A stretch of 53,851 nucleotides of DNA from a virus (lineage: Duplodnaviria > Caudoviricetes), in IMG/VR virus record IMGVR_UViG_3300022744_000036, positions 1-53,851 of that record; one strand, given 5' to 3'. The notes under the pieces are model-generated. The model searched no databases. It was given only the letters and a program-made list of their open reading frames with translations, and had not been told where the DNA came from. Made by a program: the position numbers and the translations under genes. Shown here in pieces: positions 1 through 53,851 of the stretch (within the stretch, counting starts at the first letter, position 1; every line of letters starts with the position of its first letter).

Positions 1-1
1 G

Positions 2-1534
2 CAGAAGAAGGCATACGACGAGATGCTGCGCAAGTTCCGCGCGGACTGCGGCAGCGGCCAGATCACGGCGGTCAACGAGGCGGCCAAGCTCAGCAAGCTC
101 CTGCAGATTTGCTGTTTGCGCCATGATACTAACGTGCTAACGGAACGCGGGTGGGTTCCGATACATGACGTGTCGGCACGCGACGCCGTCTGGGACGGCA
201 CCGAGTGGGTGAGCCAGAAAGGCGCAGCCCTAATGGGGTACAAGCCCACCATTGATTGTGGGGGTGTGTTTGCAACGGAGGACCACCTGGTTCTTAGCGA
301 CTCCGGGTGGCTAACAGCGAAGGAGTTTGCGCGCGGTTATGCCAGCAAAAGACTTGACTGGGCAGAGGTTCGGTTACCTGACGGTGTTGCGTCGGGAGGG
401 GACCTCTGGTGGGGTGAACAAGAAGGCTCGATGGGCGTGCCTGTGCGATTGCGGGAACGAGGTTACGCGCGAAAGCCAGTACCTACGCAGCCGGCACAGA
501 ACCCACCCCCGCAGTTGTGGGTGTCACCACGGAAACGAAAAGCACAAGATGGCGGCATCTCGCCCGTACCGAACGTGGACGGGTATGCGTCGGCGCTGCC
601 TAGACCCGTTGGACAAAGACTGGCCGAATTACGGCGCGCGTGGCGTGACGGTGTGCGAGTCGTGGCGCAGGTCTTTCTCGGCGTTTTGGGCGGATATGGG
701 ACCGAGCTACCAAGACAACCTGACCCTTGGCCGCGTGGACAACGACGGACCCTACTCACCCGACAACTGTCGATGGGAGACCGTGCACCAGCAGGCCAAC
801 AACCGAAGAACGAACACTCTGGTAGCCACATCAAAGGGTTCGATGACGCTGAGCCAGGCAGCGAGGGCTTTCGGCTTGAAGCCGGTCACGCTGCTGGCCA
901 GGATACGTCGCTACGGTTGGACGCTGGAGAGGGCGCTGAACACCCCGCCGTCTACGACCTCGTCGACTGTGGCCCACGAAATCGGTTCGTCGTCAGGGGC
1001 GTAGATGGCAAACCACGTATAGTCCACAATTGCGGCGTGGCCTACGGCGAAGGCGAGGCCGAGATCCTCCTGGATGCCCGCCCCCGCATCGAGCTGGTCA
1101 AGGAGATCATCGAGGAGAGCGAGTCCAAGGTGCTGGTGTTCGTGCCGTTCACGGCAGCACTGCACAAGGTAGCCGAAGAAATCGCCAAGCACTACTCGGT
1201 GGAGGTGGTGTACGGCGAGGTGTCCAAGACTCAGCGGGACCGCATCTTCCACGACTTCCAGCACGCCAAGGACCCCCACGTCCTGGTGGCCGACGCCCGC
1301 ACCATGAGCCACGGACTGAGCCTGACAGCGGCCAGCACGACCATCTGGTACGGCCCCCCTAACGGGAACGAGACCTATCTGCAGGCTAACGAGCGCACAC
1401 CCCGCCCGGGGCAGAAGCTCAATACCCTGATCGTCAACATCGAGGGCACCCCCGTGGAGCGCAAGGTGTACGAACGACTCCGAGGGCAGACCAAATTGCA
1501 GGGGCTGCTGCTCGACATGCTAAAAGGCGGTTGA
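2..1534 (+). CDS. SNF2-like DNA helicase, C-terminal part (5' truncated), intein-containing
   Basis: Frame is open from position 2. KLLQIC/CG-VAY motif, then helicase-C motifs KVLVFVPF, HGLSLTAA and YLQANERTPRPGQ. Confidence 0.9.
   Translation, partial: QKKAYDEMLRKFRADCGSGQITAVNEAAKLSKLLQICCLRHDTNVLTERGWVPIHDVSARDAVWDGTEWVSQKGAALMGYKPTIDCGGVFATEDHLVLSDSGWLTAKEFARGYASKRLDWAEVRLPDGVASGGDLWWGEQEGSMGVPVRLRERGYARKPVPTQPAQNPPPQLWVSPRKRKAQDGGISPVPNVDGYASALPRPVGQRLAELRRAWRDGVRVVAQVFLGVLGGYGTELPRQPDPWPRGQRRTLLTRQLSMGDRAPAGQQPKNEHSGSHIKGFDDAEPGSEGFRLEAGHAAGQDTSLRLDAGEGAEHPAVYDLVDCGPRNRFVVRGVDGKPRIVHNCGVAYGEGEAEILLDARPRIELVKEIIEESESKVLVFVPFTAALHKVAEEIAKHYSVEVVYGEVSKTQRDRIFHDFQHAKDPHVLVADARTMSHGLSLTAASTTIWYGPPNGNETYLQANERTPRPGQKLNTLIVNIEGTPVERKVYERLRGQTKLQGLLLDMLKGG
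113..1030 (+). mobile_element. Intein (306 aa) in the helicase
   Basis: Block A CLRHDTNVLTERG, block B TEDHLV, block F VYDL, block G IVHN followed by Cys+1. Removal restores KLLQICCGVAY. Confidence 0.92.
339..1004 (+). CDS. HNH-family homing endonuclease nested in the +1 frame of the intein
   Basis: [42 protein letters not shown] and [23 protein letters not shown] motifs. AAGGAG at 320-325. Confidence 0.88.
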   Translation: [221 protein letters not shown]

Positions 1535-1559
1535 TCCGCTAACGTGTTAGGTATATTAT
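1531..1559 (+). promoter_or_regulatory. Sigma70-like promoter with palindromic operator in the spacer
   Basis: TTGATC-17nt-TATTAT, with CTAACGTGTTAG at 1539-1550. Confidence 0.65.
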
Positions 1560-1583
1560 TTAACCCCAACCTGAAAGTGCCCC

Positions 1584-1949
1584 ATGGCTAACGACAACGA
1601 CCGCCTGAACTCTAACGCCACCTTTGAGGAAGCCCGCCGATTTTTTGACGCCCGTATCGAGTCGCCCACCGAGGAAGACCTGGACCGCTGGCTCGGAAGT
1701 CGGCCGCTTCACTACGACATCGAGACCTTCGGTCGACTCTACTTCTGCCGGGCCGACCGCGTCCACAGTATGTACCCCTCCCATAAACCGCCCCCTGCGG
1801 TGTTGGCAGCCTACGCCGACGTGCGCGCTCGGAAGCTCCACGACGCTCTGAATCGTAAGTACGGCGGGGGCTACATCGACGCGGCTTGGGATCGGGGGAC
1901 GGCCACGCGCTACGCGACAGGCGGGCCCAGCGGCCCGTATACCCATTAA
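1584..1949 (+). CDS. hypothetical protein
   Basis: ORF fills the gap after the promoter in the coding direction. Confidence 0.6.
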   Translation: MANDNDRLNSNATFEEARRFFDARIESPTEEDLDRWLGSRPLHYDIETFGRLYFCRADRVHSMYPSHKPPPAVLAAYADVRARKLHDALNRKYGGGYIDAAWDRGTATRYATGGPSGPYTH

Positions 1950-1962
1950 CTGGAGAGTTACC

Positions 1963-2346
1963 ATGCCCGACATCGACGCGCTCATCGAGCGATACGTCCT
2001 CCTTCGAGACAAGAAGGCCCAGATCAAGGCTGCGTATGAGGCCGAGGTCGCCGAGTACGACGGGGCCATGGACCGTATCGAGGGGGCCATCATGGCGCAC
2101 CTCAACGCCACCGGCACCACCAAGACCGGCTCCAAGGCCGGCACCGCGTTCATCGAGAAGACCACCAGCTGCACCACGGCTGACGCCGAGGCGTTCTTCA
2201 GCTACGTGCAGGCTAACGGCCTGTGGCACCTCATGGACAAGCGCCCTAACAAGACGGCAGTTGCGGAATTCCGCGCGGCCAACGATGATATTCCGCCTGG
2301 CCTGAACTGGCGTGAAGAAGCCGTGGTGCGCATCCGCCGCGCCTGA
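1963..2346 (+). CDS. conserved phage replication-region coiled-coil protein
   Basis: GGAG RBS, strong GC3 bias, directly upstream of the SSB-like gene. Confidence 0.75.
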   Translation: MPDIDALIERYVLLRDKKAQIKAAYEAEVAEYDGAMDRIEGAIMAHLNATGTTKTGSKAGTAFIEKTTSCTTADAEAFFSYVQANGLWHLMDKRPNKTAVAEFRAANDDIPPGLNWREEAVVRIRRA

Positions 2347-2371
2347 CCCCATCAACCACTGGAGAAACCCC

Positions 2372-3370
2372 ATGTCCGCCATCATCCCTCTGACCCCCGG
2401 CACCGTCCTGCCCGCCTACCTCAAGAACCGCGACGCGCTCGCCACCATCAACTCGGACGTCATCACCCATGGCACCGGGTTCCCTGTCCTGTCCATCAAG
2501 GGCAAGGTCTTCACGTTGGTCAAGGACAACGAGCGCAAGGTGCTCACCCGTCCGGAAGACCCCGACGAGGTCCTGCAGAACATCACCCTCACGGCCATCC
2601 GCGCCAACACCAAGAGCCGCGTGTTCTACGCCAAGGCGTATAGCGAGGACGACAGCGAGGGCGCCAAGCCCTCCTGCTACTCCAGTGACGGCGTGTCCCC
2701 GGCGGCTGATGCCCGCGAACCCCAGGCCAAGAAGTGCGCCGTCTGCCCGCACGCCGTGTGGGGCTCCAAGTCGGGCAGCGAGGGCAAGGGCACCGCGTGC
2801 ACCGTGAACACCCGCCTGGCCATCGCTGACCCGGACCAGATCCTCGCCAGCGAGAACGTGGAGCCCTACCTGCTGCGCGTGCCGGCTGGCAGCCGCGCCA
2901 ACTTCGCCGATGTGGTCAAGGCCGCCCAGGCGCGCGGTATCCCCTACAACGCCCTGGTGCTCAAGGTGGGCTTCGACAAGGAGGCGCCGAGCCCCAAGCT
3001 CACGTTCAAGCTGGTCGGCCTGGTGGACGACGCGGTCTACAACAAGATCACCGAGCTGTACGAGAGCGACGACGTGAAGGCGATCGTGGGCCTGGCCCCG
3101 GTGGCGGCTTCCGCCCCTGCCCTGCCGGCCCCCAGTGTGACCGAGGACGACCTGGACGCCGCCCTGGCGGCCAAGGAAGCCCGTGCGGCCACCGAGAAGG
3201 CATCCAAGGCGGCGAAGACCCCTGCCCCTGCCCCTGCCCCTGCCCCTGAGCCGGTGGCTGAGAAGCCCGCCAAGGTGGCCAAGCCCAAGGCGGAACCCGC
3301 CGCCACGTCCGGCGGCATGGACGACCTGCTGGGGGACCTCGACAGCCTGCTGGGTTCGACCGACGACTGA
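2372..3370 (+). CDS. putative single-stranded DNA-binding/annealing protein with Zn motif
   Basis: GGAG RBS. PSCYSSDG, CAVCPH..WGS and GTAC motifs, Ala/Pro linker and acidic C-terminal tail. Confidence 0.65.
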   Translation: MSAIIPLTPGTVLPAYLKNRDALATINSDVITHGTGFPVLSIKGKVFTLVKDNERKVLTRPEDPDEVLQNITLTAIRANTKSRVFYAKAYSEDDSEGAKPSCYSSDGVSPAADAREPQAKKCAVCPHAVWGSKSGSEGKGTACTVNTRLAIADPDQILASENVEPYLLRVPAGSRANFADVVKAAQARGIPYNALVLKVGFDKEAPSPKLTFKLVGLVDDAVYNKITELYESDDVKAIVGLAPVAASAPALPAPSVTEDDLDAALAAKEARAATEKASKAAKTPAPAPAPAPEPVAEKPAKVAKPKAEPAATSGGMDDLLGDLDSLLGSTDD

Positions 3371-3375
3371 TGCAC

Positions 3376-3397
3376 GAGGGGCCCGGCCGGGCCCCTC
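3376..3397 (+). terminator. GC hairpin after the SSB-like gene
   Basis: Perfect palindrome GAGGGGCCCGGCCGGGCCCCTC; weak U tract. Confidence 0.5.
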
Positions 3398-3412
3398 TCT
3401 ACAAGGACACCG

Positions 3413-3682
3413 ATGGAACTTGACTTCTCGCTCATCAAGCGTGCCGGCGTCTCCCAGCGGGAGTTCTCGCAGTTAGCGGGTGTATCGAGAGTGACCACTA
3501 ACCTGTGGGTTGCGGGTAAGATGAAGCCCCACCGCCTACAGGCCGACAAGATCGCCGCAGTCATGCGCGCACTTGAGGCAGCCGTCACCCATGAAGAACT
3601 CCCACTGCCCGGGGCTATCCCGGTCGCCCGGCGCATTCCCACAATTCAGCGCATCCTGCAGCAGCGCGGTGCGCCCCTCTGA
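3413..3682 (+). CDS. XRE/Cro-like HTH protein
   Basis: GVSQREFSQLAGVSRVTTNLWVAG helix-turn-helix; AAGGA RBS. Confidence 0.8.
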   Translation: MELDFSLIKRAGVSQREFSQLAGVSRVTTNLWVAGKMKPHRLQADKIAAVMRALEAAVTHEELPLPGAIPVARRIPTIQRILQQRGAPL

Positions 3683-3701
3683 CTGACGTCGCGGGGAGAC
3701 G

Positions 3702-6700
3702 ATGCTCAACACCTTCTTCGGGGACATTCTCCCCACTACGGGGCACTACTGCCTCGTTCTTCTTCCAGAGGGTCGGCACCTGTGGGCCAACACCCATGAC
3801 GAACTGGCCGACCTAGCCACCCAACACAAGGACCGCACGGGGGTCTACTACGGCACCGCCTCGTTCAAGACCACCGACAACCGTACCCAAGCTAACGTGT
3901 TAGCCCTCAAGGCACTGCGCCTTGACATCGACGCCGGAGCCAAGAAGTACGAGAAGGACCCCGATGGAACTTACCCCACCCAGCGCGACGCCCTCGCCGC
4001 CGTCGTCGGATTCGTCCGAGACACCGGGCTGGTACCTTCCTACATTGTCTCCAGTGGCGAGGGCCTGCATGTCTATTACTGCCTGGACGCCGAGCTTGCC
4101 CCGGACACATGGCGCCCCCTTTCTGCGGGACTGGGTCAGCTCGCGCAGGCTCACGGACTTCGGGCAGACCCGTCTGTTACCCAGGACTCGGCTCGGGTCC
4201 TACGCCCTATCGGTAGCCTGCACTCTGCGCAGAAGCGCGTTGTCGTTCTCAAGGCTACGCCTGCCCGGTATTCCCCCGAGGGGCTTGCCGCGAAACTCCC
4301 CGCGCAACCCGCCGCCCGCAAGTTCGACCTGAGTGTCAACGACGACGTCACCACCAGCTACGAGGGCCCACCCTCAAGCGCGTACAAGGTCGCCCACCAC
4401 TGCGGGGCCCTGCGCGAGGTGGCGGAGACAGGCGGAGACGTGCCGGAGCCCCTGTGGCGGGCCATGATCGGTCTGGTCAAGCGTTGCGTCGAGGGCATCG
4501 AGGTCGCCCAGGAGTGGAGCCAGGGCTACGATGGCTACGACGAGCGCGAGGTGGAGCGCAAGTTCAACGGCTGGACTACCGGCCCGACTACCTGCGCCGA
4601 GTTCTCCAAGCACAGCAAGGCGTGCGCCAGTTGTCAGTTCAGGGGGAAGTTCAAGTCCCCCATCGGCCTGGGCGAGATGACGACACCCGAGATCGAGGAG
4701 CTGCCGGAAGACAAGCAGCCTGCCCAGCCGGCACCCCCCGTCGCTACAGGCATGCCGTGGGACGGGCACATTCCGCCGCGCTTCGAGGTTGTCACGCAGG
4801 GCCAGGAGCGCACCCTGGTCTACAAGATGCAGATCGAGAAGGAGTCCGACACGGGCGACGTTGTCCCCGTGAACGTGGCGGTACCGGTCACGCACGACAT
4901 CTTCTGGTTCACCCACTGGTCGGAAGCCGACCACAGCGACGACAGCGCCTGCGTCACGCTCAACCTACTGCGCGGCGGGTACGTCAAGACCTACGACATG
5001 GACCAGACCCTGGTGGCCAGCCCTTACAAGCTGTTGGAATCACTGGCGGGCAAGTCCATCCACACCACCACCCACAAGAGGGCACCCCAAGCCATGCAAG
5101 ACTACGCCAAGGCGATGCTCCAACGCATCAAGACCAACGGCCAGCGCCCGAAGGTGACGGACCACCTGGGCCTGCGCATCCTCGACGACGGCCAGCTCGT
5201 CGCTGTCCAGGGCAAGCACGTCATCTACCCGGACGGGAGTATCCGCGAGGCCACCCTGGGCGGGGCGGTGCGCGGGCAAGCCGACGCCATGAACCTGCCG
5301 ATCCCCCCGAATTTCGCCGGAGAGTGGGGTGCCGAAGTGTGGGCCGAGCACATCGAGCCCAGGGCGCGCAAGCACGTGGAGTTCATGCGCCGGCACTACA
5401 CGCACAAGGGCCTGGAGAAGTACCAGCTCGCCATCATGATGGCCCTGGCCAGCCCGCTCATGGCGTTCGCGCAGGGCACGTTCCACCGGGGGTCCAAGCT
5501 GCCGGCGCAAGGGCTCACGGTGTCTCTTTTCTCCCGCGACACCGCGCGGGGCAAGACGGCTGCCATCAAGGCCGCGATGCTGGCCTACGGCAGTCCGGAC
5601 GTACTCTCGCGCGACAGCAACAAGACGGGCTCCACGGACCTGGCGCGCATCGCCAAGATGTCCATCCATGGCACGGTGCCGCTGGGTATGGACGAGATCG
5701 GCGACCTGCCCATCACCTCGATGGCGCAGCTGGTGGAGTCTGTCGGCAACGGTACCGGGCGCGACCGAGCGGACCGCAAGGGCGGCCTCGTCGAGAGCAA
5801 CGGCACCTGGTCCCTCGTGGCGCTGATGGCGGCCAACCGCTCCGCCCGGGAGATGATCGCGGCCTGCCGAGCTGAGAGCCCGGCTGTGCAGTACCGGCTC
5901 ATTGAGCTGAACGTGGACGACATGCCCGAGTTTGACCAGGAGACGCGCGAGACCTACAGCAACGAGTGGTCTCATATTCTGGGTGAGTGCGCTGGTGCGC
6001 TGGGCGGGGTGATTCACCGGGCCATCTGCGCCCTGGGCGCCGAGCAAGCCAACCGCCTGGTCCTGGAGTGCGTCAACAAGGCCAGCGCCGCCGTCAAGGC
6101 TACGCAGAGCGCGCGGTTCCAGTACCGAGGCCTGGGCATGGTGCTCATGCTGCAGACGCTGCTGAGCCGCCTCGGCATGCAGATGTTCGACACCCGCACC
6201 CTACTCGCCGAGTTCAAGGCCGCCATGGACAACAGCGTCGAGTTCATTCAGGAGAACCTCTTGCCGACCGACCCCTTGGAGCTGGCGCAGCGCATGCTGT
6301 CTGACCTGCAGCCCAACACCCTCGTCACCGAGCACGAGTCGCGCCCGTCCGGTATCGTGCACAAGTACGACGTGATGCTCAACTCCCGCATGCCGGACCC
6401 GGTGCTGGCTCGCCACATCGTCAACCTGCGCAAGACCTACGTGTCAGCAGCTGCCGTGCGCAAGTGGTGTTCGGACAACCGGGTCAGCGAGATGGATATG
6501 CTGCGGGCGTGCAAGGAGCAGGATGTGATCGGCAAGATCGGGCCGACTGGCTGGACGGCGCCACTGAACCTGCTCAAGGGCCTGAAGGACAACGCGGGCA
6601 CCCGCACTCGGGCGTACAGGTTCGACACCGGGCGACTCAACATCCTCACCAGTGTCCCGCTGGAGTTCGCCAGCGCCGACAACGTGGTCGAGTTCCCGGC

Positions 6701-6755
6701 ACCGCAGGCCCGGCCTGATGCGCCGGAAGAGGGGGATGCGAATGCGGCCGGCTGA
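3702..6755 (+). CDS. primase-helicase fusion (AEP/RepB-like N-terminus, Cys cluster, DUF927-like P-loop domain)
   Basis: LDID and SSGEGLHVY motifs, ARVLR, CxxC cluster, Walker A-like TARGKT and Walker B MDE. Confidence 0.85.
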   Translation: MLNTFFGDILPTTGHYCLVLLPEGRHLWANTHDELADLATQHKDRTGVYYGTASFKTTDNRTQANVLALKALRLDIDAGAKKYEKDPDGTYPTQRDALAAVVGFVRDTGLVPSYIVSSGEGLHVYYCLDAELAPDTWRPLSAGLGQLAQAHGLRADPSVTQDSARVLRPIGSLHSAQKRVVVLKATPARYSPEGLAAKLPAQPAARKFDLSVNDDVTTSYEGPPSSAYKVAHHCGALREVAETGGDVPEPLWRAMIGLVKRCVEGIEVAQEWSQGYDGYDEREVERKFNGWTTGPTTCAEFSKHSKACASCQFRGKFKSPIGLGEMTTPEIEELPEDKQPAQPAPPVATGMPWDGHIPPRFEVVTQGQERTLVYKMQIEKESDTGDVVPVNVAVPVTHDIFWFTHWSEADHSDDSACVTLNLLRGGYVKTYDMDQTLVASPYKLLESLAGKSIHTTTHKRAPQAMQDYAKAMLQRIKTNGQRPKVTDHLGLRILDDGQLVAVQGKHVIYPDGSIREATLGGAVRGQADAMNLPIPPNFAGEWGAEVWAEHIEPRARKHVEFMRRHYTHKGLEKYQLAIMMALASPLMAFAQGTFHRGSKLPAQGLTVSLFSRDTARGKTAAIKAAMLAYGSPDVLSRDSNKTGSTDLARIAKMSIHGTVPLGMDEIGDLPITSMAQLVESVGNGTGRDRADRKGGLVESNGTWSLVALMAANRSAREMIAACRAESPAVQYRLIELNVDDMPEFDQETRETYSNEWSHILGECAGALGGVIHRAICALGAEQANRLVLECVNKASAAVKATQSARFQYRGLGMVLMLQTLLSRLGMQMFDTRTLLAEFKAAMDNSVEFIQENLLPTDPLELAQRMLSDLQPNTLVTEHESRPSGIVHKYDVMLNSRMPDPVLARHIVNLRKTYVSAAAVRKWCSDNRVSEMDMLRACKEQDVIGKIGPTGWTAPLNLLKGLKDNAGTRTRAYRFDTGRLNILTSVPLEFASADNVVEFPAPQARPDAPEEGDANAAG

Positions 6756-7098
6756 TTCGAGCGAACTGTTGAATGGTTGGGTACTGGTTACCGAGCGCAT
6801 GCCGGTGTCTGGACAAGTCGTGCTGGCTTGCTGCACAAATAGCGCGGGTGCGGTACAGTGTATTCGGGCCAGCTGGATCGCCACCAAGACTGTCGAGGCC
6901 GACACGGACATCGACACGAGCGTTTTCGAGTACGACGAGGCTACTGACCGCTACTGGACCGTCGAGGGGTGGTACGAGCGGATCGACAACTGGGGCGACC
7001 ACAGCGCCGTGGCTGTGACCGAAGGGGCGGTTACGCATTGGATGCCGCTTCCCGCGCTGCCTAACGCAACAGGAGTAACAACAGAGAGGGGCCCCTAG
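6742..7098 (+). CDS. DUF551-like protein
   Basis: W..VTERMP..VL and VTHWMPLP signature; start at 6736 or 6742. Confidence 0.75.
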   Translation: MRPADSSELLNGWVLVTERMPVSGQVVLACCTNSAGAVQCIRASWIATKTVEADTDIDTSVFEYDEATDRYWTVEGWYERIDNWGDHSAVAVTEGAVTHWMPLPALPNATGVTTERGP

Positions 7099-7110
7099 GG
7101 GCCCCTTTTT
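7087..7110. terminator. intrinsic terminator between convergent blocks
   Basis: Palindrome AGGGGCCCCTAGGGGCCCCT followed by a T run. Confidence 0.75.
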
Positions 7111-10100
7111 ATTGCGGCATCGCTTTCTGCAGCTTGCGCTCCCGGTCGGCCTGTGCCTTGGGGTACTTGAGCAACGTCGACAGGGGCTGGCGCTTCATCT
7201 CCTCGGGCTGGTCGTTGAACCAGTGGCGCACGTTGTCCTTGCCATCCTGCAGCTCCTGCCAGTCCTGGCGCAGCTTGGCGGCCTTCTCGTAGTCGTCGGC
7301 CTTCATCGCCTCCGCGTAGCGGTGCTCGATGTCCTTGGTGCGCTCCTGGTAGAACTGCCGGACCTCGTACTGCTGGCTGCGCAGCCACTCCATGTTCTTG
7401 AACGAGGTGCTCTTGAGACCAACCGCGTCGAGCGCCAGGGCAAACTCGTTGACGTCATCCGGCTTGACCATCACGTCGCCGTTCTTGAGCGTGTAGCCCT
7501 CGTTGGCGATGCGGGCAGCCTTCATGGCGTCGGCCGGGCCCTTGGGCATGAGCTGCTCGACCCCACGGTAGAAGTCCCCACGTTTGAAGTAGCCGACTCC
7601 TTCGGCGAACCGGCCGGCCTGCGACAGCGTAGGGCCACCCAGAATACCGCCCAGAGTCTGGGCCATCTCGCTGGCGCTGCCGAACTTGAAGTCGGTGTAG
7701 GGCGCGATGCTGAACACCTTGTCGTCACCCAGCTTGGAGGACATATCCAGGCCCACCATGTTGAGCGGGCCGTGCAGGAGCAAGTCAGCCACGAACGGGT
7801 CGCCGATCCACTCGCGCATCTGGCGCTCAGTGCTCCACGGCTCATCGTCGCCGCCGAACAGGGCGCCCATCACCAGGCCCACCAGGTTCATCGCGGGCAG
7901 GCCCAGCACGCCGGCCGCCATCGAGGTGTGGAACAGCTTGAACGCCAGCATGCGCTTGCCGATGGCCCGCTCCTCGGGGGTTGCGCCCGTGAACGCCTGC
8001 TTGAACGCCCGGGTGTAGAGCGCCGCCATCATGAACTGGTACTTGCGGTACTGCGTCATGACCTTGGGCAGGCGCTTGAGGAGCAGGGGTGCGCCCGTGC
8101 GCGAGAAGTCGCCCTGCGTGGTCTGCAGGATCCGCACTGCGTATTCCTGGGCGGCCTCTTCCGTGCGCCCCTTGGCGATCGCCATGTTGTAGGCCGCCGT
8201 AGCCGCAGCCACGCGGTTGGCCGTCTCCACCGCACGCGAGACCTGGCGCAGCTTGTGCAGCGCGGTGCGCACGCCCTTGGACGCCGCGTCCACCGGGGCG
8301 TAGCCCGTGCGGGTCGCCTCGAAGTGGGTGAGGTCCTCGTCCAGGCCAATGTCCAGCACGCCCATGTCAGCCGCGCGCTGCAGGGCACCACGCAGGCCCG
8401 GGTTCTTCACCCGCTCAAGCTGCAGCTGACCCCACACCCCGGTGTCCTTGAGGGCCTTGTAGCCGTCAGACAGGTGCTTCCACGCTCCGGAGTAGTCGCC
8501 GAAGTCTGCCGCCAGCTTGGGCAGCGTGACCATGAACCCCTGCGTCGCGTTGGCGACGTGGTAGCCCAGGCTGGTCAGCAGCTGCCAGGCCGACGTGAGG
8601 GCCATCGCCCGGTCGGTCCAAGGGGTCTCCTTGTACGACAGGTTCTCGCGGTAGTGGTCCGCGATGGCGTTGAACTCGTTCTGGTGCTCGCGCTTGCCCG
8701 TCAGCGGGTTGCGCGCCTCGCGCTGCATGCGGTAGAACGCCTCGTTGATCTTGCCCCCATGCTCCAGGTTGGCCAGCCAGTTGGCATCCGCTCGCGCGTG
8801 CGAGAGGAAGGAGCGGACCATGTCACTGTCGTAGCCCGCGCGGTTCATGCGCTTGAGCGTCGAGGTGCGGGCGTGGTGCTCGTCGATCGACTGGAAGTAC
8901 ATGTCCTGCACCATCTTGGTCAGGGCTTCCTTGGTGGCCTTTGGCATCGCCTCATCCGCACCCATGGCGGCCAGCAGGCGCTGCAGCGTCGCGTGCTTCG
9001 GGGCCATCGAGTCCGCCAGCTCAGCGGACTTCTCGAAGTGATCGGACCAGTCGAAGCCGCCGCCACCGGCCTTCGAGTTCTTCTCGGCGAACAGGGCGGC
9101 CTGACCGGGCGTGTCGAAGTACGACACCACGTAGTGGTTCGGGTCCTGCTTGAGGGCCTTGACCCGGCTGGCGTCGTCGGCCTGCTCGGCGTCCCGCAGC
9201 TCCTTGGACTTGAGCACCGCCACGTAGTCGCCGAAGCGCTTGAGGGGGGCGTAGGGCTTGCCGTCCGAGCCGGCACCCATGCTGGTGAGCTGGTCCACAT
9301 CGTCGAGCTTGAGGGCCTTCATCAGGCCCCGCTTGACCTTGAGCATCTTCTGCCCATGGGCGAACACGTCGCGCACCACTTGCTGCTCCTCGGGCTTGAG
9401 CAGGTTGAAGTCGCGCTGCAACGTCGGGTCCACCTCGTACTTGACGGGCTCGCCGGCCTTGTCCTCGGCGGGGAACAGGTCCTTGTGCTGCGGATCCAGG
9501 GACGGGTCGTAGCCCCACTTCTGCTGGAAGGTGGACTTGGACAGGAACTCGTTGACGTTCTGCGTCCCGCCAGGCAAACGCTCGGCAGCGGCAGCGACGC
9601 GCTCGGCGTCCTGCTTGAGCTTGTTGCGGGTAGCCTGGACATCCTGCACGCCCTTGTACCAGTCCTTGATGGAGGGCAGGCTGCCCTTGAGGTCATCCAC
9701 CAGGTCGTGCAGGAACGACAGCGAGTCGGCCAGTCGCCGTGCCGTGTGGGTCACGTCGGTTACCACCTGGGACCCCGTGGCTCCCGCCACTCGGCGGGCC
9801 GCAGCGGACACCGGGCTCGGGATGGGCCCGGCGTCGGGCTCGACAGAGAAGCGAATGTCGGGGTTGGGGCCGGTCGCGCCCTCTCCCGCGTAGCTGTACT
9901 TGCTCTCCGTAGAGCCGCCCCGGGTGTCTTCCCCGAGCTGGAAGTGGGCGGCGCCGTAGGCCATGTCCACCACGTCCTGGGCGGTCAGGCGCACCGTGCT
10001 GCCAAGCCTCAGCTTGGCCAGGCCCTTCTTGAGGGCGGCGACCAGGGTGCTCATCCAGCGCTCGACGTTCGTGCGGTACTTCATGGCCGTGGGGTCCACC

Positions 10101-13100
10101 CCGGCACGCACCGCCTCCTCGACGAAGTAGGCCGCCAGCTCCGAGCGCTTCTGCTCGTCGAGCGTACCGGCGTTGATGATCCGGGCCAGGGCCTTGCGGG
10201 CAAGACCCGCCTCCTGACTGCCGTCCGTCATCTCGGACCAGTCGAGGATCTGGTCGGTCAGGCGCTGGAACTCCTTGACGGTGAGGATCTCCTCCAGGCC
10301 CAGGTGCACGCCGGCCTCGTGCATGAGCACGGAGCGCGCGTTGCCCGGCTTTATGTTCCCAGCGATCAGGTACACCCGCCCTCCCGTCACGAACCCCTGC
10401 ACCCGCTTGGCCTTGGGGCCTTCCTTGGACAGCGACTTCTGCACGCGTGGAGGCAGCTCGGAAGCGTCCTGAACGACCACCAGGCGGGGCGACTGCAGCG
10501 CAAGACCCAGCCCCTTGAGTTCCGCCTTGACGGCATCGACCGTGCTGGACTGGCGTCCGGGGCCGGCGACCTTGGACAGCTGCGGCCGCTCCGCCGACAG
10601 CTCACCCCGGCTCATGCGGGACAGCGTATCCTTGGACAGGTGGCGGGCCGGCTCCTGGGCTACTTCGCGGGGCTCGACGTCGGTGACGTCCTGCTCTGCT
10701 CGGCTTGCAGCTCCTTGATCTGTTCGTTCAGCTTGGGGTCCACCTCCCTCCCGTTCAACTGCCTGAACTCCTGTATTAGCTTGAGTTCGTCCAGAGTTGG
10801 CAGCGGGTACTTTCGTGGGAGGGGCCTGCTTGTGGTCATTGGAAATCCTCAGTTGGAATTTGGCTAGGAGAGCGGCTTCAGTATTACCGATCTCCCCCTC
10901 ACCGGACTTCAGTTGGGTGCCGAACTCGGAAACCCAGTCCGCCTTCATGGCGTCGTGGAGATCTTCCCAACTCGGGATCACCGCACCGCCTGACTCCGCA
11001 TTGTCCACGGCTTGAGCGCGCCACTCGTCGGCCGCCATTTCGGCGAGCGGGGAGCCTAGCAAGCGTCGGATGTTTTCTGCACGCTTCGGCGCGTTCAGAG
11101 TGCGCAGGTCCGTAACGATGGCGCCTTCCGGGACTACCACCGCGTCCTCGCGCTTGGCGGGTGCGGGGCCTGCTTTCCGGAGAATGTCGTCAGCCTCCGC
11201 TGCCAGTTTGCGCTGCGCAGTGGTTGGGGCGTCACCAGTCAAATGCCCGTCTCCGGCGGCGGCCCCCAGAGTGTCCTCCACCCGGAATCCGGGGGCGTCA
11301 CCGGCCTCCACGTTGTCCAGGCCCAGCTCGCTGGCGTTGATGGCGTCGGGGCTAACGGCGCTGGCCAGCGCCACGCGCTCGTCGATGCCGAAGTCCTTGA
11401 GCGACGAGGTGATCGCCTGACGGGTCACTTTCTTGCCCGTGCGCTCGCTCTCGACCCGCGCGATCTCCGCAAACGGCATGGGGTCGCGGCCCTCGACCAG
11501 GATCGGGGCGCCCGTGTCCGGGTCTTCCGTGATGTCCCAGCCGGTGGCCAGCAGGATGCGGGACTTCTGCAGTGGGGTGGCGTGCAGGATCTTGTCCGAT
11601 ACCTGCTGGGCGGTCACCGCGCGCTCCCGGCCGGAGCGTCCCACAGTCGTCGTCTTGTTGGGGTCGATGCCGGCTACTGCAGGGGCGACGCCACTTCCAC
11701 CTGGTACAGCCACACCCGCTGCGCGGCTTGCTCCAGGTGCCGGGGTATCGACAGCACCATCAACTCGCTGGCCGGCAACGACAGGTACAGATCCTGCAGC
11801 TCGCTCGCCTCGTAGGGGAGCAACACCCGGTTGTCCACCAGTTCCTTGAGCCACGGGTTGAGCTTGGCCGGTTGTGCGGACATCTGCGGCTCCTTGAGTC
11901 GTGACGGGGGTGATGGGCTTGGCATCCGCCTCGGCTTGCAGGCGAGTGTGCTCGGCCTTGGCGTCGATGAACTTGCGCACGGAGGCGAACCGGCGGGTCT
12001 TGAGTTCCCCGATGCTCTCGGCGTAATCGCCGTCCTGAATCTGGCCGGACTCGTGCAGCGCCTTGAGTTCGCCGAACAGCCCAACGGCCTTGTCGCCCTG
12101 AAGCCCGAAACCGGCGGCCTCGGCGCGCAGCGCCTCAATCCGTGCGGCGTGCTCGTCAGCCTGACGCTTGATCTCGTCCTGACGGGCCTTGTTCGCCAGC
12201 CACACCTGGCGGGCCATGGCGGCCCCCGGGTCGGTCATGTTCTCGGTATCGACGGGGTTGCCCGTCAGGTTGCCGAAGGAATCCGCGTGGACCGTGTCAC
12301 CCTGGAGGTTGACGGCGGGCATCTGCAAGGTCGGGGCGACGGCGCCCTCAACGCGAGGGTCCACCGGGCGGCCATCGCCAGCATACGGGCGCGGATCGTC
12401 GATAGCCAGGGTCAGGCCGGACGTATCGATGGCGGGGATCTGTGTACCCGACGGGCGCCCCTGCGGCAGCTCCTGTTGGGGACCGACCACATCGAGGCCG
12501 CGCGGAATCGCAGTCACACCCTCAAAGCCCTGGGTAGTAGTCCACTCGGGAGTCAGATCGCCAAGCGCCGGGTCATACGCCCGGTTCGGGATGGGGGCCT
12601 GCAGCGGCGCGCCCGTGTCGACACCCTCGAAACCCTGCGCCGTGGTGAGCCCGCCGGGGTTTAGTAGGTCCTTGCCGCCCGTCTGGTCGATCGACGGCGT
12701 GGGGGCGCGACGCCCGGAGCGGATTCCGCCCGGCAGGCCCATGAGACCTTCAACCAGGCCCCCCGCCACCCCGGAGTTCAGGCGCTTGGAGAACGCATCG
12801 TCGGGGCTCACGCGGCCGTTGTAGGCCATCTCCATCTCGTTCTGGAGCAGCTCACTCGTGGCGCCGGTCGCGCCTTGCGTGGCACCGGCCTTGCCGATAC
12901 GGGTCAGCAGGTTGCCCTGGAACCCGGCGCCGTGTCCGATACGCCCGACCAGCATGGCCTCGGGCAGGGTCTCCGTGAGGGCGTAAGGCAGGCCGCCCGC
13001 CAGCGCAGCAGCGCCCGAGTTCGGATCGCCCCCTTCGACGGCTTCCTGGTACAGCGAGCCGACACCTTGGCCGTAGTTGAACGCGCCGCCGCCGACTACC

Positions 13101-13612
13101 TGCTTGGCGAAAGTCTGACCGGCCTCCAAGGCCGCGCGGCGCGCAGCAAATTCGGAGCCGCCGGTAGCCGCAGCCTCCGCCACGCGAGCGGCCATCCCGC
13201 CGCCACCAAGAGCCCTGGGGAGCAGAGCCGCCCCACGAGACAGCGCCGCCGGTACCGCCACTTCCGGGACCACGAGGCCCGCCGCAATGGCGCCGCCGAT
13301 GTTCGGAACCTGCTTGGCCACCTGGTAGGTGGCGTAAGGGAGCCACTTGCTCGGCTTGTCCCACACGTCCTCGACGCGCTCCAGGTCCGGGCGGCCGTTG
13401 AGCTGCGACTCCCGCTGGTTGCGGTCAGCCTGCTCGTTGAGCCAGTCGCGGGCACGATCGGCACCAAAGGTGTCGGCCATGGCCCCGAGCGCACTGTAGC
13501 CAAGACCCTGTAGATCGTCGGTACCGGACGACAGGCCCGCCACGAGCGCATTGCGCTCCGGGCGAGGGCCCAGGTCAAAGCTCTGGAGAATTCGACCTTC
13601 GATGACGGGCAT
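7109..13612 (-). CDS. giant internal virion/ejection protein of the polyvalent type
   Basis: 2167 aa, last gene of the virion operon. HEAGVH zincin-like motif and YAPLKRFGDY (PLxRFG) motif. Confidence 0.8.
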   Translation of the reverse strand: MPVIEGRILQSFDLGPRPERNALVAGLSSGTDDLQGLGYSALGAMADTFGADRARDWLNEQADRNQRESQLNGRPDLERVEDVWDKPSKWLPYATYQVAKQVPNIGGAIAAGLVVPEVAVPAALSRGAALLPRALGGGGMAARVAEAAATGGSEFAARRAALEAGQTFAKQVVGGGAFNYGQGVGSLYQEAVEGGDPNSGAAALAGGLPYALTETLPEAMLVGRIGHGAGFQGNLLTRIGKAGATQGATGATSELLQNEMEMAYNGRVSPDDAFSKRLNSGVAGGLVEGLMGLPGGIRSGRRAPTPSIDQTGGKDLLNPGGLTTAQGFEGVDTGAPLQAPIPNRAYDPALGDLTPEWTTTQGFEGVTAIPRGLDVVGPQQELPQGRPSGTQIPAIDTSGLTLAIDDPRPYAGDGRPVDPRVEGAVAPTLQMPAVNLQGDTVHADSFGNLTGNPVDTENMTDPGAAMARQVWLANKARQDEIKRQADEHAARIEALRAEAAGFGLQGDKAVGLFGELKALHESGQIQDGDYAESIGELKTRRFASVRKFIDAKAEHTRLQAEADAKPITPVTTQGAADVRTTGQAQPVAQGTGGQPGVAPLRGERAAGSVPVVAGQRVDGAVDTPAPGASRAAGVAVPGGSGVAPAVAGIDPNKTTTVGRSGRERAVTAQQVSDKILHATPLQKSRILLATGWDITEDPDTGAPILVEGRDPMPFAEIARVESERTGKKVTRQAITSSLKDFGIDERVALASAVSPDAINASELGLDNVEAGDAPGFRVEDTLGAAAGDGHLTGDAPTTAQRKLAAEADDILRKAGPAPAKREDAVVVPEGAIVTDLRTLNAPKRAENIRRLLGSPLAEMAADEWRAQAVDNAESGGAVIPSWEDLHDAMKADWVSEFGTQLKSGEGEIGNTEAALLAKFQLRISNDHKQAPPTKVPAANSGRTQANTGVQAVEREGGGPQAERTDQGAASRAEQDVTDVEPREVAQEPARHLSKDTLSRMSRGELSAERPQLSKVAGPGRQSSTVDAVKAELKGLGLALQSPRLVVVQDASELPPRVQKSLSKEGPKAKRVQGFVTGGRVYLIAGNIKPGNARSVLMHEAGVHLGLEEILTVKEFQRLTDQILDWSEMTDGSQEAGLARKALARIINAGTLDEQKRSELAAYFVEEAVRAGVDPTAMKYRTNVERWMSTLVAALKKGLAKLRLGSTVRLTAQDVVDMAYGAAHFQLGEDTRGGSTESKYSYAGEGATGPNPDIRFSVEPDAGPIPSPVSAAARRVAGATGSQVVTDVTHTARRLADSLSFLHDLVDDLKGSLPSIKDWYKGVQDVQATRNKLKQDAERVAAAAERLPGGTQNVNEFLSKSTFQQKWGYDPSLDPQHKDLFPAEDKAGEPVKYEVDPTLQRDFNLLKPEEQQVVRDVFAHGQKMLKVKRGLMKALKLDDVDQLTSMGAGSDGKPYAPLKRFGDYVAVLKSKELRDAEQADDASRVKALKQDPNHYVVSYFDTPGQAALFAEKNSKAGGGGFDWSDHFEKSAELADSMAPKHATLQRLLAAMGADEAMPKATKEALTKMVQDMYFQSIDEHHARTSTLKRMNRAGYDSDMVRSFLSHARADANWLANLEHGGKINEAFYRMQREARNPLTGKREHQNEFNAIADHYRENLSYKETPWTDRAMALTSAWQLLTSLGYHVANATQGFMVTLPKLAADFGDYSGAWKHLSDGYKALKDTGVWGQLQLERVKNPGLRGALQRAADMGVLDIGLDEDLTHFEATRTGYAPVDAASKGVRTALHKLRQVSRAVETANRVAAATAAYNMAIAKGRTEEAAQEYAVRILQTTQGDFSRTGAPLLLKRLPKVMTQYRKYQFMMAALYTRAFKQAFTGATPEERAIGKRMLAFKLFHTSMAAGVLGLPAMNLVGLVMGALFGGDDEPWSTERQMREWIGDPFVADLLLHGPLNMVGLDMSSKLGDDKVFSIAPYTDFKFGSASEMAQTLGGILGGPTLSQAGRFAEGVGYFKRGDFYRGVEQLMPKGPADAMKAARIANEGYTLKNGDVMVKPDDVNEFALALDAVGLKSTSFKNMEWLRSQQYEVRQFYQERTKDIEHRYAEAMKADDYEKAAKLRQDWQELQDGKDNVRHWFNDQPEEMKRQPLSTLLKYPKAQADRERKLQKAMPQ
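10660..10839 (-). CDS. nested 59-aa gene in the +1 frame of the giant virion protein
   Basis: MTTSRPLPRKYPLPTLDELKLIQEFRQLNGREVDPKLNEQIKELQAEQSRTSPTSSPAK. GAGGA 6 nt upstream; GC3 bias shifts to this frame. Confidence 0.55.
   Translation of the reverse strand: MTTSRPLPRKYPLPTLDELKLIQEFRQLNGREVDPKLNEQIKELQAEQSRTSPTSSPAK
11674..11883 (-). CDS. nested 69-aa gene in the +1 frame of the giant virion protein
   Basis: MSAQPAKLNPWLKELVDNRVLLPYEASELQDLYL... AAGGAG 6 nt upstream; GC3 bias shifts to this frame. Confidence 0.65.
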   Translation of the reverse strand: MSAQPAKLNPWLKELVDNRVLLPYEASELQDLYLSLPASELMVLSIPRHLEQAAQRVWLYQVEVASPLQ

Positions 13613-13624
13613 GGGCCGCCCTCC

Positions 13625-15271
13625 TTATCGTGCGTTGGCTTGCTGGTACTGCGTGATCCTGCGGGCGATCTCGGGTACGGCACGGGGGTTGTTGCGCTGG
13701 GCCGCGCGGTACTCAGCCCACAAGGCATACAGGGCCGGGTCACGGCTGGCCGTGGCTGCTGCCGCTTCTGCGGCGCGCTTGGCGGGAAGGGCGACCTGCC
13801 GCGCCTCTTGTCCGCTGCGCTCATAGAGCGACCGGGCGTCCGTCAGGGCGGGTGCGGGGGGCGCGGTCGACGCCCCACTCGGCAGGTCCCCGGTCTTTGC
13901 CGGAGCCTTGGCTTTGGCCGCTTCCGCTGCGGTCGAGTACGTCTGCCCGTCGCCCCCAACAAACCCGAGCTTCACGCCGCTGTCGGTCTCGACGTTCACC
14001 AGCTCCACACCCACGTCCTGCGCCTGCTTGCGGTAGGACTCCAGGGTCGTCGACGTCATGCCCAGCGGGATGGCGAAACCATTGTAGGTGTTGTAGAGCG
14101 CCCGACCGCCGTCCTTGGAGAACGCGGTGTACGTGCCGTCGTCGTTCTTCTTCTGCTCCACCGGCAGGTCCAGCAGCTTCTTGGCCCCGGAGCCCCCCGT
14201 CGCCGGACGGCCGAGGTTGATCTGCCCGCCGTTGCGGACGTTGAGCATGTTGAAGCGTGTAAGCAGACCGCGCCCCTCGTCCCCCTGCTGCTGGGCGGGG
14301 GTGAGCTTGTCCCACTGAGCCTGGAGTTGAACCGCTTCCTCGCGGCGCCCTTGCGCATCGCGGATGTCCTGCAGCTGCGCGTTCTTGAGGTCGCGCGTGG
14401 TGTTGGCGTTCATCATTGCCGCGCCGGCTTGCGTCTGGTGCGCGCGGGCCGTAATGAGCCCGTTCTGGTCCTGGGCAGCGTCGTGGGTCGCCGTATTGTT
14501 GCCCTTGGCCAGCGCTTCTTGCACCTTGTTCCACTCGCCAATGTGGCCGGCGATGTCCTTGTGCGCAGCCTGGAGCGTCGCCATGGCGTCCGCACCGAAG
14601 CCAGCCTCGCCGTAAGCGTGGGCCAGCGCAACCTGGCGCAGCTGAGCTTCGTTGAGCGTGAACTGCGACCCCGCGATGGGGGTCTTGCCATCCGCCTCGG
14701 TCTTGAGGAAGGTGTAGCCGTTCTTGTCCTTGCCCGTGTAGAGCATCGGGTAGCCGCTCAGGTTGATGTCGGCCGCCTGCCGCTCCAGGTCCTTGAGCGA
14801 GGTCTTCATGACCGAGGCCGCCACCGCGTCCTTGCGCTGGGCCTTGGCTTCGGCTTCCAGGGTGGTCAGGGCGTTGGGGTCCCGCATCGCCACGGCGATG
14901 TTTTGACGGGCTGCAAGCAGCTCGGCCGGGGAGGCCGTGCGTTGCACCAGAGGGGCACGCGTTCCATCCGGAAGCTGTAGCCCGGTGGGCTGTGCCTGTT
15001 GGCTGGCGGGGACCGGGCCCAGGCCGCCAGGGGCCGACACGGACGTGCCGAAGTCCACCTTGGAGCCGTCGACCACGCCGCCTTGCAGCGCCGAGTAGTT
15101 CTTGAAGGCCGCGTCCTGGCTTTGACGATCGTTCTGCCGCCAGCTGAATTCGGCCTGCCGCTGGGCCGCCTCTTGCTCGCGCATGGCCATCTCTCGCTGG
15201 CGCAGCTTCTGGTCCTCCGCAGAGTCCCAGGCGTCCATGCCGAATTTCAGGCCGGTCTGAAAAGCACCCAT
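13625..15271 (-). CDS. internal virion/ejection protein
   Basis: Gln/Ala-rich helical protein between virion genes; GAGGAGG RBS. Confidence 0.7.
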   Translation of the reverse strand: MGAFQTGLKFGMDAWDSAEDQKLRQREMAMREQEAAQRQAEFSWRQNDRQSQDAAFKNYSALQGGVVDGSKVDFGTSVSAPGGLGPVPASQQAQPTGLQLPDGTRAPLVQRTASPAELLAARQNIAVAMRDPNALTTLEAEAKAQRKDAVAASVMKTSLKDLERQAADINLSGYPMLYTGKDKNGYTFLKTEADGKTPIAGSQFTLNEAQLRQVALAHAYGEAGFGADAMATLQAAHKDIAGHIGEWNKVQEALAKGNNTATHDAAQDQNGLITARAHQTQAGAAMMNANTTRDLKNAQLQDIRDAQGRREEAVQLQAQWDKLTPAQQQGDEGRGLLTRFNMLNVRNGGQINLGRPATGGSGAKKLLDLPVEQKKNDDGTYTAFSKDGGRALYNTYNGFAIPLGMTSTTLESYRKQAQDVGVELVNVETDSGVKLGFVGGDGQTYSTAAEAAKAKAPAKTGDLPSGASTAPPAPALTDARSLYERSGQEARQVALPAKRAAEAAAATASRDPALYALWAEYRAAQRNNPRAVPEIARRITQYQQANAR

Positions 15272-15281
15272 CGTTTCCTCC

Positions 15282-16082
15282 TCAGAACAGCCACTTCTTC
15301 ATGGCCAGCCCGCTACCGATACCCAGGATCGTGTTGAACGGGTCGTTGGCCGAAGCCAGCTGGTCTTGCTGGTTCTTGTAGTTCGCCTCGGCGTTCCACA
15401 TGCCCGTCGCGTTAGAGCCCATGGCCCCCGCCATCGAGCCAGCCGCGCTGAAACCGGCGTTGAGGCCGGACAGCCCAGAGTTCACGGCGGTGAGGCCGGA
15501 CATACCCAGCGACGCGCCCGTGGCGCCCAGGCCGGAGGCCATCGACGGGAACCCCGACAGGATGTTGGCCGCGTTACTCTTGAGCTGCAGGCCCTCGGCC
15601 CGAGCCGCCTCGCTCACCTTGCGACCCGCCAGCACCTTGGCCAGGGCCTCGTTCATGTCCATCTGGTTGTGCAGGCCGGCGTAACGCCCGTCCGCTGGGT
15701 TGACCCCCACGCGCGCAAGGTCCCGCAGCTGCTGGCCACGGGCCGAACCGAACGCCTGCGTGATGTCCGCGTTGGCCTCACCCATCAGGGTGTTGCGGCG
15801 GTCTTCCTGGTTGAACTGGCGGGCCTCGTTGACCAGCGGGTCGATCGCGGCGGTGTACTTATCGCGCATGTCGAGCGCGTACTTGCGGTCTTCCTGCCCT
15901 TGATCGTAGGCCGTGCGTGCGGCGTCCAGGCCGAACTGCATCTGCTGGCGCTGCAGGGGCGCGAGCTGCTCCGTGTTGGCCAGCACCCGGCTGATGGCGT
16001 CGTCCTGGACGCCCATCGAATGAATCTGCGCGTCGACCAGCCGGGGATCCGGGGCGGGTGCGCTGGAGGACTTAGCGCCCAT
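15282..16082 (-). CDS. internal virion (pilot-like) protein
   Basis: MGAKSSSAPAPDP start and Gly/Ala/Ser-rich C-terminus, typical of the small ejection protein after a GNAT gene. Confidence 0.7.
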   Translation of the reverse strand: MGAKSSSAPAPDPRLVDAQIHSMGVQDDAISRVLANTEQLAPLQRQQMQFGLDAARTAYDQGQEDRKYALDMRDKYTAAIDPLVNEARQFNQEDRRNTLMGEANADITQAFGSARGQQLRDLARVGVNPADGRYAGLHNQMDMNEALAKVLAGRKVSEAARAEGLQLKSNAANILSGFPSMASGLGATGASLGMSGLTAVNSGLSGLNAGFSAAGSMAGAMGSNATGMWNAEANYKNQQDQLASANDPFNTILGIGSGLAMKKWLF

Positions 16083-16503
16083 AGCGTTCTCCCAAGAAGC
16101 GGCAGTCGTCCCGCCACATGGAGTAGATGATGACGTCCGAGCCATCCTCGGACGCCTGCTTGAGCCGGGCTTCCGGCTTGAACCCGAGGTGCTCCACCAG
16201 CCGGCGCGAGGCGGCATTGCCCTCGCTCACGTAACCGCTGACTCGCTTGACGCCCATCTCGTTGAACGGGTACTCGAAGCTGTAGCGCAGAAACCCCCGC
16301 GTCATCCAGGAACTGCCGGGCTCGGCGGCGACGTGCATCCACACGTTCTGCCCGTTGAAGCCCTCGTACAGCACGCCCGCTTCCAGCTCGCCCCCGCGCT
16401 CCAGGCCGATGCCTTTCATGCCGCCAACGGGTTGCATGGGCATGTGGCGGCTCACGTAGGTGTAGACGCGCAGCGGGTCAGAGATGACGCGGGTGGAATT
16501 CAC
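16072..16503 (-). CDS. GNAT-family acetyltransferase (virion operon)
   Basis: YPFNEMGVKRVSG..N.ASRRLVEHLGF..E motif. Confidence 0.8.
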   Translation of the reverse strand: MNSTRVISDPLRVYTYVSRHMPMQPVGGMKGIGLERGGELEAGVLYEGFNGQNVWMHVAAEPGSSWMTRGFLRYSFEYPFNEMGVKRVSGYVSEGNAASRRLVEHLGFKPEARLKQASEDGSDVIIYSMWRDDCRFLGERYGR

Positions 16504-16751
16504 GCCGCGTCGGGCAGCTCGATGCTGGGAACCTCGATCTCGTCGGCCGCCGGCTCGGCTGCCTTGGGGGCTTTCTTGCGGGCGGAGGCCTTGGGCGGCT
16601 CCTCCACCACTTCCAGCTCCTTGGCCTTGGCGACGCCAGCCTCAGTCATGATGAACTGCCCGTTGCGGTACTGGCCCACAACGACGCCATTGAGGATCAG
16701 GTCGCCCGCGACGCAGTCGGCGCCAGCAACGGTGAAAACGTGTTCGGTCAT
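16500..16751 (-). CDS. hypothetical protein
   Basis: GGAG RBS, Lys/Ala/Glu tail, overlaps the next start. Confidence 0.7.
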   Translation of the reverse strand: MTEHVFTVAGADCVAGDLILNGVVVGQYRNGQFIMTEAGVAKAKELEVVEEPPKASARKKAPKAAEPAADEIEVPSIELPDAA

Positions 16752-16773
16752 GAGGATCTCCGTAGATACCGGG

Positions 16774-16793
16774 ATTATGCTCTAACACGTTAG
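16774..16793 (-). promoter_or_regulatory. palindromic operator next to a CATAAT -10-like box
   Basis: CTAACACGTTAG at 16782-16793; CATAAT just downstream on the minus strand. Confidence 0.55.
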
Positions 16794-16805
16794 TGTTGGC
16801 GAGCC

Positions 16806-17063
16806 CTAGTGTGGGTTCTTCGGCGCGCCCTCGGTCTTGGTCGTTGCCGTGGGGTCAGGCGTGGGCGCGACCGGAATCAGGTGCTGCGCCAGCGTCATCA
16901 CGCCGACGATCAGCGCGGGGGTCAGGCGCTGGCCCTCGTTGTCCTGCAGCTGGGCCTGGACGATCTGCAGCACATGGTCGCGCGCCGCGCGGGGGATCAG
17001 GCCGTCAAAGGCCGGGGCCAGGCTGGCGCCTGGCATCGTGGGGCGGGAGTGCAGGGGGTGCAT
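16806..17063 (-). CDS. hypothetical protein (possible tail fibre chaperone)
   Basis: TGATG coupling to the upstream tail gene; MHPLHSRPT... Confidence 0.55.
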   Translation of the reverse strand: MHPLHSRPTMPGASLAPAFDGLIPRAARDHVLQIVQAQLQDNEGQRLTPALIVGVMTLAQHLIPVAPTPDPTATTKTEGAPKNPH

Positions 17064-20000
17064 CAGTTGGCCCTCCAGGCCAGAATCTCGTAAAGGGTGC
17101 CGTTGTCGTCGTACTCGATCCACGTCGGCGCGCCGGTGTAGGTGCCGGGCTTGGTGGACACGCTCGACGGGATCGACACGGTGGCACCGCCGCCCGCGTT
17201 GACGTGCAAGGTGCGCCACGCCCCGTCGCTGGCCAAGATCTTTCGGCCCACGCCGTCCGGCTTGCCGATGACCGTGCCCGCATAGGTGATCCAGCCCACG
17301 TCGAACGACGCGTTGCCCGAACAGCGGAAGAATGGGTCGCTCTGCGACTTCGCGGCGGCATAGCCGTCGGAAAACCAGATCGGCGACCCCGCGACGTTGA
17401 GCGCGCCCGTCTCGACCTTCAGCGCCGCCGAGCGCTCGGCGTAGATTTCCAGAATCTGCGCGCCAAGCGCGGAGTTGGTCCCCGTGAAGTCGTCTTCCAT
17501 CAGCACCAGCGGGTTTTGTCTGTAGGTAGACCCCGCTTTCTCGAAGTACGCCAACGGGGTATAGGCGCCGACGCTGGTGTCAATCCCGAACACACCCTGA
17601 CCGCCCGTGTACGTGCCAGCCTTGAGCGCCGCCATGCTGACCGTGCCAGTGACCAGCAGCGAGCCGTCAATCACTTGCGTGAGGACCGACCACGAGCTGT
17701 TGCCGTTCGTCGAATACGTCCCGTCGTTGCTGTACGTCGTGCTGTAACTGGTGCCGTTGCTGAACACCACCGTATCGCCCTTGATCGGAGTCGTCGGCGT
17801 GAGGCCGGCCACAGCGGCGGCGATCAGTGTCGTCGCCTGAGACTTGTACGAAGCGGAGCCAGCGCCGGAGCCATTGTTGTAGGTGCTGGTGTAGGCCACA
17901 TTCGTGTCGTAGACCGTGCGGCTACCTCGTGTGCCCGTGCTTCCGCTCTTGGTCTTGGCGATCGTCTGCACCAGATTCAGCGTCACATCCGCGCCGTTGG
18001 CTCGGCGCACGGTAACCGGGAACGTGATGGTCACCACATCCGTCGCGGAGTCCATGGCACTGGCAACCGCCACCGTTGCCGTTGTCGTGGTGCTTCCGCT
18101 GATCGCGCCTACCGTGATCTTTCCGGCCGGGGACACCGTCGGCGTGCCGATCGTGAACCGCCCGGCGGCCAGCGTGGTCGAGTGGTAGGTGAGGTACGTC
18201 GAGCCTTCAAGCATGCGGATCGTCGTCCCGCTGCCCGTGTAGCTGGTCACCGCCCCGGCGCTGTCGGCTGGTACGGTGTGGTTCTGGTTAGAGAACTCAT
18301 AGCTGATGCCATCGACCCCGGCGACCTGCTTCGTGATCGTCAGCGGGACATCGCGATACACCGATGGCGCTGCGGTCAATGCGACCCGGAACGTGATCGT
18401 CGTCTGGTTCGACGAGTTCGCCCACGACCCGGAACCAGTCACGGCAAATGCTCCCGTGCTGCTGTTCATCGTCGCAGTGAGCGTCGATGGGTTCGCCTGG
18501 ATCGAGTACGTCAGGCCCGACGTGATCAGCGACCCCCCTTGGTACAACTGCAAGGAGCCCGCCGCATTGGACCAGGATGTCACGGCCCCGGTACTGTCAG
18601 CCGGAACGGACACGCTCTGCCCCGTGGTCAGGATCGACAGGTAGGGCTCCTGGCCATCCGTGATGCGCAGGATTCGAACGGACTTCGTGGCAAGCGAGCC
18701 AAGAGTCGCCGTGACATCAACGTATTGGACCGGGTTGCCGGGCAGGATGAAGTTCGCCGCCGTGAGGGTGCGCGAGTCGCCCGAGCCCGTCAGGTAGCTT
18801 GTCAGAGTGGCGAGCACGGACCCTGTGGACGAATACGCGGTCGCCGACCAAGTAACCGTGCCCGCCAAGCTAGAAGGGGTGCGCGTGACCGTGAAGGTCG
18901 CGCTCTGCCCGCTCGACGGGTACTCCGCGCCCGTGGTCGTGAACGCGAAGTTGGCGTTGTTGGTCGTCAGCGTGATGAGCTGGGCATCAGCGCCCGTGGC
19001 GCCGGCCCGTACCCTCGTGATCGTGAACACCGCGTCGCGAGTGGCGCCGCTGCTATGCGTCGCGCGGAAGGTGATCTGCGCTGTGTCGCCCGTGCTCCAT
19101 GTGATGCTGGAAACGCCGTACTCCCCCGTGGATGGGTTGATGCAGGAGCTTCCGGCATAGGGGCCCGACACCGCCGTGACGCCCGTGAAGCTGACCTGCG
19201 AGTACGTCACGCCACTGGACAGCGTGGTGCCGCCTTGCGTGATCTTGAACTGCTGCGGCGCGCTCGCGCTGTGCTGCGCCCCGGAGTAGTCAGACACCGT
19301 GCCGTCGTTGGCAGATTGCAACGCGACAGATGGCTTGGTCAGGCCCGAGATGATCGGCTCGGCGCCATCCGTCAGGCGCACGATCCGGACCGTGGAAGAA
19401 AGCGCGCCGACCGTAGCCACCACGTCCACATATTGCACGCTGTTGGAGAACGACCCGCCCGGCTGCATGAAGGCGGTGGACGTGAGCGAACGGGAATCGC
19501 CGGATCCCGTGAGCGTCACCGATCCGAGAGAGCTGCTACTGGAGTTGTACGCGGTAGCGGTGAACGTCGCTGTGCCTGACAGCGATGTCGGCTGCCGTGT
19601 CAACGTGAGCGCGGCGGCCTGTGCCGCAGGGTACGCGGCGCCAGCGCTGTCGAGCCCCATCGTCAGCGAGGACGATGTCAGGAATACCGCGTTGAAGTCC
19701 GTCCCATCTGTCCCGGCAAGCTGCTTGGACACCACCAGGGCGATGTCCCGGTAAGAGCCGGGGTCAGCCGTCAGGGCCGCTCGCAAAGTCACGTTCGACG
19801 TGGTGGCGCTGGAAGTCCACCAGCCGGAAGGCGAGCCCGGGAAGGACAGCGAATACTGGCCGTAGGTGGCGCCCGACGTGTTGCTGATCGTCACGCCCAG
19901 GCTGTCCGGGTCGGAGTGCACAGAGAACGTCAGGCCAGACGACTGGAGCACGCCGCCGTAGTAGACCTGCATGATGCCGGTCTTGGCCGATCCGAAGCTG

Positions 20001-21154
20001 GACACCACCCCCGAGGCGCTGGCCGCCAGGCCGATGTAGGGATTGGTCAGCACCGGGACAATGGTCGCCGTGCCCTGCGTGATGCGGTACAGCGTCACTG
20101 TGTCGGTGTAAGTCGAAGCCCCCACGGTCAGCGACGCCGTGAAGGTCATCGAGTCGCCCGTGAAGTCGCCCCCTCCGACCGTCCAGGTATTCGCCCCTGT
20201 GGGCACGGTGCCCGTGAAGGTGCCGGAGCCGTGCGCCCAGGTGACGAACCCGGACAGGCCGCCCGACAGGTTCGCCGTGAGTGTGATCGAAGACGGGCTG
20301 GTGGAGCTACCCGACACGAGAAAGATCACGCCCGAATAGCTCAGTGACAGGTCCGGCGTGGTGGCCAGGTCCGGCAGGTCAACGTTGTAGTAGAGCGTGT
20401 CCGTGGACAGCACGCCCAAGGCCCGGGACTTGATGGCGAAGCGGTACTTGCCGGCCGCCCCGGCGCGCGTCTCGAACGGGCTCTGCGTCAGTATGCCGTC
20501 GTACCAGCCGGTCATCGTGTCCCACGTGTCCGTGCCATAGGACCCAGAGCCGTAGTAGGCCCAGCGAACTTGCGCACCCTCGTAGCCCACCGGGGGCTTG
20601 GTCGTGGTGTAAGCCCAGGACAGCTCGCGCGTGCCGTCAGCGAGCGCGGACACCGTGAAGGTGTCGAACACCGGAGGCGTCGTCTCGGCCGGGATCGTCG
20701 TCCCGAGGCGCGCGGCAAGATCCACCAGGCGACGGGTCAGGTTGTCCCGCACCGCGTTCAGCAGGTCCTCCAGGCGGCTGTCCCCGCCTGCCCGTTTGGT
20801 GGCTTCCTCGCCGATGGCTGCCAGGAGCTGCTGCTTGATCGAAGCGTCCGTTGCGCCCGTGACGGTCTTGGCGGTATCCGTGGACAGGCCGAGCCGACTC
20901 AGAAGCTCCGTAGCGCTGATGAGCTGATACCGGCCATCTGCCAACTGGGTCACGAAACCCGGCTTGCCGTCAGGCAAGGCTACCCGCGTGCGGGTCAGGA
21001 CGCCGAGAGACTCCAACTCACCCCGCAGGACTGTCTTCTCAGACGTGTCGCCACGGCTGCCCTCGCGGATCTCAAGGCGCTCCTTGACCGCTTCGAGGAA
21101 GCTGTCGAGGTCGGGCTTCCCGGTGCGGACAGGCTGCAGTGCTGGTAGCTTCAT
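17063..21154 (-). CDS. large tail fibre/adhesin with tandem Ig-like repeats
   Basis: 1363 aa, Ser/Thr/Gly-rich; repeated ~110-aa modules ending in VRI.R.TDG or ITKQ.AG.DG. Confidence 0.75.
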   Translation of the reverse strand: MKLPALQPVRTGKPDLDSFLEAVKERLEIREGSRGDTSEKTVLRGELESLGVLTRTRVALPDGKPGFVTQLADGRYQLISATELLSRLGLSTDTAKTVTGATDASIKQQLLAAIGEEATKRAGGDSRLEDLLNAVRDNLTRRLVDLAARLGTTIPAETTPPVFDTFTVSALADGTRELSWAYTTTKPPVGYEGAQVRWAYYGSGSYGTDTWDTMTGWYDGILTQSPFETRAGAAGKYRFAIKSRALGVLSTDTLYYNVDLPDLATTPDLSLSYSGVIFLVSGSSTSPSSITLTANLSGGLSGFVTWAHGSGTFTGTVPTGANTWTVGGGDFTGDSMTFTASLTVGASTYTDTVTLYRITQGTATIVPVLTNPYIGLAASASGVVSSFGSAKTGIMQVYYGGVLQSSGLTFSVHSDPDSLGVTISNTSGATYGQYSLSFPGSPSGWWTSSATTSNVTLRAALTADPGSYRDIALVVSKQLAGTDGTDFNAVFLTSSSLTMGLDSAGAAYPAAQAAALTLTRQPTSLSGTATFTATAYNSSSSSLGSVTLTGSGDSRSLTSTAFMQPGGSFSNSVQYVDVVATVGALSSTVRIVRLTDGAEPIISGLTKPSVALQSANDGTVSDYSGAQHSASAPQQFKITQGGTTLSSGVTYSQVSFTGVTAVSGPYAGSSCINPSTGEYGVSSITWSTGDTAQITFRATHSSGATRDAVFTITRVRAGATGADAQLITLTTNNANFAFTTTGAEYPSSGQSATFTVTRTPSSLAGTVTWSATAYSSTGSVLATLTSYLTGSGDSRTLTAANFILPGNPVQYVDVTATLGSLATKSVRILRITDGQEPYLSILTTGQSVSVPADSTGAVTSWSNAAGSLQLYQGGSLITSGLTYSIQANPSTLTATMNSSTGAFAVTGSGSWANSSNQTTITFRVALTAAPSVYRDVPLTITKQVAGVDGISYEFSNQNHTVPADSAGAVTSYTGSGTTIRMLEGSTYLTYHSTTLAAGRFTIGTPTVSPAGKITVGAISGSTTTTATVAVASAMDSATDVVTITFPVTVRRANGADVTLNLVQTIAKTKSGSTGTRGSRTVYDTNVAYTSTYNNGSGAGSASYKSQATTLIAAAVAGLTPTTPIKGDTVVFSNGTSYSTTYSNDGTYSTNGNSSWSVLTQVIDGSLLVTGTVSMAALKAGTYTGGQGVFGIDTSVGAYTPLAYFEKAGSTYRQNPLVLMEDDFTGTNSALGAQILEIYAERSAALKVETGALNVAGSPIWFSDGYAAAKSQSDPFFRCSGNASFDVGWITYAGTVIGKPDGVGRKILASDGAWRTLHVNAGGGATVSIPSSVSTKPGTYTGAPTWIEYDDNGTLYEILAWRAN

Positions 21155-22902
21155 GAGGCTTTCAGCTCCGCAGTGCTGGACGCGATAGTCACCTCAGTGA
21201 CCCGCGCCGTCGTCTCGACTTCCATCTCTATCTCTTTCGGCCTCCCCGGGGGCAGCCGCGTCGGTGTAGAGCTGGTCAGCGTGGAGGTGTGCCAGAGCGC
21301 GCCGTCCGCGTACAGCCGCACCACGACCGGCGACGACCAGTCGGACAGGGCGTTGATCCACGCAAACCCTGCCTGCTTGGGCTGAACTTGGATGCGCGAG
21401 CGCCACAGCCCCGACGCGCGGCCCGATTTGAACTGGGGGGCCACGTTGGTACCGCTCGCCACATACAGGGTGTCGGTCGTCTTGTCCGCCCGGGCCGCCG
21501 TGGCTGTGATAGTCATCTTCACCAACTTGCCAGTGGCCAGATGCAAGGCGTAGCACCCACCGCCCGACCCGGCGTACCAGAAGTAGTAGATCCCGTCGTG
21601 CTCAGCAGCGAACATACCAGTAGGCGTTAGGGCCTGCCAGTCCTCGCGCGAGAACATGGACCCCGTCACGACTTTCACGCCGCTTTGGTCCGCGACGCAC
21701 AGCCCATCGGGGGAGGCGTATACGACGGCCCCGTCCACCGTGACCATGGAGCGCGGGGACGCGCACACCTGAAGGCTGACCGACTTGATGCGGGACATCG
21801 AACTGGGGTCCGCCCCGCTGATGTAGTCGATGCCGCCGGCATGGGAGACGACCAGGGTCTGGTTGAACACCCCTAGCGCGTTGACGTCGTACTCCAACGC
21901 CACCCGGTAGTCCTGCGGCCAGGCATACGGGTGGTACGGCTCGCAGAAGTACACCGTGGACCCGATGTATCCGGCGATGATGCCGTTGGGCAGGCCCGTC
22001 ATGCCGCTCAAGTACACGCCGCTCACCACAGGGGGCTCGGCCCACGTCGACGAGGGGCAGGTCTCACCCAGCGCGTTGGTCGCCACATCGTCGGTGAGCG
22101 ACAGGTTGGCGCCGTGGGTGACCGGCCACAGGCCGTCCGCCCGGACCGGGTTGGGTACGAGCTGGAAAGCCGCCGTGTCGGAGCCCGCCAGTGAACGGTA
22201 GACGTTGACCCCCACGATGTCGCGCGTGCCGCCCGTACCCCAGTCAACCGTCGCCGGCTTGGTCAGCGTCAGACCCACCGTGTCATTTTGGTCCAGCTCG
22301 ACCACGTCCGATACCGGGCTCGGTGCGGACTCCTCCCCGAGACCGGAGACGTGGGTGTAGATGTACGCCCGCTCCTCAACGATGCGCTGCACCGCCGCCG
22401 GGATGCGCAGGTCGATCTGGTTCTGGTTGAACATCGTCACCAGGGCCTGCACCAGCATGCTCTGGTCATCCGTGCGCCAGGCCTCCAGGTAGTAGGCCTC
22501 GATCTCCTGCTGCAGCCTCTTGATTTCGGCGTCCGCGTTCAGGATCGCCGTGACCATGCCCGCATTGAGCGCGCCGGCCGACAGGTCCGGGTAATCCGGA
22601 CGCGCCTGGATTGCGGCCGGGCCGATCTTGGCGTCCAGTGCGTTGACTTGGGTTTGAGCCGTGCCGGCGTTGAACGCGCGGGCCGCCAGATCCACCGCTC
22701 CGCCCAGTGACGTGTCGGCGCCGGACGGCAGGCCAGAATCGGACCTGATGGCGAGGAACTGATCCTGCAGCCATGCCGCCAGGCCGGCCACGTCAAGCCG
22801 CTTGACGCCGTCGGCGCCCGTGGTGTACCGGGACTGCACCTCGGAGATGATGCCGGCCACCGCCGTGGACCGCACGCCATTTGCGTAGACGACAGTGGTC
22901 AT
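21151..22902 (-). CDS. tail hub/stabilisation protein (gp10-like), C-terminal part
   Basis: YIYTHVSGLGEESAPSP, LPNGIIAG, FCEPYHPYAWP, YASPDGL, REDWQAL and RLPPGR motifs. Confidence 0.7.
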   Translation of the reverse strand: MTTVVYANGVRSTAVAGIISEVQSRYTTGADGVKRLDVAGLAAWLQDQFLAIRSDSGLPSGADTSLGGAVDLAARAFNAGTAQTQVNALDAKIGPAAIQARPDYPDLSAGALNAGMVTAILNADAEIKRLQQEIEAYYLEAWRTDDQSMLVQALVTMFNQNQIDLRIPAAVQRIVEERAYIYTHVSGLGEESAPSPVSDVVELDQNDTVGLTLTKPATVDWGTGGTRDIVGVNVYRSLAGSDTAAFQLVPNPVRADGLWPVTHGANLSLTDDVATNALGETCPSSTWAEPPVVSGVYLSGMTGLPNGIIAGYIGSTVYFCEPYHPYAWPQDYRVALEYDVNALGVFNQTLVVSHAGGIDYISGADPSSMSRIKSVSLQVCASPRSMVTVDGAVVYASPDGLCVADQSGVKVVTGSMFSREDWQALTPTGMFAAEHDGIYYFWYAGSGGGCYALHLATGKLVKMTITATAARADKTTDTLYVASGTNVAPQFKSGRASGLWRSRIQVQPKQAGFAWINALSDWSSPVVVRLYADGALWHTSTLTSSTPTRLPPGRPKEIEMEVETTARVTEVTIASSTAELKAS

Positions 22903-24110
22903 GCGCCGCCTCCTTCATTGCCGGTGATGACCGTTCGGGCGTTGGCGACGTTGATGGCCAGATCGGCGATCGAGTTTGCGAACGCGGTGATCGAGTCCGT
23001 GATGTCGCCGCTGATGCCCGAGTAGAACGACTCCAGGGTCGGCTTGGAGAACGCCAGTGCGCCCCCGTCAAGCCAGCCCTTCAGCGCCTTGACCCGGACT
23101 GCCATCTCATCAAGCTTCGGGGCAATGGCGGGTGCTGTCGGGCTCAGGTATGCCTCCACCGTGTCACAGATCACCGCGACCTCGCCCGACGTGTACAGGT
23201 GCTCACCGACAGAACCGCCGGGCAGCGGGATCGCCGCAAGCGCCGTCTCTGCCGCTGCCCGGTCAAGCTCGATGGTGCGCGTGAAGGCGTTGAACGGGAC
23301 GACCCAATGGTCGTCGCCGGTCACGGTGCCCCAAGTCGTGCCCCATGGGCTCGTCTCCACGCTCACGCTCGGCATGCTCTGCCAGTAGCCTTGCAGGCGC
23401 GGATCCAGCGCCCATGCCCAGTTGTCGGCCGTGTTGATGTTGGAATCGACGTAGGCCGTTTCGAACCCGCCATCGAACGCCCCGCCCGTGCTCGTCGCGC
23501 GGAGGGCCCTGCCGACCTGAGTAGCGGCGTCGCCGGCCGTTGGGTCAAGCGACCGGACGAAGTAGCCCGGTACCGCCATTCCCATGTTCGGACCCAGGCC
23601 CGTGTCAGACGTGAGCGCGGCTGCGCAGCCCACCGCGAGTTGCAGGTTGTCGTGCACGGAATCCCGTGCATCCAGCCCAGCAGCGGCGATGGCCGACGAC
23701 CTCATGTCGGCTGTGAACTGCGTCACATTGTTGACCAGTACCGTCGGGGCCAGAGTCGGAGCCGGCACACCCAACGGAAGACCGGACGGGAAAATCTGAG
23801 GGGCCGCCGAGCCGTTCTGGCGCGAGACATAGGTCCGCTCATTGGGGTCATCGTTGACCTGACCGCGAACGATGTTCACGATCTCAGAGGATCCGTACCA
23901 CGACCCGCCTACCTGGTGGTACTTGTAGATCGTCGCAGGGTTAGAGACGGCGTTCGCCGTGGCTTCCGGCGTACCGGGGCCAAGCACCGGGCGGAACTCG
24001 CTGGTGGACGGCAGGATGTCCCGAGCCACCTGGGCCGCACCCTCCGGCAACGCACGCGGAGATGCGGCGGGCAGCACGCCGCCGAAGTTGTTTGCGCGAA
24101 TAACCGGCAC
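22899..24110 (-). CDS. tail hub/stabilisation protein, N-terminal part plus extension
   Basis: NFGGVLP..PRALPEGAAQVA and LGVPAP motifs. Confidence 0.65.
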   Translation of the reverse strand: MPVIRANNFGGVLPAASPRALPEGAAQVARDILPSTSEFRPVLGPGTPEATANAVSNPATIYKYHQVGGSWYGSSEIVNIVRGQVNDDPNERTYVSRQNGSAAPQIFPSGLPLGVPAPTLAPTVLVNNVTQFTADMRSSAIAAAGLDARDSVHDNLQLAVGCAAALTSDTGLGPNMGMAVPGYFVRSLDPTAGDAATQVGRALRATSTGGAFDGGFETAYVDSNINTADNWAWALDPRLQGYWQSMPSVSVETSPWGTTWGTVTGDDHWVVPFNAFTRTIELDRAAAETALAAIPLPGGSVGEHLYTSGEVAVICDTVEAYLSPTAPAIAPKLDEMAVRVKALKGWLDGGALAFSKPTLESFYSGISGDITDSITAFANSIADLAINVANARTVITGNEGGGA

Positions 24111-24128
24111 CGCCCGCTCCCTAACCCG

Positions 24129-24347
24129 TTAGGCCTTGGCCTTGAACACGCCGGCCAAGCGTAGTGCGTTGACGACGTCGGTGGCCAGCGACTGCAGGAC
24201 CGGAAGCTTGTCGGTCACAGAACCCACCACGCCCTCGACGATGGCGATCGCCGCGTCGAATTTCTCTTTGCCGGGGGAATCCGGCATGAGCGATTCAACC
24301 GTCTTGATGGCGACGATCAAGGTGCGGATCAGGATGAGGTAATTCAT
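24129..24347 (-). CDS. small lysis-region protein
   Basis: Amphipathic, with GKEKF motif; lies after the holin-like gene. Confidence 0.65.
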   Translation of the reverse strand: MNYLILIRTLIVAIKTVESLMPDSPGKEKFDAAIAIVEGVVGSVTDKLPVLQSLATDVVNALRLAGVFKAKA

Positions 24348-24356
24348 GGGAGCCTT

Positions 24357-24602
24357 TCAGAAGCTGCACTTGATCCCGACGAGGACGGGCGGGATCGTCC
24401 CGTGTCGCAGATGGTCAAGGGCCCGGCTCGCTGCCTGAGCCTGGTCCGCTGGTAGCGGGGTCGTCACCTCCAGGGCTGCCCATGGGCGGCAGTCCGATCT
24501 TGGTGGTGGTGACGACGTGCACGATGGCGTTGCCAACGAGCAAAGCAGCAGCGATGCCGCCACCCAGCTGGTTGATCGTGTCCTGCTCGATCTGCACGTC
24601 AT
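24357..24602 (-). CDS. putative lipoprotein (spanin-like) overlapping the holin in the +1 frame
   Basis: Basic N-terminus, hydrophobic stretch WVAASLLLCSL, lipobox-like Cys and Pro-rich mature part. It fills the gap to the next gene. Confidence 0.4.
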   Translation of the reverse strand: MTCRSSRTRSTSWVAASLLLCSLATPSCTSSPPPRSDCRPWAALEVTTPLPADQAQAASRALDHLRHGTIPPVLVGIKCSF

Positions 24603-24753
24603 AGCCGAACCCCTTGGCGATCACGACGATTGCCCCGATGAGCCCAATCACGTTCGTCTTGAACGCGCCTGATTTCAGGTCGGTCGAGGTGGTGTGAGAA
24701 AGCGACTTGGTGCGCTGGAACGCGACGAAGAACGCCTTGAACGAGTCGATCAT
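24415..24753 (-). CDS. putative holin
   Basis: Two hydrophobic segments; adjacent to the endolysin. Confidence 0.6.
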   Translation of the reverse strand: MIDSFKAFFVAFQRTKSLSHTTSTDLKSGAFKTNVIGLIGAIVVIAKGFGYDVQIEQDTINQLGGGIAAALLVGNAIVHVVTTTKIGLPPMGSPGGDDPATSGPGSGSEPGP

Positions 24754-24760
24754 GTTTGTC

Positions 24761-25240
24761 TCACTCGATGGGGTGGATGCCGGGCACAGGGCCTGCGGCG
24801 GTGATGGTCAGCACCCGGTTGATCGGGTTCTCGGGCCGGTGCGTCGAGACATGGACCCAGCGCTTGCCGCGCAGCCCCTCGACGATCAGCTGGCCGATCT
24901 GCAGGTCGTTGACCGCCGGCTCCAGGGCCTTGGCCACGTTGTATGCGCCGCCGAAACTGGGTACCGAGATGTCGGCCGCGTCGGCATTGCGGTGGTCGCT
25001 CTTGGGGTTGCCGCCGACCAGGCGGTTGAGCAACTCGCAGCGGTAGCCGCTCGACAGGATGATGGCTCGGTTGTTCAGGGACTCGCGGATGCGCTCCAGC
25101 ATCTTGGCCGTGGCAACGGCGCGCGGTAGCAGCTCAGGCGGCAGCTGGTTGTCAATGGCCTTCTCCACCGCCGTGAGCGAGTACGTGAACTCGCCAAGGG
25201 TGAAGTGGGGGGATAGCCGGAGCGCGTTGTCCTGGGCCAT
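24761..25240 (-). CDS. endolysin, peptidase M15 family
   Basis: LSPHFTLGEF, SSGYRC..LN..VGG, SDH..AADI and WVHVS motifs. Confidence 0.9.
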   Translation of the reverse strand: MAQDNALRLSPHFTLGEFTYSLTAVEKAIDNQLPPELLPRAVATAKMLERIRESLNNRAIILSSGYRCELLNRLVGGNPKSDHRNADAADISVPSFGGAYNVAKALEPAVNDLQIGQLIVEGLRGKRWVHVSTHRPENPINRVLTITAAGPVPGIHPIE

Positions 25241-25527
25241 CAGCGGTCCTTGTCAGCCTTGCTGTCAAGCTTCTCGAAAATCTTGTCGAACCCCGCCCGG
25301 ACCTCGCGGCTCAGGTCCGTCATGCTGTCGTGCATGCGGTTGACCGCGTTCTCGACGTCCACTTTGCGGGCGTAGTTCTCGGCGATGTGCTCGCGCAACT
25401 CCGCGTGCTTTTTCTGCATCTCACGCACGTCGTCGTACAGCACCCGGGCGAACCACCCAAGCGCTGCCAGTACGGCGCCTCCGATTAGATTGATGACCCC
25501 CTGATCCACTTGTGTTATTTCCCTCAC
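25240..25527 (-). CDS. membrane-anchored coiled-coil lysis-associated protein
   Basis: N-terminal TM segment, YARKVD and KIFEKLD.KADK. Confidence 0.65.
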   Translation of the reverse strand: MREITQVDQGVINLIGGAVLAALGWFARVLYDDVREMQKKHAELREHIAENYARKVDVENAVNRMHDSMTDLSREVRAGFDKIFEKLDSKADKDR

Positions 25528-26222
25528 GCTGCCGCACCCGTGGCCGAAGCCGCCGGGTGGTTCGGGTTGCCCCGGCTCGTCGGAGCCACCATGACCGTGG
25601 CCTTGATCTCAACACCCAGGGCAGTCATGGCCGCCTGGTAGTGCGCCTGGGCCAGCTCCGCGTTACCTGCGTACTCCGCATCCTTGGTGTAGGCGAAGTA
25701 GCAGAGGAGGTCATAGACGACGCTGGCAAAGATGTCCGGCAGATCCATGTTCCCCGAAACACTGGCGTAGGTCCCGCCGTCAGCGGGCTCCGAGATGTCC
25801 GTGGGGGCCGCTGCGTAAACGATGTCCACGGAGGCACTGGTGGTGGCAGGAGGGTAGACGTAAAACACGCGCGGGTCGCGCTGGTCAAACATGAAGTGCT
25901 TGAGCGCCGTGGCTCCGGTGAGGGTGTGCCAGCTGGGAATCTGCGCGTCCAGGATTTCACGGTCCACCAGGCGCATGGCGTTGCCGTTGGTGTTACGCAC
26001 CACCTCGATGAGCTTTATTCCATCAGCGGGGATCGTCTGTTTGGTCCCGTTGACCAGTGTCACCGAGGCGTTGGTAGGCTTGGCATCAGGTCGGTTAAGG
26101 ACCACGATGCGCTGCGCGTCGTTGAACCAGCGAGCCAACTCGCTGATCGGCCAGCGAACAGAGGTTGGATCCTGCAGCGTGCCAACGACACGGTGGATGA
26201 TGGATTGAGCGGAGATGGTCAT
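25524..26222 (-). CDS. head-tail adaptor/tail tubular A-like protein
   Basis: VRWP..EL..WFNDAQR, FYVYPP and AYTKDAEYA motifs; position after the capsid. Confidence 0.7.
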   Translation of the reverse strand: MTISAQSIIHRVVGTLQDPTSVRWPISELARWFNDAQRIVVLNRPDAKPTNASVTLVNGTKQTIPADGIKLIEVVRNTNGNAMRLVDREILDAQIPSWHTLTGATALKHFMFDQRDPRVFYVYPPATTSASVDIVYAAAPTDISEPADGGTYASVSGNMDLPDIFASVVYDLLCYFAYTKDAEYAGNAELAQAHYQAAMTALGVEIKATVMVAPTSRGNPNHPAASATGAAA

Positions 26223-26232
26223 GTGTCAGTCC

Positions 26233-26892
26233 TCACGCGAACGGGTGCATGGCGACGACCACGTCGCCGCCGGTACGGTTGCGGTTTGCCTCAACGCGAG
26301 CGCGGTTGACGCCGAGGCGATAGACGGCCACAGCGGCGGTGGCCACAGCGGCATCGCTGTAGGGAGTCCCAGGGGTCAGGGCCAAGCGGTATAGTGCGCC
26401 TGCCACGATGTACTCTACCCACTCGTTGAAGAGCGAGTCGTCCACTGTCGTGGCCGCCCTGGTAGGGGAAAGCGCCACGAGGGCGCTCAAGAGATAGGTC
26501 GAAGCCGACGCGGTGTCGGGCAAGGGGTACACGCTGACGGAACCTGCGGTCTTGGTGTACGCCAGTGTGGGGGCGCCTTGGGAGGCCGTCGCGTCCCCCG
26601 TGTTTGTCACATAGGCCAGGGGGCTGTCGATCTCGGCAGCGGGCACCATAACCAGCCTGCGAGACCCGCACCAGGCCCGGATGATCCGGGAGACCCGCGT
26701 GTCCGAGGGTACCGTGAGAGCGTAGGTCCCCGTCCCCGCAACAAGCGCCACGGGCGCAGTCACATATCGGACGACCTGTGTCTCTTCGCAGAAGTCGATG
26801 GACGCGTCCAGCAGCGCCTGGAGCGCCGTAGGCTCCGGGCATGCCGGCACTTGCGGCAGCAGGCGAGTCAGAAACGAATCCAGCGAAATCAT
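26233..26892 (-). CDS. head-tail adaptor-like protein
   Basis: VPACPEP..A.IDFCE and GALYRL...PG.PYSD motifs. Confidence 0.7.
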   Translation of the reverse strand: MISLDSFLTRLLPQVPACPEPTALQALLDASIDFCEETQVVRYVTAPVALVAGTGTYALTVPSDTRVSRIIRAWCGSRRLVMVPAAEIDSPLAYVTNTGDATASQGAPTLAYTKTAGSVSVYPLPDTASASTYLLSALVALSPTRAATTVDDSLFNEWVEYIVAGALYRLALTPGTPYSDAAVATAAVAVYRLGVNRARVEANRNRTGGDVVVAMHPFA

Positions 26893-26907
26893 CGTGGTCC
26901 CAATGTG

Positions 26908-26935
26908 AAAAAGCCCCTACCGGCTGGCAGGGGCT
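26908..26935 (-). terminator. intrinsic terminator after the capsid operon
   Basis: AGCCCCTGCC...GGTAGGGGCT followed by TTTT on the minus strand. Confidence 0.75.
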
Positions 26936-26967
26936 ACTCTAACACGTTAGCATGTTGTTGACCAGCG

Positions 26968-27336
26968 TCAGGCGGAAACCGACCCGACGAAGGTCACGGC
27001 GGCAGCCGTGCAAATGAACTTGCCGGTCTTGCCCGCGCCCACGGACAGCGCCGCGTTGGCGGAGCCGCCGTTGACCGTACCGCCAGTGGGCGGGTACACG
27101 GCCAGCGCGTTGGCACCGAGGTTCACGACGGTGAACGTGTCGCCTACCTCGCCTTGCGGAAGCTGCACGCCCGTGCTTGCGGCGGCAGTGGTCACCACGT
27201 TGATGCTGGTCGTGAGGGCCGTGGCGTCGCTGTACGCGCTGCCGGCAGCCGTGATGCCCATGGTGACCAGGCCAACGATGGCCGTGGCCGCGCTGGTCGA
27301 GAGACCAGACGTCACCAGAGTGGATTTGCGAGTCAT
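26968..27336 (-). CDS. putative capsid decoration protein
   Basis: AGGAG RBS; Ala/Thr/Gly-rich; directly after the coat gene. Confidence 0.65.
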   Translation of the reverse strand: MTRKSTLVTSGLSTSAATAIVGLVTMGITAAGSAYSDATALTTSINVVTTAAASTGVQLPQGEVGDTFTVVNLGANALAVYPPTGGTVNGGSANAALSVGAGKTGKFICTAAAVTFVGSVSA

Positions 27337-27352
27337 GTCTGCTCCTAGAAGT

Positions 27353-27374
27353 GGAGGGGGCCGAAACCCCCTCC
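27353..27374 (-). terminator. hairpin after the major capsid gene
   Basis: GGAGGGGG...CCCCCTCC stem. Confidence 0.5.
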
Positions 27375-27380
27375 GTTCGA

Positions 27381-28382
27381 TCAGGCCACGACAGCCAGCG
27401 ACAGGGCGGTGTCCTTGACGACCTTGAAGCCGTAGACGTTCAGCGAGCGGATGTAGTCGCCGAAGTCGTTCGGGTTGCGCACCGTCTCCATCTTGGTGAT
27501 CTGCGAGGCGAACGTGACGGCCGACTTGTGGCCTGCAATCAGGGCGCGACGCTTCAGACCGGAGCTGGAGGTGACGCTGTTCTCCGAACCGTCGCCAGAC
27601 AGCCACGGGGTGCTGGAGCCCGAAATGGCCTTGGGCAGCTGGTTGGAGACGTACACCTTGAAGCGGTCGATCGAGCCGATCAGGCCGTTGCGCACCGGGG
27701 AGGTGGAGTCACCCATGAGCTGGGCCTGGGCCAGCGGCGACTGCAGGAGCAGCTGACGGGTGTACGGGTCGATCACGAGCCAACGATCGCCGTCGGGGAT
27801 GTTCTGCTCGTCCAGGACGGATGCCATCGCCAGGATCGTCGCCAGCACGTTGTTCGGGGTCAGCACCACCGGGGCCGCGTCGGTGCCCAGGTTGTACGAC
27901 GCCGACTTCGCGCCAGCGGTAGCGCCCTTGTTGGCCGCCGCACCGCCGGAGAACGTGTTGTAGATGATGTTCGAGTCGATGGCGACACGCATCTGCTGCG
28001 CGGCGTCACCGGAGAACACGTCGATCAGGTTCGGCTGCGCCTGGTACGCCAGCACGTCGTTGACCTGGAAGGCAAAGTATTTGCCCTTGTCGATCACGAG
28101 TTCCTGGGTATCCGGCGTCGGAGCCTGGTACGACACGCCGCTGCCGGCCGTGTAGTTGGACACGGTGATGCTCGGGGCGGTGTGGATGATGACCTTGTCA
28201 CCCATGCCACTGATCTCGCCCTGCCAGTTCGTGTTGGCGAGTTCGGGCATGACCGACGTCGCGTAGAACTTGGCGTTGAGCTTGGCCGACCAGACGGCCG
28301 GGATGAAGGTGCCGGAGTAGGCCGGCGAGGTGTTGAACGGGCTTGCAACGGGGAACGTTGCGGCCGGAGTGATCGTCGACAT
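27381..28382 (-). CDS. major capsid protein (P22 coat-like family)
   Basis: FIPAVWS, GEISGMGDKV, LDEQNIP, NGLIGSID.F and FGDYIRSLNVYG motifs; very strong codon bias. Confidence 0.9.
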   Translation of the reverse strand: MSTITPAATFPVASPFNTSPAYSGTFIPAVWSAKLNAKFYATSVMPELANTNWQGEISGMGDKVIIHTAPSITVSNYTAGSGVSYQAPTPDTQELVIDKGKYFAFQVNDVLAYQAQPNLIDVFSGDAAQQMRVAIDSNIIYNTFSGGAAANKGATAGAKSASYNLGTDAAPVVLTPNNVLATILAMASVLDEQNIPDGDRWLVIDPYTRQLLLQSPLAQAQLMGDSTSPVRNGLIGSIDRFKVYVSNQLPKAISGSSTPWLSGDGSENSVTSSSGLKRRALIAGHKSAVTFASQITKMETVRNPNDFGDYIRSLNVYGFKVVKDTALSLAVVA

Positions 28383-28391
28383 GACGGTTCC

Positions 28392-29363
28392 TTAGACAGG
28401 TGCCGTCCGGGGCATCGCGTTCACGATGCGGCCTTCGGACAGCGCGTTGTTGAACACGGCCTCGATGCGGGCGACTTCCTCGTCACGGCCACGGAAACGA
28501 CCCTGGGCAACGTCGCGGTAAAACGACTCGACCTCGGCCACCGTGTAGGTGCGACGGGGGTCAGCTGCGGGCTGACCGGAAGAAGCGGCGCGCGGGGCCA
28601 CTTGCTTTTCAAGCTGGGCGGAGGGCTTGGGTGTCGGAGCGGGGGCCGGCGCACGCAGGGCCTTGAACGCATTGAAGATGGCCGCAGTGCGCCCGGCGTC
28701 GCCCGACTGGGCAGCTGCCGTTAGCGCGTTCTGGCGCGGAACACCGTAGACCGGGTCTTCTTCGGCGAGCCAGGCCAGAAAGCCGTCGTCGACGTTGATT
28801 TCCTTGTAGTCCGGCACGATCCGTTCGAGCTGGTCCAGGAAGACCTGCTCCGCCGTCTTGGCCACTGTTGCGCTGGTGCCTTGAATGTGCTGCTCGATCC
28901 GCTGGAGTCGGGCCTCGAAAGCCTGCGCGGCGCCACCGAAACTCGTCTCGGCAACGCGGCGGACCATCTCAACCAGATCCGAGCCGAAAGTCTCCACGTC
29001 CTTGGGGTCGAACTGCGGGGCGGCGGGCTTATCCGCCGGCTTCGCTTGCTCCGTGCGCTGGAGCACCTCATTGAGCCGCGTGGACAGTTGGCTCACCTGG
29101 TCCTTCAAGTCACTCACATGGCGGTTGTGGATGCCCTGGAGCGTCTTGTACTTGTGCTGCCAGTCCTCGGCCTTCGGTGCAGGCTCGGGCGCTTGGGCGG
29201 CGGGGGCAGGTTCGGGTGCAACGGCCGGGGGTTCAACCGCCGGGGCCTCTGCAACAGGTGCAACAGGCGGCGGAGCAGCTGGCTCTTGGGCAGGCGCGTT
29301 GGCGCTCGCCAGAAGGGACTCAGCGTGTTCGAGCTGCTGTTGAACTTGCTTGGGCAGTGCCAT
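28392..29363 (-). CDS. scaffolding protein
   Basis: Pro/Ala-rich N-terminus, WQHKYKTLQG, coiled coil and EGRI C-terminus; precedes the coat gene. Confidence 0.8.
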   Translation of the reverse strand: MALPKQVQQQLEHAESLLASANAPAQEPAAPPPVAPVAEAPAVEPPAVAPEPAPAAQAPEPAPKAEDWQHKYKTLQGIHNRHVSDLKDQVSQLSTRLNEVLQRTEQAKPADKPAAPQFDPKDVETFGSDLVEMVRRVAETSFGGAAQAFEARLQRIEQHIQGTSATVAKTAEQVFLDQLERIVPDYKEINVDDGFLAWLAEEDPVYGVPRQNALTAAAQSGDAGRTAAIFNAFKALRAPAPAPTPKPSAQLEKQVAPRAASSGQPAADPRRTYTVAEVESFYRDVAQGRFRGRDEEVARIEAVFNNALSEGRIVNAMPRTAPV

Positions 29364-29393
29364 GAAAAACTCCTGGGTCAACGACCTGTCAGG

Positions 29394-29636
29394 TTAGAAA
29401 GCCCCTTGCGGGGGAGATACGCTGGGCCCCTTGCGTGGGGCCAGAGCCGCGTCCAGTGACTCCACAAGGTTCTGCAGGCACAGCGCATACCCTTGGGTAC
29501 GTCGCAGCTGCTCCCCGTCGGCCGTCATGACCAGCTCCTGGTGCTTGCGCGCCAACTGCTCCAGCAGGTATTCGCGCAGTCGCGGTTGTCCCCGCGCCAC
29601 GGATTCGAACATCTGCAGGTCTTTTGAAGTTAGCAC
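29394..29636 (-). CDS. hypothetical protein between portal and scaffold
   Basis: R.QG.A motif; GAGG RBS before a GTG start. Confidence 0.65.
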   Translation of the reverse strand: MLTSKDLQMFESVARGQPRLREYLLEQLARKHQELVMTADGEQLRRTQGYALCLQNLVESLDAALAPRKGPSVSPPQGAF

Positions 29637-29656
29637 TTACTCACCTCGTAGGGCGG

Positions 29657-29686
29657 AGCATAAACACGATAACACGTTAGTGTCAA
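29657..29686 (-). promoter_or_regulatory. Sigma70-like promoter of the scaffold/capsid operon with operator in the spacer
   Basis: TTGACA-18nt-TATGCT; spacer begins with CTAACGTGTTAT. Confidence 0.7.
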
Positions 29687-31761
29687 GCTCCGTAGTTGTC
29701 CGTCACAGGCGCGCCGTTGTCCAGCTGCTTCTTGGAGCTATGGCCCTGAGGGGCGGCCTGGCCTGCTGCAGCTTGCTGTGCCAGCATCTGCTGGGCACGC
29801 TGGGCCAGCTGGGTCTTGAGCTGGGTGTCCGAAGGCACGATGTCCGACGAGTCCAGGTCCAGCGTCTTGGCCGTCGAGCGCAGCAGCTCAGCGATGCCGG
29901 GCACGCCGATGATCTCCTGCACCACCGGGCTTTGCAGGGCCACGGTGAGGAACTCGTTGCGGCGGACTTGCGCGGCGTCCTTGGTAACCAGCGACAGCGC
30001 CCCGCGCGCCTCGATGTTGAGGTCGCCTTTGAGGTCAGGGTCGCCGACGTAGCGCATGATGTACTCGTAGCCGCTGCGGCACACGGGCTCGATGACCCGA
30101 AAGTCCAGGCTGGCCAGCCGATCCTTGACCGTCTTGTTGGCGTTGCCGATCATCATGGACATGCCAGAGGCGGTGCGCCCTGCCCCGTTGGCCCCGTCGA
30201 TGCCGGCCATGTAGCGCGGGATGCCCGTGTACTCGTCGGCCAGCTGGCTGAAACGCTCAAACACCGTCATCAGCTCGTTGGCGTTGCTGGTAGGCTGGAA
30301 GAACCCCATCGGGGCGGCCGACGACCCCGCCGGGTCGGTGATGGTCTGCGTAATCTTCCACGGATACAGCGCCGTGATGTCCTCGCCGGGCGGCAGGCGG
30401 TCGATGTTGACCCACACCTGGGGGCCCGAGGCGATGCCGAGATTGTTGGACAGCGCCCGCGCGGCCGCGTTGCACATGTCCTGGCAGTCGCACATGGTGT
30501 CGAACAGGGACACGCCCCAGAACGCCCCCGGCTGGCGCTTGAAACTGTCCGTGAAGTACGGCCGACGAGCCAGCGGGTCTGCGTTGATGACCGCCTTGAT
30601 GACGTCCGTGCCGACCAGCCAGGCTTCCACTTCGTAGGTCTTGGCCTCGTCCGGCACTTCTTCGGGCGTCATGCCCCACTCGCGCAGCAGCTTGCCCGTC
30701 GCCGAGCCCCAATACTGCAGGGTGTCGATGAGGTCGGAACTCTGCTCAAGGGGTAGCGTGGTGCGGCCCTCGGCCCGAGCCCGCTCCGTATCCACGGCGA
30801 GCCAGTCGTGCAGCCCGTTGATGCCGTGCAGGTCCAGCACACGGCGGATAGCGTCCTCGCTGTAGCCCTCCACGCCGATCATCTCGCTCAGGGCCTGCGG
30901 AGTCAGGCGATGCCGCTCGATCAGGTAGCCGTCGTTGATGGTCCGCGAATGTGGGGAGGGGTAGACGTTGAGGGGGTCCACGCGCTCCCAGTGCGGCTTG
31001 ATCGCTTCAGTTGCAATGGGCCGGTACGTGCCATCCTGGCCGGGCTGCCACGACAAGGTGCCCACGCGGCGCATGACAGGACCCTTGATGAACGCCGTCT
31101 TGAACACCGCCAGGTCGTCCAGGAACTGGTCCAGCGCCTCGTAGAAGCCCCCTTCGACCAGCAGGTCCTCCAGCTTGGTCTCCGCGCGCTTGCTGCGCGC
31201 CCGGGCCTCCTCGTCCGTCGAAGCCTCCGCCTGCGTCTTGGCGTCGCGCATCAACTGGCGAATCTGGTCCACACTCAGCGGCGTCGGGCTCTGCTCAGCC
31301 TGCATGACCAGCTCGGCCACCCCCTTGAGGATGCTGGCCACGATGTCCGGCGGGAGTTCCGGTGCCGGAGTAGCTTTCAGGGACCAGGGCTTGTCGTCGC
31401 CTGACCCCATGAGCACGTCGGACAGCAGGGCCTTGAACTGCCTCGCCTTGGTGGCGAACAGCATCATGTAAATCTCGGAGCTGTTCTGGTCCTTCAGGCG
31501 CTGCAGTTTGTCGGGGTCGTACTCGCCGCGCATGGAGCGCAGGGCCCGCAGCATCAGCTGCTCCGTCTCCCGCTTGGCGTACTTGGCCAGCTCCCAGTGC
31601 TTGCGGATCTGCGCCGCCAGAGACTGGATGACGACGTCGTTGCGGCCGTCTTCGGCCCGGGCCTGCTGGCGGTCCTGCTCAAGCAGCGCGCTCAGCGGCC
31701 GAACAGACATGATGCCGCCCACGCTCGCGCTCTGTTGCGGAATCTGGAGTCCTAGCTGCAT
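29683..31761 (-). CDS. portal protein
   Basis: 692 aa; RVDPLNVYP, SFKRQPGAFWG, ASGPQV and RTASGMSM motifs. Confidence 0.9.
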   Translation of the reverse strand: MQLGLQIPQQSASVGGIMSVRPLSALLEQDRQQARAEDGRNDVVIQSLAAQIRKHWELAKYAKRETEQLMLRALRSMRGEYDPDKLQRLKDQNSSEIYMMLFATKARQFKALLSDVLMGSGDDKPWSLKATPAPELPPDIVASILKGVAELVMQAEQSPTPLSVDQIRQLMRDAKTQAEASTDEEARARSKRAETKLEDLLVEGGFYEALDQFLDDLAVFKTAFIKGPVMRRVGTLSWQPGQDGTYRPIATEAIKPHWERVDPLNVYPSPHSRTINDGYLIERHRLTPQALSEMIGVEGYSEDAIRRVLDLHGINGLHDWLAVDTERARAEGRTTLPLEQSSDLIDTLQYWGSATGKLLREWGMTPEEVPDEAKTYEVEAWLVGTDVIKAVINADPLARRPYFTDSFKRQPGAFWGVSLFDTMCDCQDMCNAAARALSNNLGIASGPQVWVNIDRLPPGEDITALYPWKITQTITDPAGSSAAPMGFFQPTSNANELMTVFERFSQLADEYTGIPRYMAGIDGANGAGRTASGMSMMIGNANKTVKDRLASLDFRVIEPVCRSGYEYIMRYVGDPDLKGDLNIEARGALSLVTKDAAQVRRNEFLTVALQSPVVQEIIGVPGIAELLRSTAKTLDLDSSDIVPSDTQLKTQLAQRAQQMLAQQAAAGQAAPQGHSSKKQLDNGAPVTDNYGA

Positions 31762-31778
31762 GTCGATGTGCTCGTGGG

Positions 31779-32288
31779 TTAGGGGGTGACCTTGACGATC
31801 GCGGACCCGTAGTCGGTCACGCAGCGATCCACAATGGCGGTCGGGGTGTACGTCGGCCCTAGATTGACGTCCGACAAACTGCGGGCTTTACCGACGTACT
31901 CGGCGCATTCCCAGGCGTCGTTCTCTCCGGCGCGCACGGCCCCTAGGGCCGCCTTGACAGCCTCCAGCTTGGAGTAGCGCCCCTTGCCCACCAGCTCAAA
32001 GCAGAAGCCCTCTTCGATGTCGCTCATCTGGCGGTTCAGTCGCAACCAGTAAAGACCCTCCGGCCCTAACAGGTTAGACACGGGCACCATCCGAACGAAC
32101 GGCGTGACCGATTCCAGGACAAACAGGCGCCCGTGGTGACGGTACGCAAGCCCGACGTGGCAGAACTCCGACCGAGTGAACACCCGCACCGCCTGCACCT
32201 GCCAGTCATACCACGTCGCCCACCCGCGATGCGTCCAGGCCAGGACATCACCTGACCGGATCAGCGAGCGGGCGTCGGAGTAGCGCAT
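31779..32288 (-). CDS. permuted NlpC/P60 (YiiX/YebB-like) cysteine hydrolase
   Basis: GDVL, SEFCHVG and WECAEYV (His precedes Cys). Confidence 0.7.
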   Translation of the reverse strand: MRYSDARSLIRSGDVLAWTHRGWATWYDWQVQAVRVFTRSEFCHVGLAYRHHGRLFVLESVTPFVRMVPVSNLLGPEGLYWLRLNRQMSDIEEGFCFELVGKGRYSKLEAVKAALGAVRAGENDAWECAEYVGKARSLSDVNLGPTYTPTAIVDRCVTDYGSAIVKVTP

Positions 32289-32290
32289 GG

Positions 32291-33007
32291 TCAGCGGATC
32301 GCGGCGGCGGCAACAAACAGCGCATCGATCTGCTCGGATGTGAGGCCGAGAGCGCCCTGCAGTTGAGCGATCAGTGGGTTGTCGCGGCGCACGGCGCTGG
32401 ACTTTTCCCAGGTGATCCGCGCGGCCCGGCCGGCGTCGCCCGGGATCGCCGCGATCGCGGTGTCCACGGTGTCCAGCAGACCCGCGCCCAGCAGCGCGAG
32501 CTGGGCCTGGCGCATCGTCACTTCCTGCGGCACACCGTTGATGGCTGGCGGCACGAGCGCATCTAGTTGTGCCTGCAGCGTCTGCACCTGGGCCTGCGCA
32601 GCATCGCGCGCCTGCTCGGCGGTGGTCTTCTCGGCGTTCAGCGCCGTCAGTTGCGCGGCGCTTGCCTGCGCGGTTGCAGCCTTCTCGCTGGCGAGCGCGG
32701 CAAGCTGTTCAGCGTGTGCCTGAGCGAGCGCCGCCTTTTCTGCGTTCAGCGCGGCGATCTGCGCCTGCGCCTCGTCATAGGCGATCACGAGACCGGCGTT
32801 GATCTCAGCGGCGACATCGGGCCAGGTGAAGCCGGCGCCAGCCGCCTCGCCGATCGTGGTTGCCCGCCCAGGTTGGCGGACAATTTCCTGCCCGTCGCTG
32901 GTGATGACGCGGAAGCGCTCGACGTGCCCGCCCTTGTATGCGCCGTCCGTGTCTCCACGGAAGGCCAGAACGACGCGCTCGATGTGGTTGGTTTCGTTCA
33001 GTGCCAT
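32291..33007 (-). CDS. fibre-associated assembly/chaperone protein
   Basis: Coiled coil, VTMRQAQLAL and LGLTSEQIDALF motifs. Confidence 0.65.
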   Translation of the reverse strand: MALNETNHIERVVLAFRGDTDGAYKGGHVERFRVITSDGQEIVRQPGRATTIGEAAGAGFTWPDVAAEINAGLVIAYDEAQAQIAALNAEKAALAQAHAEQLAALASEKAATAQASAAQLTALNAEKTTAEQARDAAQAQVQTLQAQLDALVPPAINGVPQEVTMRQAQLALLGAGLLDTVDTAIAAIPGDAGRAARITWEKSSAVRRDNPLIAQLQGALGLTSEQIDALFVAAAAIR

Positions 33008-33014
33008 GGTGTCC

Positions 33015-34415
33015 TCACACAGATGTGACGGTTTCCCAACCCGACGCGCCGCCGATGCGGAGCTTGTCGAGGTCGGTGTTGAAGTAGCTCGACCCGTTGG
33101 CCCACGATGGTTCGGTCGCGTTCGTGAATTGGCCGTGCGCCGTGGTGCCAGTGGCGATCAAGTTTCGGAGCTTCAGGTCGCGGTAAGTGCCGGCGGTGCC
33201 GGAGTTGATTTCCAGTACCCCGGCCGCGCTCCGCGAAAATCCAACGTCTTGGCTCCCGTAGGCCTCCGATGTGCTGCTGCTCCACGCGACCGCACCGCCC
33301 GCGATCAGCCCGATGCCAAATCCGGTGGACACTCCCTGCAGCGTCCCGATTCGCACTGCGCTGGAATTTGCGCCCGTGACAGTGTTGACTCCGCACGTTG
33401 CGTAAAAGCCGCTCGATCGCATCCCGCCACCGGGGTAGGTGGGCGTCGCACCGACGTGATACAGGACTCCATATTGACCTGAGATCAGCGCAGAGTACGT
33501 GCCGTCTGATGTGGCGCCAAATTCGACGGCTTTGTCAGCGTCAGTGAATGCGGTGGAGCTGGTAGCAACCGTCTTCAATTGCAGGTTGCCGGTGGCGGTC
33601 AGGTTTCTGAGCTTGATGTCGCGGAAGCTGCCTGCCGTGCCATTGTTGATCTCGACAACGCCGGCTGCGTTGCGATCGACACCCAGGTCCAACACGGTAT
33701 TTGCAGTGCCGAATAGTGCAAGGCCGGCAGCATGCATGTGGTAATAGGCCGATGAGTTGCGGACGGCAACACCGGCCGGGCCGGCGATCTTGTCCATGAT
33801 GCCGTAGGTCTGGTTCGCCGGGGCGAACATCTCGGCGCCGATCGGTACCCATGTAACCGAGTTAGCGTCGGTCGCGCGAACCCGTCCGCTGCCATATGTG
33901 AGTGCCGCCGACGATCCGAGCTTGACGCCGCTACTGGCGGTGACATACCCGCCGAACGCCACGTCCGCCCCCGACACGCTCGACCCCGACACCGCACCCA
34001 TAGCCGACCCGCTGGATCGGTACTGCAGTTCGGTGCCGGTGCCGGCTGGCGATGCCCCGCCGCTGACGGTCAAGTCACCAGACCCCAGCACGCTGGACCC
34101 GTTGATGGTCTTGATGTTCGTGCCGCTGACCAGCGCGTCCTGCTTGGCGTTGGTGGCCAGGGCCGCCCAGGCGGTCAGGTTGGCGCTTGCCGCCTGGAAC
34201 ACCGACCCAAGGGCGGTCTTCAGGTTGGCCCAAGTGAGCTTCTTGCCCGCGCCGGAGGCGGCGCTATCGGAGATGGGCAAGCTGTCTGCATCGACCGGGG
34301 TAGTCTTGGCCGTCAGAGCCGCAGTGGACGTGCCGATGTCTTGCACCGCCGAGTTGGCTTTGGCGACCGCAGCGTCAACCTGCGCGCCTGTGTACGAGCT
34401 GTTGTAGTCAGGCAT
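33015..34415 (-). CDS. fibre/appendage protein
   Basis: KTTPVDADS, KKLTWANLK and LVSGTNIKTINGSSVLGSG fibre modules. Confidence 0.75.
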   Translation of the reverse strand: MPDYNSSYTGAQVDAAVAKANSAVQDIGTSTAALTAKTTPVDADSLPISDSAASGAGKKLTWANLKTALGSVFQAASANLTAWAALATNAKQDALVSGTNIKTINGSSVLGSGDLTVSGGASPAGTGTELQYRSSGSAMGAVSGSSVSGADVAFGGYVTASSGVKLGSSAALTYGSGRVRATDANSVTWVPIGAEMFAPANQTYGIMDKIAGPAGVAVRNSSAYYHMHAAGLALFGTANTVLDLGVDRNAAGVVEINNGTAGSFRDIKLRNLTATGNLQLKTVATSSTAFTDADKAVEFGATSDGTYSALISGQYGVLYHVGATPTYPGGGMRSSGFYATCGVNTVTGANSSAVRIGTLQGVSTGFGIGLIAGGAVAWSSSTSEAYGSQDVGFSRSAAGVLEINSGTAGTYRDLKLRNLIATGTTAHGQFTNATEPSWANGSSYFNTDLDKLRIGGASGWETVTSV

Positions 34416-34576
34416 CACCGCACCTTGAAGTTGTTGCCGTCACTGGTGACGAAGTTCTTCCCGTCCGAGGTCTTGAACTGGTACCAGACCAGGGGGCCGA
34501 GGTTGTAGGCCGCCTCGCGCACCGTGCGCAGCACGGGCAGGAACGGCGAGCGCAGCGCTGCGAGGAACTGGCTCAT
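34415..34576 (-). CDS. small 53-aa protein (below the ORF-track cutoff)
   Basis: MSQFLAALRSPF...FKTSDGKNFVTSDGNNFKVR; TGATG coupled to the fibre gene. Confidence 0.65.
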   Translation of the reverse strand: MSQFLAALRSPFLPVLRTVREAAYNLGPLVWYQFKTSDGKNFVTSDGNNFKVR

Positions 34577-34579
34577 GGC

Positions 34580-34852
34580 TCAGTTCTGGTCGACCCCGTA
34601 GGCCGTGCCCAGGGGGTTACGCACCACGCGGAACGTGCCGGCAGCGGCCAGCACTTTGATGGGCTCCTGGTCCGTCAGGCGCCCGATGGTGTAGTAGTTG
34701 CCGTCAGCCGACTTGGCCTGGATGTCGGCGTTGGCCCCCTGCGGAATCTGCGCGGTGGCAGACTTGAGCAGCAGGGTAGCAGAGGACCCAGCGGAGACAG
34801 TGATGTCCGCCGAATTGGCCAGGGTCGTTCCGGAAGAAATCAGCTCGGCCAT
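34580..34852 (-). CDS. small virion-associated protein
   Basis: GGAGG RBS; beta-rich composition. Confidence 0.65.
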   Translation of the reverse strand: MAELISSGTTLANSADITVSAGSSATLLLKSATAQIPQGANADIQAKSADGNYYTIGRLTDQEPIKVLAAAGTFRVVRNPLGTAYGVDQN

Positions 34853-34866
34853 GGGGCCTCCAAGGA

Positions 34867-34911
34867 CTAACAGGTTAGCGTATTATGCACCGCTTCCGTA
34901 AGTGGGCGCAA
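34867..34911 (-). promoter_or_regulatory. promoter-like element with operator over the start site
   Basis: TTGCGC-18nt-CATAAT, then CTAACCTGTTAG at 34867-34878. Confidence 0.55.
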
Positions 34912-34914
34912 ACT

Positions 34915-36351
34915 TCAGGCGTAGACGTACCGCGAGGCCACCACTTTGCGCGCTTGCTGCCGGCCGTACCAGGGCCCCTCGATCTGCGTGTTGACGTGCA
35001 GCGCCAGGTACTGGACGGAGTCCCCGCAGTGGGAGTAGTGGTTCTTCTCGATGGTGGCCTGCATCAGGCCGCTGGTGGTGCGCTTGTAGCGGTGCCCCCA
35101 CTCCAGGGTGTTGGCGACATGGGTGCATTCGGGGTCGACCAGGAACGCGGCCGCGCCGTCGATCTGCCGGGTCAGCAGGCCCTCCACGGCCTGGATGCGC
35201 CGCTCGGGGTCGTTGGTGGATGCCTTGACCACCTTGTAGCCGCGCTGCTGCACCGCCTGCGCGATGGTTTTCTCGTCGACCTGTGAGCGGGCGAAGCACG
35301 CCGGGTCCAGCACGAACACGATATTCTCCGACCGGAACTGGGGGAACTTGGCCCGCAGCTTTGGGATGAGCAGCCTGTCGAGGAACGTCTCCACGCCCAT
35401 GGTCTCGCCCTCGGGGACGTATGCCTCGGCGAGGATGTTGACCCGCCCCCGCGCGTCCTGCTGGCCCACCGTGGCCGCCGCCGTGAGCCCGTTGTCCATC
35501 CCCACAATGAGGGGGTGCAGGGTCTGCATGATGGCGTTGAGCGGGGTCTTGGAGACGTGGAACGACTTCTTGAACGTCCCCTTGTAGATGGGCTGCCCCA
35601 GGTCCCCGGCGCCGAACTGGTTCTTGAGGTAGACGTTGATCCAGTCCTCGCTCTTGCCCGACACGAGGTTCTCGTAGTAGTCGGGCGCCAGGTTCTCCAG
35701 GTTCTCGGCGTCCGCGTTGAGTGACCCGTCGTCCAGCAGCGCTGCGGGCTGGATAAACGCCTCCACGCCCTTCTCTGTGCCCGTCATCAGGCCGTGCCAG
35801 AAGCCCCCCACCGGGGGCGGGTTCATCGAGCAGATGACGCCGGGGTAGGTCACGCCCCCAGCGATGCGTGACGGGTAGCGGTTGACCCGGCCCTGCAGGC
35901 CAGAGAAGACCTCGGGGTCCACCTCGCGGGCCTCCTCCACCCACGCCGCGCTGGCCTCCAGGGACAGTAGGCGCCGCACGTCCTCCGGGGTGTCGGCCGC
36001 CATCAGCATGAACTCGCTGTGCACCACCGTGTCGTCGGGCAGGCGGAATTTGGCTTCGAACACGTTCTCCGACAGCCGCCACTGGCCCATCGTCCCGCCC
36101 GTCATCGTGACGAACCAGGTGTCGATCAGGGGCTTGACCGTCGACTTGAGCTGCGCCACCGTGTTGCGCAGGATGATGAACTTGGTGCGCCGCACCCCGT
36201 TGAACGGCGACTGACCAACCGCACGCTGCAGCAGGTCCATGAGGGCCACGGTCGACTTGCCGCCACCCACGGGCCCCATGATGAGCTTGATGAAGGCCCT
36301 GGAGTTCAGGAACCTCTGGCCCGTTGCGCCGGCCTTGTAGTCGAGCGACAT
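34915..36351 (-). CDS. terL: terminase large subunit
   Basis: Walker A GPVGGGKST, Walker B WVEE, MNPP, nuclease VGMD.G, DPA and YSHCGD. Confidence 0.93.
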   Translation of the reverse strand: MSLDYKAGATGQRFLNSRAFIKLIMGPVGGGKSTVALMDLLQRAVGQSPFNGVRRTKFIILRNTVAQLKSTVKPLIDTWFVTMTGGTMGQWRLSENVFEAKFRLPDDTVVHSEFMLMAADTPEDVRRLLSLEASAAWVEEAREVDPEVFSGLQGRVNRYPSRIAGGVTYPGVICSMNPPPVGGFWHGLMTGTEKGVEAFIQPAALLDDGSLNADAENLENLAPDYYENLVSGKSEDWINVYLKNQFGAGDLGQPIYKGTFKKSFHVSKTPLNAIMQTLHPLIVGMDNGLTAAATVGQQDARGRVNILAEAYVPEGETMGVETFLDRLLIPKLRAKFPQFRSENIVFVLDPACFARSQVDEKTIAQAVQQRGYKVVKASTNDPERRIQAVEGLLTRQIDGAAAFLVDPECTHVANTLEWGHRYKRTTSGLMQATIEKNHYSHCGDSVQYLALHVNTQIEGPWYGRQQARKVVASRYVYA

Positions 36352-36692
36352 CAGTCGAGGTCCAGATCGGCGTTCACCGCCACGTTGGCCAGCAGTGCGG
36401 GAGTGGGCTCAAGCAGCACCGTTTGCGTGGAATTCTCCCCCACGGCGGTCATCTGCATCGCCCCTCCGTTATGGAACGTAATGTTGAACACCGGCAGTGC
36501 GGCGTTGGCGTCCTGCTTCTTCTCGGTCTCAAGGCCGAGCGCCCGGATCGCCAGCTCCACCGCTTTGCGCTTGTCGTCCACGGTGCCATCGGTGCGCAAG
36601 GAGTCGAGGTAGTCCACCAGCAGGCTGGCAGCCGTCTCCTCCAGCGAGTCGAGGAACGCTTCCTTGAAGGCCTGGCGGGTCTGCGCGGACAT
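36351..36692 (-). CDS. putative terminase small subunit
   Basis: Coupled directly upstream of terL; helical with a C-terminal FNITF strand. Confidence 0.55.
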   Translation of the reverse strand: MSAQTRQAFKEAFLDSLEETAASLLVDYLDSLRTDGTVDDKRKAVELAIRALGLETEKKQDANAALPVFNITFHNGGAMQMTAVGENSTQTVLLEPTPALLANVAVNADLDLD

Positions 36693-36719
36693 CGGTAGGG
36701 GTGGAGGTGGTGCGCGGCG

Positions 36720-36884
36720 TCAGCAGGCGCGCTTGGAGCGCGTAGCCGGCACCTTGCCTGCGGGCTTGGCCTGACGGCGGTCGTAGGCTTCCTCGCGGGC
36801 GGACCCCTCCTTCATCGAGCGGGACTCGACATCGCGCTTGGAGCGCTCGAAGGACTTGGGGGTGGAGGGGGGTTTGCGGTTCAT
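36720..36884 (-). CDS. small basic 54-aa protein
   Basis: MNRKPPSTPKSFERSKRDVESRSMKEGSAREEAYDRRQ...; good GC3. Confidence 0.6.
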   Translation of the reverse strand: MNRKPPSTPKSFERSKRDVESRSMKEGSAREEAYDRRQAKPAGKVPATRSKRAC

Positions 36885-36890
36885 GGCGCG

Positions 36891-36919
36891 ATGTTAGCGT
36901 GGATGGGCGTTCGCGGCAA
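36891..36919 (-). promoter_or_regulatory. Sigma70-like promoter for the packaging operon, probably leaderless
   Basis: TTGCCG-17nt-TAACAT, only 6 nt before the ATG; no SD sequence. Confidence 0.55.
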
Positions 36920-37097
36920 GTTAGTGCTTGACGGGCTGAGCGGTTAGGGTGTTAAATATTTAACACGTCCGTGAAAACTGACTGGCCGTGGAGACCGGGT
37001 GATTAAGGGCTGGGGGCGGGGCTAGATCCGCGTGCCCACTCCCCCCGGTCCCCGGGACCCCCAAGGCCCGGCCAGGTTGACGCGGCCCTATAGGTAA

Positions 37098-37410
37098 GGG
37101 CGCTGATCGTAGCACCCCCAGAGCACGATGAAAGGCCCGTTAGGCTCAGTGCGTTAGCGCCCGGTCCGTAGACTGCGCGCGGCCCGCTGCAAAGCCCGAC
37201 GTTCCCGGAGTGGTCGGTCATTAACAATTCAGTTCCGGCGTCAGTACCCGCGAGGGGAAATGGGCCGGCGCATGTTAGGGCATGCGTGAGCTAATCCCTA
37301 CGTCCAAACCATTCCGCGCGCCTAACCCGCAAGGCACGGCGCAAAGGGCCTAGCAAACCCTTGGGATGGCTTTGGAGGATGCATTGCCTTGCAGTGTCTC
37401 CTTTGAAGCC
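37098..37410 (+). ncRNA. candidate structured RNA/leader
   Basis: Several nested stems with GNRA loops (GCGA, GTGA, GCAA); boxA-like GGTCATTAACAATT at 37216. Confidence 0.45.
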
Positions 37411-37433
37411 CATTCACTCACTTAGGACTGACC

Positions 37434-37871
37434 ATGACCACCGAAATTTCCACCGTTTCTTTCGCCGACGTCGCCACCGTGCTCAGCACGACGAACAAGG
37501 CCGGCTCCCGCGTGTCCTTCGAGGCCTCGATCGCCTTCGCGTCCAAGGACTCCCGGCTGATGCTGTCGGCCAAGACCTACGCGATCGCCGTCGAACACGG
37601 CCGCTACGCCGGCCTGATCCGCGATGCCCTCGATGCGGGCCTGATGACGAAGGACGCCGCCGGCATCGTCGCCGACATGCTCGGCGCGGCCCGCAACCCC
37701 TCCAAGGAAGTGACCGTCAGCGTATGCAACGTCATTCTTGGCCGCGTCGCTGGCAAGGCGCTCAAGGGTAAGAAGGCTTTCTATGCCGACCTGATCCGCC
37801 GCCTATACGACAGCTTGACCGGCACGCACACCCCCGCCAGCACCGACGTGGTGGAAACCGCCCAAACCTGA
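37434..37871 (+). CDS. first early gene, hypothetical
   Basis: TAGGA RBS; high-expression codon bias. Confidence 0.75.
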   Translation: MTTEISTVSFADVATVLSTTNKAGSRVSFEASIAFASKDSRLMLSAKTYAIAVEHGRYAGLIRDALDAGLMTKDAAGIVADMLGAARNPSKEVTVSVCNVILGRVAGKALKGKKAFYADLIRRLYDSLTGTHTPASTDVVETAQT

Positions 37872-37960
37872 CCGAGAGCCCAGCCTATGCCCTTCACGGG
37901 GCATGGAGTGCGCTTTCTGCACCGTGTTAGGGGGCGCCGAGCCCCCGTTAGCCCGCACTC

Positions 37961-38480
37961 CCATAGAACACGGGTGTTTTCGGGGGTGTGTTCTATGGCG
38001 AGATTTCACAATCCGGAAAATAGGGGTGTGCTGCATGTGATCTATGGGTGTTTTCGGGGTGTTTTTCTATCTATCTATCTATCTAATAAAGAACAATAGA
38101 ACACATAGAACACATAAAACACATCAAAAAAAAATCAATTTCGCGTAAACGTTTTGGAAATTACAGAACCTTACACCCCCTGACCCCTAGTAGGGGTGTG
38201 GTGTACTGCGATTTCCTTTATTGAGATTGATTTTTTTTACCTGTGTTTTATGTGCGTATTGTGTTTTAAAGCCCGTGCTTATTGTGTTTTATGGGAGCAC
38301 ACCTGTGCTCTATGGCGACACTCCCCTGTGCACCAAGTCCCCCATAGATCACTGTCCGCACAATAAAGCACAACGCGACACATCTAGCACAATAGATCAC
38401 TGTCCGCACGGTTGTGCTCGAATAAAACACAATACCGTACATATAGCACGCCTGTGCCCCAATGCATCACATAAAACACA
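37961..38480. repeat. AT-rich direct/inverted repeat array (origin or genome-end candidate)
   Basis: ATAGAACAC/ATAAAACAC units on both strands, (CTAT)4, an A run, and an 18-nt direct repeat at 38344/38392. Confidence 0.65.
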
Positions 38481-38644
38481 GGCGACCGAGCCCCCCCCGG
38501 CCCGCGACGCCCTCACTCCCTACAGCCCTGCCGGATGGTGCCTAAAAAATAGGCACCTGTGCCGCACGAACGTGTCGGCCTATCCGGGAGCGTTGTTAGC
38601 GCCCGCTAACTTTGCCCCATTCACTCACTAACTGGAGTCCTGCG

Positions 38645-38740
38645 ATGCCTGCCATCCTGCCTTCCCACGCGCGGTACCCGTACCGCATCCTGCGGGCTGT
38701 GTTCGCCCGCATCCTGCGGGCTGTGTACCGCTGGCTCTGA
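38645..38740 (+). CDS. 31-aa cationic amphipathic peptide
   Basis: GGAG RBS; MPAILPSHARYPYRILRAVFARILRAVYRWL. Confidence 0.45.
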   Translation: MPAILPSHARYPYRILRAVFARILRAVYRWL

Positions 38741-38783
38741 CCCGCCGCCACCCCATCAACCCCCTAACTGACTCACTCACACC

Positions 38784-40688
38784 ATGACGTTCTATCCTCC
38801 CCCCAACGCGGTGCCGGTGCGCGAGCGCACGCTGGCGTCCCATCCGGGACCGTCCTTCTGGTCGTACTCGGAGCATGGCGAGTACCTCTGCGTCGCGGTT
38901 GTCCCCCGCGAGGCGCAGACGGTTGTCGGCATCCCTGGCAGCCCCGCCGATTACTGGAAGCCGATCTACGCGGGCAACACCACCCACTACGCTGCTGCGT
39001 GCGCGGCTGCTGACGAGCACAGCGGCCTGCGCGGCCCCGGCGAACCCCGGCAGCTGGTCTACCTCAACATCTACGACCGCGACGGCCTGGGCGAATACAC
39101 CTACTACGACGCCGCCCGGACCGGGGCCCCGTCCATCCGCCTGGTGCGGGCGTGGGCTATAACCGCTCTCCGTTCGACCTTCCCGGGCGTCGGCCTCCGC
39201 GCACGGTTGCGCACGATCATCGAGGGTGGCGGCTTGGGCACTCCCCGCATCGGCCCGGTGCAATACCGCAACGTCATGGACGCCCGCAGCGCCATCGGCA
39301 CCTCGCTGTCCGACTGGATCAAGGAGTACCGGGACGCGGACGACAGCGAGGGCGCCAAGGAGGCCCTCCTGGAAACCCTGGTGTCCCTGGAAACCCAGCT
39401 CAACTGCCTCGACAAGGACCGAGACGAGATGAACGACCTGGCACGCACCGTGGCGAACAAGGTGGGCCTGCAGACCTGGGAGTGCCCGGTGTACTGTCAC
39501 TGCTGGCACTGGGAGATCAGCGACCGCACAACGTCGGTCGGGTCCCGGCCGGTCACCCGCTGGTGCTGGGACTGCGTGGGTAACCGGGCCGTGTGGGTCG
39601 AGGGGGAAGACCGCTACTACCCTGCCAGCGACGTGTACTTCTGGGACAGCGACGGCGAGTACCACCTGAACCCCGAGGAGGAGGAGGAGGAGGAGGAGGA
39701 GGAGGAGGAGGACAGCGACAACCCCGACCGCCTGCTGGACTACGGCGAAGACGCGCTGAGCCACCTCAGCATCGACAAGAGCGTGCACACGGCCCCCGAT
39801 GGCGACTTCCTGATGGGCATCGAGCTGGAGATGCAGCTGCCGGGAGAACCCAACCGCTACATTGAGGAGATGCGCGACAAGCTGCGTGGCCTGCACAGCA
39901 CGACGGCCGACCCGTGCAGCCACTACGCGGTGTTCAAGTACGACAGAAGTCTACCCACGTGTGGGGCCGAGATGGTCACCAGGCCCACCAGCCTGCTGCG
40001 CCATCATGCGGTCCTGCGCAAGTGGAGCGCCCCGAGCGGTACCTCGGCCTGGGACAACGGCCGGTGCGGTATGCATGTGCACATCGACAGCCGCGCGTTC
40101 ACGCCGCTGAGCCTGGGCAAGTTCGTGACGTTCATCAACCGCAGCGAGAACGCTGAGCTGATCCGCATGGTGGCGGGGCGTCACCCGGCGCAAGACCACC
40201 AGGCTGCGTCCTACTGCCAGGCCCTGGGGTACGAGTGCCTCACCACGCCAGCCAAGGCCAAGAACGGGGACACCGAGCGCCACCGCATGGTGAACCTGGA
40301 GAACCTCAAGCCCGGCGACTGCGAGCGGCTGCAAGTGAACCCAATGCGCTTCGGCGATGCCGGGACCGTGGAGCTGCGGATCTTCCGGGCGTCCCTCAAT
40401 AAGGAGCGCCTGCTGGCCCAGCTGGAGTTCACCCACGCCTCCGTGGTGTTCTGCCGCGACGCAAGCTGGAACGGGCTGACCGAGAAGGCGTTCGTCGACT
40501 GGCTCAAGCGCCCCGAGAACGCGCGCACCTACCCGGCCCTGGCCCTGTGGGTGGGGGCCCGCATCCGCCGGCCCCGCCGTGACATCCCCGCCCCGACACC
40601 CGAGCCCGCCACCGAGGAGAACACCAGCACGGCGCAGGCTTGGGCCGTGACGGCCACTGCAGACGACCGCTTCGCCCTCGCGGCTTGA
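38784..40688 (+). CDS. amidoligase (COOH-NH2 ligase, glutamine-synthetase fold)
   Basis: GIELEM, KYDRSL..GAEMVT, CGMHVHI and TVELRIF motifs. Confidence 0.85.
   Translation: MTFYPPPNAVPVRERTLASHPGPSFWSYSEHGEYLCVAVVPREAQTVVGIPGSPADYWKPIYAGNTTHYAAACAAADEHSGLRGPGEPRQLVYLNIYDRDGLGEYTYYDAARTGAPSIRLVRAWAITALRSTFPGVGLRARLRTIIEGGGLGTPRIGPVQYRNVMDARSAIGTSLSDWIKEYRDADDSEGAKEALLETLVSLETQLNCLDKDRDEMNDLARTVANKVGLQTWECPVYCHCWHWEISDRTTSVGSRPVTRWCWDCVGNRAVWVEGEDRYYPASDVYFWDSDGEYHLNPEEEEEEEEEEEEDSDNPDRLLDYGEDALSHLSIDKSVHTAPDGDFLMGIELEMQLPGEPNRYIEEMRDKLRGLHSTTADPCSHYAVFKYDRSLPTCGAEMVTRPTSLLRHHAVLRKWSAPSGTSAWDNGRCGMHVHIDSRAFTPLSLGKFVTFINRSENAELIRMVAGRHPAQDHQAASYCQALGYECLTTPAKAKNGDTERHRMVNLENLKPGDCERLQVNPMRFGDAGTVELRIFRASLNKERLLAQLEFTHASVVFCRDASWNGLTEKAFVDWLKRPENARTYPALALWVGARIRRPRRDIPAPTPEPATEENTSTAQAWAVTATADDRFALAA
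39675..39710 (+). repeat. (GAG)12 trinucleotide repeat encoding poly-Glu
   Basis: Directly visible. Confidence 0.95.
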
Positions 40689-40714
40689 CACAATAACGTG
40701 TTAGCCTGCAAACT
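40685..40714 (+). promoter_or_regulatory. -35 box plus operator upstream of the GATase
   Basis: TTGACA followed by ATAACGTGTTAG; weak -10 (CAAACT). Confidence 0.5.
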
Positions 40715-40744
40715 ACCATCAACTCACTCAATTAGGACAACATC

Positions 40745-41830
40745 ATGTGTCTGCTTTTCACTGGCCAATCCAACACCGTGCGTAGCACGTTCCTCACCAC
40801 TGCCGGCCTCATCGAGAGCATGTTTGACCAGAGCCCTGACGGCCTGGGCTTCATGTTCGCCGACGCCGGCCAGCTGGTGATCCACAAGGAGCTGCCGCAG
40901 TCGGTGGCCGACGTGCGCCGCATGTTCGAGGCCCTGCCTGACGACGACCGCCTGCTGGCCGGGCACGCCCGGATGCGCACCCACGGTGACATCAACCTGG
41001 ACAGCTGCCACCCCTACGTCATCTACGAGGGCCACGCCCTGATGCACAACGGCGTGCTGTCCACCGGCAACCGCAAGGACAAGACCAAGTCCGACACCTG
41101 GCACTTCATCGAGGACCACCTCAAACTGTGCAGCGCCGACTCCCTGCATGACAGGGGGGTGGCGGCCATGCTGGGCCGATGGATCGGCGGGAACCGCTTC
41201 GCCATCATGAGCGCCGACGGTCGCCTGACCGTGGTCAACGAGCACCAGGGCGTCGAGGCCGCCGGGGTGTGGTTCAGCAATACCTACGCCTGGGACCCCG
41301 CGCTCCTGATCCCCTCGTACAAGTCGTACACCAAGTACGGCGGCTACATGCTCGAAGACGAGGAGGATTCGGTCGGCCAGACGGCCCACGCCGGGGGCGC
41401 ATGGCGGACGGGCGCGCTGCGCAGCACTCATCAGGGCGGGCGGTTCGACGAGCTGGCGCTCGACGTGGCGCTGGAGCAGAACGAGCCCGATGAGCTGGCC
41501 GAGATCCTGTACCTGCACCCCCGCTCCGCTGTCGAGTACCTGCTGGACGTGTACGACTGGGAGCGGTACCGCACCATCAACAGCTCGGATCTGACCCGGC
41601 GCGACCGTGCCTGGACGGAGAAGATGATCCGTGGCCGCAAGGCCGACATCATCAACGGGCTGCGCTCCAACGTCAACGCGAGCACCAACCTCGCCGAGGC
41701 GCTGGTGTACTACATGGAGTGGACGCCGAAGAAGGCCGTCGCCTTCACGCCCGACACAGAGGCCGTCGAGTCCGACTGGGACGACGTGGGCAGCGAGTTC
41801 GACAAGCCCACCCTGAGCCTGGTGCGGTAA
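40745..41830 (+). CDS. class II (Ntn) glutamine amidotransferase
   Basis: Cys2, PDGLG, HARMRTHG, CHPY, HNG and SDT motifs. Confidence 0.9.
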   Translation: MCLLFTGQSNTVRSTFLTTAGLIESMFDQSPDGLGFMFADAGQLVIHKELPQSVADVRRMFEALPDDDRLLAGHARMRTHGDINLDSCHPYVIYEGHALMHNGVLSTGNRKDKTKSDTWHFIEDHLKLCSADSLHDRGVAAMLGRWIGGNRFAIMSADGRLTVVNEHQGVEAAGVWFSNTYAWDPALLIPSYKSYTKYGGYMLEDEEDSVGQTAHAGGAWRTGALRSTHQGGRFDELALDVALEQNEPDELAEILYLHPRSAVEYLLDVYDWERYRTINSSDLTRRDRAWTEKMIRGRKADIINGLRSNVNASTNLAEALVYYMEWTPKKAVAFTPDTEAVESDWDDVGSEFDKPTLSLVR

Positions 41831-41844
41831 CGGAGCCGGCGCAC

Positions 41845-42018
41845 ATGAACACCACATACCTGCGCCGGGTGCGGGCCCTGTTCGCCAACGACCTGACGCC
41901 GCGTCGCACGACGCGCCACAACATGCGAGCCTGGGTGCGGATGGTCCGCATCCTCGGAGACAACTGGCTGCTCTCGCAGGCCAACCAGCAGCGCCGCGTG
42001 ACACGCACCACCCGCTAA
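41845..42018 (+). CDS. small basic phage protein
   Basis: GGAG RBS; RHNMRAWVR...LGDNWLL. Confidence 0.6.
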   Translation: MNTTYLRRVRALFANDLTPRRTTRHNMRAWVRMVRILGDNWLLSQANQQRRVTRTTR

Positions 42019-42041
42019 CCCTTCACTGGACTTACTCAATC

Positions 42042-42503
42042 ATGACCGCGCCCAACACCACGATGGCCGTCGCCCTCACCTCCGCCGGGGTCAAACCCCT
42101 CCCCCTGGCCCGCCGTATCTGGACGATGGTCAAGGACCACCCGGGTGACACCGCCGACCAGATCGCAGCCCGGCTCTGCGTCAAGCCCCAGCGGGTTCGC
42201 ACGGCCCTGCACGACATGTGCGCCCGCAAGATGGTCACCGCGCGGCGCGAGCGCAACCGACACACCGGGCACCTGAAGGCCCACTGGAGTACCACCATGC
42301 AGGCGTTCGAGTGGCTGCCCCGGCCCAAGGCCGAGGTCGGGCCCACGCCGCTGCCCGCTTCGGTCACGGCCCCGCCGCCCGCCTCCCCCCGCACCCAGGA
42401 CAGCCCGCACACCACCGGCATCCCGGACGTCGACACCCTCACCATCGCCCAGGCCCGCGTCCTGTACGTGAAGCTCAAGGCGTTTTTCGGAGACCCGACG
42501 TGA
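42042..42503 (+). CDS. winged-HTH-like protein
   Basis: IW..VKDHPG.TADQIA..L; C-terminal LTIAQAR.LY.KL. Confidence 0.6.
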   Translation: MTAPNTTMAVALTSAGVKPLPLARRIWTMVKDHPGDTADQIAARLCVKPQRVRTALHDMCARKMVTARRERNRHTGHLKAHWSTTMQAFEWLPRPKAEVGPTPLPASVTAPPPASPRTQDSPHTTGIPDVDTLTIAQARVLYVKLKAFFGDPT

Positions 42504-42676
42504 TCGTCCCGACCAACCCCACCCGACAACCCACCCAGCGCGATCTGCTGCTGGCCATCCTGAACATGCTGGACTCGCAGGCCGAGCGCATCAAGCGCAC
42601 CGAGACGCGGGTGTGCAAGCTCGCAGCCCACATGGGCATCGACGTCAAGACCCCCACCCGAGGAGAGCCGTCGTGA
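42500..42676 (+). CDS. hypothetical protein
   Basis: GTGA coupling at both ends; RTETRVCKLA. Confidence 0.55.
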   Translation: MIVPTNPTRQPTQRDLLLAILNMLDSQAERIKRTETRVCKLAAHMGIDVKTPTRGEPS

Positions 42677-43155
42677 AAATCAAGACCAACGAACTGATTG
42701 GGCCCGCCCTTGACTGGGCGGTGGCGAAATGCGAGGGGTACAACCCCGGCGTCATCACCGTGGAGGAGATGGTACAGGAGCAGCTTGAGGCGGAGCGACA
42801 GCACGCTAACCGGGCGGACGTCCTGGAGTACCTGAACACGGTGTTCAGGGCGGCCTGTACGCCGAAGCTGTGTAACGTCGATCCGGACGGCTTCAAGGCT
42901 GTGTATGTGGTGCACTACGGCGGCAGGTCGTGGCCCCTTGCGTTCTCCACCGACTGGGCCCAGGGCGGACCGATCCTTGATCGGGAGCTGATCGATGTGT
43001 ATACCCAGTACCCGTGCTCAGGTCCCGTAGTCTGGTATGGGCGGCACAAAGGACGCATCAAAGGGGTGGGCCCCACCGCACTGATTGCAGCAATGCGTTG
43101 CTTCGTCTCATACAAACTCGGCGATGCAGTCGAGGTGCCGGAGGAGCTGCTGTGA
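42673..43155 (+). CDS. NinX/DUF2591-like protein
   Basis: LIGPALDWAVAKCEG, STDWAQGGPI and LIAAMRCFV motifs. Confidence 0.8.
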   Translation: MKIKTNELIGPALDWAVAKCEGYNPGVITVEEMVQEQLEAERQHANRADVLEYLNTVFRAACTPKLCNVDPDGFKAVYVVHYGGRSWPLAFSTDWAQGGPILDRELIDVYTQYPCSGPVVWYGRHKGRIKGVGPTALIAAMRCFVSYKLGDAVEVPEELL

Positions 43156-43304
43156 TCTCCATTCGCTGTCCCTCCTGCGGCGCTGGCGGTTGGTGCGTAA
43201 AGCACGACCAACACGGGCCGGTCTACTTGGGTCGGACCCATGTCCGACGCATCACGCTGCGGCACAAGATCGTCCGCGTTCTGCGTCAAGGGATGGTGAC
43301 ATGA
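43152..43304 (+). CDS. small CxxC protein
   Basis: GTGA/ATGA coupling; CPSCGA...C...H. Confidence 0.45.
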   Translation: MISIRCPSCGAGGWCVKHDQHGPVYLGRTHVRRITLRHKIVRVLRQGMVT

Positions 43305-43610
43305 GCAGTCTACCTGACCTACCTGAACACCTTCACGCTTTCTTCAACCGCGTGAACTCCATCGAGTTCATCGACGACCAGAAGTGCTTCAGTGACTCCG
43401 ACAGACTGCAGCCCGCGTACAGATGGCTGGCCGGCTACATCGGAGACTTCGAATACACGGCCCTCTGTTGGCGGGCGGGAGCTGTGCAAGCCGTTCATGG
43501 TGATCGACGGATTCTCGGCCGAGACGATCGCCGCTCTGAAGGCGGACCTGTGGCGCAGCTACGCCCGGGCCGTCGAGTTCAAACCGAAGGGCATGGAGGA
43601 GAAGGCATGA
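43301..43610 (+). pseudogene. hypothetical gene with an apparent frameshift near 43460
   Basis: Coding-like sequence switches frame after GDFEY. The second frame ends in an ATGA overlap with the next gene. Confidence 0.45.
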
Positions 43611-43930
43611 AACCCAGCCAAGCACTGCGTCAGGTCGCCGACGATCTGGAGGCCAGGCGCCCGACAGGAACCGTCACAGAGAAGGCTATCTGCGCTCGAC
43701 TCGACGAACTCGGCTGCCATCGCACGGCTACCGACCACATTGTGGATCTCCTCGGCGGGCACGGCTTTTACACCGGTTGGCTGCTTGAGCGCTACCCAAG
43801 GCTATACGAGGAGGCCCTGGAGTGGGCGGCGGCAAACCGGAGTTACATGCCCGATTGCCCCAAGATCATTGAGGCCCGGGTCAACTGGTGCCGAGACATG
43901 GCCGACTACTGGGAAGCCCGGGGCAAGTAG
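43607..43930 (+). CDS. hypothetical protein
   Basis: GGAGG RBS; MKPSQALR... Confidence 0.65.
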   Translation: MKPSQALRQVADDLEARRPTGTVTEKAICARLDELGCHRTATDHIVDLLGGHGFYTGWLLERYPRLYEEALEWAAANRSYMPDCPKIIEARVNWCRDMADYWEARGK

Positions 43931-43986
43931 CCCCTTCTCAGCCACCACCCTAACGGGTTAGACTCATTCACTCAAGGAGAATCAGC

Positions 43987-44400
43987 ATGGGCAACCGCGC
44001 TGTCATTACGGCGGGGACCACCCCCGCATCCCCCTGCATCTACCTCCACTGGAACGGCGGCTACGCCTCGGTGCTTGCGTTCCTCAAGGCCGCCAAGGAC
44101 CTGGGCATCCGGCGCATGCCGTGGAACAACGCGGGCCAGGCCCGGGCGTTCGATGCCATCGCTGCTGTGGTGGCCGGCCCGTTCTTCGGCTGCGACGTGG
44201 GGCGCACCGTGTACCGCGAGACCTACGGCGAGACCGACACCAACAACCACGACAACGGCGTCTATGTCATCGACGAGCGCCTCAACATCTGCGACCGCCT
44301 GTTCACCCGCCTCGGGCGGGAGGAAGTCGACCCGGCCAAGACCTCGGCTGTCTACGAGCAGATCATGGCCCGCGCCCCTGTGTTCAACGGAGAACTGTGA
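43987..44400 (+). CDS. conserved phage early protein
   Basis: AAGGAG RBS; MGNRAVIT, YLHWNGG and DNGVY motifs. Confidence 0.75.
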   Translation: MGNRAVITAGTTPASPCIYLHWNGGYASVLAFLKAAKDLGIRRMPWNNAGQARAFDAIAAVVAGPFFGCDVGRTVYRETYGETDTNNHDNGVYVIDERLNICDRLFTRLGREEVDPAKTSAVYEQIMARAPVFNGEL

Positions 44401-44528
44401 TGGACGAGGACAACGTGGTGTTCCACATGGACGAGGCATTCAAGTGGACCGAGCGTCTGCTGTGGGTGGTTTCGGCTTTCGCGCTGTGGCTCCTGGCCGA
44501 CGCGCTCATCTGGCTTCTGGAGAACTGA
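44400..44528 (+). CDS. small membrane protein
   Basis: MDEDNVVF...LLWVVSAFALWLL; TGATG coupling. Confidence 0.5.
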   Translation: MDEDNVVFHMDEAFKWTERLLWVVSAFALWLLADALIWLLEN

Positions 44529-44529
44529 C

Positions 44530-45252
44530 ATGCACAAGAAACCCCGACTGTGGACCCTGTCCGGCCTCAAGGCCAACTGCGAGGTCAGCGGCAACTGCTG
44601 GCTCTGGACCGGCGGCTGCGACTCCAAGGGCCGTCCGATTACCAAACATGGCGGCACGGTGCGCTACGTGCGCCGGCTGACCCGGGAGCTGGCCGATGGG
44701 AAGGCGCTGCCTCCGGGCGGCGAGGCGTGGTGCCGGTGCGGCAACCTCAAGTGCGTCTCCCCCGAGTGCAGCGAGGTGGTGTTCACGGGCGACGACGTGC
44801 GCGCCATGATCCAGGCCGGCCGCAGGGGGGACGCAGCACTCATCATTCACCGCACGCTCCGGGCCCTCAAGGAGTTCCGCTGGGGCGCCACGTCGAGCGA
44901 GGTGGTCGAGACCATCACCCAGCACCGCAAGAAGACGGTCGCCGCGCTCCGGTTCCTCGTAAACATCGGCGCGGCCTCGGTGGATAAGGTGCACTACCAC
45001 ATCACCCGCGCAGGTGAGCTGTTGCTCGCGCAGCACCCGAACGCCCTGCTCATCGACAAGGCCGTGGCAGACGCTGTGAGCCAGGCCGGCGAGGAGGAGA
45101 GCAGCGCCCCCGCAGTGGCGGCACCCCGCCACCTGGTCAACGGCGCCATGCGCGAGACCCTCACGGGATACAGCTCGCAGTGGGTGACCGCCCGCCCCGG
45201 TGCTGACCGGGCCTACAAGCTGCCCAGTCGCGGGATCGGAGGTGCGGCGTGA
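44530..45252 (+). CDS. degenerate HNH-like domain fused to a wHTH-like domain
   Basis: CWLWTG...CRCGN..CVSP scaffold lacking the catalytic His residues. Confidence 0.6.
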   Translation: MHKKPRLWTLSGLKANCEVSGNCWLWTGGCDSKGRPITKHGGTVRYVRRLTRELADGKALPPGGEAWCRCGNLKCVSPECSEVVFTGDDVRAMIQAGRRGDAALIIHRTLRALKEFRWGATSSEVVETITQHRKKTVAALRFLVNIGAASVDKVHYHITRAGELLLAQHPNALLIDKAVADAVSQAGEEESSAPAVAAPRHLVNGAMRETLTGYSSQWVTARPGADRAYKLPSRGIGGAA

Positions 45253-45512
45253 GCGCCGAATCGAAGCCGACCCAACCCGAAGCCCTGCGGCTGGCTGACA
45301 GGCTCGATGCCAACCCTGGCGACACACGAAAACAAGCCGCCGCCGAGCTGCGCCGCCAGCACCAAGCGCTCACCGAGATGCGGGAGGCGCTGACGATCCT
45401 GCTGCTGTTGAGCGATTCCGAACGGCTAGTGCCAAAAGCGGTCATGGACCGCGCACTTGCACTCGCCCGCGAACACGCCCGCGAGACCTTGGAAAAGTGG
45501 AAGGAGTGCTGA
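45249..45512 (+). CDS. hypothetical protein
   Basis: QPEALRLAD..AAAELRRQH motif common in phage accessory genes. Confidence 0.65.
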   Translation: MSAESKPTQPEALRLADRLDANPGDTRKQAAAELRRQHQALTEMREALTILLLLSDSERLVPKAVMDRALALAREHARETLEKWKEC

Positions 45513-45513
45513 C

Positions 45514-45720
45514 ATGGGGCAGGCAAAAGCACGTGGCACGTTCGAGGCCCGGCGCGTTGAGGCGATCGTGCGCAACAACCAAGTGGCCGAGCAGCGAGAG
45601 CGTGCTCGGATTGAGCGCGAAGCCCGCATGACTCCGCGGGAGCGGGCGCTGCGACAAGAGATGTCCATCCTGATCGCCGTTGCGGCGGGGATGGGAATCA
45701 ACCTGAAGGAGATCACATGA
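45514..45720 (+). CDS. hypothetical protein
   Basis: AAGGAG RBS; MGQAKARGT. Confidence 0.65.
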   Translation: MGQAKARGTFEARRVEAIVRNNQVAEQRERARIEREARMTPRERALRQEMSILIAVAAGMGINLKEIT

Positions 45721-45932
45721 CGGCACAGCAGAAAGAGGGACGGTCCGTCGCCATCCGACGCGACGACGGGTCCGAGTTTTTGTGCCACTCCGGGCTCGGA
45801 CATGAGCCGCCTGTCTGGCGCGTGAGCCACCGGAAGGGTGCGGTGGCGCACAAACGCGAGCTGATCGAGCATGGGTTCCGCGCCCGTGTTGTGCGGGTGC
45901 GGCACTCACCCGCTGTTGTTGTGGAGAAATGA
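45717..45932 (+). CDS. hypothetical protein
   Basis: ATGA coupling; AAGGAG RBS. Confidence 0.55.
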   Translation: MTAQQKEGRSVAIRRDDGSEFLCHSGLGHEPPVWRVSHRKGAVAHKRELIEHGFRARVVRVRHSPAVVVEK

Positions 45933-45933
45933 C

Positions 45934-46734
45934 ATGAACATCACCGACGAACAGATCATTGCACTGGCTCAGGAAGCGGGGCTACCGCCCGGCCCGGACG
46001 GGTCGATTGCCGCGCACAAGCATTTCGCGCGCGCCGTCCTGGCGCTGGCCGCTCCGGTGTACTGCACTGACAAAATGTGCGCCTGCCGTGGCGGCCCCTG
46101 CGTAACCTGTCCCGATGGGGCGCGGGAAAAAGAGTTGGCCGAACTTCGTGACAGCCTCGCGTTTTACAAGCGCCGCGCCGAGGGGCTCCAACAGGCGCAG
46201 AAGCGGATGCGTGACCCGGAGCGCACGATGGTCTGCGACATTCTCGCCAATGGTGGATTGCTTACGCCAGAAGGCGAGCGTTACACTGCCCCCGCTCCGG
46301 TGGCGCAAGAGTACGACCGGCCCGCCGCCATGGATGCATTCGAGGCGTGGGCCGACGCGACGGCGCCAGATTCCAAGAGCACGAGCCTAGAGAAGGCGCA
46401 GCTTGCGCACGAAGCGGCGCGGTTGATGGGGGTCGGCCCCGCCCCGGTGGCGCAGGGTGAGCACCGGCTCCCGCAAGACATGCGCGATGCGTTCAGCCGC
46501 ATCGAGGACGAGGTTGCCGCCGGGAAGATCGATGCGATGGCAACGCTCGCCCGGATGCGCACCGCTGCGCAGGCGTTTGCGCTTGCTCCGGTGGAGCGGC
46601 CGCTGACGGACTCACAATTTTGGCAGATGCGCGAATCCCAAGGATGGTACCCGGGCGACCACTATCGCATACGAGAACTAAGTCGTGCCATCGAGCGCGC
46701 CCACGGAATCGGCGAGGAAGGCGGTGCAGCATGA
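45934..46734 (+). CDS. mosaic accessory protein
   Basis: Modules separated by APVAQ linkers; ends RAIERAHGIG. Confidence 0.65.
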   Translation: MNITDEQIIALAQEAGLPPGPDGSIAAHKHFARAVLALAAPVYCTDKMCACRGGPCVTCPDGAREKELAELRDSLAFYKRRAEGLQQAQKRMRDPERTMVCDILANGGLLTPEGERYTAPAPVAQEYDRPAAMDAFEAWADATAPDSKSTSLEKAQLAHEAARLMGVGPAPVAQGEHRLPQDMRDAFSRIEDEVAAGKIDAMATLARMRTAAQAFALAPVERPLTDSQFWQMRESQGWYPGDHYRIRELSRAIERAHGIGEEGGAA

Positions 46735-46979
46735 AAAAAGTCGTCGGCACCAACATCGACGGGCGCGTGGAGTGGCATGCGCGCCCAATCAGCTCGAACG
46801 ACTACCACACGATGTGTGGGGTGGATGCATACGACCCCGACATCGGGCACCACGGAACTGTCGAGCCTCCGAAGGGGCAGAAGATCACATGCCTGCAGTG
46901 CCGAGCCATGTGGGAGGGGTTTCGTGCGCTGGGTCTGCGCGATTCTGACTTTGCGCGCGAGAGTGGAGGTGCAGCATGA
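46731..46979 (+). CDS. small Cys/His protein
   Basis: H..TMCG...ITCLQC; ATGA coupling. Confidence 0.6.
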   Translation: MKKVVGTNIDGRVEWHARPISSNDYHTMCGVDAYDPDIGHHGTVEPPKGQKITCLQCRAMWEGFRALGLRDSDFARESGGAA

Positions 46980-47254
46980 CTACCGTGAACGAATTTGTCC
47001 GTGACGGCGTGAAGTACGTCGCGCAGGCCAAAAGAGGGTGTAGGGGGTGCGCGTTCCACCGCATCAGGTGTGCGGATACGCCGCCCTGCTACCCCGAGGG
47101 CAGAGACGACGGCCAAGGCATCATCTGGGTGCGGGCCGATGGTCAGGCCACGGTAGACATTGCCGACATCATCGCAGGCGCACTCAAGACCAGTCGCGCC
47201 CGTGCGTTTGAACTTATGCAGGCGGCGCTTGATGCGCGGGAGGACGGAGCATGA
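46976..47254 (+). CDS. small Cys-rich protein
   Basis: CRGCAF..C...C..RDDG domain. Confidence 0.6.
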   Translation: MTTVNEFVRDGVKYVAQAKRGCRGCAFHRIRCADTPPCYPEGRDDGQGIIWVRADGQATVDIADIIAGALKTSRARAFELMQAALDAREDGA

Positions 47255-47364
47255 CGATCTTCTGGGCTTTCGCCGTCGGGATTTTTACGGGACTCGTCGT
47301 CGGGTACTGCATCGGCTTCTACGACGGGTACATTCGCGGGAAGTCCCTCGACGGAGAAAAATGA
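47251..47364 (+). CDS. small membrane peptide
   Basis: MTIFWAFAVGIFTGLVVGYCIG...; GGAG RBS. Confidence 0.5.
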   Translation: MTIFWAFAVGIFTGLVVGYCIGFYDGYIRGKSLDGEK

Positions 47365-47522
47365 TGACCGACAAGCACATCACCTTCATAGTGTTCATCG
47401 CCCTTTTGCTCGGAGTCTGGATCGGCTATGTCGGCATGTCCATTGGCTTTCAGCAACAGTGTGGGAAGAACCATGAATACCGGGACGGCGCCGTCCGCAT
47501 CAAGTGCGAGGTGACGAAATGA
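47361..47522 (+). CDS. small membrane protein
   Basis: TM segment plus C...C pair. Confidence 0.5.
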   Translation: MMTDKHITFIVFIALLLGVWIGYVGMSIGFQQQCGKNHEYRDGAVRIKCEVTK

Positions 47523-47689
47523 CAAAACTGCACTATCAACAATATCCGTACAAGCTGACAGCAGTACGGTATGGCTTCCGTTACACGCTGGGCCGGTACT
47601 CCACCCGGCAGAAAGCCGAGGCGGCTATGGCCCGGTTTGCGACGGGCGAGAACGCCTATTACATCGACCTGAAAATTGAGGAGATTTAA
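47519..47689 (+). CDS. hypothetical protein
   Basis: GAGG RBS; LGRYSTRQKAEAA. Confidence 0.5.
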   Translation: MTKLHYQQYPYKLTAVRYGFRYTLGRYSTRQKAEAAMARFATGENAYYIDLKIEEI

Positions 47690-47690
47690 C

Positions 47691-48014
47691 ATGGCTGAAC
47701 ACCAACACGCCGAAATCCTGCGGGCGATCGCGGACGGGAAAGAGATCGAGATTTTCAATCCTGTGAAGGACCTTTGGGTCACCGCCAGCCTTGGCGCCGT
47801 CGTCCAATTTCCGAATGCACGGTTTCGCGTCAAGCCTGAGCCGAAGCCGGATGTGGAACGGTGGTACGTACTGGGCACCCATCCGGGATTCGGCTATCCA
47901 TCGGAGAGCGAAGCGATTCAGGCAATAGGCCTGTTCTCGGCACCCGCCTACGCCGTTCATGTCGTCATCGACGGCGAAACCGGCAAGGCCAAGAGCGTGG
48001 AGATCGTGGGATGA
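47691..48014 (+). CDS. hypothetical protein
   Basis: HAEILRAIADGKEIE and FRVKPEP; GAGGAG RBS. Confidence 0.65.
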   Translation: MAEHQHAEILRAIADGKEIEIFNPVKDLWVTASLGAVVQFPNARFRVKPEPKPDVERWYVLGTHPGFGYPSESEAIQAIGLFSAPAYAVHVVIDGETGKAKSVEIVG

Positions 48015-48334
48015 AGCTCAACGCCCATCTGATGGCCCGGATGGTCCGCATGCTGGTCGAAGGGCCGTGCATGGCGCGCGAGATCGTCGACGAGACCGGG
48101 CTGGCCTACTGCACCGTGATCTCGTACCTGCAGGCGCTGCACCGTCAGAAGGCGGTGCACATCTGCGGCTGGGAGCGCGACGTCATGGGGCGGGCGCAGA
48201 TCAAGGTCTATGCCTTCGGCGAACACAAGGACACCCCGCGTCCGCGCCTGACGGATGCGCAGAAGCAAGCCGCGTACAAGTCGCGGCGTCAACTCAACGC
48301 TGCCCAGGCAGCACTCACTGGAGCACAAGCATGA
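48011..48334 (+). CDS. winged-HTH protein
   Basis: REIVDETGLAYCTV..YL..LH...VHICGW. Confidence 0.65.
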   Translation: MKLNAHLMARMVRMLVEGPCMAREIVDETGLAYCTVISYLQALHRQKAVHICGWERDVMGRAQIKVYAFGEHKDTPRPRLTDAQKQAAYKSRRQLNAAQAALTGAQA

Positions 48335-48762
48335 AAGTCAAAGTCAAGCAACTGCGCCCGAACGCCAAGCTGCCAACCTACGCGACCGATGGGAGCGGTG
48401 CGTTCGATCTGTACGCAGTAGACGGCGGGTACATGCAGGAGGGCGAGAACGCGCAGTATGGAACCGGCCTATCATTCGAGGTGCCGGAAGGTCACGTCAT
48501 GCTGATCTTCTCCCGGTCCGGCCACGGCGCCCGAGGCATTCGCCTCGCCAATTGCGTCGGTGTCATCGACTCCGACTACCGGGGCGAGGTCTTTGTCATG
48601 CTACATAACGACGGCATCTCGGAGTTTTCGTTCGTCGTCAATGCCGGCGACCGCATTGCCCAGGCCCTGATCCTCCCGATCCCCCGGGTCGAGTTCGAGG
48701 TGGTGGATGAACTGTCGCCCACGGCGCGTGGCGACGGCGGGTTCGGGAGCACGGGGTCATGA
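48331..48762 (+). CDS. dut: trimeric dUTPase
   Basis: AFDL, RSG, GVIDSDYRGE, GDRIAQ and RGDGGFGSTG motifs. Confidence 0.95.
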   Translation: MKVKVKQLRPNAKLPTYATDGSGAFDLYAVDGGYMQEGENAQYGTGLSFEVPEGHVMLIFSRSGHGARGIRLANCVGVIDSDYRGEVFVMLHNDGISEFSFVVNAGDRIAQALILPIPRVEFEVVDELSPTARGDGGFGSTGS

Positions 48763-49070
48763 CGACTACTCTCGAAATCGAGGTCATCGACCAGTACGGC
48801 GGCCGGCACAGGTTTTCTGCCGACTCGCACCGGTTCGAGTGGCGCTTAAAGCCAGGGTCGCTCGATATTGAGGGGGCCGAGTTTTTGGGCATATTCAAGG
48901 ATGTCGGGGACGATGAATTCGAGCTGATTGCCACTTTTCCGAGGCCGTCTCGGGCCGGTGTTGTCACCGACCAGATGTCGCTGGAGATGCCATTCCGGAG
49001 CCCGACGTTTGAACGATGCCAGAGGTGCGGATTCATCCCTCCAGGGTCAATGAAAGGTGGTGCGGCATGA
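48759..49070 (+). CDS. hypothetical protein
   Basis: ATGA coupling at both ends. Confidence 0.55.
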   Translation: MTTTLEIEVIDQYGGRHRFSADSHRFEWRLKPGSLDIEGAEFLGIFKDVGDDEFELIATFPRPSRAGVVTDQMSLEMPFRSPTFERCQRCGFIPPGSMKGGAA

Positions 49071-49219
49071 CAAAAGCCGAATGCCTGCGCATGATGTGTC
49101 TGCTGTCCGCGCTTGAGAGCGTGATGCTCTCTCACGGTCCGATCCCGGATTACCTGCGTGAAGCACTTGCACTGGCGGTCGAGTCCCTACAGCGCGAAAT
49201 CCTGAAGGAGCCGGCATGA
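49067..49219 (+). CDS. hypothetical protein
   Basis: LLSALES...PDYL; ATGA coupling. Confidence 0.55.
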   Translation: MTKAECLRMMCLLSALESVMLSHGPIPDYLREALALAVESLQREILKEPA

Positions 49220-49599
49220 GCGACGTGAACGAATTCGCCCTCGACGGCGTGCGGTACGTCGCGCAGGATGACGCCAGTTTCGCCTGCCATGGGTGCGCGT
49301 TCACTGGCGATGCTCGCTGCCACGCCACTCCAAACTGCAGCTCCCGCGACGACGGCCGAAACATTGTCTGGGTACGCGCCGAACCCGAGGCAGCAACCCC
49401 GCCCGCTCCTACCCAGGACGGAAGCCAGGCCGCTGTCGTCGACCGCTCCTATTCGTACCGCCCCATCACGCCCGAGACGCCCCGGGGCAAGTTGATGGTG
49501 GTGGCCAACCGCCAGGCCGGTGTCGCAAAGATCGGAGTGATCCGGTCGGGCGACGACTTCTGGACCCACTGGGCACCACTGCCCGTTTTCGAGGATTGA
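49216..49599 (+). CDS. Cys-rich domain protein (paralog of 46976-47254) with a THWAPLP domain
   Basis: Shared N-terminal domain; AAGGAG RBS. Confidence 0.65.
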   Translation: MSDVNEFALDGVRYVAQDDASFACHGCAFTGDARCHATPNCSSRDDGRNIVWVRAEPEAATPPAPTQDGSQAAVVDRSYSYRPITPETPRGKLMVVANRQAGVAKIGVIRSGDDFWTHWAPLPVFED

Positions 49600-49602
49600 A
49601 CC

Positions 49603-50163
49603 ATGAGACTGACCAACTTCCACCGCGACGCCTTCATCAACCGCGCCATGGACGATGTGCCACGCAAGCACGCCGACTTCGACGAGGAGTTGCGCAATCT
49701 TGCGCTGCGCACGGTCGTCGCGCACATGCCGCCGCAAGTGGCCCAGGTGTGGTCCAGATTCCCGGACTGGATCCAGCAGGGCACGGTGTGGCTGCGGCCG
49801 TCCGACTTCGGCTGCGAGTGGCCCGGCAGCACGTTGACCAGCGCGTTGCACACACCATTCGCGGATCGTGGCGTGTTGTTGAAGTGGCTCAAGAAGCCGG
49901 AGTACGCCCCGCAGTTCAAGGCACTGTTCGACAGCCGCAACGAAGAGCGCTCACGGATCGATGCTCTTGAGAAACGCCTCCGCGCTGTGGCCTACGGCTG
50001 CACCACGCGTGCCGCGCTCGCCAAGGCGCTGCCCGAGTTCGAGAAGTACCTGCCCGCCGAGGAGGGCGGTGTCGACCGCACCGTGCCTGCCGTGGCGAAC
50101 GTGGTGGCCGACTTCGTGAAGGCGGGCTGGCCGAAGGGTCAGGCACAAATCGCAGTGCAGTGA
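49603..50163 (+). CDS. Nmad5-like (nucleotide-modification-associated) protein
   Basis: MRLTN..R..FI...M.DVP, TT...L...LPEFEKYLP and AGWP pattern, recognised from memory. Confidence 0.65.
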   Translation: MRLTNFHRDAFINRAMDDVPRKHADFDEELRNLALRTVVAHMPPQVAQVWSRFPDWIQQGTVWLRPSDFGCEWPGSTLTSALHTPFADRGVLLKWLKKPEYAPQFKALFDSRNEERSRIDALEKRLRAVAYGCTTRAALAKALPEFEKYLPAEEGGVDRTVPAVANVVADFVKAGWPKGQAQIAVQ

Positions 50164-50173
50164 GGACTAAACC

Positions 50174-51115
50174 ATGACCCCTCTCGTCATCTATCACGAC
50201 CACTGCACCGACGGGTTCGGTGCGGCCTATGCAGCCTGGCTCACTCTCGGCGACGCTGCCGAGTACCTGCCCATGAGCTACGGCCAACCGCTGACGCGAC
50301 CCGTCGCTGGGCGCGATGTCTACATCCTCGACTTCTCGTTCCCGCCCGAAGAGACGCGCCGCATCATCCGCGAGGCTGCGCACACGGTGTGGCTCGACCA
50401 CCACAAGAGCGCATTCGAGGCGTGGTGCGGGGAGTACAAGCGCGGCATGCGCCGCGTCGAGGACGACCGCGACCAGGGGTATGGAGACGCCACGTACAAG
50501 ATCATCCTCGACGACAACAAGTCGGGGGCACGGCTGGCGTGGGGGTATTTCCGTTCGCGGACTGTCCCGTTGAAAGTGCGCCTGATCGACGACCGTGACC
50601 GCTGGCAGTTCCACTACGCGGACTCGAAGGCGTTCCACGCCGGGCTGCAACTGCGCAAGCCGTGGACGTTCGACGACTGGCACAACCTCAACGAAGATAA
50701 GGTGATCGAGCAGGGCCGCACTGCCCTCGCCGTCTACCAGCAGCAGATCGACGACCGGGTTTGGGTGGCCAATCGCGTCACGATCGTCCCCGGCGTCATC
50801 GACTCACATCTCAGCTACCTGCCCCCCTGGCTGTGGTCATTGTCGAACCAGTGCTACGTCGCCGGCCTCGCCGTCAACTCGCCCATTCACCAGTCCGAGA
50901 TCGGGCACGAACTCGCCACGGCGAGCGGTACGTTCGGCCTTGTCTGGTACTACGACGCGGCCACCGGGCGGGCCAACTGTTCGCTGCGCAGCAACGGCGA
51001 CTACGACGTGAGCCTGATCGCCAAAGCGTTCGGTGGCGGCGGGCACCAGAACGCGGCCGGTTTCAACATCGACATGCCGACGCTGCTGCGCTGGCTGCCG
51101 GGACCCCAGGAGTGA
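50174..51115 (+). CDS. DHH/DHHA1 phosphoesterase
   Basis: YH..C.DG, LDFS, LDHHKS, SLRS and GGGGH..AAGF motifs. Confidence 0.9.
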   Translation: MTPLVIYHDHCTDGFGAAYAAWLTLGDAAEYLPMSYGQPLTRPVAGRDVYILDFSFPPEETRRIIREAAHTVWLDHHKSAFEAWCGEYKRGMRRVEDDRDQGYGDATYKIILDDNKSGARLAWGYFRSRTVPLKVRLIDDRDRWQFHYADSKAFHAGLQLRKPWTFDDWHNLNEDKVIEQGRTALAVYQQQIDDRVWVANRVTIVPGVIDSHLSYLPPWLWSLSNQCYVAGLAVNSPIHQSEIGHELATASGTFGLVWYYDAATGRANCSLRSNGDYDVSLIAKAFGGGGHQNAAGFNIDMPTLLRWLPGPQE

Positions 51116-51118
51116 ACT

Positions 51119-53065
51119 TTGCAGATCGCCACGATCGACTTCGAAACCTACTGGTCCAGCGAGTACAGCCTGACCAAGCTCAGCCCGCTGGAGTACGTGA
51201 TGGGCGACCCGTTCGAGCTGATCTCCTGCTCCATCAAGGTGGATGACTACCCGACCGACGTGTTCTTCGGAGAGCCGGCGATCCGCAAGGCGCTGCACTC
51301 GCTGGACTGGTCGGGCAAGGGACTGTGTGGGCACAACCTCTCGGGGTTCGACGCCTACATCACCGCCTACCGCCTGGGCATCCGCCCCCGGATGTACTTC
51401 TGCACGCTGGCGATGGCGCGTCCGCTGCACGCCAAGACGACCGGGCTATCCCTGGCCAAGTTGGTGGAGCACTACGGGCTGGGCGCCAAGCGCAACGCGG
51501 TGCTGCTGCAGACCAAGGGCAAGCGGCTCGCCGACTTCACGGAGCAGGAGCTGCGGGACATGCGGGAGTACAACCGCGACGACACCGAGCAATGCCGGGG
51601 GCTGTTCAAGAAGCTGCTGCCGCACTACTCGCCTAACGAGTTATGGCAGATCGATGCCCTGACCCGCATGCGCACCGAGCCGGCCTTCGAGCTGGACCGC
51701 CCTCTGCTGGAGACCGCCGCGAGTATCGAGCGGGATCGCAAGCACAAGGCTGTCATCGACCTGGGCCGGCAGCTGGGGGTCCCCTGGATTCACGAGGACG
51801 GCACGGGGCGTACCGCCGAGGAGGTGGAGGAGGACGTGCGCTCGCAACTGGCCAGTGCCCCCAAGTTCAGCGCCCTGCTGGAGAAGCTCGGGGTCGAGGT
51901 GCCTACGAAACCGTCCCCCACCAACCCGGAGAAGGAGGTGCCGGCGCTAGCCAAGACGGACGAGGCGTTCCTCGCGCTGCAGGAGCACGATGACCCCGTG
52001 GTGGCAGCCGCCACCCGGGCTCGGCTGGACGTGAAGTCCACGCTGCTGGAGACCCGCATCCAGAAGTTCCTCACCGCTGGTCGGCTGGCCGGGGGCAAGC
52101 TCCCGGTGCCTCTCCGGTACTGCGGTGCGGACACCACGGGGCGGGATAGCGGCGAAGAGTATAACTGCCAGAACCTTAGTCGAATCGACCCCGACAGACC
52201 TAGGCCATCCGACGCGTTGCGCAACAGCCTGCGGGCCCCCAAGGGTCACAAGGTCATCGTGGCCGACCAGTCCGGCATCGAGCTGCGGGTGAACCACTTC
52301 TTGTGGAAGGTGGCGGCCAGCATGGCGCTCTACCAGGAGAGCCCCGACAAGGCCGACCTGTACCGGGCGTTCGCCGGCCGCTACTACAACAAGGCCCCCG
52401 AGGCGATCTCCAAGCCAGAGCGGCAGTTCGGCAAAATCTGCCAGCTCGGTCTCGGCTTCGGTGCCGGAGCCCCGGCGTTCCAGCGCGTGGCCAAGATCAT
52501 GGGCGGGATCACGCTCGCTGCGCCCGAGTCGGAGTCGGCGGTGTTGGCCTGGCGGTCGGAGTACGCCGACATTGTGCAGGGGTGGCGGGCCTGCGGGCAC
52601 GCACTGACCTACATCGCCGCCGGGTCTCGCTCCGAGGTGGATCCGTGGGGGATGGTGACAACCTGCCAAGACGGCTTTGTACTGCCTTCCGGGCGCCTCA
52701 TCCGGTACCCTGATCTGCGCGTCGAGGAGGATGGCACCTGGCCCGACGGACGCCCCCGGAAGTCCTGGTTCTACGCCCACGGCAGGTACAAGGCGCGCCT
52801 TACCGGGCCCAAGGCCACGGAGAACATCGTGCAGGCCCTGGCGCGCGACTCCATCTTCGACTGCGCGGTGGACTTCTACAAGCACACGCGGCTGCGCCCC
52901 GCTCTGCGGGTGCATGACGAGCTGGTGTATGTGGTCCCCGAGCAGGAAGCTGACGCGCTGCTTACGGAACTGCAGCGGATCATGCGGACCCCGCCACGCT
53001 GGTGGCCGGAGCTGGTCGTGTGGTCGGCCGGCGACGCCGCTGACTCCTACGGCGAGGCGAAATAA
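51119..53065 (+). CDS. family A DNA polymerase with 3'-5' exonuclease
   Basis: DFET, HN..FD, DQSGIELR (motif A), R..GK...LG..FG (motif B) and VHDE (motif C); TTG start. Confidence 0.93.
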   Translation: MQIATIDFETYWSSEYSLTKLSPLEYVMGDPFELISCSIKVDDYPTDVFFGEPAIRKALHSLDWSGKGLCGHNLSGFDAYITAYRLGIRPRMYFCTLAMARPLHAKTTGLSLAKLVEHYGLGAKRNAVLLQTKGKRLADFTEQELRDMREYNRDDTEQCRGLFKKLLPHYSPNELWQIDALTRMRTEPAFELDRPLLETAASIERDRKHKAVIDLGRQLGVPWIHEDGTGRTAEEVEEDVRSQLASAPKFSALLEKLGVEVPTKPSPTNPEKEVPALAKTDEAFLALQEHDDPVVAAATRARLDVKSTLLETRIQKFLTAGRLAGGKLPVPLRYCGADTTGRDSGEEYNCQNLSRIDPDRPRPSDALRNSLRAPKGHKVIVADQSGIELRVNHFLWKVAASMALYQESPDKADLYRAFAGRYYNKAPEAISKPERQFGKICQLGLGFGAGAPAFQRVAKIMGGITLAAPESESAVLAWRSEYADIVQGWRACGHALTYIAAGSRSEVDPWGMVTTCQDGFVLPSGRLIRYPDLRVEEDGTWPDGRPRKSWFYAHGRYKARLTGPKATENIVQALARDSIFDCAVDFYKHTRLRPALRVHDELVYVVPEQEADALLTELQRIMRTPPRWWPELVVWSAGDAADSYGEAK

Positions 53066-53165
53066 CCACGCCATCAACATGCAATCACGCAAATTCACGC
53101 ACACACTACCGTTAGGAGTAGACTTGCACGCACACCAGGGAGGCCCCTAACTACAGGAGAACGAC

Positions 53166-53771
53166 ATGACACCCGACCGACAAGCCCTGCTTGAGGCCGT
53201 CCGATACCTGGTCGAGTCAGACCAAGCGGAGCGCGAGGCGCAGGAGCTGGACACCGTGGTGCAGTTCGCCCGGCTACACCCGGTCAGGTTCAAGGGAGAC
53301 CTCTCCACCCTCAACCCGCTGCTCGACCTGGCGCTCACGGATCCCGCGACCTTTGAGCGGATCCAGGCCCTCATCAATACCAAGCGCACCGCCGCCGGCA
53401 ATGTGCCGGCCTGGCCTCCCGAGGAGCGAGAGCGCTTCGACGTGCGGACCTATCAGCGGGAACTGATGGCGCGGCGCCGGCTGCGCGTAGGCCGCGTGGT
53501 GGATGTAGAGAACTCGCTGCGCCCCGAGCGGGACCAGATCCGGGGCAACGCCCGGATGGAGTTTGAGCGCGTGCAGCTCAAGAAGTGGGGCGACCAGCTG
53601 CGGGCCCGGCTCGACGCAGCGCGCCTGAACTCCGGAGGCCGGCTCACCAAAGAGCACCTCCAGGGCATCACGGACAAGTTCTGGAGCGGCGTCCTCCAGC
53701 TCGTCGAGCTGGAGGACGCCGCCCGCATCGAGCGACTCAAGCCGGCGCACCAGCGTCGGCGCTTGACCTGA
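53166..53771 (+). CDS. hypothetical protein
   Basis: AGGAG RBS; YQRELMARRR. Confidence 0.7.
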   Translation: MTPDRQALLEAVRYLVESDQAEREAQELDTVVQFARLHPVRFKGDLSTLNPLLDLALTDPATFERIQALINTKRTAAGNVPAWPPEERERFDVRTYQRELMARRRLRVGRVVDVENSLRPERDQIRGNARMEFERVQLKKWGDQLRARLDAARLNSGGRLTKEHLQGITDKFWSGVLQLVELEDAARIERLKPAHQRRRLT

Positions 53772-53782
53772 GAGAAAAAGAA

Positions 53783-53804
53783 CCCCCGGCACTCAGGCCG
53801 GGGG
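53783..53804. terminator. terminator-like hairpin
   Basis: CCCCCGGC-loop-GCCGGGGG preceded by an A run. Confidence 0.5.
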
Positions 53805-53851
53805 AATACCATCAACAAGGAGAACAACACCCGACCCAACATCGGCCAGAA

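Follow-up and report, generated by a model that had tools for sequence, protein, structure and literature searches.

A small gene, referred to here as A, lies in the +1 frame of a linker within a giant virion protein gene of a tailed virus (Duplodnaviria, Caudoviricetes), and with a probability of about 0.8 we consider it a real, separately initiated and selected nested gene. The window, i.e. the whole stretch of DNA that was analysed, comprises the 53,851 nucleotides of the IMG/VR record IMGVR_UViG_3300022744_000036. What can be regarded as demonstrated are the open reading frame (ORF) of A with its start signals, the existence of a family, the invariably nested placement in the +1 frame and the pattern of selection. 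Since A recurs in distant phages and is nested alike each time, it gives the impression of a genuine gene overlooked by most annotation.

Position, start signals and product of the nested gene

The A ORF occupies positions 11674-11883 on the minus strand and comprises 69 codons followed by a TAG stop codon (11676-11674). Its ATG (11883-11881) is preceded by the Shine-Dalgarno (SD) motif AAGGAG (11895-11890), located 6 nt upstream and separated from it by the spacer CCGCAG. Both the motif with its spacing and the 69-aa ORF in the +1 frame had been pointed out in the first-pass annotation of this DNA, and both were found at the coordinates given there, on the minus strand. With respect to the host ORF (13612-7109), in which it begins at residue 576, A is read in the +1 frame; the host-frame codons at this point read CAA GGA GCC GCA GAT GTC. 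The motif AAGGAG followed by ATG after 4-9 nt occurs 9 times in the window, compared with 1.24 occurrences expected, and none of 100 shuffled sequences reaches this number; the start signal formed by the SD motif and the ATG of A is not due to chance. The 69-aa product is small and acidic (pI 4.8), with no cysteine, no signal peptide and no hydrophobic segment at the N-terminus.

The host gene and its linker

The host gene (7109-13612, minus strand) encodes a predicted polyvalent virion protein of 2167 aa, as judged from the ORF, a PHROG match and the structural neighbours. It has its own SD motif AAGGAG (13621-13626, minus strand) in front of the ATG at 13612, and its frame contains no stop codon from 13612 to 7112. 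It closes the late structural operon, in which the neighbouring genes are structural, and in the phages BA3 and VvAW1 the giant gene adjoins genes annotated as DNA ejection genes. It is on this gene context that a delivery of the host protein with the virion, presumed in the first-pass annotation, would rest. The family PHROG 10089 ('DarB-like antirestriction') matches residues 1452-2125 with an E-value of 1.6e-42, the C-terminal 730 aa find, in a tblastn search, 27 phage records with genes annotated as PLxRFG or DarB-like, and a Pfam-A search of the host protein returned 0 families. Two motifs are conserved in the relatives: a zincin-like HExxH motif (HEAGV..., residues 1098-1102, positions 10307-10321, minus strand), whose H1098, E1099 and G1101 do not vary among 10 relatives, and a PLKRFG motif in the C-terminal PLxRFG domain (residues 1456-1461, positions 9230-9247, minus strand), whose P1456, L1457, R1459, F1460 and G1461 are likewise invariant in 10 relatives. 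On the basis of this C-terminal domain, the host gene product can be classified as a predicted PLxRFG/DarB-like polyvalent protein.

Read in the host frame, the A interval corresponds to a low-complexity inter-domain linker (residues 577-647, positions 11672-11884, minus strand), in which Gly, Ala, Val and Pro account for 48 of 70 residues. The G+C content at the three codon positions of the host frame is 0.90/0.69/0.34 over the A interval versus 0.70/0.47/0.84 over the whole gene, and that of the nested frame is 0.63-0.73/0.33/0.90-0.93, as is typical of the genuine genes of this phage. Along the 6.5-kb host ORF, a sliding scan revealed just two stretches with GC3 below 0.5, namely the A interval and the region ~10880-10730. 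The shift of host-frame codon bias over the nested ORF, suspected already on first inspection, proved to be sharp when G+C was counted by codon position, and its boundaries coincide with those of the ORF.

A family of nested genes

A phmmer search with A in a space of 1.84 billion representatives yielded 9 matches at E<=1e-3, all of them 67-71 aa long; the best one (E 2.5e-10) exhibits 51% identity in an alignment of residues 1-69 of A with residues 1-67. A profile search for the family returned 15 proteins of 67-72 aa, and the window piece is scored by the family profile with an E-value of 2.4e-25. No fused or longer carrier was found, i.e. no phmmer match exceeds 71 aa. Identity between the A peptide and its homologs is 37-53%, and across 24 aligned sequences M1, L8, A26, P47 and L59 are invariant, while S2 and A3 are nearly so. 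Taking similarity over the whole length of 61-75 aa as the mark of the family, the member encoded in the window can be assigned to it by sequence.

Flanking DNA is available for 11 further A loci, comprising nine clear matches and two weak profile matches. They include three cultured phages, namely Vibrio phage VvAW1, vB_ValP_FGH and Thalassomonas phage BA3 (BA3_0004 inside BA3_0002, profile E 8e-19), a prophage of Curvibacter lanceolatus (L082; L089 is the same prophage and was counted once), and the loci L075, L076, L077, L083, L037 (profile E 2e-7), L049 (weaker profile E 8e-4) and L066 (weaker profile E 0.017). The G+C content of the loci spans 41-67%. In each of the 12 loci, that in the window included, a giant ORF carries A in its +1 frame, ~470-733 residues from the start of the giant ORF. 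The giant ORFs of the other loci range from 825 aa (cut by the end of the contig) to 2951 aa, and not one of the 12 giant ORFs is interrupted. The expectation of the first-pass annotation that homologs should retain the ORF was borne out in the 11 further loci, every one of them nested. Among the 12 loci with flanks no free-standing copy of A was found; the remaining members of the family lie on short contigs that provide no context. The start codon is a conserved ATG, replaced by GTG in two loci, and an SD-like motif with a spacer of 5-9 nt precedes A in 10 of the 12 members, L037 and L049 having no recognizable one. The calculated pI falls between 4.1 and 4.9 in 10 of the 12.

The only annotated member that we found is BA3_0004 (YP_001552273.1), described as a 'hypothetical protein'. 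Other searches with the peptide from the window gave nothing, both in the related-locus search of IMG/VR and in a word-indexed protein search; tblastn returned two chance rows (E 8) from 50,697 phage records and chance rows (E 3.2-6.1) from 73 host-related loci. Neither a blastn comparison of 1 kb around the ORF with phages, nor a related-locus search with the downstream segment of the host, nor single-protein scans of IMG/VR with P0012, P0034 and P0031 gave any match, and tblastn of P0034 against phages retrieved chance rows only. The metagenome loci L078-L081, retrieved by a pattern scan, were dropped from the set, being response-regulator genes that share only the motif DDWLKELVD.

Selection on the two frames

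In 15 of 15 pairs of loci the identity is higher in the nested frame than in the host frame. The closest pair, L077 and L083, exhibits 82% identity in the nested frame versus 63% in the host frame, and its per-site differences at positions 1, 2 and 3 of the nested codons amount to 0.16, 0.09 and 0.31, respectively. For this pair, the single informative one with 38 differences (all others being saturated for this test), dNN/dNS is 0.47 (Fisher p 0.011) in the nested frame, while in the host frame dNN/dSN is 3.3, i.e. there is no constraint. The comparison indicates that, in this closest pair, purifying selection acts on the nested frame and not on the host frame.

The host frame, on the other hand, is kept free of stops. 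When the nested ORF is recoded synonymously, the host frame survives in 4-36% of the recodings, depending on the locus (36% for the window), and it is open in all six loci tested; the product of the survival fractions over the six loci is ~2.5e-5 (~7e-5 without L083). The host frame is thus kept open beyond what synonymous recoding would lead one to expect. As far as can be judged from the compared sequences, A and its host gene form a dual-coding pair, with purifying selection on the embedded frame and with the host frame kept open.

A as a module

In most pairs of hosts, the segments that flank A in one host show no BLASTP similarity to those of the other, and in the comparison of L077 with L083 A stands out as an island of conservation with unrelated sequence on both sides. 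L046, the closest relative of the host protein for which DNA is available, has no A, which is absent, according to a compatibility scan, apparently also from 8 of 9 database relatives. The dissimilar flanks, the conserved island and the absence from L046 argue that A behaves as a module of its own and not as the passenger of one domain. The proposal of the first-pass annotation that a real +1-frame gene is nested in a linker of this giant gene stands, while its view of embedded genes that 'travel with its domains' does not, as the flanks differ between carriers and the closest relative with available DNA has no copy. Besides, A is not indispensable for the host protein family, given that most of the close relatives tested appear to lack it. 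A comparison of the host family with the L077 host by hhalign revealed the HExxH module as the sole common region, and on this account it was no longer assumed that a single homologous N-terminal domain precedes A in every case.

Structure and possible function

AlphaFold2, supplied with the 24 sequences, predicts three helices for A (residues 10-17, 23-35 and 48-65; pLDDT 77.4, pTM 0.59). Searches of Pfam, NCBIfam and PHROGs, the last of these with the peptide from the window and with all 24 aligned members, gave nothing significant, and the best match in a PDB sequence profile search had an E-value of 0.3. At the level of structure, the best Foldseek match in the PDB had an E-value of 8.9, a wide VIA-align search gave at best a retroviral matrix protein (Z 5.1, rmsd 2.7 over 61 residues), which is below the noise guide for helical models, and the ESM Atlas contained no usable match. 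The top structural match in BFVD is A8HNW3 (E 0.05, TM 0.74, 32% identity, 110 aa), which is probably the same entry as BA3_0004, both being 110 aa long. A prediction of the complex of A with host residues 1-340 scored 0.00 and gave no verdict. With no family match and no convincing fold match, any function of A is a guess.

The data can be accommodated by the following scheme. Ribosomes that translate the host frame would decode the A interval into a Gly/Ala/Val/Pro linker that is free of constraint and joins the N-terminal region to the next module, while other ribosomes would initiate at the internal AAGGAG-N6-AUG of the same late mRNA and produce a separate 69-residue protein with three helices; A is thus presumed to be translated. 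Selection would act on the amino acid sequence of A and on the absence of stops in the host frame, and not on the sequence of the host linker. Under such a regime the third positions of the host codons, which are the second positions of A, would lose their GC bias, and the first positions of the host codons, which are the third positions of A, would be ~90% G+C. As to function, every flanked copy of A resides inside a giant polyvalent gene even though its flanks are exchanged, and for this reason we tentatively favour a role of A in the service of the giant protein in the producing cell, where it might act as an in-cis chaperone, as an adaptor for assembly or packaging, or as a mask of an activity.

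Alternative explanations

A may also be a real gene whose function is unrelated to the giant protein, for instance a host-takeover or anti-defence factor that resides in a tolerant linker and is moved by recombination. Its patchy distribution among relatives of the host protein and the unrelated flanks in different carriers would agree with such a role, as would the small size and mostly acidic character of its members, because many phage-encoded inhibitors are likewise small and acidic; in addition, an antirestriction-like function is annotated for the host protein family itself. However, in 12 of 12 flanked contexts A lies within a giant gene and about equally far from the start of that gene, with no free-standing copy found, and we consider an unrelated function somewhat less likely than a role in the service of the giant protein, with some probability left for a role of another kind.

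The remaining alternatives deny that A is a functional gene of its own. According to one of them, A is a fossil: it was once free-standing between two genes that became fused by read-through, and it has kept its codon pattern and lost its expression. The codon composition is genome-typical in the nested frame and not in the host frame, and in studies of overprinting genome-typical composition is usually read as a sign of the older frame; moreover, few stops are to be expected when a GC3-rich gene is read in the -1 frame, as is evident from the 36% of recodings survived in the window. Yet a fossil would be expected to decay, whereas the start codon, the SD-like motif (10 of 12) and the open frame have been retained across the 12 loci, even at 41% GC, and the closest pair exhibits purifying selection in the nested frame, so that we find lost expression very improbable. 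Engulfment as the origin of A is by itself compatible with a functional nested gene, and it is the loss of expression only that makes a rival.

Another alternative is that A is a chance ORF, an off-frame by-product of GC-rich DNA that happens to follow an SD-like hexamer and has no functional product. Length alone is uninformative in this respect, because off-frame ORFs are abundant in DNA of 65% GC: there are 46 ORFs of at least 40 aa in 6 kb, and one mirror ORF reaches 1251 aa. The lack of a match to the A peptide in curated families would also fit. Nevertheless, chance is hardly credible in view of homologs with 37-53% identity, of their retention with frame and position unchanged in 11 further loci of 41-67% GC, of the higher identity in the nested frame in every pair, of the dNN/dNS value of the closest pair and of the identical boundaries of the GC3 switch and the ORF.

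A programmed +1 frameshift of the prfB type near the SD-like element, leading to a truncated N-terminal protein that ends in A, would make use of the SD-like element just upstream and of the +1 frame, which is open upstream of the ATG for 85 codons in the window and for 316 codons in L076. The junction, however, has neither an in-frame stop nor a recognizable shift site of the prfB kind, and the conserved ATG starts (GTG in two loci) with SD spacers of 5-9 nt are typical of initiation. A prfB-like site would have an in-frame stop or a slow codon with an SD motif ~3 nt upstream, and here the SD motif lies 6 nt before an ATG. None of the 24 sequences departs from M1, and S2 and A3 hardly vary. 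In L037 a +1 stop lies one codon before the ATG and in L075 the open +1 stretch starts only 14 codons upstream, hence the loci share no upstream window in which a shift could occur; we regard this mechanism as scarcely conceivable here.

Finally, an assembly artefact, in which two compensating indels in a metagenome-derived virus record displace a true in-frame domain, has a negligible probability, since bases 11300-12300 show 0 differences and 0 gaps over 1001 bases relative to a Logan contig from a second assembler (depth ~18; probably the source run and hence the same sample, not independent biological support), the +1 nesting recurs in 11 other loci including three cultured phage genomes and one isolate genome, and the domain is found in frame in no protein of more than 71 aa. 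The sequencing runs listed for this stretch comprise a single DNA run, probably the source, and no RNA run.

A second nested ORF and the wider pattern

Another linker of the same host gene contains a second +1-frame ORF of 59 aa (10660-10839, minus strand), with GAGGA 7 nt before its ATG and with the host GC3 dip at ~10880-10730, in agreement with the earlier claim that two cassettes are present in this gene. It resembles only the 'B' ORF of the Curvibacter prophage locus L082 (the observed score is reached by 5 of 2000 shuffles), and as this is a match in one of four comparisons with the 'B' ORFs of other loci, we do not claim homology to them. A survey of +1 ORFs, suggested in the initial annotation, revealed in related high-GC loci 26 candidates in 268 kb of giant genes versus 6 in 241 kb of other genes, i.e. 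a density ~4 times higher in the former. A Pfam search with 10 other candidate nested ORFs returned 0 families.

On these grounds one could speculate that the linkers of polyvalent virion proteins are a general home of small +1 genes and that A is a dedicated partner of the giant protein, although we consider the two together unlikely. Unrelated families (A, 'B' ending in WKPLG, MPFKS-AQ and others) would reside inside low-complexity spacers, would rely for translation on ribosome-binding sites internal to the shared late mRNA and would be shuffled as dual-coding cassettes between giant genes by recombination. If this were true, a part of the apparent 'linker' would be the shadow of a hidden gene, and the genes for polyvalent proteins would carry an unrecognized layer of accessory genes.

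Irrespective of function, the A family is invisible in nearly all annotations because gene callers forbid fully nested genes; among the three cultured carriers only BA3 has A annotated, and with a wrong start. Single coding should not be assumed for low-complexity spacers in giant phage proteins. VvAW1, vB_ValP_FGH, BA3 and the Curvibacter prophage provide cultured systems for a direct test of the function of A, and the A interval offers a clean natural case of two frames in one sequence, of which one is constrained.

Comparison with known systems

The host gene resembles the polyvalent proteins described from phages and from conjugative elements (Iyer et al. 2017, PMC5512222) in being a predicted multi-domain giant with an HExxH peptidase-like module and a DarB-like/PLxRFG annotation. 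A word search of that article gave 0 uses of 'overlapping' and 2 uses of 'nested', both referring to a hairpin fold; genes hidden in linkers thus appear to lie outside the published description of polyvalent proteins, as far as such a search shows. In mycobacteriophage Patience, mass spectrometry revealed embedded out-of-frame ORFs, which the authors describe as generally not conserved (PMC4324244). Unlike them, A is conserved over 12 loci, appears to be under purifying selection and is known here from its sequence.

The nearest counterpart of the window A is BA3_0004, a member of the same family, located in the +1 frame wholly inside BA3_0002 and matching the profile over its last 63 residues. 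It differs in that its annotated start is misplaced upstream by 46 codons, which adds a low-complexity Leu/Lys stretch, while the conserved part starts at an internal ATG after GAGG. We found no printed comment on this gene, and in the portion of the VvAW1 genome paper that was searched, which compares that phage with BA3, the word 'overlap' occurs 0 times.

The small Rz1 gene of phage lambda is contained completely in a larger gene of the same strand, in the +1 frame of the latter, and possesses an SD motif and a start codon of its own. It encodes a lipoprotein that carries a signal peptide and a lipobox cysteine, binds Rz, the i-spanin encoded by the host gene, and belongs to the lysis cassette. 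A is similar to Rz1 with respect to the embedded +1 frame, the shared strand and the possession of its own SD motif and start; however, having neither a cysteine nor a signal peptide, it does not qualify as an o-spanin of the Rz1 type, and its host, in contrast to Rz, is a 2167-aa giant virion protein encoded in a structural operon, with a low-complexity linker as the overlapped segment.

Small viruses such as phiX174 possess overprinted genes, in which one DNA stretch specifies two proteins in different frames. The pair formed by A and its host gene is similar to these in that one frame is constrained and the other one is tolerant. It differs from them in residing in a 54-kb genome under no obvious pressure on size, in that the overlapped part of the host is a spacer, and in that A recurs in host sequences that are otherwise unrelated.

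The giant gene and the reading frame nested in it

In the window (a virus record of 53,851 bp, G+C 65%, completeness judged 90%), a 2167-codon ORF on the minus strand (13612-7109) lies downstream of genes for terminase, portal/adaptor, major head, internal virion, tail and virion structural proteins on the same strand, and thus closes the late operon. Its product matched no Pfam family; in PHROGs, residues 1452-2125 matched 'DarB-like antirestriction' proteins (E 1.6e-42), a tblastn search with the C-terminal 730 amino acids matched 27 phage records, in genes annotated as DarB-like or PLxRFG, and the PLKRFG and HEAGV motifs are invariant across 10 relatives. On the opposite strand, the 1251-codon ORF (7112-10867) is no gene but a mirror ORF of the kind usual for GC3-rich coding DNA. 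In the comparison loci L060 (9593-14035) and L002, the polyvalent gene has only 1480 codons, is 57% identical to residues 1013-2164 of the window protein and begins approximately where the post-linker part of the latter begins, the N-terminal third being absent or encoded elsewhere; the DarB-like gp30 of Ochrobactrum phage POI1126 (L085, 21672-36197) occupies 14.5 kb (~4840 codons), more than twice the length of the window's gene.

Nested in this host gene is a 69-codon ORF, here called A, as is its family, which is read in the +1 frame relative to the host (11883-11674, minus strand, TAG at 11676-11674). The AAGGAG-6 nt-ATG start reported by the first-pass annotation is present at 11895-11881 (minus strand), with the Shine-Dalgarno motif at 11895-11890, the spacer CCGCAG and the ATG at 11883. 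The degeneration of the host frame, also reported there, is equally evident: Gly, Ala, Val and Pro make up 48 of 70 residues over A (host residues 577-647), and GC at the three host codon positions is 0.90/0.69/0.34, versus 0.70/0.47/0.84 in the entire gene. That description of A was accurate in all details. A sliding scan of the entire host ORF found GC3 below 0.5 at two places only, the A interval and ~10880-10730. Read in the nested frame, the A interval has GC of 0.63-0.73/0.33/0.90-0.93 by codon position, which is the signature of real genes of this phage. In DNA of this kind the length of an ORF carries no evidential weight. The start signal does: AAGGAG-N(4-9)-ATG occurs nine times against 1.24 expected, a count reached in none of 100 shuffles, and the other sites include those at which the giant gene itself and the gene at 21151-22902, an internal virion protein by PHROGs, begin.

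Members of the A family

The A peptide found no match in a word-indexed protein search or in a close-relative search. With phmmer against 1.84 billion representatives, nine proteins were retrieved at E<=1e-3, all of 67-71 aa, the best of them at E 2.5e-10 with 51% identity over the full length; since no length filter was applied, there is no in-frame fused form of A at the sensitivity of this search. A profile search raised the total to 15 proteins (67-72 aa), and M1, L8, A26, P47 and L59 are invariant among 24 aligned sequences. Most database members lie on contigs of 0.4-5.7 kb (P0034 on one of 40 kb), and the statements on context made here rest on loci with flanking DNA.

Such loci were collected by several routes. 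Scanning metagenome contigs for a pattern yielded seven, of which L075, L076 and L077 are true members; the other four, response regulators having one motif in common with A, were dropped. Genome contigs added L082, a Curvibacter lanceolatus ATCC 14669 scaffold found in IMG/VR also as a 62-kb provirus, and L083. The latter is a 9-kb contig of a MAG labelled Candidatus Woesearchaeota, nearly all of it one phage-type giant polyvalent ORF, whose product is 54% identical to that of L077 overall and 80-98% over the first ~340 residues; probably this is phage sequence placed in the wrong bin. A tblastn search with the database member P0033 matched inside the giant gene gp01 of Vibrio phage VvAW1, where a 61-codon +1 ORF has GGAG 8 nt before its ATG, and that ORF used as a query led to a member in vB_ValP_FGH. 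The best BFVD structural match of A, a 110-aa entry (E 0.05, TM 0.74, 32% identity), pointed to Thalassomonas phage BA3, whose annotated 110-aa BA3_0004 lies +1 inside giant BA3_0002 and matches the A profile at E 8e-19. A second annotated ORF nested +1 in BA3_0002, BA3_0003 (L088, 5036-5380, minus strand), has a hydrophobic, low-complexity translation that does not match the profile (E 0.18) and may be a spurious call. Finally, a profile search of 22,184 six-frame pieces from the loci collected by then recovered all eight loci known by that stage at E 1e-16 or better and added L037 (2e-7), L049 (8e-4) and L066 (0.017), all in the +1 frame and at the expected place in a giant ORF.

The resulting set comprises 12 loci, the window included: nine clear, one good and two weak, with GC from 41% to 67%. 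In every one A lies in the +1 frame wholly within an uninterrupted giant ORF, starting ~470-733 codons after the start of the latter, and in 10 an SD-like motif precedes it by 5-9 nt. The first-pass annotation had asked if homologs are always nested or sometimes free-standing; among these 12 they are always nested, and no free-standing A was found.

Selection on the two frames

In the six loci whose DNA could be aligned clearly, all 15 pairs have a higher identity in the nested than in the host frame. The only unsaturated pair, L077/L083 (38 differences), shows 82% identity in the nested and 63% in the host frame over A, with 0.16/0.09/0.31 differences per site at nested codon positions 1/2/3, i.e. 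most at third positions. With the effect on the host held non-synonymous, A-altering changes are under-represented (dNN/dNS = 0.47, p 0.011), while no constraint is evident in the host frame (dNN/dSN = 3.3). When A is recoded synonymously, the host frame stays open in just 4-36% of recodings per locus, and in reality it is open in all loci tested; the product over six loci, of which L077 and L083 are related, is ~2.5e-5. Each of the two frames is thus maintained, that of A for the sequence it encodes and that of the host for continuity only. This regime by itself explains the codon-position composition over A, in which the free third positions of A drift toward the GC bias of the genome, and its second positions, being third positions of the host, are barred from doing so.

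A as a cassette

Between the L077 and L083 host proteins, identity is 80-98% over residues 18-340, falls to 12-29% over 378-527, rises to 62-67% across the nested genes and is low again beyond. Among eight carrier proteins compared by BLASTP, N-terminal similarity was detected in two pairs only, and the window protein matched the other carriers only in the HExxH region. In L046, the closest relative of the host protein with DNA, the linker is ~50 residues shorter at the A site, and A is absent from it. A further, indirect line of evidence is a best-case scan, in which host proteins were examined for a set of codons that would let A be read in the +1 frame: three positive controls scored 90-106, the closest database relative (P0003) gave 85 at the homologous site (99.9th percentile for this protein: 60), and the eight other relatives scored 61-64 at scattered sites. 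A thus appears patchy among relatives of the window protein, yet common to very different giant proteins and, judged from these comparisons, it behaves as a cassette. The core of the earlier interpretation, a real nested gene, is supported; its proposal that the cassettes travel with domains of the giant protein needs correction, given the dissimilar flanks and the absence of A from L046.

Predicted product and alternative explanations

We conclude that A is a genuine nested gene, conserved and for the most part missing from annotation. An AlphaFold2 model built from 24 sequences (pLDDT 77.4, pTM 0.59) predicts three helices (10-17, 23-35 and 48-65), with no match to solved structures or curated families; A lacks cysteine and is acidic, with a pI of 4.1-4.9 for 10 of the 12 members. 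Ribosomes would start independently at the internal SD-AUG of the late mRNA and make A as a separate small protein, and the giant protein would be read through the same DNA, with the A interval serving as a spacer. Our guess that A might serve the giant protein in the producing cell derives solely from its exclusive association with giant genes, and is weakened by its absence from most close host relatives tested. A function of this gene unrelated to the host protein is a serious alternative, only somewhat less probable. An origin from a once free-standing gene engulfed by gene fusion is plausible and compatible with dual coding today; that A is now an unexpressed fossil of such a gene is very improbable in the light of specific results. 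Specific results likewise contradict, slightly more strongly still, a chance ORF and a prfB-like +1 frameshift product. Least credible is an assembly artefact: over 11300-12300 the sequence is reproduced exactly in a contig that another assembler built from the probable source run; since the sample is the same, this argues against assembler error only.

Other nested ORFs in giant genes

The second cassette claimed for the same host gene was located as a 59-aa +1 ORF (10839-10660, minus strand) at the one further dip in host GC3, where GAGGA precedes the ATG by 7 nt. This ORF resembles one of four 'B' ORFs, that of L082 (score reached in 5 of 2000 shuffles), and none of the other three. These +1 ORFs directly follow A in the same giant ORFs of L075 (6208-6351), L077 (5307-5459), L082 (6268-6420) and L083 (3543-3692); they have 47-50 codons, a basic N-terminus and a WK(A/P)LG end, and are significantly similar among themselves (scores reached in 0-3 of 2000 shuffles). 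No B ORF follows A in L076, L037, L049, L066, VvAW1 or FGH. In VvAW1 gp01 (L086), ~460 bases downstream of the A start, a +1 open stretch of ~115 codons containing MNLQNWISQAKKHW resembles a real protein more than off-frame noise.

A survey of +1 ORFs, suggested earlier, was made by composition in high-GC loci and gave 26 candidates in 268 kb of ORFs of at least 1000 codons versus 6 in 241 kb of those with 300-999 codons, with no +2-frame candidates in either class; none of 10 candidates compared with Pfam matched. In many of the high-GC relatives of the giant gene, such candidates lie under sharp host-GC3 dips at host residues ~550-1000, several with a strong SD, including L022 8562-8813, 8829-8984 and 9633-9809, L072 7623-7778, L036 9111-9311 and L028 9300-9548; a peptide that starts with MPFKS-AQ is common to L022 and L072.

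Comparison with known systems

Embedded +1 genes are known in phages, e.g. Rz1 inside Rz. In mycobacteriophage Patience, two embedded ORFs are described as expressed but non-conserved (PMC4324244). The polyvalent proteins to which the host belongs were described by Iyer et al. 2017 (PMC5512222), where 'overlapping' does not turn up in a word search and 'nested' refers to a hairpin fold only; 'overlap' was not found in the VvAW1 genome paper. A literature search on PLxRFG, VvAW1, BA3 and overlapping genes, covering few subscription journals, found no description of the A family. A differs from the known embedded genes in three respects: the host segment it overlaps serves as a spacer in a giant multidomain protein, A recurs amid host sequences that are otherwise unrelated, and its carriers differ widely in GC and belong to several host genera.

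Follow-up and report, generated by a model that had tools for sequence, protein, structure and literature searches.

In phage lambda, the o-spanin gene Rz1 is embedded in Rz, the gene for the i-spanin, in the +1 frame, and its product is a lipoprotein that has a signal peptide and a lipobox cysteine. Overprinted genes, by which one stretch of DNA yields two proteins in different frames, also occur in small viruses, for example phiX174. Viral overprinting is the subject of a review (PMC8227390). In Escherichia coli, an altORF located out of frame inside gnd encodes the microprotein GndA, which is described as acting on the product of its host ORF (bioRxiv 10.64898/2026.10.22.760973).

Here, we describe an embedded ORF, N1, in the record of an uncultured virus, of which a stretch of 53,851 nucleotides (the window) was analysed. 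N1 (P0001, 59 aa; 10660..10839, minus strand) occupies the +1 frame of a giant gene (P0002; 7109..13612, minus strand) that encodes a protein of 2167 aa with a PLxRFG domain and a PHROG match. As in the Rz/Rz1 type of arrangement, the embedded ORF comprises ~60 codons on the same strand, is fully contained in a longer phage gene, coincides with a flexible stretch of the protein encoded by its host, and has its own start codon and ribosome-binding site (GAGGA-6nt-ATG). Unlike Rz1, N1 has no signal peptide and no cysteine that could form a lipobox. Its host encodes a virion protein rather than a spanin, and this single host gene contains at least two embedded genes. In the overprinting seen in small viruses it is usually the new frame that is atypical in composition, whereas here the embedded frame is normal in codon usage and the host-frame linker is atypical and disorder-like. 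GndA resembles N1 in being an out-of-frame small protein inside a larger gene, and an action on the host product, as described for GndA, is the type of role proposed for N1 in the initial annotation; the host of GndA is, however, a cellular metabolic gene and that of N1 a phage virion gene. We consider it likely that N1 is a genuine, separately initiated small gene embedded in the gene for a giant PLxRFG-domain virion protein.

Start signal and codon usage of N1

The initial annotation held that GAGGA-6nt-ATG opens a +1-frame ORF, and coordinates, spacer and frame were all borne out. The Shine-Dalgarno-like (SD) sequence GAGGA (10846..10850, minus strand) is followed after a 6-nt spacer by the nested ATG (10839-10837), the frame ends at a TAG (10662-10660), and a TGA at 10851-10849 closes it four codons ahead of the ATG. 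Signals of this kind are scarce, in that AGGAG, GGAGG or GAGGA is found 5-8 nt before just 27 of the 1287 ATGs on both strands of the window. The majority of these 27 sites are starts of genes, and about six, in 107.7 kb of strand, appear spurious; the starts of N1 and of a second embedded ORF, N2, are both among them. Of the 30 confident genes of the window, 18 have a 4-mer SD. According to our model, 30S subunits would bind the internal GAGGA on the giant gene's own mRNA and initiate at the ATG at 10839, and we infer that N1 itself is translated in this way. The 59-aa product would begin with a basic and proline-rich segment, followed by a helix-loop-helix core and, at its end, a Ser/Thr/Pro tail. 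An AlphaFold2 single-sequence model (mean pLDDT 80) has helices at residues 16-28 and 35-50 separated by a loop, with a pLDDT of 86-94 over residues 11-50, and this predicted fold fits the amphipathic helix noted previously. These intrinsic signals, together with analogy, make it probable that N1 is a real helix-loop-helix protein with an initiation of its own.

Codon usage in both frames changes across N1. Host GC3 is 0.25 over 10822-10703 compared to 0.84 for the whole giant gene, and the +1 frame has a GC3 of 0.78-0.93 across the N1 stretch, in agreement with the earlier observation that the host frame turns to A/T-ending codons where the nested frame has G/C-ending ones. Scored in segments of 45 codons, the codon log-odds at N1 are +22.4 for the nested frame and -24.7 for the host frame; the corresponding background in the confident genes of the window is -33.9 ± 11.8 for +1 frames (n=9115) and +29.0 ± 11.4 for host frames (n=9134), which places N1 ~4.8 SD over the +1-frame mean. 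Among 30 ORFs with 11,604 codons, internal +1 segments were flagged solely in the giant gene, and there were two of these, N1 and 11920-11665. The host peptide across N1 contains none of the residues L, I, F, M, W, Y and C in 60 positions, and T-initial host codons are found at 1/60 positions across N1 vs 211/2038 in the rest of the giant gene.

These features can be accounted for if the nested frame dictates the codons of the overlapped host segment (10700..10830, minus strand), a linker of low GC3. Because the nested codons end in G or C, the host codons start with G or C, and the host frame is consequently free of stops and encodes a linker rich in Ala, Gly, Gln, Glu, Pro, Arg and Thr with A/T-ending codons. 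The stretch would be a spacer between folded modules of the giant protein; since it is hydrophobic-free and presumably disordered, it may tolerate whatever the nested frame dictates. Alternatively, N1 could be a chance ORF combined with a compositional artefact, the Ala/Gly/Gln-rich linker mimicking coding in the +1 frame. Long shadow ORFs are frequent in high-GC genomes, G/C-first host codons automatically raise the GC3 of the +1 frame, and SD-led alternative-frame ORFs of at least 40 aa number 380 in the +1 frame vs 11 in the +2 frame. Chance would nevertheless leave the A/T-ending host codons, found only here, unexplained. It also fits poorly with the height of the +1 score, with a strong SD-ATG at the onset of the signal, with the confidently helical, amphipathic model, and with the fact that nothing else was flagged in the giant gene (the N2 segment apart) or in the interiors of the other confident genes. 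We regard this account as very unlikely.

An error of metagenomic assembly or sequencing could also have created the frame pattern, given that the window derives from an uncultured virus. The region 10400-11100 is identical in a Logan contig produced by a second assembler (0 differences, 0 gaps, depth 18.3), which is agreement between assemblers and not independent support, since the run may be the source sample. The embedded architecture is, moreover, present in many independent records, and an error appears exceedingly improbable.

Embedded frames in related giant genes

N2 (P0005, 69 aa; 11674..11883, minus strand) lies in the +1 frame of the same giant gene and is preceded by AAGGAG (11890..11895, minus strand) at a distance of 6 nt from its ATG. 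It belongs to a conserved embedded family (alignment A2), the HMM of which matches in 15 rows, every one in the +1 frame within giant genes. The family has 24 database proteins, mostly of 66-68 aa, and these come exclusively from contigs of 500-4253 bp in which the giant ORF is truncated. Embedded genes are invisible on long contigs because gene callers forbid long same-strand overlaps. As a point against the small-gene reading, the nested frame of the N2 family does not exceed the host frame in amino-acid identity (10/21 pairs).

SD-led +1 ORFs are found in comparable low-complexity linkers of the giant genes of other relatives, including the cultured phages PBC5 (Sinorhizobium), POI1126 (Ochrobactrum) and Atu_ph08 (Agrobacterium, host C58). 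Two pairs of the ORFs in these cultured phages are visibly homologous; the ORFs are at L173:1247 and ~7670-8044, L171:1676 and L170:5620. When 112 distinct giant ORFs were scanned by codon score, with thresholds of our choosing, 28 rows were flagged in the +1 frame and 8 in the +2 frame. The former collapse into 23 distinct segments, and an SD-led start lies between 20 codons before and 10 codons after the signal onset in 15 of these, while the same holds for 874/8608 positions used as controls (p 3e-10, binomial). In the closest relative with the HExGxH module that adjoins N1 (L001/L012), the equivalent linker contains a +1 ORF of 68 aa led by GGAG-7nt-GTG. The embedded proteins in the equivalent linker of relatives with this module are unrelated.

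Embedded families that are conserved over a GC range of 37-65% number at least four: the N2 family, a family named MPFKSKAQ after its N-terminus (alignment A3), the LPGWEQ family, and family D (L005-7, L010, L149-L162). In the four families, 20/20, 12/12, 9/9 and 11/12 distinct copies are embedded. The one remaining copy of the 53 is at a locus edge, such that all 52 copies with enough flanking DNA are embedded. Ten pairs picked by us have 147, 132 and 214 mismatches at the first, second and third positions of the nested codons, respectively, with ~617 sites each (p 8e-6), and in two pairs the phase of substitution changes between the flanks and the nested region, which is the more conserved. 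As judged from these alignments, the embedded architecture of the relatives is conserved and under purifying selection in the nested frame. Database relatives of the MPFKSKAQ family number 2474 and measure 23-100 aa, and contigs >100 kb are the source of some; a peptide of this family had no tblastn match among cultured phages. Searches of Pfam and PHROGs with ten plus seven embedded peptides of the relatives gave only sub-threshold matches. At the positions of the embedded ORFs, no CDS is entered in the feature tables that GenBank has for PBC5, POI1126 and Atu_ph08, and a search of the literature outside subscription journals did not reveal that genes embedded in giant PLxRFG/DarB-like genes had been described.

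The start sites in the relatives also bear on the possibility of a programmed +1 ribosomal frameshift, by which a truncated giant protein would acquire an alternative C-terminus with GAGGA acting as stimulator. In prfB and dnaX, frameshifting is stimulated by sequences that resemble an SD. At N1, however, the nested frame is already closed by the TGA upstream of the ATG, and in several relatives a TAA in the nested frame immediately precedes the start. No slippery or hungry-codon site is evident from SD to ATG in N1, and the embedded starts of the relatives are ATG, GTG or TTG with an SD spacing of ~4-10 nt. Frameshifting is thus highly improbable here.

Sequence affiliation of N1 and the relic alternative

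N1 shares with the embedded families a giant host gene of the same type, the +1 phase, an SD-led start, a low-complexity host linker and a size in the range of 44-143 aa, but differs from them in having no sequence similarity to any. It did not match the N2-family HMM, which N2 does match, and the family-D HMM gave E 13 (4.5 bits). BLASTP found no meaningful similarity among N1, N2 and the embedded ORF of L001: E was 0.062 across 9 residues for N1 against N2, and nothing was returned at E<=100 for N1 against its positional equivalent in L001. With tblastn and phmmer over all loci of the relatives no homolog was found, phmmer matching only N1 itself, and none of 65 pattern matches to N1 in viral contigs was confirmed as a homolog. 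A phmmer search of 1.84 billion representatives gave one marginal match (E 9e-4) to a repeat protein, the repeat of which we take to be SAP-like. With the N1 model, Foldseek ranked SAP domains second and eighteenth (E 3.8 and 8.3, respectively) and returned nothing from PDB at E<=0.001, and Pfam has no entry at E<=1 that would assign N1 to the SAP/HeH helix-extended-loop-helix class. The ESM Atlas gave no usable match to N1, and neither N1 nor N2 falls into a family of Pfam, PHROGs or NCBIfam. N1 is, by these searches, a sequence orphan, and nothing comparative therefore bears on N1 itself. Residues 780-1080 of the giant protein retrieved only the protein of the window itself, leaving no close relative for a frame-specific test on N1, and blastn of 9800-11800 against cultured phages gave no match.

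The orphan status is one of several features that would fit the main rival reading of N1, a recent out-of-frame relic. The segment would once have been in frame with the downstream part of the giant protein, or a distinct gene downstream would have begun with it. It would then have been shifted by a 1-nt indel upstream of it and by a duplication of 5 nt, within a spacer that tolerates any sequence, and both the ORF and its SD-ATG would be non-functional today. Host GC3 recovers near 10700, ~13 codons short of the N1 stop. At this point there is a 5-nt tandem repeat of two units plus one base (10691..10701, minus strand), a possible indel scar, and deletion of one unit would bring the nested frame into phase with the host frame downstream. 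Two relatives (L003, L020) have shorter forms of the protein that begin ~180-224 aa ahead of the His-Glu motif of the adjoining module. Out-of-frame remnants inside open ORFs do occur in this genome: an HNH endonuclease ORF (327..1004; PHROG 374, E 6e-56) lies in the +1 frame inside a helicase ORF (2..1534) that is still open. In our reading, the HNH region probably represents either the insertion of a homing endonuclease or an intein domain that has been frameshifted. The resemblance to N1 ends with this layout, in that the HNH ORF has clear homologs and N1 is a small orphan. A version with two genes in the present genome, the second of them lying downstream and truly beginning at the nested ATG, was not retained, since the host frame has no stop.

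A relic would, on the other hand, require that a strong SD-ATG, preceded by a frame-closing TGA, coincides with the onset of the signal by chance, in a window with only the few spurious sites of this kind noted above. The repeat is weak as a scar because CAG, GAG and AGC are common codons, the codon signature of N1 is undecayed, and N2 and the relatives share the layout and are demonstrably selected in the nested frame. Taken together, we consider a relic unlikely. A real small protein, as the initial annotation had it, is the best-supported reading, considering the codon usage, the strong SD-ATG, the modelled hairpin, N2, and the selected architecture in the relatives.

The giant protein and a possible layer of embedded genes

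The PLxRFG domain of the giant protein (residues 1453-2120; 7253..9256, minus strand) matches NCBIfam NF032893 with 248 bits at a cut-off of 100, and its C-terminus matches a PHROG annotated as DarB-like. Downstream of N1, a conserved module (alignment A1; 9632..10531, minus strand) carries the motif HEAGVH at 10321-10304. The label "zincin-like" previously given to this module was not confirmed, in that the motif is HExxxH (HExGxH) rather than the HExxH of zincins, and the module had no peptidase family match. None of 5 members has a Pfam match at E<=1, the best of the PDB sequences were two designed proteins at a non-significant E of 0.23, and tblastn against cultured phages gave no match. 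The proposal that N1 is a cognate inhibitor or chaperone of this neighbouring effector domain found no support, given that this domain is not shown to be a zincin and that the relatives with this module have unrelated embedded proteins at the equivalent place. The predicted complex of the module and N1 scored 0.13, with the mark at 0.32, a value that speaks neither for binding nor against it. Our guess, and a tentative one, is that N1 partners the co-expressed giant protein in assembly or ejection and is not an unrelated passenger.

One speculative possibility is that the giant PLxRFG/DarB-like virion proteins of many tailed phages are mosaics that arose as small genes already present were read through. 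A small gene rich in G/C3 has no stops in its -1 "shadow" frame, such that virion-protein genes on either side could become fused across it. The small gene would become a linker in one frame and stay a working gene in the other. That the embedded frame has the normal codon usage of the genome and the host linker an atypical one suggests that the giant ORF reads through older small genes. The embedded genes, at least five families and orphans such as N1, would then form an unannotated, co-expressed layer, and at least some of the products may be partners of the ejected giant protein in packaging or ejection, or factors that are injected together with it.

The recurrence of this hidden layout in many related phages implies a class of small phage proteins that is absent from annotations. 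If the embedded ORFs are translated, the giant ejected proteins of a wide group of phages would come with hidden small proteins expressed from the same message, which would be relevant to the assembly of virions, the ejection of DNA and possibly anti-defence. The arrangement also offers a natural system for studying how disordered linkers accommodate dual coding and how giant multidomain proteins are assembled. With laboratory hosts available for PBC5, POI1126 and Atu_ph08, the idea is directly testable. Distant relatives of the PLxRFG domain are present in cultured phages.

Signals of a short gene within the giant ORF

The 53,851-bp uncultured virus record has a G+C content of 65% and encodes a giant protein of 2167 aa on its minus strand (7109..13612). 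The presence of a GAGGA-6nt-ATG start opening a +1-frame ORF within this gene, claimed in the initial annotation, is confirmed: GAGGA at 10850-10846 (-) is followed by six bases and the ATG at 10839, and the resulting ORF of 59 aa (N1) ends with a TAG at 10660. The nested frame is shut by a TGA four codons ahead of the ATG. The reported turn of the host frame to A/T-ending codons, and of the nested frame to G/C-ending ones, was likewise recovered, with GC3 in the host frame at 0.25 across 10822-10703 compared to 0.84 overall, and rising to 0.78-0.93 in the +1 frame. A codon log-odds score trained on the window's own long ORFs (45-codon windows; background +29.0 +/- 11.4 for host frames, n=9134, and -33.9 +/- 11.8 for +1 frames, n=9115) gave -24.7 for the host and +22.4 for the +1 frame at N1. 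Across 30 ORFs (11,604 codons), internal +1 segments were confined to the giant gene, and the two remaining flags were 5´ ends of ORFs, probably reflecting over-extended starts. At their 5´ ends, the ORFs listed at 15282-16217 (-) and 16806-17219 (-) give a coding signal in a different frame; the true starts probably lie further downstream than the listed ones, which overlap adjacent genes.

The strongest +1 coding signal of the entire window is a second nested ORF in the giant gene, N2 (69 aa; 11674..11883 (-), or 11674-11895 including AAGGAG), which opens with AAGGAG-6nt-ATG. Of the 1287 ATGs on the two strands of the window, 27 form a strong SD-ATG site (AGGAG, GGAGG or GAGGA 5-8 nt before ATG), those of N1 and N2 among them; the majority mark gene starts, and some six appear spurious. 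The host-frame peptide over N1 has no hydrophobic residue in 60 positions, and T-initial host codons number 1/60 here vs 211/2038 in the remainder of the giant gene. Modelling of N1 from its single sequence yielded a confident helix-loop-helix (pLDDT 80), in line with the helix originally proposed. A contig from a second assembler, built from a run that contains this DNA, matches the N1 region exactly at depth 18, although the run may be the source sample and is then not independent.

No relatives of N1 were found by any search, making it an orphan, and the collections searched held no close relative of the N1-bearing part of the giant gene. One alternative is that N1 is a recent frameshift relic, i.e. 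a segment formerly read in the host frame and displaced by indels. This would fit the return of host GC3 to normal approximately 13 codons before the N1 stop, at a 5-nt tandem repeat (10691-10701 (-)), where dropping one unit would bring the nested frame into register with the host frame downstream. Moreover, out-of-frame coding remnants or insertions in open ORFs do occur in this window, since an HNH endonuclease region (327-1004 (+); PHROG 374, E 6e-56) lies in the +1 frame of an open helicase ORF (2-1534 (+); Pfam Helicase_C at residues 363-470). We nevertheless consider a relic unlikely and N1 to be probably a real and separately initiated gene, based on its intrinsic signals, its helix-loop-helix model, and a host gene and layout shared with N2, the layout being conserved and selected elsewhere. 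The original proposal of a real small protein draws support from codon signal, SD-ATG, helical model and the N2 layout, and is weakened by the missing homolog.

The helicase ORF stays open through approximately 700 nt of poor own-frame score, where the HNH endonuclease is encoded in +1, and the host-frame beginning of this insert hits a PHROG labelled ‘endonuclease’ at E 6e-11. The insert may be an intein or a homing-endonuclease insertion whose endonuclease lies out of frame.

Embedded ORFs in related giant genes

Scans with an alignment of the central HExGxH module identified 158 loci. Their giant ORFs included 112 distinct ones of sufficient length for a codon-score scan, which flagged 28 rows in the +1 and 8 in the +2 frame. 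The +1 segments came mainly from loci of higher GC, in which the score has discriminating power. For L001=L012, the closest relative sharing this module, the flag falls on the equivalent linker, which has a 68-aa ORF behind GGAG-7nt-GTG. With L168 left out (near-identical to L167) and adjacent segments merged, 23 distinct +1 segments remained. In 15/23, signal onset had an SD-led start in the interval -20..+10 codons, compared to 874/8608 random +1 positions (p 3e-10), and several of the other eight have SD-led starts just beyond this range. Coding-like +2-frame segments lie near the C-terminal part of several giant ORFs, in five loci (L016, L018, L030, L094 and L109) at comparable positions (host codons ~2130-2370) and in L029 at host codons 1969-2068.

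Giant DarB-like genes of the cultured phages PBC5, POI1126 and Atu_ph08 also contain SD-led +1 ORFs (67-124 aa), none of which is entered in the GenBank feature tables. PBC5 orf23 contains one of 67 aa (L170:5620-5823), and homologous ORFs of ~100 aa are found in POI1126 gp30 (L171:1676-1993) and the Atu_ph08 giant gene (L173:1247-1555). A second Atu_ph08 ORF (L173 ~7670-8044) has a C-terminal motif in common with that of PBC5.

Clustering and HMM searches placed N2 in a family of 15 rows. Other families are MPFKSKAQ (20 rows; loci of 38% to 64% GC), LPGWEQ (14 rows) and family D (7 rows at first clustering; 9 distinct copies after HMM search, including L005-7 and L010). Defining as embedded a copy through which the giant ORF is open, with at least 100 codons either side, distinct copies of four families are embedded in its +1 frame in 20/20, 12/12, 9/9 and 11/12 cases, the single exception being at a locus edge. 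The same is true of low-GC genomes, in which 5-11 stops interrupt the third frame across this span.

In plain DNA alignments, the substitution phase switches between flanks and embedded ORF. For L045 vs L051, the three host codon positions mismatch at rates of 0.32/0.34/0.51 in the flanks and 0.31/0.16/0.16 in the embedded ORF; for L065 vs L046, the corresponding rates are 0.54/0.52/0.59 and 0.23/0.17/0.18. Mismatches at nested positions 1/2/3 totalled 147/132/214 in ten hand-picked pairs (~617 sites each; p 8e-6), and position 3 had the most mismatches in 9/10. Amino acid identity is higher in the nested than in the host frame in 53/55 pairs for MPFKSKAQ, 9/10 for family D and 21/28 for LPGWEQ, and in only 10/21 for the N2 family.

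Database searches agree that the embedded families are real proteins. The N2 profile retrieved 24 proteins, mostly of 66-68 aa and all from contigs of 500-4253 bp. Among proteins of 23-100 aa, the MPFKSKAQ profile (built on L014, L015, L017 and others) retrieved 2474, some on contigs >100 kb, which argues that at least this family is a real, widespread small protein. It has no Pfam match, and all relatives with a source name are ‘hypothetical’.

Reading phase and relative age

SD-led alternative-frame ORFs number 380 in +1 vs 11 in +2. In the +1 arrangement, host codon position 1 coincides with nested codon position 3, such that G/C-ending nested codons bar T-initial stop codons from the host frame. 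This freedom from stops offers a simple reason for the near-exclusive phase. The codons left to the host have A/T-rich third positions and specify Ala, Gly, Glu, Asp, Val, Gln, Pro, Arg, His and Leu, a restriction that produces just such a hydrophobic-free linker as was observed. Codon usage typical of the genome is seen in the embedded frame but not in the host linker, from which we infer that the embedded genes came first, with the giant ORF reading across them.

Host modules and parallels

The giant protein is modular, and wide alignability is limited to its C-terminal part. A PLxRFG domain (NCBIfam NF032893, 248 bits; cut-off 100) makes up the C-terminal third, the region labelled ‘DarB-like’ in PHROGs. 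Directly downstream of N1 is a central HExGxH module, previously described as zincin-like. This description was not upheld, as the motif is HExxxH rather than the HExxH of zincins and the module has neither a Pfam match nor a significant PDB sequence match. Nor did we find support for N1 as a cognate inhibitor or chaperone of this domain, as same-module relatives bear unrelated embedded proteins there. The literature searched contained no report of embedded genes in such giant genes. The closest known parallels are Rz/Rz1 and altORFs lying out of frame, for example GndA of E. coli.

Shorter module-plus-PLxRFG proteins, starting ~180-224 aa ahead of the His-Glu motif, are encoded at L003:739-4407 and L020:3530-7972. 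In the latter locus, a separate small ORF (3109-3537) precedes the short protein and overlaps its start.

Follow-up and report, generated by a model that had tools for sequence, protein, structure and literature searches.

The early operon of an uncultivated, podovirus-like phage is preceded by an untranslated stretch (37098-37410) that is, on balance, best explained as a cis-acting 5′ leader, combining antitermination by Nus factors in the style of rRNA (rrn) operons with a hairpin for processing or translation control. The window analyzed here is the whole of IMG/VR record IMGVR_UViG_3300022744_000036, 53,851 bases with an estimated completeness of ~90% and a G+C content of ~65%. Two elements carry this reading. 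One is a boxA-like motif, whose recurrence in the leaders of related phages is, from sequence comparison, far beyond chance. The other is a long hairpin just ahead of the first early gene, whose conservation among relatives is likewise far beyond chance. A sequence-only reading had proposed a single large structured RNA at this place, either an antitermination leader of the nut or put kind or a phage ncRNA.

Genomic setting and shared layout of the early leaders

The structural and packaging genes of the window are on the minus strand, from ~36884 down to 7109, and include those for a portal or adaptor protein, the major head protein, internal virion proteins, a 2167-aa DarB-like protein and the large terminase. 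Replication genes (DNA polymerase, helicase, a primase-helicase-like protein, dUTPase and a DHH phosphoesterase) are on the plus strand from 37434 on. The leader lies in the divergent intergenic region between the two operons, toward the plus-strand one (Table 1). No tRNA was found in the window. Of the public sequencing runs listed as containing the stretch, none is of RNA and one is of DNA, and the latter may be its source.

Table 1. Features in and around the early-operon leader, with positions in the window
Feature	Position	Strand	Basis
Large terminase	34915-36351	-	PHROGs
First gene of the late/packaging operon	36720-36884	-	ORFs
Divergent intergenic region, 549 nt, flanked by the late/packaging and early operons	36885-37433		ORFs, codon-position GC
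Promoter-like motif GGTTGACG-N6-TATAGGTAAG	37075-37098	+	Only blastn match to relatives
5′-terminal hairpin GGGCGCUG-AUCG-UAGCACCC	37098-37117	+	MFE folds, relatives
5′ domain of the leader, imperfect long-range fold; least supported part	37118-37215	+	MFE
boxA-like motif GGTCATTAACAATT	37216-37229	+	Comparison with relatives
Hairpin CCGGC/GCCGG (37235-37239/37264-37268) around CCC-GCGA-GGG (37247-37256)	37235-37268	+	Sequence
Short hairpin GCGCC..CC-GCAA-GG..GGCGC	37318-37342	+	MFE, centroid
Short hairpin AAGGG-CCUAGCAAA-CCCUU	37344-37362	+	MFE, centroid
Long bipartite hairpin (core 37368-37410)	37364-37415	+	MFE, family covariation
Unstructured CA/U-rich stretch CCCATTCACTCACT, then ribosome-binding site (AGGA 37424-37427) and ATG (37434)	37409-37433	+	Sequence
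First gene of the early operon, 145-aa product	37434-37871	+	ORFs

The nearest isolated phages share only ~35% terminase protein identity with the window, and blastn of the intergenic region against isolated phages gave no match. Closer relatives (55-75% terminase identity) are metagenomic contigs, designated here by L numbers. Two of these contigs are within MAGs labelled Oxalobacteraceae (G001, contig L173) and Pigmentiphaga (G002, contig L015), both Burkholderiales. The leader of L015 is short, has a promoter that looks canonical and lacks boxA; its MAG, G002, considered as a second phage-host pair, contained no 16S match.

The first early gene product had no PHROG match and no usable Atlas hit, is not arginine-rich, and matched the Pfam family RsmI_C weakly (E 0.0017, 18.6 bits against a curated cut-off of 27). 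Used as a probe, this protein recovered no relatives in viral contigs, and tblastn on the loci found it only in L003 and, weakly, in L008. The gap of ~770-900 nt that follows the gene (37872-38783) is poorly coding and C-rich. The region 38001-39000 has a GC of 0.546, a GC skew of -0.168 (C-rich on the plus strand) and few credible ORFs.

The best-conserved DNA of the region is the promoter-like motif. Its blastn match to L002 spans 24 nt at 92%, and nothing more of the region aligned to any of the 25 terminase-linked loci. The motif occurs once in the window at up to three mismatches, and variants stand at the equivalent position in L002, L016, L048, L021, L018, L008, L070, L100 and L173. It does not fit sigma-70 geometry because TTGACG is only 6 nt from TATAGG, and a promoter scan found none; we therefore infer the start site, taking the leader to begin just past the motif. 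This would give an early-operon leader of ~340 nt (338 nt were used for folding). The core GCTGATCG(Y)AG at its 5′ end is invariant in the window, L019, L044 and L171 and has one change in L173, and in L171 GCTGATCG occurs 7 nt after a -10-like TATGAT, which supports the start chosen. A phage RNA polymerase, considered because the promoter-like motif is odd, was not present among the large proteins scanned.

Long intergenic regions occur at the equivalent place in the relatives (~500-920 nt where both ends are defined). The order and orientation of their elements are common to the 15 leaders read (13 defined first, with L173 and L171 added later), although blastn aligned just 24 nt of the DNA. 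In order, these are the late operon start, operator-like palindromes, a TTTTGAAAA(A/T)TGG-like motif, G/C runs with a GGTCCCACCC-like motif, the promoter-like motif, a leader of 330-660 nt, and the ribosome-binding site with the first early gene. Some leaders were retrieved by pattern. A scan with a degenerate promoter pattern yielded 120 stretches, mostly chance, from which L070/L084/L164 and L100/L163 alone were kept. L070 was retained by a filter with two alternatives, a GGTCCCACCC-like sequence on the upstream side of the promoter-like motif or a boxA-like sequence on its downstream side, and it was the second of these that let L070 through. L171 was retrieved by a pattern that includes the boxA-like motif and is therefore subject to ascertainment.

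A boxA-like motif matching rRNA leaders of the likely host family

The boxA-like element that the sequence-only reading had placed at 37216 is present (GGTCATTAACAAT), ~120 nt into the inferred RNA. It is the single boxA of the window, and it recurs in the leaders of relatives on the sense strand only. The core TCATTAACAA is common to the window and the leaders of L019, L044, L173 and L171. The form TCTTTAAAAAT occurs in L048, L070 and L003 and, with a deletion, in L050, and TCTTTAACAA occurs in L016 and, with one change, in L002. Four of the 15 leaders (L008, L018, L021 and L100) lack the motif.

A search for GCTCTTTAACAA at up to two mismatches gave 15 matches in 11 of 24 distinct upstream regions, all 15 on the sense strand; the antisense strand yielded none. 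Five of the matches belong to tandem DNA repeats of the TTTAACAA motif, which precede the promoter-like motif in L008 and L034, and are discounted as boxA. Seven exact occurrences of the host pattern G[ACT]TC[AT]TTAA[AC]AA were counted in 626,976 nt, made up of the window and 41 phage loci with both strands included, and every one is in an early leader on the sense strand. Cases free of ascertainment bias, being derived from terminase searches, are L016, L019/L044, L048 and L173.

The gamma-proteobacterial boxA consensus GYTCTTTAANA, as given in excerpts of PMC5725501, is matched exactly in L016, L048 and L070. The window sequence, GGTCATTAACA, fits it at 9 of 11 positions, departing at position 2, where G replaces Y, and at position 5, where A replaces T. 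According to passages of PMC3177189, transversions at that T position abolish the function of the lambda boxA. The rRNA boxA of G001 has the same A as the window. The predicted unpaired probability of the window boxA is 0.72, against a leader mean of 0.36, and across 11 leaders the means are 0.70 and 0.40, an exposure that is in part trivial because of the A+U content of the motif.

Since L173 is a contig of the Oxalobacteraceae MAG G001, this MAG offers a phage and a possible host together. Searching G001 for the boxA variant of the window located it twice, once on the phage contig and once on a small contig with a 16S rRNA at its other end. On the latter, the motif GTTCATTAACAATT is ~190 nt upstream of the 16S and downstream of two promoter-like sites, and because of this position we read it as the boxA of an rRNA leader. 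The TCATTAACAA core is identical in the G001 rRNA leader, L173, the window, L019 and L171.

Matches to GNTCATTAACAA in 41 genomes of the G001 family were no commoner than those of a reversed control, and 12 fetched loci were without rRNA. Because these matches were uninformative, rRNA leaders were read directly. Among 61 genomes of the family searched, 33 had a 16S-motif match and 30 loci were fetched, two of which were dropped for too little upstream sequence, leaving 28 leaders. In 27 of the 28, a boxA was identified 172-241 nt before the 16S motif. Its form is G[T/A/C]TCTTTAA[A/C]AA: GTTCTTTAAAAA in 10 leaders, GTTCTTTAACAA in seven, GATCTTTAAAAA in four, GCTCTTTAAAAA in three, and GATCTTTAACAA and GTTCTTTAACAG in one each; the last of the 27, that of G001, has GTTCATTAACAA. 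The TCATTAACAA variant was found in one of the 28 leaders. Position 2 of the family's boxA is A, C or T, and G was seen in none of the 28; the window boxA has G there.

From these comparisons, the boxA-like motifs in the leaders of the relatives appear to be copies of rRNA-leader boxA variants of the likely host family, a family assigned through a thin link, the metagenomic binning of one contig. Mimicry of the rrn P1 promoter by the 5′ end of the leader was also considered and dropped, as GCTGATC in promoter context was found only in G001, one of 25 rRNA leaders.

Proposed antitermination by host or phage factors

Antitermination driven by boxA is textbook knowledge for rRNA operons and lambdoid phages. 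The window leader resembles rrn leaders in that a predicted single-stranded boxA occurs early in a long untranslated transcript, and in that the phage sequences equal variants in rRNA leaders of the likely host family. It differs in being the leader of a phage early mRNA and not of an rRNA operon, in having no boxB or boxC equivalents identified in the window, and in the G at position 2 and the A for the textbook T of its boxA copy. As described in excerpts of PMC4807359 and PMC5725501, boxA is bound by NusB-NusE and makes rRNA transcription resistant to Rho; protection from Rho would be the role expected of the phage element, whose function we infer from this likeness.

Under the rrn-style explanation that we favour, a plus-strand transcript would begin at the conserved promoter-like element and pass through the leader. 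The exposed boxA, as a copy of the host rRNA-leader boxA, would load host NusB-NusE onto RNA polymerase, and NusA, NusG and SuhB would join them. The polymerase may thereby be shielded from Rho-dependent termination over the untranslated leader and the C-rich gap past the first gene. Recruitment of Nus factors by boxA outside rRNA has been described for suhB and a few other cellular mRNA leaders in excerpts of PMC5725501. According to the same excerpts, the suhB boxA is separated from the start codon by more than 50 nt of 5′ untranslated region, as is that of the window. In contrast, the suhB complex is described there as promoting Rho termination, and thus repression, whereas the outcome in the window would by analogy be read-through.

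A phage factor could act at the same place. The leader would then be a lambda-type nut site, with boxA and the hairpin 37235-37268 bound by a phage N-like antiterminator together with Nus factors, yielding a termination-resistant RNA polymerase; we consider this unlikely. In lambda, nutL precedes N, and the window site likewise precedes the first early gene. The nut-type order of boxA, spacer and hairpin is present in the window, where the hairpin starts 6 nt after boxA, and in L003 (GUGA loop), L019, L171 and L173, where a hairpin follows at 10-18 nt. Excerpts of PMC11893012 describe Nus-dependent non-lambdoid phages (mEp phages) that possess an N-like protein rich in arginine and nut sites made up of boxA and boxB, and the window shares with these systems a phage early leader in which boxA and then a hairpin precede the first early gene. 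An arginine-rich ORF of 31 aa is present in the window at 38645-38740.

However, the stem and loop of the hairpin after boxA vary among the relatives (the loops are GCGA, GUGA, 8-nt and 10-nt), and because they are not conserved no shared protein-binding loop is seen. The first early product also gives no sign of being an N-like factor: its composition is not arginine-rich and its database matches are limited to the sub-threshold Pfam one. Moreover, the window has one boxA, and one site per genome, as opposed to two or three nut sites in lambda-type systems. The window site is not identifiable as a lambda nut, because neither a conserved boxB loop nor a recognisable N-like arginine-rich protein was found. 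The antitermination leader put forward by the sequence-only reading gains support from boxA in its rrn-type form, and this support does not extend to a lambda nut or to an HK022 put RNA.

In the literature searched, such phage leaders were not described as containing a boxA of the rrn type. The phages considered here are a different group, uncultivated and podovirus-like, in which a boxA in the rrn style occurs in a long structured early leader and no N-like partner is evident. A broader proposal, which we consider rather unlikely, is that uncultivated phages, probably of Burkholderiales, copy the host rRNA boxA into their early leader and so take over antitermination without an N-like protein, with a boxA variant that tracks that of the host and serves as a marker for host prediction. 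As an abundant RNA, the early leader might in addition titrate Nus factors, so that fewer are left for rRNA synthesis in the host. If confirmed, phage use of the host rRNA antitermination machinery would be broader than the lambda paradigm, the escape of a long untranslated early region from Rho would be explained, and the boxA variant would be a simple sequence clue to host identity.

Folding of the leader and the hairpin before the first early gene

All of the pairings listed in the sequence-only reading exist in the sequence. These include 37098-37106/37154-37162 (9 bp with one G.U), TAGGG/CCCTA, and CCATTCC/GGGATGG around GCGCC..GGCGC and AAGGG/CCCTT. The view of one large structured RNA, however, holds for the 3′ third, which is structured and conserved, and not for the 5′ half, which is not significantly structured. 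On the plus strand, 37098-37410 folded modestly better than shuffles (MFE z -2.15, with 1 of 100 shuffles as good), compared with z -0.44 and 35 of 100 on the minus strand. The 338-nt leader gave z -1.5 to -1.9. For the 3′ third (37300-37433) z was -2.86, with 2 of 200 shuffles as good, and the 5′ 140 nt (37096-37235) folded no better than shuffles (z -0.92, 31 of 200). The Infernal/Rfam check that had been suggested returned no family: Rfam (release 15) gave no match at the gathering threshold over the whole window, and at E <=10 on 36600-38900 there was nothing on the plus strand within 37098-37410 and only chance-level matches elsewhere or on the other strand.

In the 5′ half, the hairpin at 37098-37117 (loop AUCG) competes with the stem 37098-37106/37154-37162. 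The hairpin version is seen in L019 and L171, and in L019 the same 5′-terminal hairpin has a well-defined MFE. No alignable homologue of the domain 37118-37215 was found with blastn or MAFFT/RNAalifold. An alignment of the window with L019 by MAFFT/RNAalifold was unreliable, with L019 misplaced structurally, and was discarded.

The strand bias of folding extends to the relatives. On the sense strand all of 12 leaders folded better than shuffles (z -0.8 to -7.8, mean -2.5), and in 11 of the 12 the sense z was more negative than the antisense z (antisense mean -0.9). Across the leaders, 23 GNRA hairpins were counted on the sense strand where 9.9 were expected, and nine on the antisense strand where 9.5 were expected. 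Three GNRA loops had been taken as a sign of selection at the RNA level. For the window alone the evidence is weak, with two GNRA hairpins of stem >=3 bp against 0.58 expected (P ~0.10), and the argument instead gains from the sense-strand enrichment across leaders. Of the three loops named, GCGA (37250) alone closes a stem of >=3 bp; those of GTGA and GCAA have 2-bp stems, and an extra GCAA near 37189 has 3 bp.

These strand comparisons bear on whether the region acts at the DNA level only, through promoters, operators and perhaps packaging or replication signals, with the stems as by-products of GC-rich DNA and palindromic operators. Upstream of 37098 there is material for such control: a palindrome, GTGTTAAATATTTAACAC, at 36949-36966, TAACACGT motifs, GGTCCCACCC-like tracts and the promoter-like motif. 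In L008 and L034 the TTTAACAA motif is in tandem repeats upstream of the promoter-like motif, and the whole-stretch z-score of the window is modest. Nonetheless, we find a purely DNA-level role highly improbable, given that the folding excess is strand-asymmetric in 11 of 12 leaders, that GNRA enrichment is confined to the sense strand, that boxA is on the sense strand alone, and that the covariation described below employs G.U pairs, which would be A.C on the other strand.

Ahead of the long hairpin the window has a pair of short hairpins, and a pair with unrelated sequences occupies the same place in L019 and L173. The loop CCTAGCAAA is found on a different stem in L050, and CCTAGCAA is found in L018. 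The closing helix CCATTCC/GGGATGG has a counterpart in a three-way junction of L019. In the window, GGGATGG can pair either with CCATTCC upstream (37310) or with CCCATTC downstream (37410), giving competing, mutually exclusive folds. The hairpin immediately before the long one in relatives has a 3′ arm that shares sequence with the lower helix of the long hairpin. Alternative pairings of this sort could make the leader a riboswitch-like or thermosensor-like switch or, without a switch, it could be a factor-independent antiterminator of the HK022 put kind. We give this little credence, as the upstream hairpin pairs in only 60% of cells, for which it was also rejected as a conserved element, as no ligand-binding or put-like conserved core was apparent, and as Rfam was without any hit.

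The long hairpin is well supported. The hairpin that the sequence-only reading had drawn at 37368-37410, before the first ribosome-binding site, is present, covaries across the family and has a fixed place relative to the ATG. It consists of a lower helix, a small internal loop and an upper helix, GCAUUGC-CUU-GCAGUGU, ~20 nt upstream of the ribosome-binding site, and it is family-wide in the relatives. A first covariance model was built from six relatives, and its matches beyond the seed (L011, L043 and L070) each end exactly at the ATG of the first gene. A second model, R2, with both helices, also matched L009, L002 and L050, again exactly at the ATG.

In alignment A4 (10 rows), 86.7% of cells pair, against 30-45% with partners slid, and among the non-seed rows (A8) 96.7% pair, against 26-45%; pairing is favoured in these alignments, as they were fitted to the model. 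The covariance model that produced A4 contained no lower helix, and the lower helix alone has 79.7% of cells paired. Of the 16 pairs of A4 (nine in the upper helix and seven in the lower), 13 change on both sides, and none of 500 shuffles reached the observed score. Covariation, which had been suggested as a check on the whole structure, is thus strong for the long hairpin, and the 5′ half is without an alignable homologue. Because of its many G.U pairs, the long hairpin is specific to the plus strand. As a covarying hairpin before a ribosome-binding site, it represents a new and well-supported RNA motif and a candidate for RNA family databases.

The window hairpin is a longer variant of the family hairpin. 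R2 matched the window at 37342-37436 with 15.4 bits (E 0.0023 within a 616-nt region, filters off), and a whole-window search with default filters did not find it. Between the window and L173 the upper helix GCAUUGC/GCAGUGU is identical, and the middle helix differs by two compensatory pairs and by one change from G-C to G.U.

The fixed place of the hairpin also bears on whether the intergenic region instead yields a free-standing or processed ncRNA, such as a phage sRNA or decoy. Strand-specific structure and a conserved hairpin would be expected of such an RNA, in L021 a terminator-like hairpin and its U-run separate the leader from the ribosome-binding site, and processing at the bipartite hairpin could set the leader free. 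However, no terminator-like site was found on the plus strand within 36600-38900, including between the window leader and the ATG, the conserved hairpin is always at a fixed distance from the ribosome-binding site and ATG of the first gene, and no Rfam family matched. Nothing in these results favours a free-standing ncRNA, and we regard one as quite improbable.

Hairpins processed by RNase III are known from phage early transcripts, including the early sites of T7 and the lambda N leader. Work by Kameyama et al. in 1991, listed among the references of PMC11893012, reportedly concerned RNase III and the lambda N leader. The window hairpin is similar to these sites in having a helix of ~16-19 bp in two parts with a small internal loop, just upstream of the ribosome-binding site. 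More generally, the extended helix, internal loop and fixed place before a gene give it the shape of an RNase III-type site. There is no sequence similarity, so that the likeness is one of shape and position. Within the cis-acting leader that we favour, the long bipartite hairpin would by analogy most likely be a double-strand-specific (RNase III type) processing site, or would control the translation or stability of the first early gene.

Between the long hairpin and the first early gene is the unstructured CA/U-rich stretch. A 14-mer of this stretch has an exact second copy at 38616-38629, before a GGAG and a small ORF. ACTCACTTA, which follows the long hairpin, is common to the window and L008, and similar stretches occur in L050, L031 and L173. 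The 3′ strand of the long hairpin contains UCCU-like stretches, and these could, as a suggestion from the sequence, pair with the ribosome-binding site.

Motifs upstream of the putative early-operon leader

The best-conserved motif of the region is the promoter-like motif just 5′ of the putative early-operon leader. Within it, 6 nt separate a −35-like TTGACG from TATAGGT, and no standard sigma-70 spacing was matched. Among the large window proteins scanned, none was identified as a phage RNA polymerase.

A series of conserved DNA motifs is located between the start of the late operon and the promoter-like motif and was also detected at the same place in the related phage contigs L002, L003, L008, L009, L016, L018, L021, L048, L050, L070, L100 and L173. 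It is possible that these motifs represent operators, the late promoter or a packaging site.

In L008 and L034, 43-nt tandem repeats with GATATTTAACAAG and GTAGTGGC runs are located upstream of the promoter-like motif. Despite their boxA-like sequence, these were not counted as boxA; they are repeated DNA and may be iterons or operators.

Coordinates of the features described in this part
Feature	Sequence	Position (strand)	Part of
Motif series	window	36928-37060	
Palindrome GTGTTAAATATTTAACAC	window	36949-36966	motif series
TAACACGT-type sites			motif series
TTTTGAAAA(A/T)TGG-like motif			motif series
G/C runs			motif series
GGTCCCACCC-like motif (window form GTGCCCAC)	window	37033-37040	motif series
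Promoter-like motif	window	37075-37098 (+)	
Poorly coding gap	window	37872-38620	
46-nt inverted pair	window	38097-38142/38223-38268	gap
Second copy of CCCATTCACTCACT	window	38616-38629	
31-aa ORF	window	38645-38740	
Identical 20-nt repeats	window	38683-38702, 38707-38726	31-aa ORF
2167-aa protein	window	7109-13612 (-)	virion module
43-nt tandem repeats	L008	1190-1288 (-)	
Terminator-like hairpin	L021	1263-1290 (-)	
CTGCGCCCC tandem run	L015	1-80	

The region 3′ of the first early gene

The first early gene is followed by a poorly coding gap of ~750-900 nt, which is AT-richer (GC 0.546) and contains many direct and inverted repeats, including CACATAAAACACA and ATAGATCACTGTCCGCAC. L016, L048 and L003 each have a comparable gap 3′ of their first gene. 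The gap of the window may be an origin of replication or a second region of non-coding RNA.

The 14-mer CCCATTCACTCACT, from the CA/U-rich stretch at the 3′ end of the leader, has an exact second copy here, followed by GGAG and a small arginine-rich ORF. The encoded peptide carries a tandem repeat, RILRAV(F/Y), for which two identical 20-nt DNA repeats code.

Other observations in the relatives and the virion module

The terminator-like hairpin of L021, GCCCGCAC-GU-GCGGGC followed by AUUUUCUUU, is situated 3′ of the conserved long hairpin and 5′ of the ribosome binding site of the first early gene; its counterpart is absent from the window. At least eight tandem copies of CTGCGCCCC occupy one end of L015 (read as the reverse complement), a contig binned in a Pigmentiphaga MAG. 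In the virion module of the window, the C-terminal part of the 2167-aa protein matches DarB-like antirestriction PHROGs (E 1.6e-42).
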